Positions 1 to 64,000 of a DNA stretch of 64,000 bases are shown here, piece after piece. Position 1 is the stretch's first letter, and the number at the start of each line of letters is the position of its first letter. The notes under the pieces are model-generated. The model was not told where the DNA came from. It worked only from the letters and a program-made list of their open reading frames with translations, and made no database searches. Origin of the DNA: Lobosporangium transversale (taxonomy: Eukaryota); assembly GCF_002105155.1 (NCBI RefSeq), contig NW_019028989.1:620001-684000 (forward strand), written 5' to 3'. A program made the translations under genes and the position numbers.

Positions 1-254
1 GGCGCATCACAATATACAAGAGACACAAAAACAGCAACGGCGAGGCATCAACATCTATTGAGTACAACCATGGTGACAGTGATCTAGTGTACCCTTCATA
101 AAGAAAACATGGATGTGGCAACAAATCAGCTTCAATGCATTTTTTATTTCTTTCCCGCTTTCCTTATTCTGAGCTCTTATCTGCATTTGAGACTGTTCCG
201 ACAAAAGGGTTTGAAAAGCACCTAACCTTCTTCTCTTTCTAACAGCAACCTCTA

Positions 255-1562
255 GTGCGATTCCATCTGCCTACGTCTATGCCTACAATGTCTCGCCAAT
301 GGATTGCATTGACGCCTTGCGCGCCCAGAAAGACTTTTGATCATACAGTTCTTCATTTGGCTGCCTCTGCTATCCTCTTCTATCCAACTTTGGGAGTCAG
401 TTGCAAGGATGAACCGATCGCTTCTCAAGACCATTCCGCTTCGCTTTTTACCTTGGATCATGATGCAGCTGAGTAACTTATCATGCTGCTTGATAACCAA
501 ATCTACGGAGCTCAAGCCATGGTGACATTCACAGGGCTGGCAACAATTCAGGCGTCAGCTTTAGCAAAGTCCGAAATGACAACCATTAATGGTGCTCGAG
601 ATCGCCTCTTGCACCAGGACTTCGACATGTCACATGCTCAACAGCTGCACGGACAACAAAGTCCAATGATCACCATCAAGCGGCCTTGTGCTAGAAGTAA
701 ATTGCTACTAAACATCGCATTCACAATGGAATTTAGAGCCGTGGTGCAGCTGAAATATATCTTCATCAACCTTAGACTAACCACCCTTCAGGATGAGCCG
801 CAAAAGGATAAAGAGACGCTAGAGGGAGCCATTAGCTTGGAGGATGTTGTGCCTTTAATAACTTATCGCTATACTCCGAGGTCAACAGCATAATCCAAAC
901 AGAATTGGATCCACCGGATGTTTTGTGAAGCAGATCTCTGTGGCCATGTTGAAAAGGACAGCGACAACAGTTTGAGTATGATGACAACCAGCTTGAACCT
1001 GCAGTTGCGGCAAGAAGAATTGCTTGCAGCAGCTTATGAAATCGCTTCTGCTACTGAAAGCCCCGCGATTGTGGATCGGAACACTCCCAACACTAGGGTA
1101 CGTCCTAACCGTCCGGTATATTCCCATCTAACTCTTCCTTCTCAGGCATTAGAGAAGGTTAAGCCATTTAGTCTCCAAAATAAGCATTCGTATTGCTCCA
1201 GCGGTTTAAGCAGTTTATGGCGTGTTAGCTGCAATCAATTCTACAATTTTAGTAACAGCATCAGCAACAATAACAATGGAGCTACCAGTATCTCTGGGAA
1301 AATAGCCATGATTCCAATGAGCACCATTTGCGGCGTAGGTGTGAGTATGTTCGTGGCATTGCTGTTTGTCATTTGCGAAATTGAGCGCTCAGACAATATG
1401 TGCGATCTGCATAACAGAATATGAAATTGGGGACCATGTGCGTATATTGCCATGTTCGATCAATATCATACTGGATGCATCGACCCTTGGCTGCTGCATG
1501 TAGCTTCGTTGTGTCCGATCTGCAAACGGGATCATTGGCCAGCGTCGATTATAAAAGACTGA
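255..1562 (+). pseudogene. Decayed RING-H2 E3 ubiquitin ligase (possibly PA-TM-RING type)
   Basis: 1399-1455 reads CAICITEYEIGDHVRILPC. After a 1-nt frameshift at ~1457 it continues DQYHTGCIDPWLLHVASLCPICKRD to TGA at 1560-1562, giving a RING-H2 signature split across frames. Upstream ORF fragments (255-476, 483-893, 918-1424) are broken by stops and frameshifts. Confidence 0.7.
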
Positions 1563-1805
1563 TGACGGAAGGCTTCTGTTGGCGATTCTTAGTCTATATT
1601 TTACTATGGTGTTTTGTCAAGAAAGATGTTGCACAGATCTCAATAGACTAAAAAAAGTTTCGTAATAACACAAATTTTCATTATTACTGAACCATGTGGT
1701 AAAGCATAGAATCCATAAGCTTTTATTATGTTGCACCGCAACAAAAGAATCATCTTGCGGCCTTTTTTGATTCATCGCCCTTTTACTCTTTCATCCTCAT
1801 TCTCA

Positions 1806-1846
1806 TTTTCATTTTCATTTTCATTTTCATTTTCATTTTCATTTTC
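1806..1846. repeat. (TTTTCA)n hexanucleotide microsatellite, ~7 copies
   Basis: Directly visible tandem TTTTCA units upstream of the gene at 1897. Confidence 0.9.
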
Positions 1847-1896
1847 TCATTCGAAATCAAGGATCAGCTACTGCTTTCTTTCTCTCTCTGATACTC

Positions 1897-3765
1897 ATGA
1901 CACAGCACAACCTTCTTCGTCCTACCAATGTTTTGCCCTTTTCAGAAATGCCCGTAATCCCTCCTCGATTGCAGCTACAGGAGCAACAGCGGACGCTAGA
2001 GAAACATCGACGACAACAGCTGCGTCATAAGCAATCCCAACCCATCCTGCGCACACAGCGTTCGTTTCAACACGACCACCAACAAGCACGCCATAGCAGA
2101 AGTTATAGCAATGGTAGTAATACTCTAACAAAACCAAGATTATTCGAATGCACAGCAACTTCTCCCACCTCACCCACTGCTCACTCAGGACATTCCAACT
2201 ACAATGTCAGCAATAATAGCATTGACAATATTAGCAAAAATCATAGTAAAAACGACTATGGTCACAATCATAACCATGATCATACCTGTGTCGATAACAA
2301 TGGCAGTAGCAATAGCAATAGAAATCTCGGCATGGCTAAAGGTAGGATGCGTTCAGGATCCAACCCTGCCCCTAGCAGTAACAGCAGACATTATAGGAAT
2401 AATTCAAATGCGAACAATCTTCAAGAAGACTGGGCTTCGAGTTTATCCACTCGATCCAACACCACAGGATCATCCTTTCAGGATCGATTAAGAGAACGTG
2501 ATCGAGAGAGGCAACAGAAGGAGAGAGAAGAACGTGAGATGGCTGTAAAAGCGCTCCGTGAGGGTAATGGAGGGGCAACTTTTGAATGATACGCATAGCA
2601 AGCTGAACTTCAGATGCTCAATTCAACTCCCATTTTAACATCTGTATTAAATAGATACCAATCAAAGTGCGTTCAACACAACATCAGATCTTTTCGCTGC
2701 AACTACACCAGCTGTACAAAGCACAGGAACAACGCTCTTGAATAAACTACGAGCAACTAAAGACGTTATCAATGACGCTATCGCAGGTGAGGAGCGCTGG
2801 CCAGGTATGTTACAAATAACGCAAACAAATCTACACAAACAACAATGAGTGTCATGTTAATAATGTAATTTATTTGGTTGGCTCTCATATTTCATCGATT
2901 TTATTAAACACGTGCATATTTATAAAACTGAATATACTTTTAATAATTTCATTTGTCTACAGATTCTGATGACTCGGAATATGGAGGCGAATCTCATGTT
3001 CGTCGTGTGCTCCGAGAATATGCAGATAAGAAAGAAACTACACAAGCGGCTGCCAAGATTGCAGAACTTGAGGCGATCCCAATTATACCCACAAAGTCCG
3101 GATCAAGGTCTCAAAACACTAGGCGTATGGTTCGAAAGGAGAACATCATCAATAACGTTCGCGCTATCAACACAACGAACATAATCAATTACTCTATCTC
3201 GCCACAGGCCTCGCCCTCAGCAACATCTGGTCTCCCCACACCGCCCTCCCCTCTAGATATGAATTCTTATTCACAACACCAGAGAGCAAGAGGCGGTAAT
3301 AATGTGTCATCACGACCAGAAGATAGCACAAAAGGACGCGAAAATAGCGACAGGAGTTTGATCAATGATCACCAAAATAACCCCATCAATAGCAACACCA
3401 CGCTGCATCCGCCAGTGCGGATAAACAGATTCCGTACTAGTAGTGATGCTAGTCTGAGTGAAGCCCTAGGTCGACTGGAAGGTAAACGGAATCAGGATGC
3501 ATTGATAGCACAAGTCAGTCATTTGGGAAGCACAAGAGCTAGATCTCCTCATCGTAGTAACCGCACATTCAAAGAAAACATCGACACCTCGCCTCCTCCG
3601 CCATTACCTACACCCAAGAATAACTTCCGTCAACATCAGCAGACGACACCACGGTCGTTATCCCCGCCATCTTCTGCTACAACACCGTCGCCGCTGACGT
3701 CGTCCTCTTCTCAACGACTGAATAACCTTGGTGCATATGGCCAATGGAAACAACAGCAGGAATAG
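1897..3765 (+). CDS. Low-complexity, largely disordered protein; 3 exons (~1897-2563, ~2655-2804, ~2963-3765)
   Basis: GT-AG introns join ORFs 1897-2589 and 2953-3765 through a short middle exon. One conserved-looking island (EERWPDSDDSEYGGESHVRRVLREYADKK) weakly resembles the Mso1 Sec1-binding motif. Confidence 0.6.
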
Positions 3766-3943
3766 CAATAGCTTTGTGTGATCATTAAAAATGTGCGGTG
3801 TCATGTGTGTATGTATCCAACCAAATGTGAATTGTTTCATCTACGCGTTTCATTTTGTAAGCTACTAGAAAAAAATTTCGCTATTTTGCTCTACATCCTT
3901 TACCTCTTTCTTCATTATCTCCTAAAAAAAAAAAAAAAAAGAT

Positions 3944-6128
3944 ATGCAACGAAGCAACGAACAAAACAAACACGGTGCCCGCAATATTGCCAATCAGTAT
4001 GATGCCAATCATCATAATACCAATATTGATCAGTCTGCACGAGATCTCAACGCCACTTCTTCCAACAATTCTGACAGGCAGCAATCCGGTGCCACCGCCA
4101 TGAATGCCCAGCTTCACAATCCTCAGCATAGATCTGAGTACGAAGTCGCTGGCCCTCATATTGGGGGTACACCTCAGCCCTATGACAGCGTCAAGATCGA
4201 ACATGCCAAGGATCATCTCGTCGAGTCAATGAACAAGTTGGCCATGGACTCCAAAGACAACACCAATACCGCCGGTTCTGTTAGCACTACTGGGGCCCAA
4301 ACAGACCAATTTGTCAAAAACTCTACTCAGGATGTAGCTGGTATTGGCAGCGTTCATTCTAACTCTACAACTACTCCCAAGACATCAACGTCGCCTACAA
4401 ATATGCACTCAGTGCACCAGCCACAGACAACCTCGCACATCGACCATAGCAGCCAGGTAAGAGCTAGTTCACAATACCTAAATGTAGCCCCTCATTACGT
4501 ATTCCATAACCCTGTGATAATTTATCGGACTCGGATCTGTTTCGATTGTACAAGCATAGTCTGCCCACATCAGCCCTTCAAGCAAAACCAATGGTGCTTC
4601 AAGAGTTAATGCAGCTGATAGGAGGACAGGTGACGTCATGCCGACCACTTCAGTTACGCCATTGGCCCCTAGTCACTCATCGTCTACCAGTGACAATAAC
4701 CAATACCATCAGCGTCATCATGGCCAGACTCAACAGCAACACCTTGACCATAACCAGCAGCAACACCCACCTGTGTCGATGAAACATAATCAGGTTCCTA
4801 CAGCTGCTGTCATGGGTGCTGCTTCTGCCATATCCTCTGCCCCACCTTTGAACGACAACGTGACCTCAACCACCGATACTCCTGTGACTCCAGGACAGGC
4901 AGCAGATCGTAATTTATCTTTGGAGGCTTCACCTCACCATAACTCAGGTCAGTACCACTCAACCCATCCAGGTGGTATGAAATCGGAGCGTACGGCTGAG
5001 AATAAGTACAGAATGAACGATCCTAATGCGAGCCATCATCAGCAGGAACAGCGTCATCAAAGCATCACTGATAAGGTCAAAAGCCTTTTTCACCATCACG
5101 ACTCGGCCACAACATCCGAAAATGAGCTCGCTGCTAATGATCGCAGCAACGTGCATTCAGGTGGCAACGTAGCCGATGCTCCTACAGCTAATGCAAGAAC
5201 CGCAGAAACAGCTGCAGCTGCCAAGCTAGCGTATATGGATAAGGCTTCAACCCCTGGCCATCATTCGCTCACCCACAGTACTTTCAAGTCAGATCACCAT
5301 GGCACTTCTGACAACAAGGCCGATGCACAGTTGTTAAGGACCAAGCATGAAGGGCATCAAAGCCCCAATAATACCTCTACTTCTGCCACTACTTTCTCTT
5401 CTAACGCCAAGGATTCGAGCTCTTTAGGCAGAAATCCAATGACTTCCCGGGCTGATGGCTCTGAAGTAAGAACAGCGGCTGGAGCAGCGGGCTCCTACCT
5501 TGGCAACAAGAATACTCTTGCCACAGATGCGCCCAAAGATCCCCATCTCCACAACGATAAGCTTGACAAAATGAAAATCTCGTCCCATTCGCCCGTAGTG
5601 AACACGCATGTGAATGCTAACACTGGTGCGGACATGGACTCCTCTGCTACGACGTACACACCCTCGGCCAATAGTGCTCATATGCCTACGCCTGGAAGCA
5701 ACCCTGCTACAATGGCAAAGATGACTGCCACCGAGAGGACCTCTGTTTCTGCGGGACATCATGCGAATGATAATATCAAATCCCCCACTGACGCTGCTGC
5801 CGCTGGCGGCGCTACTTCTGCTCATACAAGCCATAAACCAGCAACAGCAGCAAGTAAGGACTCGGTCTACATGAAGGCCACTCCTCATTCAGCGAATACC
5901 GCCAGCAGAACAAACATCTCATCTTCGGGCAACAATGCCGGTTATTCAATGGGCAGTCATGTTCCGCCAACCAATGACAGAGCGATACCGACGATGCCGG
6001 GGGCTTATAAAAGTGCTGCTCCACAGGTTGGACCTGGAGAAGAAGTTGTTTGGGTGAAGACTACGACAATCACAGACCCCGAAGGAAACGTGGTGGAGTC
6101 TCGCCAGAACATCATTGACCCACGTTAG
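3944..6128 (+). CDS. Hydrophilic Ser/Thr/His/Asn/Ala-rich disordered protein; exons 3944-4456 and 4560-6128
   Basis: Donor CAG|GTAAGA at 4457 and acceptor CATAG at 4559 join the two long ORFs in frame. No recognisable globular domain. Confidence 0.65.
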
Positions 6129-9100
6129 CAAAACACTGTCAAAAAAGAAGCTACGCTGTGAGCTAACAAGGAGAGAATACTCTATCCAGATGCATGTCAC
6201 TTGTAAATATCATTGCAGTCTTTAGCTTAATGCTGACTATGTCACTTGAAAACATCAAGGACGCTATTTCAACGATTAAGGTCCAATAATAAATTGATTG
6301 AATTAACTGAGCTAATCATTTAATCATGGACATTGCGATGCGCTCCGTCAAGAAGTTCGAAAGAGCGTCGTTGACGGCCTCAGGGTTCCCTGTAATGACA
6401 TTGTATCCGCTCTAATAAAAATTGTCCCCTGCGCCAACTCCGTAAACAAAGCTGTTGGGTACGATGTAACTAATGCTGGGATAATAGCGATGTCATTTTT
6501 GTCTAATAACTGTAATGAAGGAGCCATTTATAGCTTGTTGATAATGGCTAAAAAAAAAAAAGATCGTGTGAGCTTGGGATATGAACATATTTTATTTCTT
6601 TGATGTGTATGAGCGCATGAGTGCGCCTGTTATATTTGAACTGAACTGATGTCGCTCATTCGATAATTGAGTGACTCAACTTGATAGTAGTTTTAGCCTC
6701 CGTGAAAAGTAGCGTGAGAGAAGGTATCATAGTAGTATTGTTTCCCTTCAACGTCAATACCATTTCAGACACCATTGGGTGTGTTGAAGTAAGTTAAGAC
6801 TTGTTCGTGGGCCTGATACACCCACATGAAGCAAAAGACATGTCCGTTAGCCTTCATGTCCGCATGCATCATTATTCTACAAGAAAATATAAATATACAT
6901 AGGTGGGTCTCGTTACATTGCCATTGAAGCGATTAGTCTCTTGGATATCCCTCTTATAGGCTACATGTTACCTGAGATACGGATAATAACTAAGGATCAT
7001 TTCAACGGACAGTGATAAGCTCCTCTTATGGTTACGTATATGGAATATCAACACTGAAAAGGATAGTATATACATTTGCGTTTTTTCCCCTCTTCTTTGC
7101 TCTTCTAGGTCCTGTGATTGAAACAATATCGGAAATAGACATCATATTTAAGCTATTATGATGCATGACGAGGGACTCTGGATGATCAATTTTCTATTAT
7201 TATTAAAAGGTTGTTTTTCTTTTTTCATAATGAAAAGAATGATCTTTACTTAGACACTTCAAAACCTGAGGCATTTAGCTCAGAATGAACGGTATAGTAT
7301 CTCTCAACCAGGTATAATTTGCTGCGAACCTTCTGGAGGGGTTCATACAAGCATAGGTTCTTGTCACCAATGATTTCTTGGCGAACGTCAGCTGTGGTAC
7401 CAAGGTGAATAAGAAGAGTAGTAGGGAAGGAGAGTTGGGGAACCAAGCTGAGCTTTTTCTCCAAAACGGACTCAGATATGGAAAAAGATATGCATAGCAA
7501 GACCCATTCACTTTGTTCTAATGGCTGTCAGTCAGCAAACTGAACGCCATTGCCACCTTGCGTCTCAGTTTTAGTCTGATCTGCAAGGACCTATCAATAG
7601 GGAGGTTTCTTTCTAGTTAGCGAAAGGATAGGCGCCCATAAGATGATTGTTTGGACGGCATTCAGAATAACTTTTAATTTTTGCTATAGGCAACACTCGT
7701 CATTCTTCATATAATTTCTCTGTGGCATCCGTAAATTGGCACTAAACTGTAAAGCCTGTCATGAATATTAAATAACGCCTTTCTTTACTTGAGATGAAAA
7801 ACTATTGCTGAGGCCAGAGCGCTGAAGGTTTTTATAAGGCTGAAAGCAGAAGGTCAACGTCGGACGCAAATAGTGGGTGGCTCCACCGACTTTAGGCTCG
7901 CTAATTATTGCGAAATTATGTACTTTACTTGTAGATAGCATCCTATTTCTCAATTGCTTGGTACTCACTGTTTACTTTTGTGAGCTGTTCATCTACACGA
8001 AACTAGATAAACTGTGGCTCATAGAGTCTTGCGAGGTGTTTTGCTCTGGGCGCAATGGGGTCTTGGGCTACTTGATCTAATTAACAGTCAACTCTTCACT
8101 AAACTTTATCATGCTCTGCCGAACCCTAATTGTTTTTGTGCTACAATTAATCTTAACCCTTCACGAGTGTATGGATCAAAGGAATTAAAGAGGCGTCCCT
8201 TTGTCGTCTTTAACCACTTCGAACGGGAGGCAGGATAGACAAGAAGTAGCGAGTATAATTGAAAAACCATGATGCGTGAAGGAGATGCAAAATGAATCAT
8301 GCGCTGACTGAACAGACATGGTCATAGGAGCGAATACCTATTCACTAAGAGGAAATGGGGCTAGGCCCAAGACAAGAAGGCTATAGCCGATATAAGAAAG
8401 CTCGTTGCATTGCTTAACATCTTCGCTTTGGTTACTCTATTGGTCCAGTTATCAAAGTAGGTTTATTCCATCTCCTCTTTGTGCAACAGTGTTGCTTTGT
8501 TGCTTACATTTACGATATTTTCATTCTTGTTCTATATCTTATTCCCTACACTGGCCTGGCACTTTTTTTGGTTTTATATTCCATGAATCAGTTGACCGCC
8601 ATGTATCTTTTGAAAGTGCGTTAAACTTTTTGATCATAAGCTAATACATGCATTTATAACATGCGTCTTTGCCTTACATACCGTGTGCGATTTACCTTAT
8701 TCGTACTTGCAATTGGATCTTTTTTATTACTACTATTATGGTTGTATTGATTAAAATAAAAACATTTGGAAACAAGAAACCAAGCATCTAGAAGAGTCTG
8801 ACTTCCTCCTTTGTTTCTAGACAGAACTATATAAAACTTTATACAATTCTGCAGCCTATGGATGAGAATGATGGAGCAGTTCTTTTGTGAGCTTACGACG
8901 CAACAGGCAGAGGTACCCTCGATGATACGTTGACGCGTAGCACCTACAAGGAGGATGAATGGTCATACTGACGAGAAAATACATTGCTGAAGAAGAGGTT
9001 GATCGAAGCTTCTGCATGTTCGTACCCTCGCTCATCCTCTTCTATTTGTGAGGAAACAATCAGCTAATGTGGTTTGGAAGGAATCTATTCCCTATTCTAC

Positions 9101-10028
9101 CCTTCTTTCGATTCTTTGATCTCTCCTCCTTAAAACGCTCACTCCAAGACTTATTATTCAGGGAATTTGAGAGCAAAGTAAAAAAAAAAAAAAGCCGTAA
9201 GTGGACTGTTTTAACCATATCCTAAAGAAGGATGGGAGTACCAACCTTAACCTTCCAGAGAGACGCACAATGGTGCGCGTGTTGTGCACGTTGCGGTGAT
9301 CTCACGTGCTGATTGGCCAGAGTATCTCCAACATTCACCAGTCATTCGTTGCGTGTTGAGATGGAGATCAAGATAGAGAAAGGGAAACGATCATCCCGAT
9401 TTCAAACAAAAAAAAAAGCTGCACTAGACTCTGTTTACTCTTTATTGCCACTTTTTTTAACGGTTGTTCTAATTTCAATTTTATTAGAAGTAGCTCAAAT
9501 ATCATAATCCGTAACAGGAGTGAAGGAAAGAGGCCATTTGGTATGGAAGTCCAGTCTCTTGAACTCAGTAAAAACTTGAATGGAAAGGAAGGAATTTCTG
9601 ATATTTTTGAACTACAATGAACGTACGATCAGAGTGTACACGGACAGACATTTAGACCATTCATTGAAAAAAGATCGCGACGCCACAAAGCCAAACAATT
9701 GACTCCGATACCGTTCTTTTCGTCCCTTTCTTCTTTCCCTTCCTTTTCTGCTTCTTGATCACTGAACTCTCTTTTTCAACCCTTATTCTCGTCCTTGCAC
9801 ACACTTTAATATCCAACTATTACTTTTGCATTCGCTCTTTTTCGTCCACCTTGTTACACCCTTTCATATACTCCTCCGCCTTCACTTGGAATAACTAAGA
9901 AATTTTTTCTTTTTATTCTCTGCGAAACCTATGCACATATTCAAATCGATCCGTCAGTTAACACTCTGTACACTTCCAGCTCAACTGCGCTGATCTCTTC
10001 ATATACAAACATATACACATTTAATAAA

Positions 10029-13000
10029 ATGTCATCAACAGGTCCTCGTTCGCCTCACGCTTTCAGGAGTGGTGGAAGCAATCAGAGCTCAGATGAGATC
10101 GCGACCAACAATGGGGTTCCTCAGCGACCTCCTCGCCAGAATAGACAGAGGTCAGGGTCGTCTTCATCCCCAGTCATGAATGGTACACAATACTATCAGC
10201 ACTTTCAGCAGCATCAATATCAACAAGATCCGTATTACACACCATCGCTTCACTCTAATCAATCTCCTCGACCTTCGCCTCGAACTACACCGAATACATA
10301 CAGTGCAAACTACCAATCTGTGCCAGCTTCTCCCATGACGTTCCAACTTCCTCCTTCTACCATATCGACTCGTGATGATTCATTGAGATCTGGATCTATC
10401 CCACTCCACTCACACCAGCAACATCAGCAACACCAACAATATCCACAGTCATCATCATCTTCTTATCGATCACCGCACATGTCACCTGGATACCCTAGTA
10501 ATGGACAGTTGCCAAACATGCTACCACCGCCTTTGTCACTACCGGATTCTTTTTTAGAAGATCAATCAGATTATGCTGGGTACTACTCGTCTGATGTTGG
10601 GATCTTTTCCAGCCCTCCACTTCCAGGGACTCCACAGATACAGATTCCCTCAAGCAACAGCTCTCTTCACCCGCGACCTTATTATGGACATAGTCCAGAT
10701 CTTCCGCCTAGCCCATCCAGGCCAGGAGCCAGAAGTGGAGGCAGTGGGTTTTTGCCATCGCCACACATGACACCAGCAACTTCTCCTCTCCAAATCGATT
10801 TTCCATCGCTATCCCTTAATGGTTAGTAAAAAGGATTCTTCTGGGAAAAGGAGTGGTTTAAAATTATATATTTTGGTTTACTCCCTAAAATTGCTGCATG
10901 TGTTTGTTCTCTGGAATGGTGTGAGAAAAGCTTTTATTTGTTTACTTTTACTTTTATGGTTGATTCGACGTTTAGACACCGACAATCGAAACAGAGGTGA
11001 AAAAGAGAGTGCGAGGGAAAAAATGGAATGCAAGAGTAAATTGAGAGCCATGTTTTTCACTACTATCCTGTCAAATGGACAGTTACAGCAACGTGGGTCA
11101 GGCGATTTGCAGTCACACAACCAAAAAAACTATCATGGCCCTCAGAGTAGCACCCTGATAGCCATGTTGGGTGCCATGTGTTTCATGCTCACATCAATAT
11201 TTATTTACTACTCTAATAATTAAGATGGTAAAAAGATAATTCATGACATGGTCTGGCCTCAATCCGAGAATATCAGAAAAAATAGATAAAATAGATCTTT
11301 GCACATAATAGATGAATTATGTATGTGGAGGATGGATACAGGGGTCATGGTGCTTTACAACAGTATGATCTATGCTCCTCAAATGTATTCGTAATAAAGC
11401 TGACTTGACTACCATTCAAACTCAATCTAGATGCTTGTCGTCCTAGTCATGCTAACTCTGGGCCATCCTCAAGCACAGGAGGGCGCGATCGTTCCTATTC
11501 AACTTCGCTCTCAACTGTGTCGACAGATGAGTCGGTTGCGAGCCGTAACTCGCTCATGCCTCGAGCTAATGGTGATTCGTCTACTCAGCCTGAAGGGTTC
11601 TATCGAGGCCATCCTATAGTGCCAACAGAATCTTTCGTGATACCCACACATGATCAGTACCCTCCTGACTCGCTTATTCTGTTTGGTGGAACGGCGACAC
11701 ATTCAGAGGGAGGACTCTTCCGAAAGGATGCAAAAGAGTACTTGATGCTTACCAACTCAAGCTTGCTCAAGTACAAGACAATGGAGAAGGCTTCCAAGGT
11801 CTTTGGTAACCACTCTGTCTGGTCTTCCTCTTCGGGACACCAAATCTTAACCCCTCAACAGATCAGCCAGATCACGAAAGACCATCGTATCTTATCGCTT
11901 AACTCCATTGTCGGTGTTTACGCTCACCAGTCACCAGGCAATGACGTTCAAATCATTATCGAGTACTTAGTTTCAATCTCAGCCCAACCAGCAACAATGC
12001 ATTTTACTCCATCTCCAGAGCAGGCCGAGCCATGGCTCAGGGAGCTGCGTCAAGGATGCAATTATTATGCATCTCAGGCAGGATTAGTCTCCAAAGGCAC
12101 TCGTCAGCGGCAATGGGTGGTAGAAAAGATGCAGGATGACTTTATCGCTCTTCCCACTAGCGTTGCAGAGAATCATCCCACAGCGTTGGCAGCTGGAGGT
12201 ATGTGGCGAGCCTACTTCAGAAGCCAGAATATCAAAGGCGTACCTGTACAGGAAAGCGGCACCACACCAGATACTAAAGTTGCATTAGAGGGCAAAGTAG
12301 TGGTGGTTGCCGTTGGAAACTCTTATATCCACATAATGCCTCACAATCTCGGGAACGGGAGCACAAAAGATGATATGAAAGATGAGCGCACGATCCTACA
12401 ATACCCACTGCTGACCGTCAGATCCATCCATTACAAAGAAAAAGACGACACTTTCACAATCTGCTTTGGAACAACTCTTCGTCAACGGACAGTTGTTATC
12501 ACGTTTGCTTCAGCTAGAGCACGTGAAATCATTATTGCCATCCGCGCTAGAATTGAAAGTCTTCGATGGCTGTATCCCTTGCAGAGAAAAGGCGTTGACT
12601 TGTCCATGTCTGAAGAACTCTCTCGACCCATTCCTGTACCCTCAAAAGAATATATGGTTGATCTCGGATTCGATGATCTATTGAGAGCCGAATGTTACGC
12701 CATGGGTGTCGATCGGAAGGTTTTTAATAACGTAAAGGTAGATGGCTTTATCCTCACAGTGGGCAAGGCTGGTGATACATCAGAGACCAAGCGCGATTAC
12801 AGCGTGGATGAAATGAAGTGTCTCTTTAGAGCTCTTCGATTCAACACTACATTCAAGGAGATTAGTTTCCGTGATATTTCCTTTGCAGCACTCCACAAAT
12901 CCAAAGTCCTACGAGATGGCACTACCCGATATGGACTTCGCCTTGATCAAGAGTTTTACGAATTAATCATGGGAAATCCCCATATCCGTGCATTGGACCT

Positions 13001-14627
13001 ACACAACTGCCACTTAGATACCAATACAATCGGTAGCATTGGGCGTGCCATCCGAGATGGGTACACTGCTGGCTTGCGTTTGGAGCTCTTGGACCTCAAC
13101 GGCAATATTGCTTCAGATGGTGCTGATGTCATGACTCTTGCCAAAGGGATCGTCAAACACGCTGGCACACTTCAATGTCTCGATGTTGGTAACTGTCAGG
13201 TTACAGGCGATGGTATCAATCAAATCATGCATGCATTCGTTGCTAACCCAGATGTAGCGTCACATCTGCTGGAGACATTTAGCATCCATAATAATGCAGA
13301 GAGCAAAGTTAATTCCTTCATCTTGGATATGTTCTTGAAACATTCGATGCGCCTTGAGTCACTGAACCTTTCGGACTTGACCTCTTGGAGTAAGTCCCCA
13401 ATTTTAATGGCTGAGACTCTGACTAGCTGTGGTGGTAGTCTCAAGTCCTTGGATTTAAGTGGCATGGCATTGCACCCTTCTACACTGGATCAGGTCCTTA
13501 CTTGGCTCTCAAGCAGCGGTTGCAAGTCTCTGGAGCAGATCAAAGTCGAAGGATGCGGATTGGATGGCAACCAGCTTGCCAGTATCCTAGAGGCGATTGG
13601 TCAAAGCGGGAACCGTAAAATTGAGGTCCTCGCTGGACGGAACTTGCTTTCAGATGGACAAGATTTGCCCGACAACTTACTTGGTATCTTGGCTACTGGA
13701 GAGACAGCGACCTCTTTGGGCCTTCGAAGGACCTGCTGGAGTGAGTCGGCATTGCGCCAGCTGTTCGTTAGCTTGAGCCAGAGTTACACGCTCAAGAAGC
13801 TAGACTTGAGCGCTGTTTCGTTGGCGTCGAGCCGCGATCCTGATGTGGAAACATGTAAACTTTTAGGCCAAATGCTTGCTTCATCCGCAGGTCGCTTAGA
13901 GGAATTGTATATTCAGGGCGAGGAGACTCCAGAGTTGACATCTCGCATGGGCAGAAACTTATGGAGATCATTTGAGGGGCTAGGCCATAGTCGATACTTG
14001 GCTAGGCTCGATGTACGACGTAATCGATTCAAGGACGAAGGAGCCATGGCTCTTGCGGAAGCCCTTCGTGTCAACCAGAGCTTGGTTTGGTTGGATATGG
14101 ATGAGAATGATGTAAGTCTTCAGTTTGAATCCACATTAGACATCAAGGTGCAATAGCTTGGAAGGAAACTCATTGTTTATCTTCAATGCATCTTATAGGT
14201 GACAACGGACGGATTTAACGCAATCTTGTCTGCATTCTACCAGGGCGGTACTGAGCAGGTACCCACCAGCAGTCGGTATTACAACAGCACATTGTGCTAC
14301 TTTGAGCCTCCGGTGAGGGATGTAAATAAACAGACTCAGATGCTCAAGGATGCCATGTTGGAGACTTACAAGACCGAACAAGAAACACGGTTCTTGTTGA
14401 GCAACTCTACAGGTAAAGATGCGCGCGAGTGGAAGGAGCGTTTAGCACAAATCATTCGACAGCGCAGCCAGAGTTCTGAAGCGATCGCACGTCTTGAACG
14501 TGCAATTCAGGGTATTACAGCTATTGTGGACCGTAACAAGGCAGCCATGGATGCTGTGATTCGTGATCGAGAGCGCCGACGTGAACGAGATCACGGCTAC
14601 GATCAGACCAATGATCATCGGCACTAA
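10029..14627 (+). CDS. PH-domain plus RNI-like leucine-rich-repeat protein (CARMIL/LRRC16-like architecture); exons 10029-10821, 11431-14110, 14199-14627
   Basis: Pro/Ser/Gln-rich N-terminus, PH-like segments (KEYLMLTNSSLLKYK...EPWLRELR), many LxxLDLxxN/C repeats (LRALDLHNC-type, LARLDVRRN, LAEALRVNQSLVWLDMDEN) and a C-terminal coiled coil. Canonical splice sites keep the frame. Confidence 0.75.
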
Positions 14628-14849
14628 GTACTAGAAAAAATAGAGAGCAAAGGAGATCAATCCAGGCAAAGAAACGAACAAGCTATTATTACTATGACTA
14701 TTTATGTTCACGTTTATACCCACGCATTCTCACGCCATTGCAAATATGATTTTTAGATTACATATATCACATGCATTTTAAATTAGTAAATATATCTCCT
14801 TAATAAATAATTTAATTCTGTTAATGTCTATTATTTGTTTGTTTTCCAC

Positions 14850-17729
14850 ATGCACAGACATGGCTGCCAGTTCATCGCACTTGCGAACCACAGTCGTAAA
14901 TTCCTCACTTGTGCATCTGCTGAATACATTATTCTCAGAACACGAACACGGATCAGTCTAGTTGGATCAAGGGCTCAATTCAGCACAAGGGTGTCACTAC
15001 GACTGTTTCAAGATCAAAGCACAGTAGCTATCACCGATTCTCATTCTTCAACAACAACCGCAGCAATAGCAGTGAAAGCCGCTGGTTTGACTTATAGGCC
15101 TGCTCTTGCTTCAAAGAGCAAATTTGTTATCAAACCATTGGCTACTGTCCGTACTCCACATCAACAAACAGAGCATCCATGGACATCACAGGAGGATGAC
15201 CTATTATTTGATCTTCGACAGCAAGGCAAAACATGGAGAGCTGTTAGTACTCAGCTCCAACGACCGATAGGATCGTGCTATTCTCGCTACTATCGCTTTC
15301 TGGACCCATTTCTAGCAGATGCAATCGAAGAGGATGATATGGACGAAGGTAGAGAACCAGATTATCAAGAATTTATGAAGAGCGCTATCGAAGCTAGTCA
15401 ACGAAATCTGGAAGCCAATGTCCCTCCAGCACGGTTAAGAAGAGCTAAGAAAGAAAAGTCGAGTGAGGCACCATTGCCATTGCCGTATTCAGTTCAAGGC
15501 CCATGGACGACTAAAGATCGAGAACGACTCGAGATGTTGGTCGTAGCTAAAACACCTTGGTCAGTCATTGCTCGGGATCTTGAACGAAACCAAGAGAGCT
15601 GCAAGGAGAAATGGCTCCGGATCCAAAAGACTCGTTTGGAGGAGAGGCGTATATCGAGACGAATTAGGGGCGATCGGTGGATGCAACTTTACAAGGAAGG
15701 ATTTACACCTTATCATCGGGATCAACTTGTTCAGGCGGTTGAGAAACAACTAAACGCCAAAAGAATTAATATAGAAGTAGGAAGAGGAGGAGGAGGCCGT
15801 TTCGACGATTATTATCCGTTATCCAGCTTACATGATCAGCAAAACAATGGCGAACCTTTTGCTATAGCGACACCGAACCAGATAGCACATTCCGGCGATT
15901 TTAATACCGGTACTTGTAACGGCCAAGTAATAACAGGAGGAGGGGGTGGGATGATAATAATCAATTGGGAAGCGGTTGCGTCTTCTCTGCACAACAAGTT
16001 TCCAGCAGATCGTCTGCAATCTATCTATCACGAGCTTGCTGCTGCAAAGCTGATATGGACTCCTGAAGAGGATGAACGACTTATGCGAGCTGTTATTCGA
16101 TTAGGGCCTCCCGAATTCCAGCCAAAAATTTGGACTATGATCAAAGATGCATTCGGAGATGTGGTCAGAACCTCTGAGGATTACAAGGCTCGATGGAGAA
16201 TCCTTGATCAGCCTCCGTTGGAGCGCGAGTGGGATGATTCTGAAAAGGTAAAATTTTGGCGACGATGGATGGAGTTACAACGCGGAGAAGAATCCTTATT
16301 GGCCACAGCGCCCTTCTCGAATACGAGCAGAAATCCTTCACTTCTTTCTCAGGCTGAGGCAATCGAAACTAAAACAGGCGAACAAAGTGAAGGAGCAGTG
16401 GTGGGGACTCCGTGGAAAGACTGGGCAATTTTGAAGGAGTCCATGTGGGACATCATTGCCGAAGGGCTAGAGTACAGACATGGGCGAGACTGTGAGCTTT
16501 ATTTTAAGCAGACCACTCTTAGGTTTCCAAAAGACCCAGAGCTGTTTCGATATTTGACACATGAAGTCGCTAAAGTTTATTTAGAACCACGCAAAGTTCA
16601 TTGGACGCCTGAGACGTCTAGGTTGCTAGTAGCTACGGTGAATACGTATCGGCAGGCCAATAAGACCATTAACTGGCGATCAGTGGCACAAATCCTTGGT
16701 GACAGATTCACCATGAAGCAATGTGAATATCGATGGGATTATTGGTCACAAAAGCAAAAACAAGTAATTGATCAACAGAACTCAGCAACACTGGACTCAA
16801 ATGGGACTGAAGGAGCAACAGAAACAGCTATGTTGAGTGCTAAGCAAGATGGTATTGATATTCAGCCCAATGAAAGCCATAATACATTAGCTGTCATAGA
16901 GGATATTGAACGGGCTAAACCTCGTTTATGGACAGATCGGGAATTGGAGCTGCTGAATCAAGGTGTGCAAGAATATGGGCACAGTTGGGCGCAGATTCGG
17001 AATACTCTCTTACCACATCGGACGACTAAAGCGCTTTATGAACGTTACTGGCGTAGTCAAGCTAAAAAGCATGGCCGGTTTACAGAACGGGAAAGAAGCC
17101 TACTGGAGACTGCAATCCAAACACTGGGAGAAGACGCAGATTGGGCTTTGATTGCAAGCCAAGTTCCAGGCAGAACCGCCAGTCAATGTCGAAAAAATTG
17201 GAAATATAGTCGGACACACCATGTTGCAAAATTGGGTGAACCTTGGACTGACCAGGATGTCGCAAGGCTTAAAGAGGCAGTACATCGGTTTGGAACTAAG
17301 AAATGGACATTGGTTTCTGAATATGTCGTAGGCAAGACGGTGAGTCAGTGTCGATATTATTGGCGCGACAAATTGGATCCGAGCGTTAACCGCAAGCCAT
17401 GGTCTGGAATGGAGCTAGATAAGCTGATGGAGCGGGTTGAAAAGATTATGGCGCGTAAGGACGAGGAGGAAAGGCTTCGGAACCAGGAATATCAGACGCG
17501 GGAGATGGAGAAGACCGATGGTAGTCTTGGTTCAAAAGATGTGAAACAGATAAACAAAAAGAAAGCGAACGAACTAGTTCATTTGGACCTTACACCGCGG
17601 TTTAAGGGCAAAAGAAAAATTGACTGGAAAGAAGTAGCTGAAGGAATGGATGGTCGCACGCCTGAACAATGCAGAGCACGCTTCAAAGCCAACCGTGAAC
17701 TCTATCGTATTCAAGAGGAAGACTATTAA
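14850..17729 (+). CDS. Intronless multi-Myb/SANT repeat protein (~10 repeats)
   Basis: Repeated W(T/S)xxED...W..IA....R...C..RW motifs, e.g. PWTSQEDDLL, IWTPEEDERL, DWALIASQVPGRTASQCRKNW, IDWKEVAEGMDGRTPEQCRARF. First ATG at 14850. Confidence 0.85.
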   Translation: MHRHGCQFIALANHSRKFLTCASAEYIILRTRTRISLVGSRAQFSTRVSLRLFQDQSTVAITDSHSSTTTAAIAVKAAGLTYRPALASKSKFVIKPLATVRTPHQQTEHPWTSQEDDLLFDLRQQGKTWRAVSTQLQRPIGSCYSRYYRFLDPFLADAIEEDDMDEGREPDYQEFMKSAIEASQRNLEANVPPARLRRAKKEKSSEAPLPLPYSVQGPWTTKDRERLEMLVVAKTPWSVIARDLERNQESCKEKWLRIQKTRLEERRISRRIRGDRWMQLYKEGFTPYHRDQLVQAVEKQLNAKRINIEVGRGGGGRFDDYYPLSSLHDQQNNGEPFAIATPNQIAHSGDFNTGTCNGQVITGGGGGMIIINWEAVASSLHNKFPADRLQSIYHELAAAKLIWTPEEDERLMRAVIRLGPPEFQPKIWTMIKDAFGDVVRTSEDYKARWRILDQPPLEREWDDSEKVKFWRRWMELQRGEESLLATAPFSNTSRNPSLLSQAEAIETKTGEQSEGAVVGTPWKDWAILKESMWDIIAEGLEYRHGRDCELYFKQTTLRFPKDPELFRYLTHEVAKVYLEPRKVHWTPETSRLLVATVNTYRQANKTINWRSVAQILGDRFTMKQCEYRWDYWSQKQKQVIDQQNSATLDSNGTEGATETAMLSAKQDGIDIQPNESHNTLAVIEDIERAKPRLWTDRELELLNQGVQEYGHSWAQIRNTLLPHRTTKALYERYWRSQAKKHGRFTERERSLLETAIQTLGEDADWALIASQVPGRTASQCRKNWKYSRTHHVAKLGEPWTDQDVARLKEAVHRFGTKKWTLVSEYVVGKTVSQCRYYWRDKLDPSVNRKPWSGMELDKLMERVEKIMARKDEEERLRNQEYQTREMEKTDGSLGSKDVKQINKKKANELVHLDLTPRFKGKRKIDWKEVAEGMDGRTPEQCRARFKANRELYRIQEEDY

Positions 17730-17926
17730 AAGTATCAATAACAAATAAAAAAAAAAAAAAAAAAAAAAAAGTGACTTTACTGTGGCTTTTGTATTTTTTT
17801 TTTTTTTTTTTTTTCCATGCTTGGTCAAAAAGTATTACTTCCAACAATCGCATTCTCCATCCCACCATCCTCTTTTTTTTTTTTTTTTTTTTTTTATATA
17901 TATATATCAACAAAAATATAGAGACG

Positions 17927-19713
17927 ATGCCAGCCGCCAAAAAAATTGTAAATCCAGAAAAGGAGCTTCGAGGAAAGAAGCCCTATAACCGTCATGGATA
18001 TGGTGGACAAAAGAAGACATACCAAGCAAAGCCCAAAAAATTGGATGAGGGCGAAGTATTTGAGAGTGCAGCGGCTTTGAAGAAAAAGCTTCGCGACACT
18101 TTGAGACTATTGAGTAAAAACCCTAAGATGCCCGCAGATATCCGACAGGAGCATGAGCGACGTGTTGAAGCCTTGAAACTGCAGATTGCAGAGAAACAAG
18201 TCAATCAAACGGAACAAAAGATGGCTACTAAGTACCGCATGCTAAAATTTTTTGGTAAGTTTAATAACAATATATATATGACTATAAAAGACAGATATTC
18301 AATGTTAATTTCTTTCTTCTATTTTTTTTTTTTTTTTTTTTTTTTTTTTGTCTTGCAGAGTCCAAGAAAGCAGACCGCAAGATCAAGGTGTTTATGCGGC
18401 AACATCCCAACTGGGAGTCAAATGAAGATGAGAAAAAGGAATTGGAATCGTTGAAACTGGATTTGGCTTATATTCAGCATTTTCCGAAAACACAGAAATA
18501 TATCTCACTTTATCCTCATGAGAATGCGGACGATCCAAAAGTGGCTAGAACCCGAGATGAGATTCGAGAGAAGATTCGCGTCGGTTTAGAATCAGGTCAT
18601 ATCCAACAGTTTATAAAGGAGGCGAGGGACGAAGCTAAGGCCAAAATCATTAACACCAAAAAAGATATGAAGATGACAACCGAAGAAGCCATTCGATTAA
18701 CGGCTGAAAAGATTAACAGCAGCAAGCAGAAGAAGCTTAGATATGATGATCATGATAGCCAGGACCCGCTTGCTGCTCGTGCGAAGGCAACTGCCGAGCG
18801 TGATGCTGCCAAATCAAAGCCACAACAACAGCAAGCCGTAGAGACGGAAGAAGAGACATTCTTTGAGACTGTACCACTCAAAGTTGTTCCTGCAGCAGAA
18901 GTGAAGACCGTAGGAACACCAACAACACCCAAAAGCAATAAGCAGCAACAGGATAATAACAATGAGCCTGCCAAGAAGAAGGCCAAGGTAGAAAAGAAGG
19001 CCAGCGCTCCAGCACATCCAAGCCAAGAGCTGTCAAGGAATGGGCAGCAATCCACGGTGAAGCACCTCGGAAAGGAGCAGCAGCAGCAGCAGAAACAGAA
19101 AGAGCAGGCTGGAAAGGAGCAACTTAAAGCGGACACAAAGAAAGAGGCTGCTGCAGGAGTTACTGCTAGTGGAGACTCACAGCCTGCTGGAGACAGTGAA
19201 GTCAAAAAATTGGGCAAGTGGGCAAGGAAAGCCATGCGTGCTCATTCTGCAGCTGCAGCAAAGGAAATTAATTCTGCTGCTGTCGAGACAACGACTACAG
19301 GACTAGAGCCTACGTTAGATGACAAAAATGTGCCCGAGAAGAAAGAGATATCTGATACAGGAAAGGCTACAGTTACAAAGGAAAGCTCATCCGAGGAGAA
19401 CATGAAGCCTACTGAGAAGAGCAAGGACAAGGAGAAGCATTTGGAGTCAGAAAAGATGACCAAAGTGAAACAAATGATGGAGGAGAAGAAAGGTAAAGAG
19501 CCAAACAATGCTGACACACCCAAGATCACAACATTGAAGATCGACCCTACTGATGACAGGGACAATGATCTATCAGAAGACAGTAGCAGTGATAATGAAC
19601 AACCTATAGCACCAATTCGGAAAGTTGTCAAGGTGGATGAGTCGTTGTTAAAGGAGTTACCTGAGGTCCCTAAACGACGTGGTGGTCGCAATTTGAACAA
19701 ATTTAAAAAGTAG
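17927..19713 (+). CDS. EFG1: rRNA-processing protein Efg1 with long charged C-terminal extension; intron 18255-18358
   Basis: LKKKLRDTLRLL...MPADIRQEHERRVEAL...MATKYRMLKFFESKKADRK...LKLDLAYIQHFPKTQKYISLYP matches the Efg1 (18S rRNA maturation) family pattern. Confidence 0.85.
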
Positions 19714-19858
19714 GATATCACAAATCTAGCATATCACCTGAATTATAATAAAGACCTTTCGAAAATATAAAAATAAAAGGCCTTACTTACTATAAGCAAA
19801 AAGTTTCCGGTTTATTATTAAGAATAATGTTGCAAGGAGAAAAAAGATAGAAAATAAA

Positions 19859-22800
19859 TCATGGCTGTTTCCCCCGTTTGATAGTTATAATGGGGCTAGA
19901 CCAACGTTCAACGTTATTAGGTCGGCCGCGGACACCCCATGGCTTAAGCGCTTTGATCACAAGACGGTATCGACCATTAGGCAAGGCTCTAGTCACATCG
20001 TTTTTCTTTTTCTTCTTGTGCTTCTTATGTCCTTTTCTTTCGCCCTTTCCTTTGCCTTTGTCTGCAATCCCATCACTTCCATGACCACTATTCTCTCTAT
20101 TCTCTCTAGCAACAGCATCATGATTTTGTAAAAGTAAGTCACCCATCCATGAGAACATCTGGATGGCGTCCTCTGAAGAGCCACTTCGTGTGACCCATGG
20201 ATTGAAGCCATTAGGAATTAGTCCCAGTATTCTGGGTAAACATCGTGGCCGCCGTCGTAGGCCCTTCCCACCATCAGCACCACGCCTTCTATCCACAACC
20301 GGTCGTGCAGAGTTAGCTTGTTCCTTTTTATTGACCTTGTATCGCCTTCGCCTGCTTTTGTATTTGTTCCTCTGCGTCTTCTCCCGGTTAAGACGCATCA
20401 CCTTCTCGACAGCAGAAGGTTGTAGCATTACACGTGAGTAGCCTTCATAAGGCATGTACAGACCACTCGGCATAAATGCCAGCTCTTGTGATCGAGCCAA
20501 GCGTTCTTTCATCAGCGCCAGCCTTATTGGATCTAAATCCAGATCAAAATTCACACTTTTATCTGAACCCCCTTTCTCTCTTGTCACATTCTTCACTCCT
20601 CCAGCATCCTTACCCAGTTTTGATATTCGACTCTTAGCTAAGACTTGGGCTTGTGCCTGAGCTACCACCTGCTCAGCTTCTCGGAGTCTCTCATCAGTCT
20701 CGATTTGGAAGGAGCCCTGTTCAGAGCCTCCAATTTCCAGTCGAATCCTGTCACCTCCACCACCAGGACCATGATCATCATCACAAACTGACTCAGCTTC
20801 GATGGTTAAGAGGGCTGTAGGGAAATTGATGGAGATTAAGATCTGGACCCAGTCTTGATTATGCTTCCCCACGACTACGCGTTCAAAGCTGTCGCGATAA
20901 AGATCTTTGATGGTATCCTTCTTAATTTTACCTTTCCCCTTGTGCTTCCCTCCAACTCCCTTTCCAAGTGGTGCAAAAGCTGCTTGATCATATCCTGACC
21001 TAAACTCAAATATGGGACCAGTTTGGCTCACAAGACTTTGAGGCTTGGTGAGGGCATGTGAGAATGTATATCGATCGAGCTTCAACGCAGGATATTTTAG
21101 TCCAGGATTTAAAATGGGGATTCCAGCCAGATAGCCATGCATTCCACCATATGAGACCATACTTGAGCCACAGATCTCACCCTTGTCTGTCCAGCATTTA
21201 AATTCTAGGAACCCACTGTAAAGCCATCGCTCCTGAATATCAAGATCATTGGGTGGTTGAATGTGGACACGGATCTTCCCGTTTGTGCCTGGGTGGAGAA
21301 CAAGCTCTTTTGGTGACATGCTCACTCCACTTGAACTGATCTCTGAGGTCCGAAGGCGTGATTGGTTCACAGGGATGTAGTTATTGCCGTCCCTTTCAAA
21401 GCCATTGATTGAAAGTGCAGGGCGATGGACCAATCGCCAAATCCTAGTTGAACTGGATAAAGCTGGGTTGGTAAATGTGATTTCATGGTCCAATTTTTGG
21501 AATTGGGTGTCATTCAGGTACAATGCAGTAGGTGTGACAATCGTTGGGGGGTCGGTTGCAAAGAGCTTTTTTAGCGACACTAGTCCTCCGCCTTGCTGGT
21601 AGACCGAAGCTAGGCCAATTGCAGAACTGGGCCGGGCTGTTGGAACGGCAGTAGACTGAAGGAGATTCAATAGGGTCAATGCATCTGTTTTACCAAATTT
21701 AGACAGGTATAGTGCTTGAATGCCTGCCATATAGGGTGACGCCATGGAAGTGCCTTGCAACGTTGCAAGTCCACCTTTGGCAAGAGGGAATGTCGAATGG
21801 ATCATGCCTCCTGGGGCTACGATATCTGGTTTATATCTCAATCGTGCATCAGGTCCCCATGATGAGAAATCTGAGACTTTGCCGCCACTAGCCAACTGTA
21901 AAATCTGATCCGTACCCGAAAAATTTACTGTAAGCTTTTTGCCCTGGCTTTTATACTTTGAACATCTCGGAGATGTCATTGCATCAAGGATTATGGTGGC
22001 ATCTTCAAATGACAATCCCGCGGCAGAGACGTTATTGCTATTCACAGTCATACTCAATGGTTGCTGCTGAGGAACAGTGTCATATACGAGCATTCCCCCT
22101 AACTTAGCTGCAACTACTAGCTTCGCTTTTTCATCAAAAGTGCAATCGCCACGGCGCAGAAGTACTACGATATGTGACATGGGTGTTTGGAGGCTTTTGG
22201 AAATCAGTGTTGGATCATAGGCATGACAGCCTTTTAGATTAGACATTGGGATATAGACCATATAGTCGATATCATTCCTGAAAGAAGTCACAGGGATATC
22301 CAAATCATTGGCAGCCATGATTATAGCAATCCTTCCCACAGAACTGCTCTCCTTGTGAGCTGAGTCTTCCGATAGCCCTGTTGTTCCATAGCCTTGTTGA
22401 TTCGTTGTTTTCCAGTAGAGATCGCCTGCGATTCCAAGGAACTGTGTATTATCGACACTTCCTACCGCAATAGCGCCCACAGCCGTGGCTGGTGCAGCGT
22501 CTTCGAAGAGCCCTAGTTCTCCATCATTACCATTTGCAATAGCTATATGTAGCCCCTTGTCAATATATGCGCTACATGCAATTGCAAAAGGTTCATCGGG
22601 CCACCCTGATGATCCACCCAGCGATAAATTCACGACGTCCATACCATCCCTATAAGCTGCCTTGAGCGCTGCAAGCAGAACATCATCGCTTACGTCTCCA
22701 CCGCACCCGAAAACCCGGTATGCGCCAAGTGTAACTAAATTATTAAAAAAAAAAAATTTACTTCATGCCCTATTTTAAACTTTTTCACAATATGCAGTGC

Positions 22801-24259
22801 ATTTTTTTTTTTTTTTTTTTTAATTACCATCTGGTGCAACGCCTACAAAACCTTGCGGCCCCAATGTGTCAGGGCCCTCATTTCGAGCAGCGACGATCCC
22901 AGCTACATGAGTCCCATGCCCTCCACAGTCCATTGGATCGTTATCAGGTTTGGGTATATCCTTTTCGGGATTACCACTATCATAGTCATCTCCTACGAAA
23001 TCGTGTCCGTACGCAACTTTGCATCCTGGACCAAAACATCCTCCTAGAGCTGGGTGTGTGTAGTCGATACCTGTATCTATGGTATTAAAGGTGCGAAGTA
23101 AGGAAGAAATGAGTTTTTTTTTTTTTTTTTTTTTTTTTTTCGTATGTGTATTCAAAGCACGCTATAGTATAAACTTAATTGTTATTATACCAATAATCCC
23201 AACTTTGATGCCTTTTCCTGTCAGGTTCAATTTTTGATGAACTGCGGTTACCCCTGTCAAAATATGGGCTGATTGCAGATGGGGCCTAACCGCCTTGAGT
23301 GGGCCTAATGGCAGTTCTCTGGGCCTCTTTCGTGTTCTCTGATAAGGAGTGCATATAAAACAAACACCAATAAAACAACGACATAGATTGAAACGGATCA
23401 ATTAAAGTGTGAATGCTTAAATGTAACGGCAATAAGAGGAGGTTTAGGCTGCTGGTGATTTACTTACCACAGGATAGATTCCAATTACTCCATCTAGCGC
23501 TGCAACATCCTCCAGCTTATCAGCCCCTCCTTCCAATCTAAACGAGATCACGTTCAACACATCATCTTCATCAATGCCAAACTCGTGCCGGATGACTACT
23601 CGGCCAGGAAGGGTTTCAAGTGCATTTAGTACTGCCGCATGCTGTGCTTTAGCTTCCTTTGTTCCTGGTGGCGCTGAAAGTCGCGCATAGTAGGTCTGGG
23701 CCGATCGTTGTTCCGATAGTGTTGCAATGTGGCTATCGTCACCTTGCTCTGGACTGAGCTCAGATGATGGCGGTGATGGTGTAGAAAGAGAGGGAGGGGA
23801 AGGATATGGTGTGAAGGCTAGAGAAGCCTTTTGCCTACTTTGCCGCTGTTCCTTCTTATCATAGCCATATGCCGCCTCACAGTTTTTATTATTCCTATTG
23901 CAGCCATTGGTGCCAATATAGGCGCCGCTTTTGTAATCTTCAAAATCATCCCCAGCAGACATGCTTTCAAGAAACGAAGGCTTGGGATTATCAGAAGACA
24001 ATGCGAGAGAATTTTGTCGATGGATTTGCTGTTGGCGCTGTCCTAATGTTTCAGTCATGGAGCTATATGGTGGCACATGGTTGGAATGTAAAGATGCCAA
24101 TCCTTCTACTGATGGGTTTGCTCCTTGCTCTTTGGCTTCCAAGGCGCAGACTGATGCGATTGAAGTGCTCTTGAATGTGTGCCAGGGTGGGACGCTGATA
24201 GTGCCTAGAATAAACATTAATGCTATATGGATACAGACTGACACAATTACGCGTCTCAT
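19859..24259 (-). CDS. Secreted subtilisin-like S8 serine protease with PA domain
   Basis: N-terminal hydrophobic signal; catalytic motifs VGIIDTG (intron-split), HGTHVAG and GTSMASP; PA domain [30 protein letters not shown]. Several introns between 22.7 and 23.5 kb. Confidence 0.93.
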
Positions 24260-24653
24260 CTTGACCTTCTTGAAAATAAAAAAATAAAACTGTTTGTGTT
24301 ATTACGATGGAAAAGGGAAATGAAAGAGTAAGCTGGAAAAAATAAGAGAACGAGAGATAAGAGTCAGTGATCCGTCTGAAAGGAGCAGTATGGGTTAATT
24401 TAGCAAACAGGAAACACGTGGGGAGAAAGGAATAAAGGAGCCTTGAGAGATATGGGAATGGAAGGGGTCAAAGAATGAACGACTGAACATGTCTATCGCA
24501 TTACTTAAGGATATGGTAGGATAAATAACGCGCATTAGAGTGGCCCATACGGTCATACAATGCAAAGTATATTAAAGTATATTGTACATGTATAAAATCT
24601 GACAAAAGCTACAAAACAATAGTGTATAGTACACCTTTCAGCACTAATAATCT

Positions 24654-27600
24654 TCACTCTTTTTTTTTCTCTGCCAAAAAGGGATGCTTTAGCGCGTTTG
24701 CGGCTGTGATCCTCCGTCTTGGATCAAGCGTCAACATCTGCTCCAGGAGATCTACTGCCAGAATAAGATCCTCTTGTGAATCAGTTCCAATAACGGGGGG
24801 TTTCTTAGATCGTGCTTTCCTCCGGAATTCTTCTGTTGCATTTTTGCCTACACTCTTGCTTTCAGTTGCAGTACATTCTGCAGCTGCAGCAAACTCATCA
24901 ATATCGACGTGGCGATCATCTTTTTCATTCTCATAGTCATCCCCATCCCCATGCTTCATATTTTGTAGTAATGCTGACGTTGAACTGCCATTATCCGCTT
25001 TCTTGTTTTTATCGCTAGCATCATTATTAGCTACATGTGGGTGAGCCATGGACGGGTTGTAGGGAGGCTGAATGGTGCTAGCGGAGCCTGTTTTAGTTCC
25101 GCGCGTAATCGTTGTAGAATGAGTGGTGCGGTTTTTAAGTCCATCATTCGGATTTAACTTGCCATTTGACACTATGCTCGATGGTTGTTGTGAATGAGCT
25201 GTATGAGTGAGTTGTCTATCATCCTTAGTGTAAGATACAGTAGGCGCCTGTTGGTGCTTTAATCCTCTAGGATCATTTGAGGTGAACATAGGGCGCTGTT
25301 GACTCTGCTGCACAAGGCTTGTTTGTGACGCTGTTATACCACTCAGAGATAGCTGTTGTGCTCTAGCAGCTCTAAGAGCTCTAGCAGCTCTAGCGGCTGA
25401 TATAGCTGCAATTTTCCGATGCGAAAATTGGGTGACATACCCCGGAGGCGGATTGAATCGAGTTGGATTCAAAACCCGGCATATTTTAAGAAGGCAAATA
25501 GGTTCATCTTTAACAGTGGGCACATTGGTAACGAAAGATCGGTCTAAAATAGGAGACCAGATAGAAGACATACTTAGCGAGATGTCTAAAGCCTCATAAA
25601 AGGTGGCCATTAAGATCACAAATGAAAAGCATACCAAATGTCGCTGCGGCTTTTTCCATTTCATGTCTTCCAAAAAGAATGGCGATTTCGAGCACAGCTT
25701 CAACATCGTCGATTGAATTGAAAAATGGGAACCTTCCTGTCAAGAAGGCTATCAGAATACATCCCACCGACCATATATCCAACGCTGTCAATAGAAACAG
25801 AAGGTTAGCTTTCGGACATTGTCCAACGGATCTGACCTAATGTATAATATCAAATAACCCTTGCATTAATTTACCAATTGTCTGATGTAAATGTCTAAAT
25901 AGCACCTCAGGTGCACGGAACCCTCTTGTCCCGGCTCGATTGACCCTTACTACTGGCCTAGAAGGAAAGTCAATGACATAAACCTTGTCTAAGTCAAGCC
26001 TTGCTTGATATGAGTTTTCATGCAGTCAGGATGGTTTGAGAGCAAAAAAATCCAGTACCTTGGGTCTTTTCGAAGTACTCCAGGCTCACGGTTCGTAGCA
26101 AGGATTGAATTCTGTGAGTTGATTGGCCCTGGCATGGGAACAGAGGTTGGTATTTTTTGCTTTGTACTGTTGATAGATGTTAACGTTTGGAATGCTGATG
26201 ACGGTGCAGAGACTGAGACATTAGACAACTCAGTGCCGGATACTTGATTGCCTGATTGGTTTGCTGGATTACTAGTAGCAACAGATGTATTTTTGACGCC
26301 TGAACCCGTTCGAATTGCTGTATCTTCAGTTTTAACATTGGAGGTTGCTAGAGAATGAGCCACATTAGTTTTCTCAGCATTGACGTCTGAGGTCCCTGTC
26401 ATAATGTTTCTTGCAACGGCTACCTGTGGTTGGATATTCGTATTTATTCTATTGTCAACTGAAACTCGGCTATCCCTGGCCGCCTTAGACTCAGGGGTAG
26501 TAGATGTATCGTTTTCCCTGGTGGGTGGATCTTCCTGCCGATGAGCCAACCCAAAATCCACGATTAAACCCGTCCTTGCCTCTGTGTCGTAAAGGAAGTT
26601 GCTTGGCTTAATATCTCTATGAATGATCCCAAATGAATGTACATGCTCAAGTCCTCTCAAGAGGGCTCGAAAATAGCAGCGAATATCATCCATTGGCAAA
26701 GTCTTGTAGTAGTCCTGGGTTTGAAGCGAGGCAAATAAAAGATGAATTTGCTGTGCATCCAAAAATGACGATATAGCCATGAATACAGAGACGAGTATTA
26801 GACATACCCGAAAATCGCGGTGTTCAAAGTAAGGTAATACTACAATGACTTGGTCCATGGAACGGAAGGCTGTGATGAGTGGTACTACATTCTTATGGCC
26901 GCTATTATCATGGAACACATAGACATTTTTTTTTAAATAAAAAAAAAAAAAAAAAAAAAAAAAGCCCTCTCCTGGCCGTTGAAAATACAAAGTCTCAGAA
27001 TTGCAGGCAATACCTGAGCTGGCGCAAAATAGATATTTCATTTTCAATCCTCCGCGGACTACTTGTGACATAGATACGCTTAATTGCAACAACTTTGCCT
27101 TCTTTGGCATTATTCGATTTTACAGCGACCTCTGGTATATCTTTGGTTTCTTCTTTCTGCTCCTCGGCCTCACCAGAGCTCCTTTGGGGATGTCTATCTA
27201 GACCATAATCCCATCCCGAGTTGTCGTACTGATCATACTCCAAGTCAATTGCTTTGTACACAGAACTGAATGTGCCTATAAGGATAAATGATAAATTGAA
27301 TTAAGCTTAAAACTAGCACCTCAAAGGGAATAAAGAATGCAGTAAAAGTTTCAGCTTTTCTGATATGCATGGTTGACCTACCCTCTCCTATCTTGTTCAG
27401 AAGTTTGAATTTTCCTTGTAAACCATTGAAGCCTCTCTCAAACTCCTCCATTTCTTTCCGAGCAAAGTCCGAAATTGCTGGACGACCATGGCCTTCCTCA
27501 CCATCTGATTCAATATCATGCACATCACCCTGATCATCCTCAGAATGGGGTCTAGCATCTTCTGAATAATGAAGCTCCGTCTCCTGATATGTGGTTCCTC

Positions 27601-28399
27601 CTTTTCTTTCTAGCTGAACTCCATCTATTTTCGCCCGTTGTTCAGCGTCTGTCTCAGTACCGTCCAATTTCGTCCACCCTACCTTGCTTTGCAAGGCATC
27701 ACTAATATTTGTTGTACTCGCACTAGCATGGTTCCATGGAGGATTTCGCGTCTTATTTGGTCGCTCAGATGTGCCTGATCCTATTGGGTCCTCAAGGACT
27801 GACTTTGGTCGCTTCTCGACTAATGGCTTCTGGAAATGAAGGTTTCTCTCCATAGAGACTCGGACGGATGGGCTACCCATGATCGGATCTCTGTTTGAAT
27901 TATTGGCTTGAGCACATTCATATCGTCGCTGTTTTTGACTAGTATCATTGGAGTGTATAGAGTTGTTGGCATGCGGTCGCTTTTTGCTGCTGAGAGGTAT
28001 TGTTACAAGTAGCCGAGGTTGGGTGTGCAATCCGTTTTCTGCACCGGATGATAAACGAGTTTCCAGCTCTACATCACCCTCCTCAAGGATCCCAACGCCG
28101 TTTGCTGCGCTCGCATGACTGGGACTTTGCGATTGAGGATCAGATAGATCCCCCATGATAGCTCGTGCAAGCGGGGGTAAATTTGATGTACTTCGCCTAA
28201 CACGTCTCATATTCATAGGTGTTGGGGAGGTCGGGTCTTGCCAGGCAGGCATTATTTTAGGGGTCCTTGGCGCTCCTGGAGCGTTTATCTGATCATCTCT
28301 TCCTGCTCTGCTTCCTCGATAAGCACCCAAAGGCCTGGACGGCGGCGTTCGAGGTGCAGGAGGGGTTCGAGGTGTCAGTGGTGGTGGTTCTCCAGTCAT
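24654..28399 (-). CDS. CDC7: Cdc7/Hsk1 (DDK catalytic) Ser/Thr kinase, multi-exon
   Basis: KIGEGTFSSVYKAID, VAIKRIYVTSSPRRIENEISIL, HRDIKPSNFL, DFGLA, NRAGTRGFRAPEVL and DIWSVGCIL, with the long kinase inserts typical of Cdc7. Confidence 0.93.
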
Positions 28400-30643
28400 A
28401 TACCTGAATTATTGATGAATAGTCTTTTCTGTAGTCAGTCGTATGCCTTTTTTGAAGTGAATGAATAAATGAAATAAATCAATAAATGAACGAACAGAAA
28501 TGCTAAGCAATAGCGTAGAATGGCACGTTGCACCTGCTAGAGCAGACAATGGCCTTAATTCCTGTTGTCGCGATGATGTTGTTGATGCAATGAATGAAGA
28601 ATGAATGAAGCACATTTGACTCTCTGTGTGACCTTGTGTTCTTGTTGTAGTGCATGAATATTTATGACCTACCAGCCTAAAATGGACAGAGCAAGCCACT
28701 TCAGAGCTTGCCATGATTGTGCTGCTTAGAATGTTGGAGCTTTTTGAGGGCCACATGGCTGTAAATATGATATTGTACAATTTAATTCTTCTTGATCATT
28801 CTTTCCAGACTTGGATACTCATGTTGTTATAATAAGGATGAGTATTGAGAAGAGGCACGGTTCATTGTTGGATAAGAAAAGATGTAAATAAATTCGTTTT
28901 GTATATATACTCTTTAGCAGCTGCTAATATCGCTAATGTATGCGAATGAAAACGATCTACTGGGCGTCTTGTCCAGAGGCGTTACTCGGCGAATAGAGCT
29001 GATAAGCAACTGACTCAATTGTCTATAAGCACAAGGCATTATATCGACCTAATTATATGGACCACCTAAGAAACGATTTTCATCAAGCTCGCGATCTGAG
29101 ATTATAGTTGCCATTGCAGTTGATATATTAATCACGAAGAAAGCTTACTTTCTCAAATCATACCTGGCTGGCTTTAAATTCATGCGACGATGATGCACTG
29201 TTTAGACCGAAAGTGATCTGCATATCTCGGTTACTTTCCCAAAATGTTCGCAATCTCTTCACTATTGTTAACAATGTTATTCCTGTCTACGATCCTTAAC
29301 GCATCAGAGACATGTAATAATTGTTGATCCAAATACCAACATGCCGTTATTAGATGCAGCTGCTATCGACTTCGCTTGATCCAGTACTAGCTCTTTGTCA
29401 ACGCCCCTAACGCTCCAAACCCCTTGTAGTGATACTTTGATTCTGCAGCTATCCGTGTTTATTCGCGCATGAGATATACTTATGCGAAAACAGAACATCT
29501 AAAATCATCTGTCTACCTTCGATTCGAAGCAATTCTTACTAATGCACTTGACAAAAAGGGTCAGTCATTATTGCCTAGCCATGGTCGCTTTCTCAAAACG
29601 TATTTTGGCTGAGAGCAAAGGATACAGGAAAATAGTAATCACTCACGGCACTGACGTATATTATGTTGAAACTAATGGTTTTCTGGCGCCATTGCAGTTA
29701 ATTTTCAAAGTAAATCACCATGTGGCCTTGAGGCGGAGAACTACATGATTTTCTCCAAGAATTTTACGATGTAGGGATCAGAAACTGGATATTTTGATGA
29801 ATGCTTGATCTGCTGACATCAATTGTATGGCCAAGGCGGATATGAAAAATATAGATCGTCTCCTTAATTGATATCTTGTCCGTCATCCTCTTTTTTTCCG
29901 CCTCTTGATACTCTTCTTCGTTTTGTTCTTCCGATGGGAAGACTGAACCGCTGTGCTAGGCTGATAGCTGCTACGATCTTTAGTATCCTTCACAGCAGCT
30001 TTCCTTCCATGCGAACTTAAGGACATGTCAGTTATAACCTGATGGTAAAGGAAAAGTCGGACGAAACTGGCTCGCAGTGTTCGATTGGTTCATGACATGA
30101 TGTTGAGCGTATATGGAGAGGGTCGCTGTTACTGAAGGGATAAATTTGGGTTTCCTTGAAACATCATTGATTTGAAGCTTACAAAGTATTCTTCGGACGA
30201 TTAGTACAAATGAGTGTCTGCAACTAAGAAAAATCTGGCCATGTGGAATGCTATGCTTGTCAAAGGCAAAGATAGACGACCTATCCGTCCTCTTTTTTTC
30301 TCTTTTTCTTTCTCTTCCTTCTTTCCTGTCCTTGGCACTTGTCCGCATTCCTCTCCTCTTCTTCCCTTCCCTCTTTCTTCTTCCTCTTCTCCACGGACCA
30401 TCTTCTCTCTCTTTTTCTCTTCTCTTTCTCTCCTCACCCTATTGCAAAACAGACCAGGTGTGATTTTTTTTTTTTTTTTTTTTTTTTCCTTCTTTCTCTC
30501 TCACACACTCTCATTACTGTCTGTTCAACAAGAGATCAATAGTCTTCAGATGGTCACATCGATTATCAGCTCAAATTCACTAATTCATTCATCATCTTTT
30601 TTTTTTTTTTTTTTTTTTTTCTGTACTCCATGTTTAGGAAATA

Positions 30644-32185
30644 ATGCCTTCATCATCCATGCTCTTTCAGCAGGGCGGCGTCGGAGCCATGGCCCCTGCT
30701 TCACCTCGAGGAGGAGCTGACAATGGAGAGGCCAAGAGCCCTGCAGTAGACAGCAACATTGTTGCAGCCGCTGCCACTCCCATTCCCTTAAGACATGAAT
30801 GGGTCTTCTGGCATGACAAGTATGTATCTCTCTATTAGCAACTGCGCTGAAAGAAGGAAAAATATAAATACAAATACAAATACAAATACACACTTTAGCA
30901 CCTCGTCATATTTGACTTAATAGGTTTTTTTCCCTCTGCTTTTTGTGCCTTCCTTTTATGGCACTTTAGGTTTGTTGCCAATGCAACTCCTGCAGAGTAC
31001 ACAGAGAACCTTCGAGAGATCGCTGATGTCAACACTGTTCAGGTACAAAGAGTGGACACATGTTCACAGCATAGTTTTCTGTCCTACATCTCTTGGTTAT
31101 GACAAAAAAATACATTGAAAAACCTCGTTTTGCCCCACTCATACTTGCATGGACCCTGCGTCTTTATTCCTGACTTTCATAGACTTTCTGGTCAGTATAC
31201 AACAATATCACAGGTCCCGAGCGTCTAACGATGAGATGCTCACTGCATTTCATTCACAAGGGTATCAAGCCATTGTGGGAAGATCCCAAGAACGAGCACG
31301 GAGGCGCATGGAACTTTAGGACAGCCAAGGCCGACACCGCCTTTGTGTGGCGTGAATTGCTAATGGCCTTGATTGGAGAGCAATTCGAGGATACTATTGC
31401 AAAGGGTAAGGTGTTGGCAGAATAAGAGAAAAAATATATATATATATAAAAGAAATTGGCAGGATGTTGTCCTCTAGCTATTGCGAGATTCTCGACGATG
31501 CTTCGTCCATTACATTCATGGCTTGCAATCAGAGAAGCCTAGAATTGGGCTGTATACTTTACAGTGGCAGGATGAAAAAATAGCTCAAGTCATGGCGAAA
31601 GCGCAAATATCCCTTACTTTCATTAGCGCGCAATGCCTCAATATCTGAGCCTTCATTCCAGGAACAAGGCTCTTCACCCCTTGAGTATTTTGATCCTTGA
31701 TTTTCAGTCGATGTCATCAATTCCGTTGTCATATTCCAAATTTATGCAAGAAGGGCAACAACAACAAATACGCAATCAATCAACTTCAAAGGGCAACGAT
31801 ATAAGAAAACCATAAAACACAATGCTGATCGATTTTTTATCATTGTTATTACTACCATTGTCGTTGCATTTTTCTGGCTTACGACTGACTTCTCTAGGTG
31901 ATCAGATCTTTGGACTGTCCGTGTCAGCGCGTTGGAACTCAGACATCTTCCAAATCTGGAATATGGATTCCTCGTTGAAGGATAATGCTACAGTTATGGA
32001 TAAGGTAGCTGAAATCCTCAAAGACATTCAGATTCAATCGCCATTTTACAAAGGTAAGGACTATCCACTTGCTTATACATTATCTATAATTATATTTAAT
32101 GGTACACTTACATACATCGTCTTCATCATTTCTCTCATTCTTCACGACTGTAGCGCACAAGGACCATGATCATTTCAAGATGTAA
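30644..32185 (+). CDS. eIF4E-family cap-binding protein, class III (eIF4E3)-like; 5 exons
   Basis: Spliced protein: IPLRHEWVFWHDKFVANATPAEYTENL...TVQTFWSVYNNI...GIKPLWEDPKNEHGGAW...WRELLMALIGEQF...IFGLSVSARWNSDIFQIWN...FYKAHKDHDHFKM*; TAA at 32183-32185. Confidence 0.88.
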
Positions 32186-32390
32186 AGCAAACCAAATTGC
32201 TGTCACTTGTGCTTTTTTTTTTTTTTTTTTTTTTTTTTTTTGTCGAAGCAACTGGCCTTTTGTAGATCTTACGCCCCGTAGTTTCAATTTCCTTCTTCAC
32301 TTATACTCCTACAAGTGCTTGGAAGTAAAGCGCGTGACATCGTCTTGATTTCTGTTTTAGTTATTTATTATTTATAAAAGACTAAAAGCG

Positions 32391-33857
32391 TCAAAGCTGC
32401 CATTCCCCATCATCGCCCAGCCTCATTACGGGCACTTTACCCAAAAAATTTCGTGTTTTGAGACCCCTTGGAAGGTACTCTTGATCAATCTTCACACCTT
32501 CAGGATAATTAGGCGGATACTTATAATCGTGGCCATATCCTAAATCTTTCATTAGACTTGTAGGAGCATTTCGAAGATGAATCGGTACAGGATAAGCAAA
32601 CTCTTCTGCGATTGTTTGCTTGACAAGGCCATAGGCGTGGTAGACATCTACAGATTTCTTGGCGTTGGCCATATGGACTACACAATGCGCCAGGTTCACA
32701 TCACATTCTGGCATGCCAATCATCTGACAGGCTTGATAAGTCGCTATTGCCAAAGGCAGAGCGGAAGAATCTGCTACTCCAATATCCTCTGATGCCAATC
32801 GAATCAACCGACGCGCAATATAAAGAGGCTCCTCTCCAGCAACTAACATTCGACCTAGCCAGTACAGTGCTGCGTTCGCATCCCTATATAATTGATAGAG
32901 AATGCCTCAATGAACATGATACAGCAGGATCAAAATGGTAAAAACACGCATGTAGAACGGAAAGGAAGGTGAGGGACAAGAGCAAGAAAGCACATACCCT
33001 CCTCGGATCGATTTATGTAGAGCACTGATTAAGTTGTAATGCTCATCACCTTGCCGGTCGTATTGAAGGTGCGTCTTCTGGAATGCTGCTCTAACCATAT
33101 CAGCTGTCAACCTTGTTAACATCAGCTTTTCAAGAACACCTGAAACAGTACTAAGTGGACTTGTGTTGTTTGATGTAAATGGGTCTTTTGTTCGAGGAAC
33201 AGTATCATCTGCTGAAAGAATAAGAGTCGACTGTGCCTGAATCGCTATCTCGAGTGTGTTGATGGCAGCTCGACCTTATATCAAAGCAAGATACACTAGT
33301 GTTAATACAGGAAACAGAAGTATAGCATGGTAAAAAGACAAAGTAATGTTTATCTCACCATCTCCATCACTCAAGTCAATAAGCCATTTGACAGCGTCTT
33401 CTTCAATGGCTCCATCAATCCATTCATTCATCGAACACTCATCCTTGCCTATCGTAGCTTGATACTGCTCCAATTCAGTTTGCGACATTTGTTCCTGAGC
33501 CATGTCCAAAATATCATGCCATTTTATCCGCGCGGCGCGCCGGATCATCCGATCCATTCCATCGCTCAATGACAGTTTCTCAAGTGTCAGAACACGACAC
33601 CTTGACAGTAGTGCATTGTTGATCCGAAAACTAGGGTTTTCAGTTGTTGCCCCGATTAATGTGATGGTCCCTTTTTCAACAAACGGGAGAAATATATCCT
33701 GTTGGGCCTTGGTGAAGCGATGTATTTCATCCAAGAAAATAATGGTTCGTTGGCGGGTAAGCTGAAAAAGATTTTTGGCGTCCTCGAACGCTTTCCTGTT
33801 GCGAAGGGCCGAGAGGTTGATCATAAGTACGAGATCTTCATGAATAGTTCCTTTATC

Positions 33858-33892
<35 letters not shown>

Positions 33893-35140
33893 CATATATA
33901 AGCACCATATTACATTACCTAAGATCTCCAACCCCATGTGCTGTGGCGCTCATTTCTTTAAATTGCGCCTTCGTAGTATTGGCAATGATTCTAGCCAGAG
34001 TGGTCTTGCCGACTCCACATGGCCCCCACAAAATGATTGATCTGCCAAAAAAAAAAAAAACAAAAAAAAAACCGATATTAAAATTTCTGCATCGGATAGA
34101 GCTCTTTCTTGGCTTAAAGCATGAAAACTTTACGGAACGGTATCTTGAAGGACTAGGGCTCTCAGTATCCCTCCTGGACCGATCAGCTCTTTTTGACCAA
34201 TGTAATCATCAAGGGTAGTTGGTCTTGCTATAATTAGTTGAATATACAAAACGTGCGACTTAGAACTCTCCTTGACTTCAATCCTATCCTTGTTTTCTCT
34301 GTTCATAGATATACCTCGTTCTGCAAGTGGTTTAGACCGTTGTATTGCCACATTGGCCTTTTGCCTTTCGTTTCGACTGTTAGAGGAGAATGATTGGTGC
34401 TGTTGAAGCTGAGCTGGATTTTGCTGCAATTTCTGCAGCCATTGCCGCTGCCGTTGCTGCTGTTGCTGTTGATGCATTTTTTGCAAATCCCGCAATTCAT
34501 GCTCTGGATCTGGGGATTGTGAAACGGATGGTTGCTCTTTATCCTTATCATCTGTCTCTGACATATCTCGAAAAATAGCCTCGTCAATGTCATCAAAGTC
34601 TTCCATTTCGCTTAACCTCCGTTTTGTACTTGAGCTCTGTTTTGTCTAAAAAAATAAAATAAAAATGTAGCATTCATTATATTTTCTGTCTAGAATCCTT
34701 CCCGATTACTTGTTTCTCCTTCATCTTCCCTTCACTTACCAAAGACTCGACAACACTATCCATACCCTTGCAGTCATTGTCAAGGTGGTTGTTTATGAAC
34801 CTAAGCGGATCACATTAAAAATGAATGCCAGCGACTATTAGTGACTATATCACGATGGCTGAATACCTTATAGATACTGCATCATCATGGCTACCGTACC
34901 ATTCCGGTATCGATTTCTGGCAAATGGGACATGGAACTAAGCCGAGATAATGATCAAGGTCGAAGAAAGTGTTAACCAAAAAAGGTTATTGACAGGAGTG
35001 TCAACGAACATGTTTAAGAGAGTTTCTGTTCTACCTAGACTCGATGCAGCAGAGAAAACGGATGGACTTTGTTGTAGTGCTGATGGCGATGAGGATGTTG
35101 ATGTGAACTTTTTAGATTTCGGTGTATTGAATGGGTTCAT
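32391..35140 (-). CDS. MGS1: Mgs1/WRNIP1/RarA-family AAA+ ATPase with N-terminal UBZ zinc finger, multi-exon
   Basis: VPCPICQK...FINNHLD (UBZ4), [32 protein letters not shown] (Walker A), [10 protein letters not shown] (Walker B), [58 protein letters not shown]. Confidence 0.93.
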
Positions 35141-38100
35141 GTTGAGATAGCAATAACAACAAACGACAACAAACCAAGAAAAAATTAAATGCTAAGATTA
35201 GTTCTGCGCTACACAACTGAAGATCTTATTCAAATTACCTTGGAGAAATACCATACTTTATGCTCTCCTCTTTTGATAGTCCATCATCGCCTGCCCCTCT
35301 AGTTTTGCCGTTGATTATGAGGTCTTAGGCTAAGGACAAAGGAAACTCAGCTCTTACAGCTATAAACATCGCATCGGTCCCCGATGCAATTCTGGCCTGC
35401 AATCGAAGAAGGGCAGTAAGAATGGTAATAATCCGTCAATGTTGGATTTCGGCAACAGCGCCTTGACTGTCGGTCAGTACATCAAAAGTGGCGAGAGTTT
35501 TGCTGACGATCGCTCTTCTATCAGTTCCTCCTCAACATTTGCCTTACGGAACCTGTGCCTCCTCTCACAGTCTCAACATGCCAGATTTTTACTTCGAGTC
35601 AGCAAGATGCATAATCTGTAGGTTCTTTCATTCACGTTTCCAAATACAAATGCAGACCTTGGACTTCAACTTAAATAGCATGTGTTAATCCATACCTAAC
35701 GCCACCACCGTACTGGTGGCGAGAACTCTGCTATGCGTTTCCTACACAGCAAAGCAACATCCTATTCCGAAAGTAATATTTTTGAATATCTTTTCACAAA
35801 TCAATCAGAATGAGACCCATAGTTCTTTCTAAAGTCTCTTGTGATGTGGCCACCCTCGTTTGGGGCATCCACCTACAGTTGGACCTTTGTCTGACTTGAT
35901 GGGAGTTTTGATGTACTAAGCTTCCTACACTCAACCAACACTAATTTTCAGTTCTATTAATTGTTTAAGCATTGCTCCAGATGTAGTGATGAAGCATACA
36001 TGCACAGCAGTATAAAATATAGACATGGGCGCTCGTGTGGCGCCTTATTGAGTATGGACATCGTAAGTATATATTTATACAACTATCATGTGCAACACAA
36101 ACAAAATAACCAGGCTCCGTATCATTTACAGAAACCATATTCATCCTTACTCCCAAAACAAATATGAACCTGATCTTGTATACAGGCTTATCAATTAATC
36201 TAAACTCATGTATCCAGTGGAAACTGTATAAGCTAGCGTTAATGGCATTCATATGCAGATTCAACTGTGTATACATGGTCCCTAGACTTTGTCGATGTGT
36301 TTTTTATTAGAGAGGTAGCAAAAGAGAGGATCAATTGTGGAGAAAGAAAGGAGTTGCCTCTAGACGACATGTAAGATCGGCGGTCTACAAATTCGGCTCA
36401 GTCAAAAACTCCGCCACTATAGTGCTTCTCTTTACTCCCATTAATCTTCTACTCATTGCATAAAATGATCTGAGAGGACAAAAGTAAATATCTGCGAGCC
36501 GAAGTGTAATAGGCGCGTGAGAGACGTGAAGTCTCTAGTTCGTAATAGAAGACAGTAACATTGATACAGCAGGCAACTCTTCATGATGGATTGAAGGAGC
36601 AGTTTGATGATTCGTGATACCAACACGCCTAAAGGGATTTTCCCATGTGTTGACAAGGATCTTCCAACAATCAAAAAGTCTGCTTCATTTATTAATAATA
36701 AGTGCTGTTTATCAAGATTTTTTTTCACACGCCTCTGTCAGACAAGTTGGCAATTGGCCTGATCCGAACTTGGACCACCGAACTCAAAAAAAACAAAAAG
36801 GAGGGTAGACATTTGACATTTGGCATATCACGAACAACATCAGTGCGTAAATGAATGTATAATTTTATTGTGTATGAACTTTTAGCTAATTGCCAAAGGC
36901 TTGTTTTCACCAATCAACGCCTCAATGTCCAAACAAAAATGGCCGAAAAAATAAATGTCCTCTTTTATTCATCTGCATTGTTGCTGCTGTCAGCAAATGC
37001 CTCCAATATCGAACAAAGAAGGGGTCAAGTTCATATCCTCATTTTACATACTACGGCACAACCTCATCGATTCGTAGGATACATATTATGAAGTGATCGA
37101 GTCATACAATAAGTGGATCAAAAATGCCTTCGCATGCAACCAACCATGTTCGCTTTTTTTTTTTTTTTTTTTTTTCTGCTCCTGTGTTCCTGCTAAAGTG
37201 ATTGTCTCGGTGGATGATTACGAAGAGTTCACAGAAAGTACTTCTGCTCTCAAAAAAAAAAACCTTGTTTTATTGCTCTCATTCACATTGCCATTCTACA
37301 GCAGGATTTCACATCACATCATTCTGGTTTAGTATACATCAGCTTAGTTTTTGGAGCTGAATGGGGATAAAAAAAGAGCCTGCAATAAGCGCCAGGATAT
37401 TCAGTATGCTGGTCTTTACGCAGCACTCCTGCACTCACAAGATAGCCACTGGCTCATGCTTCCTGGTAAGTGAGAGTGTGCGTTGCATGTGCTTTGCTTT
37501 GCTATTACTTTTGCTCATATTCTTCTGGTTTCTTGCTTTCCTTTCTTTTCTTTGTCCTTTCTTCTCCGACCATCATCTTTTCATTTTCTCCTCCTTCTTC
37601 TCGCCCTACCCTTCCCTCCTTTAACAGGCGCACCATAGTTCTTCTCCCATCGCTTTGTCACTCCTCTGATTTTAATCAAAGGCAAGTAACGCTCGCCTTC
37701 ACATCGTTCGATAACTCCTCACCTCCACATCCTTTGACAATTACTCTATTCCTTGCAAAGCCGCGCTGTACTGTTGCATCCTTACAAACATCTTTGCAAC
37801 CTTCCCTCTTGTCGTATATTTTTTTATGTTCTTTCATCACCAGAGTGGTTTCTCCTCGAATTATCGTATTGCCATTAGCATGTTACATGACACTAGCATC
37901 CCCGTTCATTAATTCATTAATACCCCTTTTATTCCATCAGCATACACACTTGCATTTTTTGTTTATAATCCTTGTTGCACTGTACCTGAAAATCAGCCCA
38001 TTTCTTGATCACATGTCCAACGGGCAAGGATTCAATTTGTTTCCTAATAATCCCAATTAATACCTTAAATTGTTCAACTTAATTAATGTGTTCATTGTTG

Positions 38101-38731
38101 GGAAAGTGCTTTCATTTTCTGCTTCTCAGTACCATGTGAGGGTTTCAGCTGGGTGTTTGGTATGGGGTTGTATGCATGATGAATGTGCATAAAATAACCC
38201 TTTTACTCATTCATACACTTGGTTTTCGCTGCCTCTAATTTCAATTTTTGGTGGCATATCATATGAAAGCATGCAGGTAGACGCGCGAATATGGGGATAT
38301 GAGCACTCAGTAACCAGATTTGACTCCGCTACACCCACATTTGTCGTTCACCTTTCGTTCACATACTGTACACTTTTTTTGAACATTCTCCGGTATCGAG
38401 CGGACTTGAAATATTCCCCACGTCTTCTCCACCCGAATGCTCATACCTCTTTTGTGGGTTGAAAATTTAGTAAGGTGTCCATTGGCACATATTCAAACAG
38501 TCTCTAATTTTTTTTTTTTTCGTATTAATATATCAATTCGGTCACTTAGGATTTACAAGGACGTCCCAGCTAGGAGCTTAGGACTTCAAGCACATATTAT
38601 CTGAAAAAAAAAGAAAGAAAAGAGCGAGATCGCCGTTAGTCTAATCCCAGGAGAAAGACTTTCAGGCTTGATCAATAGAATTATTTCCTCTTACCCCAAT
38701 TACACGCCTTCCCCCCGTCTATCATTTATAC

Positions 38732-41700
38732 ATGTCATCATCATCTCAGAGTAAGGTCGCCAAGATGGGCTCCTTCTTAGCTGTTGCTGGTATTGCAAGC
38801 TTGGCTGCCTTTGGCACCTCAATGGCGCCTTCTGCAGACGCTGCAGTCACGTTTGGTGCTAATAGTTCGCCTGGATCGATCATTCAAGGAGGACTTGCCT
38901 CCATGGTACCTAAACCCGTCAGTATGATGGATAAATACCTTGTTCCTGGTCTCCTCAACATGACATACATTGGTGTGGCCATCACCAAACCCACCCAGAT
39001 TGTTGTCAGTGCTAATGCATCGCTTATGAACCCCTTTGGTTCTATGGCATTGCCTTTGGGTGTAGTCGGTTTAAATGTCCTCCTTGACGATGTAACTTTA
39101 GCGACTGTAACAACTACACCCTTGACCATCGCTGCTGGTATTGGCCCACTCTCCGTGAATGCCACTGTCGACGTTGCAGACGGCGAGACTAACCCTGCTT
39201 TGAAGAACTCGATCAAGAATTTGGTAACTGGATTCTTCGGTGGTGTCACACCTAATGGTCCTCCTCCCAAGCTCGTTATCAGTGGTATTAACCTAGCTGG
39301 TACACCCTTGGGATTGGATCCTATCGTTATCCCCACCCAGATTAAACCATCTGGCCCCATCAAGCCTACAGATGTAACCGCAGGAGCGGGAAAGCCTCCA
39401 GTCATTGGCCTGGCTGGTCTGATCAACCCTGCTATTAATTTTACTATGCCGACGCTTAACAAGGTCACACTCAAAGCCGTTACTGGTGCTCAGCTGACAG
39501 GGGGTGTTGGCTTCTCTTGGAACAACCCTCTGAACGTTGGTTTGGACATCCCTTATGTAACAATTGATGTTGCTTTAAATGGCACGCGTCTATTGACTGT
39601 AGGAGTCGATAGCCTGCACCTCGCTCCCGGTAACATGACTGCTGAGACATTTGTCGATCTCAAGTTCAATAACGACCCCGCAGCTTCTGCTCAGTTGGCT
39701 GCTCTTGTGAATGATTTCCTTGCAGGTATGAAGCATTCTTTTTATTTTTTTATTTTTATTTTTATTTTTTTTTAATTACTATTACTATTTACTATTTTAT
39801 AGTATTTGGTTAACATTCAATCGCGTTTTTTTTTTTTCTCTGTATAAAAAAGGCAATGTAAATCACATATTGAGTATTGGCAACTTTACTTTTGGAACAA
39901 AGGATAACACCACTGCCACAGGCGTGCTCCTTAACACATTGTTCAGCGGAATTGAGATCAACTTGCCACTGCTGAATATCAACACCATTGCTATTCAGCA
40001 AATGATTGCTAGTTATCTCCAACCCTATATTCCTATCGATATCAGCAAACTCGGTTCGGGCACTGGTCCTTCATTGACGACCTACCTTCAAGCTTTGGCT
40101 ATCTCCACTGCCCCAGGACACACTCTGTTGATCGAGCCCAAGATTCAGCTACCTTTGCCATTCGAATTGGACTTGAATATCCCTTACTTCGCCTTGGACA
40201 TCAACCTCGACAACTCAATGCTTGGTCAGTTCTTTTTGGCTAACCTAGTTGGTACAGGCTCTGGACAGGTCGGCATCTCAGTCGGGATTGGTTTGGTCTT
40301 CAGAGAACCCGCTCCAGAGATCCCACCTACTGTTGCCAAGTTGGTGACTGGATTGACGACAGGTTCAAGTCTTGACATCTTGGCTGGAGTCTCCAACATT
40401 GCTATTGGTATCTCACCTGCAGATGCTGTAAATACTTTAAATAATCTGAATATTGCTGTACCTATCTCAAGTCTTATCACCGGCTCCATCAGTACTGGCA
40501 ATTTACTTCAAGATATCATGGCTCAAACCAATGTTACTATTGCTCCCAACGCTGTCAATATCAAGGTTGGCTCCCTGGCTCAGTTCACGATCCATGAGGC
40601 TTCAATTGCCGTGTTGCCTAGTAACATGGTCACTGCTGGTATCAACCTGGACATGTTCCTTGGTCTGCCTGTAATTGCAAACATTGGCTACTTTGGCCTT
40701 CAGGTTTCCCTGGATGATGCCAACCTTGCTGGCGTTGGCTTAACTACAGGCCTCAATTATGGTGGCGGCATGGTCCAAATGAATGCTGGCGTGGCCATTT
40801 CTGTTGGCACTGGTCCAGAGATCAGTGGCAAGGTTGCCAGCCTTGTTAATGCCATTATTGCTCATCAACCTGTCTCGAGCTCTGTTGGTGTCGGTGGTAT
40901 TGTCATTGGCCAGAGTGCCGACGATTTGATAAATGCTCTCTCGCAGGTCAAGGTCTCTATTCCTCTCGGCGGTTTCTTGGGTGGCAATGGTAAGCTAAGC
41001 GCGCATTACTGTTGATAGTAAAGTATTCTGGTGCATTTTTGCCTTTTCTTTTTAAACTTAGTAATATTTAATCATATTCCTTTAATGGTTATAGCACCTG
41101 CTCTTTCGTCAGGTTTCCTGGACAGCATTCTAGCTCAGCTTGGTTTATCTCTCACTGACTTGTCGTTGTCTACAATCCCTAATGCTGGACTCCAAGTCGG
41201 CGCAAAGGCTTCTTTCTCCAACCCTATCCCTATTTCGGTGTCAGTTCCCTTCATTGGAATTAGTGGAGGTCTTGATCGTATTGATGTCGTCGATGTGGGG
41301 CTCAACAATTTGGCTTTGTCGCCTGGACCCAACGCTCTTCAGGCCCAGGTTGCGCTCAACTTCAATAATGCTGCAGAGGCTCAGAGCAAAGTTGCTACCT
41401 TTGTTGGAGAGATTCTGGGTGGTCAGCTCGGTAATACTCCTGAAGCTCTGACCGTCCACAACTTGCGCATTGGTGCTTCCCCTTCGGACTACTTCGATCT
41501 TCTCTCACAAATTGATATCTCGATTCCATCCAAGGACATTCTTAATAAGCCTAACATGGATCTTCTGCTGGCTCACCTTGGCTTGAATCCCGCTGACATG
41601 ACCAACAATCTCTTGAACAACTTGCAGATCGGTGCCATCTCTGCCAACTTGAACAGGGCCCCTGTGATGGAGCTCGGTACTTCACTCACTGTCAGCAACG

Positions 41701-44700
41701 TTTCCTTAAATGCCGCCGTCAACATTGGGTACTTCGGTATCGATCTTGCTTTGGACACCCATGCTTTGGCTCGAGTGGATGTACCTTCGATTACTATTTC
41801 GACTGCTAATAACCAACTTACTCTTGCTATCAAGGCCTCAGTCACTATCCAAGACACTCCTGAAATCCAGACTGATATTGCCAACTTGGTTGACTTCTTC
41901 ATGGCCAACAGCACTACGTCTCCTGTCAACAGTCTGGTTATCTCCAGACCTCTGCTTGGTGTTTCAGCCTCAGATAGCATTCAAACTTTTGCTCTCATCA
42001 AGGTTCCAGTTGGCTTGTCTGACTTGCTTCTGAAGGCTAGGGTCTATGTCAGCCAGCTGCTTGCCGGTCTTGGTGGACTGAACACGGACAATTTGGCCAT
42101 ATCTGGACTTGCCCTTGACTTGAACAGCCCTTCAGTCATTGGTATTCAGGGTGGTGTTCAAGTCAAAAACTTGACGTTACCGATTGATGTCAGCATCAGC
42201 TATGTTGGTGTCTCTTTGGGGTTGGATTCGACTCCATTAGCTGATGTTACTGTTCCTTCATTCACCTTGAGCTCAGCCAACAATGCTCTCAGCGTCAACT
42301 TCCAAGCCTTAGTTGATGTTAAGCAGGGTCAAGAGCTGAGCGGTCAGATCGCTAAGTTGGTTGGGTCTCTCTTATATCCTGGTCAAGTTACCCCACCTAC
42401 CAATGTTGTCATCTATGATCCCGTCTTTGGTGGTGATAAGGATCATTTGTTCCATATACTATCTAAGATCAGAATTAATATTGCCCTTGCTCCTTACTTG
42501 CAAAAAATCGGTGCCATTATCAATGGAGGCTTGGCTGGCGGCAGCAACTTGTTGGCTGGTCTCGACATTGGCTCTTTGATTATTGATCTCAACTCTCCTC
42601 AGACCATTGGCATTGATGCAGATATCTCACTAAAGAATATCACTATCCCTGCTGAGATCAAGCTGAACTATGTGGGTGTCAACGTTGCGATTGATACTGT
42701 CGGTCTGGCTCAGATCGCCGTCCCCTCATTCTCACTCAAGCCCTCAAATGGTGCCCTCGCGATTTCCGCTCATGTTGATATCGAAATTCTGCCCAGTGAC
42801 CAATTGACTGCTGCGATCACAAATCTGATCAGTGGTGTCCTTAAGAATCAGACCACGCCTGCCACTAACCTTGTCATTTCTGGTGCTGTCTTTGGTGGTT
42901 CGCCCACTAACGTCTTCACGATCCTTCAGAGCATTGCCATTCCCATCAATGTTGCTCCATTCATCAATCAGATCCCCGCTCTGATTGCTGGCCAGGGCTC
43001 GCTCTTGGACCGCGTCGCCATTGGTGAACTCATCGTTGACCTGAACTCACCCCAGACCATTGGCGTTGATACCTCGGTCTCAATCAAGAATGTCAATCTT
43101 CCTGCTCAGATCAAGTTGAATTATGTCGGTGCTAATATTGGAATAGGAGAGGTCCCTTTGGTTAAACTTGGTATCCCGAAATTCGCCATGAACCCTAACA
43201 ATGGCAACTTGGATATCTCGCTCCATCTCGACTTGGCTCTCCAGGAGAGCCAGGCTTTGACTCAAACGATTAACGGCCTCGCTCAAGTGATTCTCGCTGG
43301 CAAGCCTATCCCTACCACCACCTTGTTGATCTCAGGGGCTGCTTTCGGAGGCTCACCTTCCGATGTCTTCACATTCCTTCAGGGCGTCAAGATCCCACTA
43401 GATATCACTGCTTACTTGAACCAGGCTCTCACTTCGATCAACAGTCCTGGAGCTCCTTCATTATTGGGTAGAATTGGTATCTCAGATTTGGTTGTCGATC
43501 TGAACTCCCCTCAGGTTATTGGTATTGATGCCTCAGTCCTTGTCAAGAATATTACCCTGCCAGCTCAGATCAAACTCAACTACGTTGGTGCCAACGTTGC
43601 CATTAACTCAATCCCATTAGCTCAGGTTTCTGTACCTCAATTTTCGTTGGCGCCTCAAAATGGTGACTTGCTCTTAAAGGTCCATGTCAATCTGGCACTT
43701 CTAAGCAGCCCCGAGTTGTCCAAGACTATCTCTGGAATGGTTGGTGCTATCCTTGGTAATCAGACATTGCCTCAGACTGATTTGATCATCTCTGGAGCTA
43801 CGTTCGGCGCCTCGCCCACCAACTATTTCACGATTATCCAAGGCGTTATTATCCCCATTGATATCTCACCATACATTGCCAAGATCGGTGGCATGCTTGG
43901 CGGCGCTGGTTCATCGCTCAACGGTCTGAGCCTCTCGGGCTTAACAGTCAACTTGAACCAGGCTCCTACAATCGGAATTGATGTCAATGTCGTCATTCGC
44001 AATCTTGTTCTGCCTGCTAAGCTCAATGTGGGTTACGTTGGCTTTGACATTGGTATCAACAGTGTTCCATTGGTTGAGGTCGCTATCCCCAAAATCGAGC
44101 TTGGCTCCAGTGGCACTGATCTTACAATTTCTACTCATATTGATCTTACCTTGTCTGAAACGGATGCTTCTCAATCCCTTGTGGCCGCGCTCGTGAATGC
44201 CATTGTAGCTGGTCAACTTCCTCAAGGCACAATTATGATTTCTGATATTGCTTTTGGTCCTAGCAAAAATAATGTTTACACAATCTTGCAAGGGGTTCAA
44301 ATCCCTATCCCGATCTCGAAAATCCTCTCGTTCGTCCCTGCTCTTCCTGGTACCACTCCCGGTTCAATTCTCGACAAGCTGTCACTTCAGAGCGCAGATA
44401 TTAACATGAAGAACCCACCTAGGATTGGTGCAGATGTGGACATTGCTCTCCTTGGCTTCCAGTTCGATGCCAAGCTCTTGCTCAATTATGTAAGCATCAG
44501 TGCCTTCTTAGATCAGACTCCCTTGGCAACCGTCTCTGTTCCTGGCATCTCATTGGCTTCCGGCAACAACCAAGTTGAGCTCAAGATCCGCTCGCTTGTC
44601 GACTTAGCTAGTGGTGGTGAGATCCAATCCAAGATTGCTGCCATTGCTGCTCAGTTGATGGGTAATGGCGGTGCTCAAAATGTGAACTTGGTAGTCTCGA

Positions 44701-46073
44701 AGATTGCATTTGGAAGCAGCGCTGGTAACGTTTTCCATATCTTGGATAAGGTCCAGGTCTCAGTTCCGCTTGCTCCTTACCTTCAACAGCTGGCTGGTAT
44801 CATTGGTGGTGTTGCTGGTGGCAACGGTGCAGTTCCTCCATTCAACATCAACAAGCTGGATATCAGCGCTCCCGGTGCCAACGATCTCTCTATTGCAGTT
44901 GGTGCTTCCATTGGTGGCATTGGTTCTAAGATCTCCGTCCAGATGCCCTACGTTGGTCTTAAGGTATCCGCCGGTGGAGCTGGATTTGTATATCCAGCCA
45001 TCAACAACTTCCAACTTTCGAATGGTAATATTGCACTCACCCTTGATTTGCCGTTCCAGCCTGCAGCTCGTCAGATCGTTGCTTCGCTCTCGACTCCTGT
45101 TTCGCAACTGCTATTCTCAACTGTGGGTCAGGTCCCTGGCTCTGTAGTTGTGAACAGCATTGAGTTTGGTGCCTCTCCAAGCCAGGCTTTTGATATTGCT
45201 GCCAAGATTGGGCTTGAAATTCAACTAAACTCTATTTTCCAGAAGGCTCAGGCCTATATTAATGCCCACAACCCACTTCACGTAAACGTAATGAACACAG
45301 TCCTGACGACCACCGGCATCCAGGCTACGATCACTGTCCCCGGTGCTCCTCTATCAGTGCCACTCAAGATGAATTTCCCTATCTCACTCTCCGCTTACTA
45401 CAAGGGTGGTAGCCCTTTTATCGGTATCCAGGCTACATCTATATCCTTGGATCAGTCTCCATGGTCTCTCGGTGCTAACATCCAGACCATCCAACCTGCT
45501 TTTAGTCAAGCCATGGACGGTATCCTTCCCAATGCTCTCCAGTGGAAGAATGCTCTTCAGGATGTAACCATTGGAGGCTTGTCCTTGGGCGAATTTACCG
45601 CATTAGGTGAATTGAGGATTACTCCTCCTGCAGTCACGCTCTGGTCACCAATCACTATACCATTGGATCGATTGAAACTCCATCTAGTTCCTCTGGGCAT
45701 GGACTTTTCGGCCGTATTTGACAATCTCGGCCCACTACTAGTGGATTTAGGCACGATTAACGTTTTGATCAAGGATCGTTTCAACTCTGATGTAATCGAG
45801 ATTCAGAACTTGGGCGGACCTATCCGTCTCACCAATGGCAGAAATGATCTCGCTCTCAATGGATCACTCAAGTTCAATATCCTGCAGTTGCCTGGGATCA
45901 TTATCTCACTTCTGAACCCATCCGGCTTCAAGTTTATCTTCAATATGAGAACTTCGAGTGGCCAGCCCATGCCCTGGTTACAGGATGCACTCAATGGTGT
46001 CCCTGCCACTATCTTCAACAACCTGTTACCTATCCTCGCCAAGGCCTTGAGTAACATCAGGTTTACCATTTAA
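38732..46073 (+). CDS. Giant (~2369 aa) secreted or membrane-entering protein of ~150-aa hydrophobic beta-rich repeats (DUF3712/LEA_2/Tag1-like); exons 38732-39725, 39853-40989, 41095-46073
   Basis: Signal-peptide-like N-terminus (…SADA|AV). Recurring motif DLNSPxxIGID...KNxxxPAxxKLNYVG at ~450-470-nt spacing, plus NP.xxx.IPY/F motifs. Exon lengths sum to 7110 nt in frame. Confidence 0.8.
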
Positions 46074-46290
46074 ATAGTAAAAGCATACGGAGTATAAGAT
46101 AGAAATGGATGATCTCTTGGACAACACTATAGTTGCGAAAAGAAAAAAAAAGTCAAGTAATATCAAACGCATTTCTAGCTAAAGTCCAACTTATACATAG
46201 TACTAAATATCTTGATGCACACATTATTAAATTCCATTCTAATGAGAGAAGTAAATATTATTGCTATTATGTTTGTTGTCATTGTAATTA

Positions 46291-48968
46291 TTATGATGCG
46301 GTTGTTTCTTGATATTTCCATACAAGGACGCGATTGGACCAATCGACTGTAACAATTGTGCTCAGATCTTGTGACACTGCTGTATCTCGAAACAATTCGT
46401 TGGAATCAGGATGGGAGAGTGTCTACGTTTGTTGATAAAAATAAAAAAAAAGTTACTGAATCAGATCTTTCATATTATCATAATATAGCTTTGAGCGTCT
46501 AGGCCCATAAGTTAGACTTACACCGGATGGCTTCTCTGCAATAATATTGCCATCACGAGCGCGTTTAGGCTTACGGGCCAAATCGTACACTAGAACTTTC
46601 CCATCTGTGGAGCCTGCCACAAGAATGTTTTGCCTCATCTCTGTGAGGTTGTTGCTTTTCGCTCTCTTTTTTTTGGATGATGTTGTTGCTACTGTTGATG
46701 GCACCGCAATCATATTCTCTGCCAATGTGAACTTTGTCCAGCTCTCGGTGATAGACCACTCAAGAATTGTCTTGAGCTCTGCATCTGTTGCTGTACTCTT
46801 TGTAGCCTCCCAAATAAGGATCTCGCCTTGCGAATTCTCCCTCGATGCAAACACGAATTCTCCATCATTTTCATCTTGTTCAGATTCATCCTGAGTCTTA
46901 TCTTTCTCATCGTTTTTGCCTTCAATTCCTTCGTTACCGCTAGGTTTTGTGCGGCCTTGATTACGGATACGTCCTCGGGCACGACCTTGTCCATGTGAAC
47001 TGCTACTTCCATTGTGCGATTTCTTATTTGCCATTGCGCTCTTATTATTGATTTCTATAGCGCCTAAGTCTGCTTTGAGGGCATATGACTCTGAGGAGAA
47101 ATGTGGGATGTAGATGATTTCATCCACGGACGACTCATGCCACTCCTGCGATGGTGGGTATATCTTTTGAGGCGTGGCATTATACAGCGATTTTTTCCCT
47201 GACTCCAAATTCTTGTTGACTTCTTTTGCAAGTTTGAAAAGATTGTACTGGGCCATAAGTCCCTTCTCAGTTCCAAAAATCAGATACTTTTCTGAGACCC
47301 CAATCGCTGTCACTGATGAGCCGTCCATTCCATCAAACTTTGCAAGACAGCTAAAGTAAGCGTAAGTGGAAGTAACAAAGGTAGACCAGGCAAATTTGTT
47401 AGATTGGTTCATTATGATTCTCTGCTATCTTGGTAGTTGTTGACAAACACATACCGGGCTTCCTTCTCAAAGTTATGAGGCGACCCAATGTCCCAAAGTC
47501 GTGCAGTTCCATCCACGGAAGCACCTCCAAAAAAAAAAAAAAAAAAAAAAAAAAGGTAGGATACAGGAGACATGGTGAGAGGGCGCGATACGACCATTAA
47601 AGTTGTTGTCGTTCACAAAGTAATATAGTGCACCTTACTGAAAAGCCAACGCGGGTTGGTGAGCGAAAATTTTAGTCGAAGAATTGATGCTGTGTGTCCA
47701 TGTAAGTACTTGTAGCAAATCCCCTGTAATGGATTAATCAGTTTGATACTACCCATGCGGCCTAATCCAAAATAGACAAAGAGATATTAGAGGAAGGGAA
47801 GAGGGATAGACATATGATGGTATTGGGATGGCCCAAAGCACCAAAGTATGCTGTTCTCCTTCTTACCTGCCACTGCCAGAATATTGGTTACATCATGGCG
47901 ATCCGACAATCCTGACCTATACTCTTGCGTAAAAGTGCTCCAGTCTAAACCACCTTCACCTCCGCCCTCATCAAATGAGGATGCTAAAGTCGTCCATGCT
48001 AAACACATAAATTCTTCTTCCTCCAAATGGCTATACTTGGCTATGATCCTTCCAAGGCTACAATCAATTAAGCAAACAGTGTTACCGCCGCAAGTTGCAA
48101 CCAAGCTACTGCTCTTTTTCAGGTAACTGGCTCCGTCCTTTGAGATATGTTGTTTCTGCTCCAGTTTCCTCCTTCTCTGGATGCCTCCATCGTCATGCTT
48201 ATACTCATCCTCGGCTCCTTTATTACACTCCTTTTGCCCTTTCCCAGCACTACGTTCAACTTGGTTCAGATCCTGCACGTGAGTTCGAATACTTGATAAC
48301 GTTGGTTCAAATGCCACTGCCCAAATATCAACGCTATCATCTTCGTGCCCATCGTGGGTGCTTCTGGAATGCGCTCTAAGCATGTGCTTTAAAACGTACT
48401 CATTTGAGGATTCGGTATGAGTGCCTTTCAATTTACCCTTTTTGGAACTCAATACATCTAAAGGCAATGAAAATCATAATCAGTCCTGACTTATTAAAGA
48501 AAGCCAACAAATAAAAAAAGAAGGTACAGCGTATTCTTTTACCATGATCTTACCCAGGAGGTTGGGATAAGCCCACAGCGAATATCTGTTACCTTCGCTC
48601 TGGCCTTGGTTTTGATCCTCATCCTTAGTTTCAGTAATTTCCCTGGGTTCGCTTCGATATTGATCGATACTTTCAGTAAATCTATTTGAGGTTGCTTTCT
48701 TATCTTTTAAATTAGATGATTTGGAGTTTCCTTTCGAGTTATGTTTCGGCTGCTTAGCAACAGAGTTTGCTGTAACATCCTTCGCATTGCTGAGCTTAGG
48801 GATTTTCTTAGCACGTCGCGGTGTTGCTGTCAATGTTTCTGAGCTATCGAAACGTTCCACAAGGCCGAGTCGCTTTATTGACGCTTGGGAAGTCCCATCC
48901 TGAATGCTTCTGGAGGATCTCTGGACAGAAGATCCCATCTTTGACACGGCAGATCTTTTGGGCGGCAT
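46291..48968 (-). CDS. WD40-repeat protein resembling the LRWD1/ORCA WD domain, with a basic disordered N-terminus and no LRRs
   Basis: LRAHS...IWAVAFEP...VATCGGNTVCLIDCSLGRIIAKYSH.EEEEFMCLAWTTL...NILAVAGRMGSIKLI...GICYKYLHGH..SILRLKFS...LFSASVDGTARLWDIG. Last exon ends RVLVWKYQETTAS*, TAA at 46291-46293. Confidence 0.78.
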
Positions 48969-49014
48969 TCTTAAAAGATCATTAATTTAATCGTGTTCTG
49001 AAAATCGTTTTAAA

Positions 49015-49149
49015 GAGTACAGCACAATCTTGGCCCTATTACATCACTGAAAACAGTCACGTAAATGGTCCTCGACGCCTGCACTCCGAACTAGACTAGC
49101 GTGTTTGCTGACACGCAGATATTGTCTATACTATGTAAAACTATGTGAG
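49015..49149 (-). ncRNA. Putative Fanzor omega-RNA scaffold (5' end unknown; may extend into the CDS)
   Basis: Lies between the Fanzor stop and the element end. On the minus strand GAGUGCAG (49086-49079) pairs with terminal CUGUACUC (49022-49015) using a G-U pair. It encloses hairpin UUAC-GU-g-ACUG-UUUU-CAGU-g-AU-GUAA. A second hairpin GCGTGT/ACACGC (49099-49116) is closed by TAGAC/GTCTA. Confidence 0.6.
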
Positions 49150-52146
49150 CTACATATGCTCAATGTGAATTCTCTTGCTACCTCTAGGCTCCTCTCCTTG
49201 CTCGGTCGGCGTCTGTCGCTTGATCGCTCTCTTTTCTCCACTCTCCATGGAAATATTCTTATTTTTGTTTGGCACAAGGTAGGATGGTCGTTCTTGATAA
49301 AGAAGATGACCTTGGACAATGTTGGCTATGTTATGCCCTGCCATGATGTCTCTGTGCATAAATGCCTTGCAGCTGCTGCAATACAGTCGACAGATCTCAA
49401 CCTGACCAACAAATTCTTGACAGATAGGACATTTTTTTGAGGTGTAGTATTCGTTTACGCCAACAACGATGTACCCAAGAGATCGGGCCTAATGAGGTAG
49501 GAGAGCAAGATAAGTTACATTGTGACAACAACGGCAATATAAAGCAATGACCAACAGTTTTCCCATGGCTAGCTTGGCCGGCCACTGTTTCAACTACTAC
49601 TTGAAACAGTATAGCCACCGGCCAAGTTTATTTTGTAATATTGAGCGAGTCCTTACCTTATTCACAAAATACGATTGGAATGATTCGTGTAACGAAGACA
49701 GCCTGGTATTAGACGAAAACTTGCCAAGACCCACTCCGATCACCACCTTATCTCCTTCATTTACCTTCGTTCCAATTGACCCGCCAACCATCTTGAGCAG
49801 ACTGTTGGCAATCTTCTTGTATTCTTCAACCCGGGCCCTTTTCGCATCCCACCTATGTTTCTTGATGACATTGTTGCTGCTATAGAAGGAATCTAGGTCT
49901 TTCTCCACGTCTCTAAGCTTCTCAATGTAGTTTTTTATGCTTGAATCATTTCCACGAAGAGAAGGTAGGCTACCCCCAATGTCACTAATGGACTGTGAAC
50001 CGTAGACCGCTGCTGCCTTCCGCCGCTCCATCCAATGTCGGTATTTGAGAGTGGGCTAGTACGCTGCCTTCTGCTTGACGGCCAAGTTGTAAAATCTGGA
50101 TGTCTGGGTCGCCGTGTTGGTGAGCTCAGTACTTGGTAACAACGCGCTTGCTTCGACGATGAAAGACTGCCCTAAATCTAGACCTAAAATCTTGATTTCT
50201 TCTAGCTTGCAGCCCCAAAGGTCGGTGATATCTTGCTTAGTACTCACTACATTCCTTATCTCGGTCAAGAAATAGTCTGTGCCGCCAAGAGTGGAATTGA
50301 TTCTACAAGGTAATCTTTCCTCGGGAAGTCGCCGATATTTTACCGCATTGAGTTCGTTCAATTTGAATGCTAGCAATTGGAGACGAAACCCATCAGTTCG
50401 AATTGACCCTCGTAAAATATAACCGCGCTTGTCGTAAGTCTGAGGCCCGGGCACGAAGTCATCCTCTCGAATGTATCGAATGTGCTCTCTCATCATGCTG
50501 AGTGGCATTATGGAAGTTGTAGCCTTAAATCCCTTGTATTTCTTGCGCTCTTCCTCTTCAAAGCCACCAATGTCAGTTAGCAGACTTGTAATGAGATACC
50601 CAGGGTCCCTGCCCGAGAGCCACACTCTAAGGTCGGCTTTCGAGGGTGTGCAAGTGAAGTCACCTCTGGCATAACCTTGAAGTTCAGCTTTGAGCTCATT
50701 GTCTTGCCAAAAGATCTCAATCAGTTCTAACTCTGAGAGATTTATAAAGCCATCTTCAAAAGTGGACAACGGAGCAAGTTTTCGACTGTTATTGCAGATT
50801 TTGTTCAGGCGAACAAAGTTCTCTACTGCGGATATGCTAGGGTGCTTGTTATGTCTACAGGTAGCAGACCCTTGTTCTTGAGAGCTTCGATCTGTTATAA
50901 AAGGAATGAAGATATTAGAATATCATTCGCCGTTATCTTACTCAATGATAAAATTTGAGTGGGGATGATAGCACTCATTAGAGCTAGGCGCGCATACCTT
51001 TTCACAAAGTGCTTGTGCGCCCTCCTTGTAATGCTTCCTTAACTCAGCCTTGAGTTGCGTGGCAGTTGATCTCAGGATAACTGACCCTGGATAACGCATT
51101 CTTGTATTGATCGAGCCAGCATCTGCCATAGCTGGCAAAAAGTCCTTGGCCTTATGGATGAAGTTGAGCACATGAGGATCCTTTACGTTGCCAGTTGGGG
51201 GCCTCTTGTTATAGATACACACGAGAAGTGATAGCAGGAAGGTCGTGTTGGCATCATTCGTTTCGTTCTCATCATTCTCATCATTATCCTTCTCAGCTCC
51301 ATTGGGGCCTTCATTGCCGGCCACGCTCTTGCTAAATATACGTGGGCAGATAAGATCGAGCAGTTTTCTGTCTGTGTTGCTGACATCGGTAGCTGAAGCT
51401 GCTCAATGTACTGGCCAATAGCTCTCTGGCAAGTGCGTTTGGTCTTCGAAGCATGGCGAACGACTTCTTGGAGGCAGGCTTTAATCTTGGATCTCAATTG
51501 GGGCTTATCAGTCAATATTCTATTTAGGTTGCCGTTGACCGTCCCAATGTCAAGAGTCCTAGTTGGGTGTTCATACTGCATAGCCCTAACTAAGTCTGTT
51601 TTATCCATTTCGTCCACCGCTTTTTGTGGCTTTTTCGACTTTTCCTTCTCTTTCTTTTTCTTCTGCTTGTTAGAGTCAAGGGCATTCGTATTGGGATTGT
51701 CTTTGTATTTTCTCCCTGAAGAGTGAGAAGGAGGCCATTGGGCAGGAGCTCGGTCAACAGAGCGAAAGATATTGAATGTATCTGAGTGATTGTTCGACTG
51801 GGATGAACTATTGACGGAACCAATGTCCATGTGAAGGTTGTAAAGGCGGATTAGTTCGATGAAAATGTAGGGAAAAGGGATAAAAAGTAAGGCTAATGTC
51901 AGTGCATTACCTCTTGTCTATTCTCCCATTCACTTTTAATTGCTCGCGGATTGGCGCCAGTCTCTGTAGTAGGCTTTCATGAGTCGCGGGAACATGTATG
52001 GAAGTCTGAAATGCAACAGGAAGAGATTTTCTCTGTTGCAGATCCACGAAAACCCTTATAGAGTCTTCAAAATATCCGTCAGCTACCTCCTTTCCCCTCA
52101 CCTCATTGTGTCTCAAGTAATCCTGGATCATGTTCCTGGGATCTTT

Positions 52147-52183
<37 letters not shown>

Positions 52184-53038
52184 AGAGAGAGTTTGATGTG
52201 AAATTCAGTCTTTTAGAAGCGTGCAATCCTGTGGTATACCATTACCTTCTCCAACCTGCTCCTTGACAATTCTGTAGTTGGTGACACTTCCAAGCCGGGA
52301 AATGTTGCTTGTGTAGTCGTTCTTGCTCACGATACACAGCACCGTCAATTGCGATCGTGTAATGTTTAGGGTGGTGAGTACGTCTGCAAGCTTGTACACT
52401 AAAATGCGATCTCTTGAGATAGGGCGCCAAACCGTTGAGATATTCTTGTATGCGAGCATGTCACTGTCTCGGGAGACAACTACATCCTCGAGCTGGCAAT
52501 CAGTCGCAATAGCAACGTCTGCCTCGAATTGACATTCTTGAACAAGCCAGCTCTTGTTCCGCATGTATTTCGCGAATGATTCTCGTGCTTCTTTTGACCA
52601 ATGAAAGGCCTTATCCAACGCCTTTATTACGGCAACGAACTGTTTCTTTCGGACTCGACTCTTGCTTTGCACGCGTTAGTATAGTTCATCGAGCCCTTGT
52701 TGGGCGTCCATCAATGCCTTGGCTCGTACTTCCTCTCGATATATATGAGTATGTTTTTTTTCCTCACAGGCGTCACCGTCAAGATACAGGATAAGGTTTT
52801 CTGGTGTTCCATACTTCCCCAGCTCTCTTTCCATGATCTTGTGGGCTGTATCGAGGGAATGATTGGAATATGCGTTTTGAATTATGGGATGTAAGGTTCC
52901 TAGGACATCGAACCTTATGTAGGCGTTGCAATTGAAGGGATTGAAAGGATTAGAGGTGGCGCAGATTAACGAATGGTAGTGGAGAGTTGCCTCGTAGCCT
53001 GTCTTTAGAAGAAAAGACCAGAGGCCCTCGATTCCCAT
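49150..53038 (-). pseudogene. XPG/FEN1-like PIN nuclease fused to Fanzor/TnpB-like RuvC nuclease (~1140 aa reconstructed); introns 52245-52143, 51910-51808, 50997-50892, 49656-49489
   Basis: PIN motifs MGIEGLW, IRFDVLG, LYLDG, FEADVAI, SRDSDML, KNDY. RuvC-I ILGLDLG (D 50178-50176), RuvC-II plus zinc finger GVNEYYTSKKCPIC...YCSSC (E 49452-49450), RuvC-III HRDIMAGHN (D 49350-49348). Disabled by in-frame stops at 52678-52676 and 50058-50056 and frameshifts near 51397 and ~50850. Confidence 0.85.
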
Positions 53039-53405
53039 TGCTAAGAAGTGATATCAATATGGATATGGGAATATCGATGGAGCTGTTAGAGAGAAAGAGG
53101 TGTTGAAAAAAAATCGTGTGAATTTTTGCATGGTGTTTCACGTGGCATCTTTCCAAAAAAAAAAAAAATTGACTGGTGTGAACGGGCATGGTGTTTTTTA
53201 ACATAAAAATTGGCAAATACACTAGCGAGTCAGTGAAGCATCACACAAGGAACCGTCGGCGGCACTTGATGGCATTATCATTGTCAATATGAATATATAT
53301 AGATATATATATATGCCTAGCGCGCTGCCGCACCGAAGCAAAACTTACCAGTGCTTGCTGCGTGTTCTTCTCTGCTCTGTTTGAAATCTTGATCATAACC
53401 TAGGC

Positions 53406-56171
53406 ATGGACCCCTTGACGATAAAATACATCTTACCATACTCGCTAAATTTTAATCCACATCAGTCGGTAGCCCCCTATCCCATTCCTAAGGAGATACC
53501 CGACCCTTTTACTACGGCTTTCACATTCAACGCGTTCCGTGAATTTTGGAGCCAAGAAAGACTTGCGTACCAATGGGCAGAGTGTTCGGAAAAGAACTCT
53601 CGATTCATTCTTGCCCACAAAGAGAATCTGGATAAACCACTTCCTACGCACAGTAAGGCATATCCTGGCCGCGGTCGTCCACGTGAATTCGATTGGACAA
53701 TCAAGTACGTCTGTTGGCGCCAAGGTCCGAAAGAAGAGTTGACCATTCACCGGGAATCAGTTGGTAATAAATGTCCGGTCTATATCAGGATTTAAAAACC
53801 TGTTGAGCAAGACCAGGTCATGGTGGAGTATTATAGACATCACAACCATGAAACTTCAACAAAGTCTAGGGTCGCTCTTCCTCTGAGCCCTAACGAGCGC
53901 AACTGGATGAAGCCAATGGTCTCCAGCAGCCATGACTGGAAATATATCAAGAATGAATTGAGGCCAAGTGAAGAAGCTCTTCAGGTAATGGTCGTCCAAG
54001 CATGTATTAAATATTTTTGCATTTACTTAGGCAATGACTAATATCCCATGACTTACAGGTTGAGGCAGAGACGAAAAGTGTCCCTCCAAGCTTCCTTATC
54101 ACTTACAACGATGCACGCGCAACGATTTATCGTAAACAGATAAAGGAATTTACAAGAGGTGATAGCATTGTTACCAGTGTTGAGGGATGGATGAAGGAAA
54201 TTCAAGCAAACGGGGGTAAAGGATGGTTTGCTAATGAAATTGGTGTCAACGACCCACAAAGCTATTTGATTGCCTGGTGTACGAAGTTCCAATTGGAGGT
54301 AAGGATTGCTCAGATCCGATATGATCCAACTGGCGTTAACGTTACTTACCGTCCTCGTTTCTGTCTTCAACAGGTCGCAAAGGACAATAGCTTGATAGCC
54401 TGCATGGACTCTACACGGAGAGTCGCTATGTCTCTGAGAGAAGATAAGGATAAAAAGAGCAATAAGGGAAAGGGCAAAAAGGTAGGCTCGTTCCCATCCC
54501 TCTTCACTTTATAAAGGTGACAGGAAATTCCATTTCCTTTTTGAGTCACCTAAAGTGAAGGGGCTGGGAACGAGCCTAGCAAAAAGGATAGAAGTTCTTC
54601 AGCCTGCCTGTTTACGATCCTTGTCAAGGATCGAGTTTTGAGAAAATGCGTTCCAGTTGCCCATATGCTATGCAGCTCAGAGTCATCGTATGTTTGAGCA
54701 TAGTCTAGCAACGATGTGAAGATGGTGCTTATCAAACTGAGACCATTGTATTATGTTCAACAACAGGTTCCTCATAAAGAGATGGTTATCATGGCTCAGA
54801 ACCGAGTGCGGTTTCAAGATGTCAAAGTTCATGGTAGACTGTTCTGTGACACAGAGTGAGGCCATTCAAGAGGTATTCCCTTCCGCATCAGTTTACTTCT
54901 GCCACTTTCATGTGTAGAAGTTATGGGAAGACCGCATGAGGGATGTGTTCAAGGTAAGATATATCATGTTAATGCTCAATCAAGATACCTTTGGCGATAA
55001 TAACATTTTAATGCGACTCCATACTCTTTAGGAGCGATACTGGGTTTGCTTAAAGAAATGCGCATTACAGGGTCTGACGAAAAGTTAATGACATCTGGAA
55101 AGGTATCAAGGACCAATTTTATGATCCGAGCAATGACAAAACAAGCCTCTTCTTTAACTATATGGAAAAGAACTGGATCGCGAAAGAGAAGAGACCAAGA
55201 TGGGTGCTTTTCGTGAGAGAGGTAAGATAAAGCACCAGTAAACGGCGGTATTAAATGACTTCTTCGACGAATTTCAATATCCGACATCCTAATACACCTA
55301 ATAGGACTACCAGCACGTAAATACAAACAACCTTCTGGAGTCTTGGTTCAACGCTTTGGAGACACATGCACTGGAAGGGAAGCGCGGTTTACGAATTGAT
55401 TTACTCATATATAAATTGCAGGGACCCATTGACCAGGACTTCAGGACACAGTATTTCAAGGTCAAAAATGGAATACAACTCGCAACGCTTTCACAGTACG
55501 ACCAAGAAAGACTGGCGAGAGCAATGGCAGTAAGTACCGTGGAGGCAAGGGCCATGGTATGCGAGAAGTTAGTCGAGAAAGAAGTATGTGTCGAAAATCG
55601 ATAATATCAAAAGTTTGATTGTATATGGATAGGCTCTAATCTCTTTCGTTCTTCAAAGTTCGCGGTAAAGTCGTCCGAAGAATCTGGAGTAGAGTATTCC
55701 GTTGCCGCGGATGTAGAGAGGGGCCTCCTTCAGTCATGTTCAAGCCCCGACTATGTCCGACAGAAGATCCCTTGCAAACACATGTGTTTAGTGTCAAGGA
55801 TTTACGACGGCTTCGATGTTCAATATGCCGCTGCTCCTTCGCACTTTGAACATCAGAACAGGCACTTAGAGTTCGACTTAGGGCCTCCTCTCGAGAGCTT
55901 TATCTCACCAGTTTTACTGCGTGAAGAAAAGAAGAGAAAAAGAGAAGAAGTCACCACCCAAGCGTTTGAAGAGTGTGAAGAAGAGCTTATGGTCCAGTGG
56001 AAGGAGCTGGGCCGTATAGTATATAATAGGCAGAAAAGAAAGTGCACATTGAAGGATATGCAAGACTCAATAGCAGAGCTGAGGAATGTAATCCGTACAA
56101 TGACAGCGGGTGTTCAAGCACCTGAACAAATTGACGATCCCTTTGTTTTGGGCCAAGATTGCGCTACACCC
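53406..56171 (+). pseudogene. MULE (Mutator) DDE transposase with FAR1/WRKY-type DNA-binding zinc finger and SWIM finger, disabled
   Basis: YVCWRQG...KCPVYIRI*...YYRHHNH; ACMDST (D 54407); LFTILVKD...VPVAHMLCS; FMVDCS (D 54837); FCHFHV*; TNNLLESW (E 55338); SWIM-like QSCSSPD....PCKH. Stops at 53793-53795 and ~54916-54918, plus a nested insertion. Confidence 0.88.
54483..54578. mobile_element. 96-bp MITE nested in the transposase
   Basis: TIRs TAGGCTCGTTCCCATCCCTCTTCACTTTA / TAAAGTGAAGGGGCTGGGAACGAGCCTA. Perfect 9-bp TSD GCAAAAAGG (54474-54482, 54579-54587). Removing the element plus one TSD (105 nt) restores the transposase frame KGKGKKDRSSSACLFTILVKD. Confidence 0.9.
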
Positions 56172-56182
56172 GTTTTAAAGAG

Positions 56183-56194
56183 TGACGTCACGTG
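56183..56194. promoter_or_regulatory. Overlapping CRE (TGACGTCA) and E-box (CACGTG) motifs; candidate displaced promoter elements of the WD40 gene
   Basis: Exact motifs 4 bp outside the right TSD. Before the insertion they would lie ~50-60 bp upstream of the WD40 ATG (48968). Confidence 0.35.
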
Positions 56195-56666
56195 AACCGC
56201 GATCAAAGTCCTCAGCAAACTTGACAGCCGGCCCACATCCAATCATTCTGGCTTTCTTTCCCCTTACTGACAACTGATTTTATGTCCATAAGAGGCGGGA
56301 GCAGGATCCCTATTAGACAAATTGAAGAAAAGTGGCTGAACTTTGTGATGTAGTCATGTATTACTACCCACTACGCCCAGTTGGTTCAAACACTGTGGAT
56401 CTATATTATCTTGCCACCAATTTGGTTTATCAATCAAACATCTTTATATGCTCAATGCGATCCAGGAACAACCGTCCTCAACTTCAACTTCGGGTGCTTA
56501 ATTACTTCACACAGCACATTCATTTCATTTCTTGGCTACTGAAGATTTTTTTAAACTCCTATTTATTTCTTTAATGTATTTCCTTTTACTAACATACTTT
56601 ACAAAACTAATCAAGACCGTACACAAACATCTTTTCCCTCCGAGTTCTTTGCTTGCAGAATCAGAT

Positions 56667-59600
56667 TTACTCTTCATCATCAGAGTACTTGGCATTTGAG
56701 GATTTACCTTGGCCAGAAGAACTAGAGCTGTTGCTGCCTCCCACAGGGTTGTATCCAGGTCGTCCTGGTGTCGCTGAACCACTGCCTTGTCCACCAGATG
56801 AGTAATCCATCGGCGAGAATGACGTCGCGCTAGGAGAGTAACTTGGAGAATAACTTGGACTCGCTGGTGAATAGCTCGGGCTCGTAGGTGAGTAGCTAGG
56901 ACTTGTTGGCGAATACGAAGGCGACGTTGGGGAATAGCTCGGGCTCGTGGGCGAGTAGCTTGGTGACGTGGGTGAATACGAAGGTGATGTAGGAGAATAC
57001 GAAGGCGACGTAGGAGAATACGAGGGCGAAGTAGGAGAATACGAAGGCGATGTAGGAGAATACGAAGGTGATGTAGGAGAGTATGAAGGTGATGTGGGTG
57101 AATACGATGGCGACGTAGGCGAATATGATGGCGATGTAGGTGAGTACGATGGCGATGTTGGAGAGTATGAAGGTGATGTAGGAGAGTAAGCCGGCGATGT
57201 CGCTCCATAGCCGTGGCTCGTAGGGGAGTAGCTCGGGCTCGTAGGCGAATAGCTTGGAGATGTGGGTGAGTAACTTGGTGATGTTGGCGAATAAGACGGC
57301 GATGTAGGTGAGTAAGATGGCGACGTAGGAGAATATGAGGGTGATGTCGGCGAGTAAGAAGGCGAGGTAGGTGAGTACGATGGGGACGTAGGGGAATATG
57401 ATGGGGATGTAGGGGAATAGTTGGGTGATGTAGGGCTATAGCTGGGTGATGTGGGGCTATACCCAGGACTTGTTGCATACATTGGCGAACTGGGTGAATA
57501 GCCAGGCGAAGCTGGGGAGTATCCAGGACTGGTCGCGCCAAACGGGCTTGCTGCATCCCATGTACCTGCTCCCATCGGAGAACTTGCTCCAGAATTGCCC
57601 ATTGGCGAGAACACCGCATCCATTGGCGATCCTGGGTGTGAAAAGTCCACATACTGCGGTGACCGTCCATCGTATGGTGTCATCTGTGATGCTAAATTAT
57701 CACTGTTCATACCCATGCCCATATTCACACCCATCATGCCTGGACGTGGTCCTTCAACAACAGTACTGAGCATCTTCTCATCCAGCATTAGATCAAATTC
57801 ACCCGTGCCCAAAGGTGCCAACTGACCTAACATGATATTTTCAGCAACACCACGGCAGTCATCCAGCTCTCCTACTGCTGCAGCCTCCATCAAAATTTCA
57901 ACAGTCTCCTCAAAAGAACAGCGCATCAGTGCACCCGTCTCAGCACGATTGATACCATGACGTGTGATGGCCATCAAGTGGCCACGGTGCGTCATCACAT
58001 CACACAGCAACGACAAGTGGCGATAGTTGACATAAGAACCATCAAACTCGATAACTCCGCGCAACTCTTTCAACAATGCCTGACGTGCCGCCTCGATACC
58101 TAGTACGGCCATCACTTCTCCACAGTTGTTCGAGTATGTACGTGTGGCATCGACGTCCTCCTCGCACATGACCGCCTTCAGATTCGATCCACTTGTTTCT
58201 AGGTACCATTCCTTCTGAGAGTCGAACGTTCCATCTGATTTGATGTATGTCTTCTTCTTCTCCACCATGTAAACGCGTGCAATATTCTTGATGCCACGCA
58301 GGCTGATTGAACTAAGCAAACTGTTCTCAATCTTCTTTAAAAACACATCTTCCTCGTCTTGTACGTCGGGCTGCTTGTCCGCTGCTTCCTCATTGATAAT
58401 ACGGCAGCGAATGATCAACCTCTCAGCGTTGTCATCTGAACAAATACACATCAAATCACGTTGAAAGTCCTCTGATATCTTGTTCGAGACATCCGCCATT
58501 GTCAGCTTCTTATCAAGCATCATCTTACGGTCCAACTCAATACGAAGCAACCAAGGTGATGTCCTGGATAAATTCAGATCCTCATCGGGCATCGCATAGT
58601 ATGCAGATACAAAGTCCTGATCCTCTTCAATATTAGTGTTCTCGGGATCAGGATCATAATGAATCTCAGTCGCCGACGTAACTTTCTTCAAGTTAGTGTA
58701 CTCCAAAGCAACCTGCACCTGCTTAGCACGCTCCATGTTACGAGCACATTCTGGTGTCAGATAGACGTTCAGCGAAGGCGTCTTGATGTTCGTCGCCACA
58801 TTGATAATCTCTTTCAAACGAGGAACACCAAGTGTCACATTCTTCGACGACACTCCAGCATAATGGAACGTGTTGAGCGTCATCTGCGTTGCAGGCTCTC
58901 CAATCGATTGTGCTGCAACCGTTCCAACCATCTCACCAGGATTGACAATTGCATGTGCAAAACGCGAACCAATCTCACCTACAACCCAATCAAATGCTTC
59001 ACGAGTCAAATGGAACTCTTCAATCACCCTACGCACCGCCAATGTCGATCGGATCAACATACGGAACAACAATGTTGCGTTATCTTGAGCCTCTACACTG
59101 ATACGGTCCGTGCCGCGTACCACTATAAGCTGCTTCTCCAAATTCTTAACACTCTCCAAAATGTGGCGGGGATCAAGGTCACTTGGTCGCTTATGATCTA
59201 CGTGAAACATTTGTTTCGAGTTCCAAATGTATCGCTTGATGTTAGTGGGAAGGGGCCACGAGTCATCGCCTTCGGTGAAGATGTAGTTGCGCAGAAGATG
59301 GCGGTCGGCCTCAAGCTGCCTGAATTCCTGCTCCAATAGTGTCTGCATGTCAGGTTCACCACGCTTCACTGACTCTATATCTGCCTCCTCCATTGCCTTG
59401 ATCACAGAGTAATCTAAAGCACCCGGCTTGAAGCCTTTAGCTTTATCTGTAAGATCAATCTGAAACTTCTTCTCAAACTGTGCGTTCGACATCTTCACGG
59501 TGTCAATGCGCTGCTTCTCAACGTGGCAAGCATCCATACCGTCCTCGCCGTAACAGAATTGAACCACGTGCCCGAGAGAGTTTCTCACAGTGCCATCATA

Positions 59601-62600
59601 CTTGACCATCACATCCTCCAAAGCTTTGACGAGACGACGCTGGATATAGCCAGTCTCGGCAGTCTTAACAGCGGTATCAATTAAACCTTTAAATTGCAAG
59701 AGAAATAAAGCAATCGAAATGTATCATAACGTTGATTATTACGCTCACTAACATTAGTACCGTTTATATAATATATGTGATCCGGTCTTTGATCCTTACC
59801 TTCACGACCTCCCATGGCATGGAAAAAGAATTCCTGAGGAGTAAGACCTCGGAGATATGAATTCTCGACAAATCCACGGCTCTCAGGTGAGTGGTCGTCT
59901 TTTGTAAAATGAGGTAATGTGCGGTACTTGAAACCGAAAGGAATACGCTTTCCTTCCACGTTTTGTTGACCCACACAGGCTGTCATTTGCGAAACGTTGA
60001 TGAACGAACCCTTCGATCCTGAGATAACCATCTGTTTGACATTGTTATCCTCGCGCAAACTCTGTTGCGCCATCTTACCAGCATCATCACGGGCTGTGTT
60101 CAATGCTCTGTTGACATTTGACTCGAATGTCTCACGCAGTGTCATACCAGGTTTGCACTCTAGCTTATCCTGTTGTGCTTGAATAATCAAATCACTCACA
60201 TTCGTAGTTGCATTGTTGATAATTGAAGTAATTGTCATGACAGTGTTACGATCAGCGACTGTATCTCCAATACCAATGCTGAATCCGTGATGAAGAAGCC
60301 AGTAATTTACAACTGTTTGGCATCCATTGAAAAATGTTTTCGCAATTTCAGGCCCATGCTGATTCATAATAACATGGATCAGTCCACCTCCAGATGTACC
60401 AACGGTCTTCTTGCAAATAATACCACAGATCAGCTCGCCATTCTCGACAATTACTTTGGTATCCCCAGGTGAAATATCGCTTTCCTCATTATCAGGGTGG
60501 GTCGAATGAAATGTAATACAATTGATACCCTTAGGGATAATCATGCTCACTAATTGTTTTCCAGTCCATAGCGGCTTAGGTTTCAGGATAGCAGGCGTCG
60601 GCAAAAAGCCCTCCCAGCCAGGAACCCACATCACCAGATTCATCACCATCTCCTTGGTCAGAAAACAATCGCGCTTTGTAAACTTGCGGATACCGCACAA
60701 AGTATCTTGTACGATACCCATGACTGGTTTGTTGGATTGTGGTGATACAATTTGGCGAGGGACCATGCAAATCTCTGTGATCTCAGCTCGAGTCTCTACT
60801 GACTGGGGCACATGCAAATTCATCTCGTCTCCGTCGAAATCGGCATTATATGGAGATGTAACAGACAAATTCAAGCGAAATGTCGAGTAAGGCATAACAC
60901 GAATCCTGTGGCCCATCATAGACATTTTGTGCAACGAAGGCTGTCGGTTGAAAATGACCACATCGCCGTCATTGATATGGCGCTCAACCTTCCATCCAAG
61001 CTGGAGAGGTACTTCGCGCTTGTTCCACCGCAAATCAATACGTTGCCCATCGTCGCGAATCACATATACTGCGCCAGGATGTTCCGTCGGACCATTTCTC
61101 ACCAACTCCTGCAATTTGTCAATGTTGTAAGGCGTGACCAGCTCTGGAAATGTGAGCGTTCGGGCAATACTGCGCGGAACACCAACCTCATCAATCGATA
61201 GGTTAGGATCTCCTGTAATGACCGTACGTGCCGAGAAATCCACACGTTTACCCATCAAATTCCCACGCAAACGACCTTCTTTGCCCTTCAGACGTGCACG
61301 GATTGATTTCAACTATGTATAATCAACCAGAAGAAGAGAAAAAAAAAAAAAAAAAAAAAAAAAGATGTCAGTTATGGATATGCCCGCAATATTCGGACTT
61401 AATAATCTTGAGATAACGTCATAAGTTATCCTTACAGGTCGTCCATTTTTATGCGCGGCTGCTGGCTGGCCAGCAATATCATTGTCCATGTATGTTGCCA
61501 CATGATATTGAAGCAGTTGTTCGTGCTGCTGAATCAAATGAGCCGGTGTTCCATCTTGCGCACATCGATAAACATCAGCATTAGTCTTAATAATGGCGAA
61601 CAGTTTGTGAGTCAGATCATCCTCTCCTGTACTTGATCCATCCATCTGAATACTAGGACGAACTGCTAGAGGAGGAATGGGCAGGACCGTCATGATCATC
61701 CACTCTGGCCGAGCAAATTCTGGTGACAATCCCATCGCCTCAATATCCTCGTCAGAGATACGTTTGAGAATATGATAAGCATCGCTGGGTGATAATGTGC
61801 GCTTGCCTTCGGGTTGTGAGTCATCGTTGGCATTGGCCTTAAAATTAACGCTCAGTCCCAGACCTTCTTTGCGGAAGATGGGCTGACGATGCCCACATCC
61901 TCCATGTGACTTTTTCTTTGGCTGTGGGTTTCCATGCTCATCAATTTCCATTTCGTTGCCCATCTCACCGTCAATTTCATCGCCGCCCTCGCAGACCATT
62001 TTTGTTTTAGCCAACTCCCACACAGCTTTCAATCGGACCTTAGGATCTCTGATTCGACGTGCGCGAACAAACTTGCTATTGTTCTATAAAGATGATGCAA
62101 TTATCCAGTAGATGCGATTGGCACTTTGTCATTGAGTGTCTTTTTTTTTTTTTTTTTTTTTTTTTTGTTTTTGTTTTTCTCTGTAGAGAGTTTATGTGGA
62201 AAAAAAAAAAAAAAAAAAAAAAATACTAAACGACCAAATCCTTACATCGTCCACTTTGAGTTTTGAGCAGGAGTAGCATACACACTCAAGGATCTTTTTG
62301 ACTTTTGTGAGGAAGCCTAGAAAGTTTAAACAGATATAGATCAGATTATAGATAATAAATGGATAATAAAGATTAACAATAGTAATTAAAAATAATAAAT
62401 AATAAATTACAGTAACAAATAGTAAATAAATAAATGATAATAGTAGAAATGCTGTTTGATTAGAGCCAATTAAGTGTACCGTTGAGATAGACAGGCTTAG
62501 CAAGCTCAATGTGCCCAAAGTGGCCAGGACACTCAGCCATGCCTTCAGAGCAAGTTTGGCACTTGAAGTTTCGGTTAATAGTTCCCATTCTAGGGTCATG

Positions 62601-62880
62601 CAGGCCACCAATCTTAGGTCTCTTAGTGGCTTCGTCGATCAGTTCTGCATGCTCAATCTTGGCCACTGACATATTTTTCTATATTAAAAGAAAAAAAGAA
62701 ATGTGAGAAACCGATAAGCATTTATTAATATTGCTTTACTTTACGGGAAGCAGCGATAATACATCTTGTTTCTCTTTTCATCATGAAACGTACAATTTCC
62801 TCAGGTGAAAGGATGCCAAACTGTACGCAGTCCACACGCCGCAGCGGTGCTGATGAATATGCGAAACGTGTATTACTCAT
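56667..62880 (-). CDS. RPB1: RNA polymerase II largest subunit, multi-exon
   Basis: [29 protein letters not shown] start, [33 protein letters not shown], catalytic [24 protein letters not shown], and a C-terminal YSPTSPS heptad array. Confidence 0.99.
56853..57461 (-). repeat. RPB1 CTD coding repeat: ~29 tandem heptads (21-nt unit), interrupted once by [14 protein letters not shown]
   Basis: 12 heptads (57461-57210), YGATSPA, then 16 heptads to 56853; a few degenerate heptads precede the array. Confidence 0.92.
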
Positions 62881-63037
62881 GATAGAGAAGGACAGATGAC
62901 AGATGACAGAGCAAAGAGAGAATCAGATGGGAAAACTCCTGTCTTTATAGCTATTCTCCACTTTCTGCTGCGCATACGTAAAAATAAATCTTGGTGACGT
63001 ACGTAGCTGCGTGTCTAGAGCTTGAGCGCTAGCTAAC

Positions 63038-63097
63038 ACCTCAGCTAACACTTTTTTTTTGTTAAATGCACCTCAGCTAATACTTTTTTTTTTTTTT
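63038..63097. repeat. Short tandem duplication CACCTCAGCTAAYAC(T)n upstream of RPB1
   Basis: Two copies of cacctcagctaa(c/t)actttttttt about 31 bp apart. Confidence 0.7.
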
Positions 63098-64000
63098 AAC
63101 ACTTTGTACCCTCACTCACGTTTCCAGCAGACGCCTAACGTTCTCACCCAATGCACCTCTTTTCCTCATTTTCCGATTACATGTCTAACGACCTAATTCA
63201 ATTCTATTGAAGTCCTCTCTTTTTTCTAGTCATTAAACCTTACAGCAGTAGACAAGTTTGTGAGTGATCCTTTCCCAAGCTTGTATTCATCACTAGGCTC
63301 AGAACCTTAAGAGGCTTCACCACCTTTACACGCATTACATGAGTCCTACATTGTCATAAAAAATTTACATTATATAACACATAAAAAATAATAAATAATT
63401 AAAGGATCTTTATTTTTCAGTGGGTGTCCATGAATTTGTACCTTGACCGCCCTTCAAACCTAGTCTTTAGGCAATTTGGCTGACTTAGTAGGATAGGTAG
63501 TTGATTTTCTGCTGCACTCAAGCCGAGGCTGTCTGAGTCTTTATCTCTTTCTTGCTCTCTCTTCATAGGCAGTATACAATCGACTCACCATGTTGACTAT
63601 GGCCGATCAGAATCTAGGAGAATAACAGGAAGATATTGGTACTAATATTTATTGACTCTCCTTGCTGCAATAGACATTTCATTTTATCTCGCACATTTGA
63701 ACTTCTTTTCACTCTGTCGTTGCTATCGTCCATAATTTCACCTGCTTTGTGCCTCCTTTCCCCTTCACGGCGGCCTTCCTCTGCCTCCTCCTCTCCTGCT
63801 TCGCTCTCTTCTCATTCTCTTCTTCTCTCTTTTTCTCCACTTCTTCCTTCCTAGCCAATATTTATCTTAAATGATCAAAATCATTTGATATGTAAACGGA
63901 TTATTCAGTAGGCGGCGGTCGTGTCCATTTTCTATAGTTTAGTTCCTTATGAAACTTGTAAGACTTCACTTCATTTATCCCTGGCCTTTCTGATTCCACG

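Follow-up and report, generated by a model that had tools for sequence, protein, structure and literature searches.

The window, a stretch of 64,000 nucleotides of Lobosporangium transversale DNA, contains a 7.16-kb MULE/MuDR element that sits between the 3' end of the RNA polymerase II large-subunit gene, recognised by its heptad repeats, and a host gene starting at 48968. The right terminal inverted repeat (TIR; 49015-49036, plus strand), at the 3' end of a Fanzor gene, matches 56171-56150 at 18 of 22 positions, and this left TIR (56150-56171, minus strand) is its best inverted partner in the window. A second left-TIR candidate at 56355 (15 of 22 matches, no target site duplication) was dropped in favour of 56171. 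The sequence GTTTTAAA lies outside both element ends as the target site duplication (TSD; right copy 49007-49014, left copy 56172-56179, both plus strand). It becomes CGTTTTAAA, of 9 bp, if the left TIR is one base shorter and 49006 and 56171 are counted, and it is part of a 13-bp direct repeat flanking the element. MULE/MuDR elements produce TSDs of 8-11 bp, a range that includes the 8-9 bp found here next to the TIRs; the relatives described below could not fix the length at 8 or 9 bp. Other copies of the window element were observed through the contigs of sequencing runs. In each of the three DNA runs X1, X3 and X4, whose loose ends are identical and were counted as one source, four contigs exit into other flanks before 49015 and three before 49014; two further X1 contigs exit before 49017. 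The TIR, the TSD and the exits at 49014/49015 bear out the transposon end that the sequence-only reading had placed at 49015. A TSD was absent from all seven full-length metagenome contigs of relatives, which were possibly joined from different copies.

Two genes are carried in divergent orientation. A MULE/MuDR-type transposase gene in pieces (53406-56195, plus strand) was located by tblastn to relatives. In the relative L001, the Pfam families MULE (E 6e-4) and SWIM (E 7e-3) were matched by exon pieces only, both below the curated cut-offs, and 11 of 18 long loci have a transposase piece upstream in divergent orientation. The last transposase ORF of the window (55782-56195) runs through the left TIR to a stop in host DNA, unlike that of L001, which stops ~160 nt inside the element; the left sub-terminal region of the window copy seems to be shortened. 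In locus L047 (1-1890), likely an internally deleted element, the 3' piece of the transposase and the last Fanzor exon are only ~800 nt apart.

The second gene (49150-53038, minus strand; stop codon at 49152-49150) is broken and is predicted to encode a FEN1/XPG-like domain fused to a Fanzor1-type RuvC nuclease. Its introns (51808-51910, 50892-50997 and 49489-49656, minus strand) are spliced out in run X2, in which a FEN1-side exon is joined in frame with a Fanzor-side exon. RTDG, DLG, NEYYTSKKC, a C4 finger and HRD mark the C-terminal part. The RuvC triad D-E-D, with the E six residues before the C4 zinc finger and RD thereafter, is arranged as reported for Fanzor1 in the accessible text of PMC13565253, and D, E and D are kept in 20/20, 14/14 and 15/15 of the aligned homologs with a residue at the position. 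RTDG corresponds to the TDG motif of the WED domain, described as a Fanzor1 mark (PMC10711439), and its D is kept in 20 of 21 homologs. The RuvC-I motif DPG was found in homolog P0006, with DLG in its place in the window and in most aligned homologs. The Pfam profile Cas12f1-like_TNB was matched with an E of 1.3e-10. No solved Fanzor1 was matched by sequence search, and atlas look-alikes at 0.97 correspond to DUF8286/TNB clusters and are taken as a lead only. The N-terminal ~280 positions match the Rad2/XPG/FEN1/EXO1 profile (E 6.6e-13), as represented by yeast Rad2 (4q0r), FEN1 (1a76) and EXO1 (3qea), and seven acidic positions are kept in 13/14 to 21/21 of the aligned homologs with a residue there. 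Every one of the 18 homologs that reach 1100 aa has the FEN1-like domain, as do 38 of all 120 matches and 20 of 22 loci having enough upstream DNA. Mortierellaceae are the source of every named homolog of the Fanzor fragment. Unlike the FEN1/XPG/EXO1 family, the domain predicted here would be fused to an RNA-guided nuclease inside a transposon.

The Fanzor reading frame of the window copy is not intact and carries at least four lesions, namely nonsense codons (TAG at 52678-52676 and 50058-50056) and frameshifts near 51395 and 50860. The sequence-only reading, whose assignment of an omega-RNA scaffold is supported below, had overlooked these two stops and two frameshifts. As the gene is broken, any action of the window copy's RNA would be limited to trans, using protein supplied by another copy. 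Over two of the lesions, the stop at 50058 and the shift near 51395, the contigs of run X2 are identical to the window. None of the runs with matching contigs is recorded as RNA; X2 was assigned from splicing and taken as RNA because three GT-AG introns are skipped and silent stretches have no cover. The broken copy (49048-51711) is transcribed and correctly spliced in X2 despite its premature stops. Cover of the end of the window copy reaches 49017, and three long-RNA contigs from other copies extend beyond the end, by 134-254 nt, into their flanks. X2 is without cover at 48946-49011 and over most of the transposase gene, such contig gaps not being evidence of absence, and its contigs represent long RNA, from which RNA ends cannot be read.

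Downstream of the Fanzor stop, the minus strand at 49015-49128 is predicted to fold into an omegaRNA scaffold of two stem-loops, SL1 and SL2. SL1 consists of the core hairpin GCGUGU/ACACGC with a 6-nt loop (49099-49116) and an extension UAGAC/GUCUA (49128-49124 with 49096-49092). SL2 is a long stem of 72 nt (49015-49086) whose outer eight pairs close on the last base of the element; GAGUGCAG (49086-49079) pairs with CUGUACUC (49022-49015), with one G-U, and this closing helix surrounds a hairpin with a UUUU loop (49070-49032). The 8-nt stem on the last bases of the element, the enclosed UUUU-loop hairpin and the preceding GCGUGU/ACACGC (49116-49099) had been described from the letters and were all recovered in the predicted fold. 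On the minus strand the terminal 76-nt stem reaches -30.7 kcal/mol (z -4.47, 0 of 200 shuffles as good) versus -16.1 kcal/mol on the plus strand (z -1.69, 13 of 200), and the entire 135 nt fold more weakly (z -2.40, 8 of 200). The strand preference, which had been argued from a G-U wobble, was also seen in the family, where the Fanzor strand folds better in 29 of 32 ends, beyond a composition effect (p 2e-4), and G-U pairs make up 119 of 814 pairs. In a diverged X1 copy, six of eight listed changes at paired sites lead to G-U on the Fanzor strand, as read by hand on the predicted fold. Within SL2, the window carries GTGATGT (49041-49047, minus strand), a decayed form of GTGACGT, the motif that the family has at 28-34 nt inside its right ends. 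Rfam gave no match up to E 5. Some other copies in X1 and X2 carry scaffold deletions (49073 joined to 49135 with nine letters between; 49034 joined to 49078), and one scaffold-deleted copy appears in RNA and reads into its own flank.

A metagenome scan yielded 80 related loci. Near-identical copies, early-ending contigs, loci without an anchor and ends with long insertions or duplications were left out, so that the statistics are based on 31 of the 80 loci plus the window; no relative was found in viral and prokaryote contig collections. Behind the stop codons of many relatives lies a GUGUG/CACAC-type hairpin followed by a long stem with GGUGACGU; the stem ends in most cases on a C, 27 nt behind TGACGT. 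In multi-copy families, the sequences separate at this position or no more than a few bases from it. Loci L001-L004 share one end and have four flanks, as do L008-L010/L013/L014, with a single-base variant upstream in one. Conservation had been predicted to drop at the element end, and it does so in the other copies and in the relatives; a conserved scaffold followed by a variable flank is the pattern of a Fanzor1 omegaRNA. Conservation at the end peaks at positions -32 to -28, which belong to the TGACGT motif and are kept in 29-30 of 31 relatives. The subfamilies of L023, L034, L037, L048, L049, L050 and L045, in which SL2 is 30-60 nt longer or its inner hairpin is duplicated, keep SL1 and the 27-nt end.

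A covariance model (R1) was built from 12 relatives with the window left out, and its sole significant match in the 64 kb was 49128-49015 on the minus strand (36.8 bits, E 7.7e-7). R1 finds 34 of the 49 loci searched, 12 of these being training sequences. An alignment-free swap test was performed on 32 ends, in which the last 10 nt, just 42% identical between elements, pair with their own 5' arm at -9.3 kcal/mol versus -5.9 with foreign arms (0 of 10,000 permutations as good). On 19 cluster representatives the values were -8.7 and -6.1 (0 of 20,000). No signal was obtained for an upstream control region (p 0.49) and no effect for the flank (-5.15 versus -4.88). In the middle of the window SL2, 25 foreign arms pair better than its own arm. 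In a fitted alignment of 35 sequences, 95.4% of SL1 cells are paired and two-sided changes occur in all six pairs. The closing helix is 67% paired, with a terminal G-C in 28 of 32 and a next pair that is A-U in 13 and G-C in 12 of 34. Its covariation of 0.319 versus 0.206 lies above all 500 shuffles, which kinship among sequences alone can exceed. The register used here was picked after inspection of the alignment and leaves about half of the inner pairs unpaired; a first hand-drawn register, off by three columns, was 48% paired. RNAalifold recovered SL1 from two sequence-only alignments and the middle helix from one, and did not recover the closing helix from either; the one that gave only SL1 was a plain MAFFT alignment. 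The covariation check proposed for the stem is thus answered by the swap tests, the two-sided changes of SL1 and the covariation of the closing helix.

At the right end of the MULE transposon, 49128-49015 on the minus strand make up a two-stem structure that is conserved and covaries, and this structure is very probably the omegaRNA scaffold of the element's FEN1-fused Fanzor1. Its position is that of a Fanzor1 omegaRNA, downstream of the Fanzor ORF and overlapping the right TIR (49036-49015), and so is its layout in terms of stems (pseudoknots aside), with an SL1 of ~7 bp and then a stem before the guide. In the accessible text of PMC11423790, SpuFz1 and PpFz1 have an SL1 of seven pairs and one SL2 followed by the guide, the same layout as in the window and the family. 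Judging from other OMEGA systems, the transcript would be trimmed to SL1, SL2 and a guide of ~15 nt read from the flank, and Fanzor would bind this RNA and cut the empty site left by excision or present in another nucleus, whereupon repair from a filled copy would restore the element. In the step with the least support, the FEN1-like domain may trim cut ends, flaps or RNA. The last 27 nt of the scaffold serve at the same time as TIR, and the TGACGT of the stem likely also as transposase site. The window copy, in which TGACGT is decayed, would serve at most as guide donor in trans.

Several known systems resemble parts of this arrangement. SpuFz1 of element Spu-1 (Saito 2023, PMC10432273; Xu 2024, PMC11423790) has, as far as these sources are accessible, a scaffold of 75 nt versus ~100-115 nt here, with no evident shared sequence, and a protein of 638 aa versus 1100-1300 aa with a FEN1-like N-terminus. 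In contrast to Spu-1, the TSD here is 8-9 bp long, variable and outside the stem, and the element carries its own transposase gene. The Mucorales elements ROr-4, PBl-3 as well as MCi-4 (Bao and Jurka 2013, PMC3627910) are alike in having MuDR-like TIRs that mostly start with G, a 9-bp TSD, GTCAC ~30-36 nt inside the ends and a Fanzor1 cargo in early-diverging fungi. They differ from the window element in that, according to the accessible text, no transposase is encoded, GTCAC stands at both ends and no omegaRNA is described. In 13 of the 14 text supplements of that report, FEN1-like motifs were not found, two YLDG matches being unrelated. PpFz1 of Parasitella parasitica (Xu 2024, PMC11423790) is likewise a Fanzor1 from Mucoromycota that has an extra domain and whose omegaRNA consists of SL1+SL2. 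Its extra domain, however, is described there as an internal FRI insertion that binds cyclophilin and not as a second nuclease, its RNA is 75 nt long with an SL2 of 4 bp, and its protein gave no sequence match with that of the window or the family.

Two positions come into question for the guide. Read directly after the stem, the candidate 15-nt guide is UUUAAAACGAUUUUC (49000-49014, minus strand), which includes the TSD; alternatively, the guide would begin after the TSD, at 49006 or 49005. Both start and length are inferred from other Fanzor1s, and SpuFz1 RNAs are reported to reach 14-15 nt past the scaffold (PMC10432273). The letters given in the sequence-only reading are those of the flank, and the start at 49014 that it stated had no support as written, yet is reasonable. 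In the accessible text on known Fanzor structures, the 3' TSD is held within the scaffold and the 5' TSD within the target-adjacent motif (TAM), TAMs of 4-5 nt are read in the adjacent position, and MuDR TSDs are divergent (PMC13565253; PMC10711439). As known Fanzor1s hold the TSD within the scaffold, the guide may instead start behind it here. The flanking positions +1 to +3 pair with a probability of 0.5-0.7 in folds, so that energy alone leaves the edge of the scaffold unfixed. The arrangement with the 3' TSD in the scaffold and the 5' TSD as TAM was not found in this family, in which TSDs vary, the flank shows no covariation and the stem closes at the TIR end. Since TSDs vary freely and do not covary with the stem, they can serve neither as a fixed scaffold nor as a fixed TAM, and a covarying stem that closes on the last TIR base next to a variable TSD makes a guide start at 49014 plausible.

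No conserved motif directly adjoins the insertion sites as an ordinary TAM would. Owing to the 13-bp repeat, the window site has ACTC as the 4 nt ahead of the TSD whether it is empty or filled, and an adjacent TAM could therefore not tell the two states apart. Further out, host DNA contains the palindrome TGACGTCA (56183-56190), one of two such palindromes in the window, with its ACGT core 14-17 nt outside the left end and 5 nt from the TSD. ACG occurs at -18/-17 in seven of eight left flanks of full-length elements, a pattern noticed after the fact. Among 47 right flanks, to which a looser rule was applied, it occurs in 3 (Fisher p 4e-6; background 1.8%). Five variable bases separate this target motif from the TSD. 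Insertion sites with (T)GACGT at a constant distance outside the left TIR are at 56183-56190 in the window and at L001:145-169, L002:193-217, L003:185-209, L008:280-304, L010:279-303 and L020:104-128. The left flank of L030 itself has ACGTCA ~13-17 nt out, as read by eye. L001:110-169 together with L030:90-135 appear to represent two related elements back to back, their left ends facing around one motif, and this motif resembles what would be left of an earlier right-end hairpin. On the simplest view, TGACGT is a motif that the transposase binds at two places, the right end and the target; (T)GACGT near insertions could be either an offset TAM or just transposase targeting. The insertion-site motif resembles a CRE/ATF site, and tethering by a host bZIP protein is a possible third cause of its presence.

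Within the omegaRNA reading, the account given a slight preference is that the guide starts after the 8-9-bp TSD, or that a short relaxed TAM is used, with the ACGT motif reflecting only targeting by the transposase or a host bZIP protein. It is in line with the reported Fanzor1s that keep the TSD in the scaffold and read adjacent TAMs of 4-5 nt (PMC10711439; PMC13565253), and with the loose TAM (ATN) of PpFz1. Targeting alone is further suggested by GTCAC, a general MuDR end motif of Mucorales fungi in the accessible text of PMC3627910, and by at least one insertion inside the right end of another element, adjoining its motif; in an X1 contig, ~14 nt separate the motif position of a right end from the left TIR of another element, which lies beyond it. 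Against a start after the TSD stand TSDs that vary freely without covariation with the stem, and an adjacent TAM is at odds with the ACTC shared by both states. A more speculative proposal, which we regard as rather doubtful, is that the guide includes the TSD and that Fanzor licenses cutting through the transposase target motif (T)GACGT, read from a distance, 5 nt upstream of the target. This would spare the filled site, which has the motif 27 nt away inside the guide-RNA gene, and the fused FEN1-like 5' nuclease would process the break in favour of homing. If the offset TAM were real, the family would represent a natural two-nuclease RNA-guided editor, TAM screens with 7-8N would mostly miss such a TAM, and the MULE-Fanzors of Mortierellaceae would solve the problem of variable TSDs in a new way.

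Outside the omegaRNA reading, the structure could be a 3'-end element of the Fanzor mRNA, acting in stability or termination, or a non-cutting scaffold, with the flank not used as guide. The X2 contigs of the window copy, which stop at 49017, and the lack of a conserved motif adjoining insertion sites as ordinary TAM would fit such a role, but the RuvC triad and the zinc finger are conserved, the contigs of three other copies enter the flank and the closing of the stem on the final base of the element is what a scaffold-guide junction would show; this alternative is considered quite improbable. Least probable of all is a fold that reflects only a transposon-end feature at the DNA level (a sub-terminal inverted repeat or a transposase hairpin), for which GACGT kept more on the 3' side of the stem than on the pairing side and the presence of GTCAC at similar depth in most Mucorales MuDR ends, with or without Fanzor (accessible text of PMC3627910), can be cited, whereas G-U pairs are frequent (119 of 814) and the fold favours one strand, it was found only at the Fanzor end of the window element, and SL1 covaries strongly 85-100 nt inside. 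A constraint on both DNA and RNA had been proposed from differences between the TIRs. The left TIR does differ from the right TIR inside the stem (TIR positions 2, 5, 6 and 10), and of these four left-TIR changes, worked through by hand, two would each cost a pair and the other two would replace G-U by G-C. The argument is weak, as pairing is better with the right TIR than with the left version in three of four elements, and the TGACGT motif is a stronger sign of constraint at the DNA level.

Fanzor omegaRNAs at TIR ends and Fanzor elements of the MuDR type are already known. For the FEN1-Fanzor fusion, the RNA family and the offset target motif, no report was found in the open-access papers searched; the proteins may be listed in Repbase or in the large supplementary locus tables of Saito 2023 and Jiang 2023. 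The scaffold and the end of the guide RNA are defined here for a widespread Fanzor family, so that the protein of this family can be tested directly. In the Fanzors reported so far, a fixed TSD serves as TAM and scaffold, yet MuDR TSDs vary (accessible text of PMC13565253), a point on which the MULE-Fanzor family bears; here the covarying stem stops short of the TSD and a constant distance separates insertions from a motif, which leads to a concrete prediction. From the conserved FEN1-like domain it may be learnt how repair that follows cutting is directed in a natural system. The decayed window copy matters mainly as a pointer to this family.

The candidate guide is upstream DNA of the neighbouring host gene, whose first ORF (48480-48968, minus strand) has its ATG 47 nt beyond the right end and X2 cover up to 48938. 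Right ends often lie shortly before an ATG on the same strand (window 48968-49014; right flanks of L001, L011 and L052), and a 60-codon frame starting with ATG was found within 400 nt in 10 of 14 long right flanks, a count made without a control. The right-end TGACGT might stand in for a promoter motif displaced by the insertion. Elsewhere in the window, an ORF of 1680 codons (41031-46073), unrelated to the guide-RNA finding, encodes internally repeated, hydrophobic, beta-rich units.
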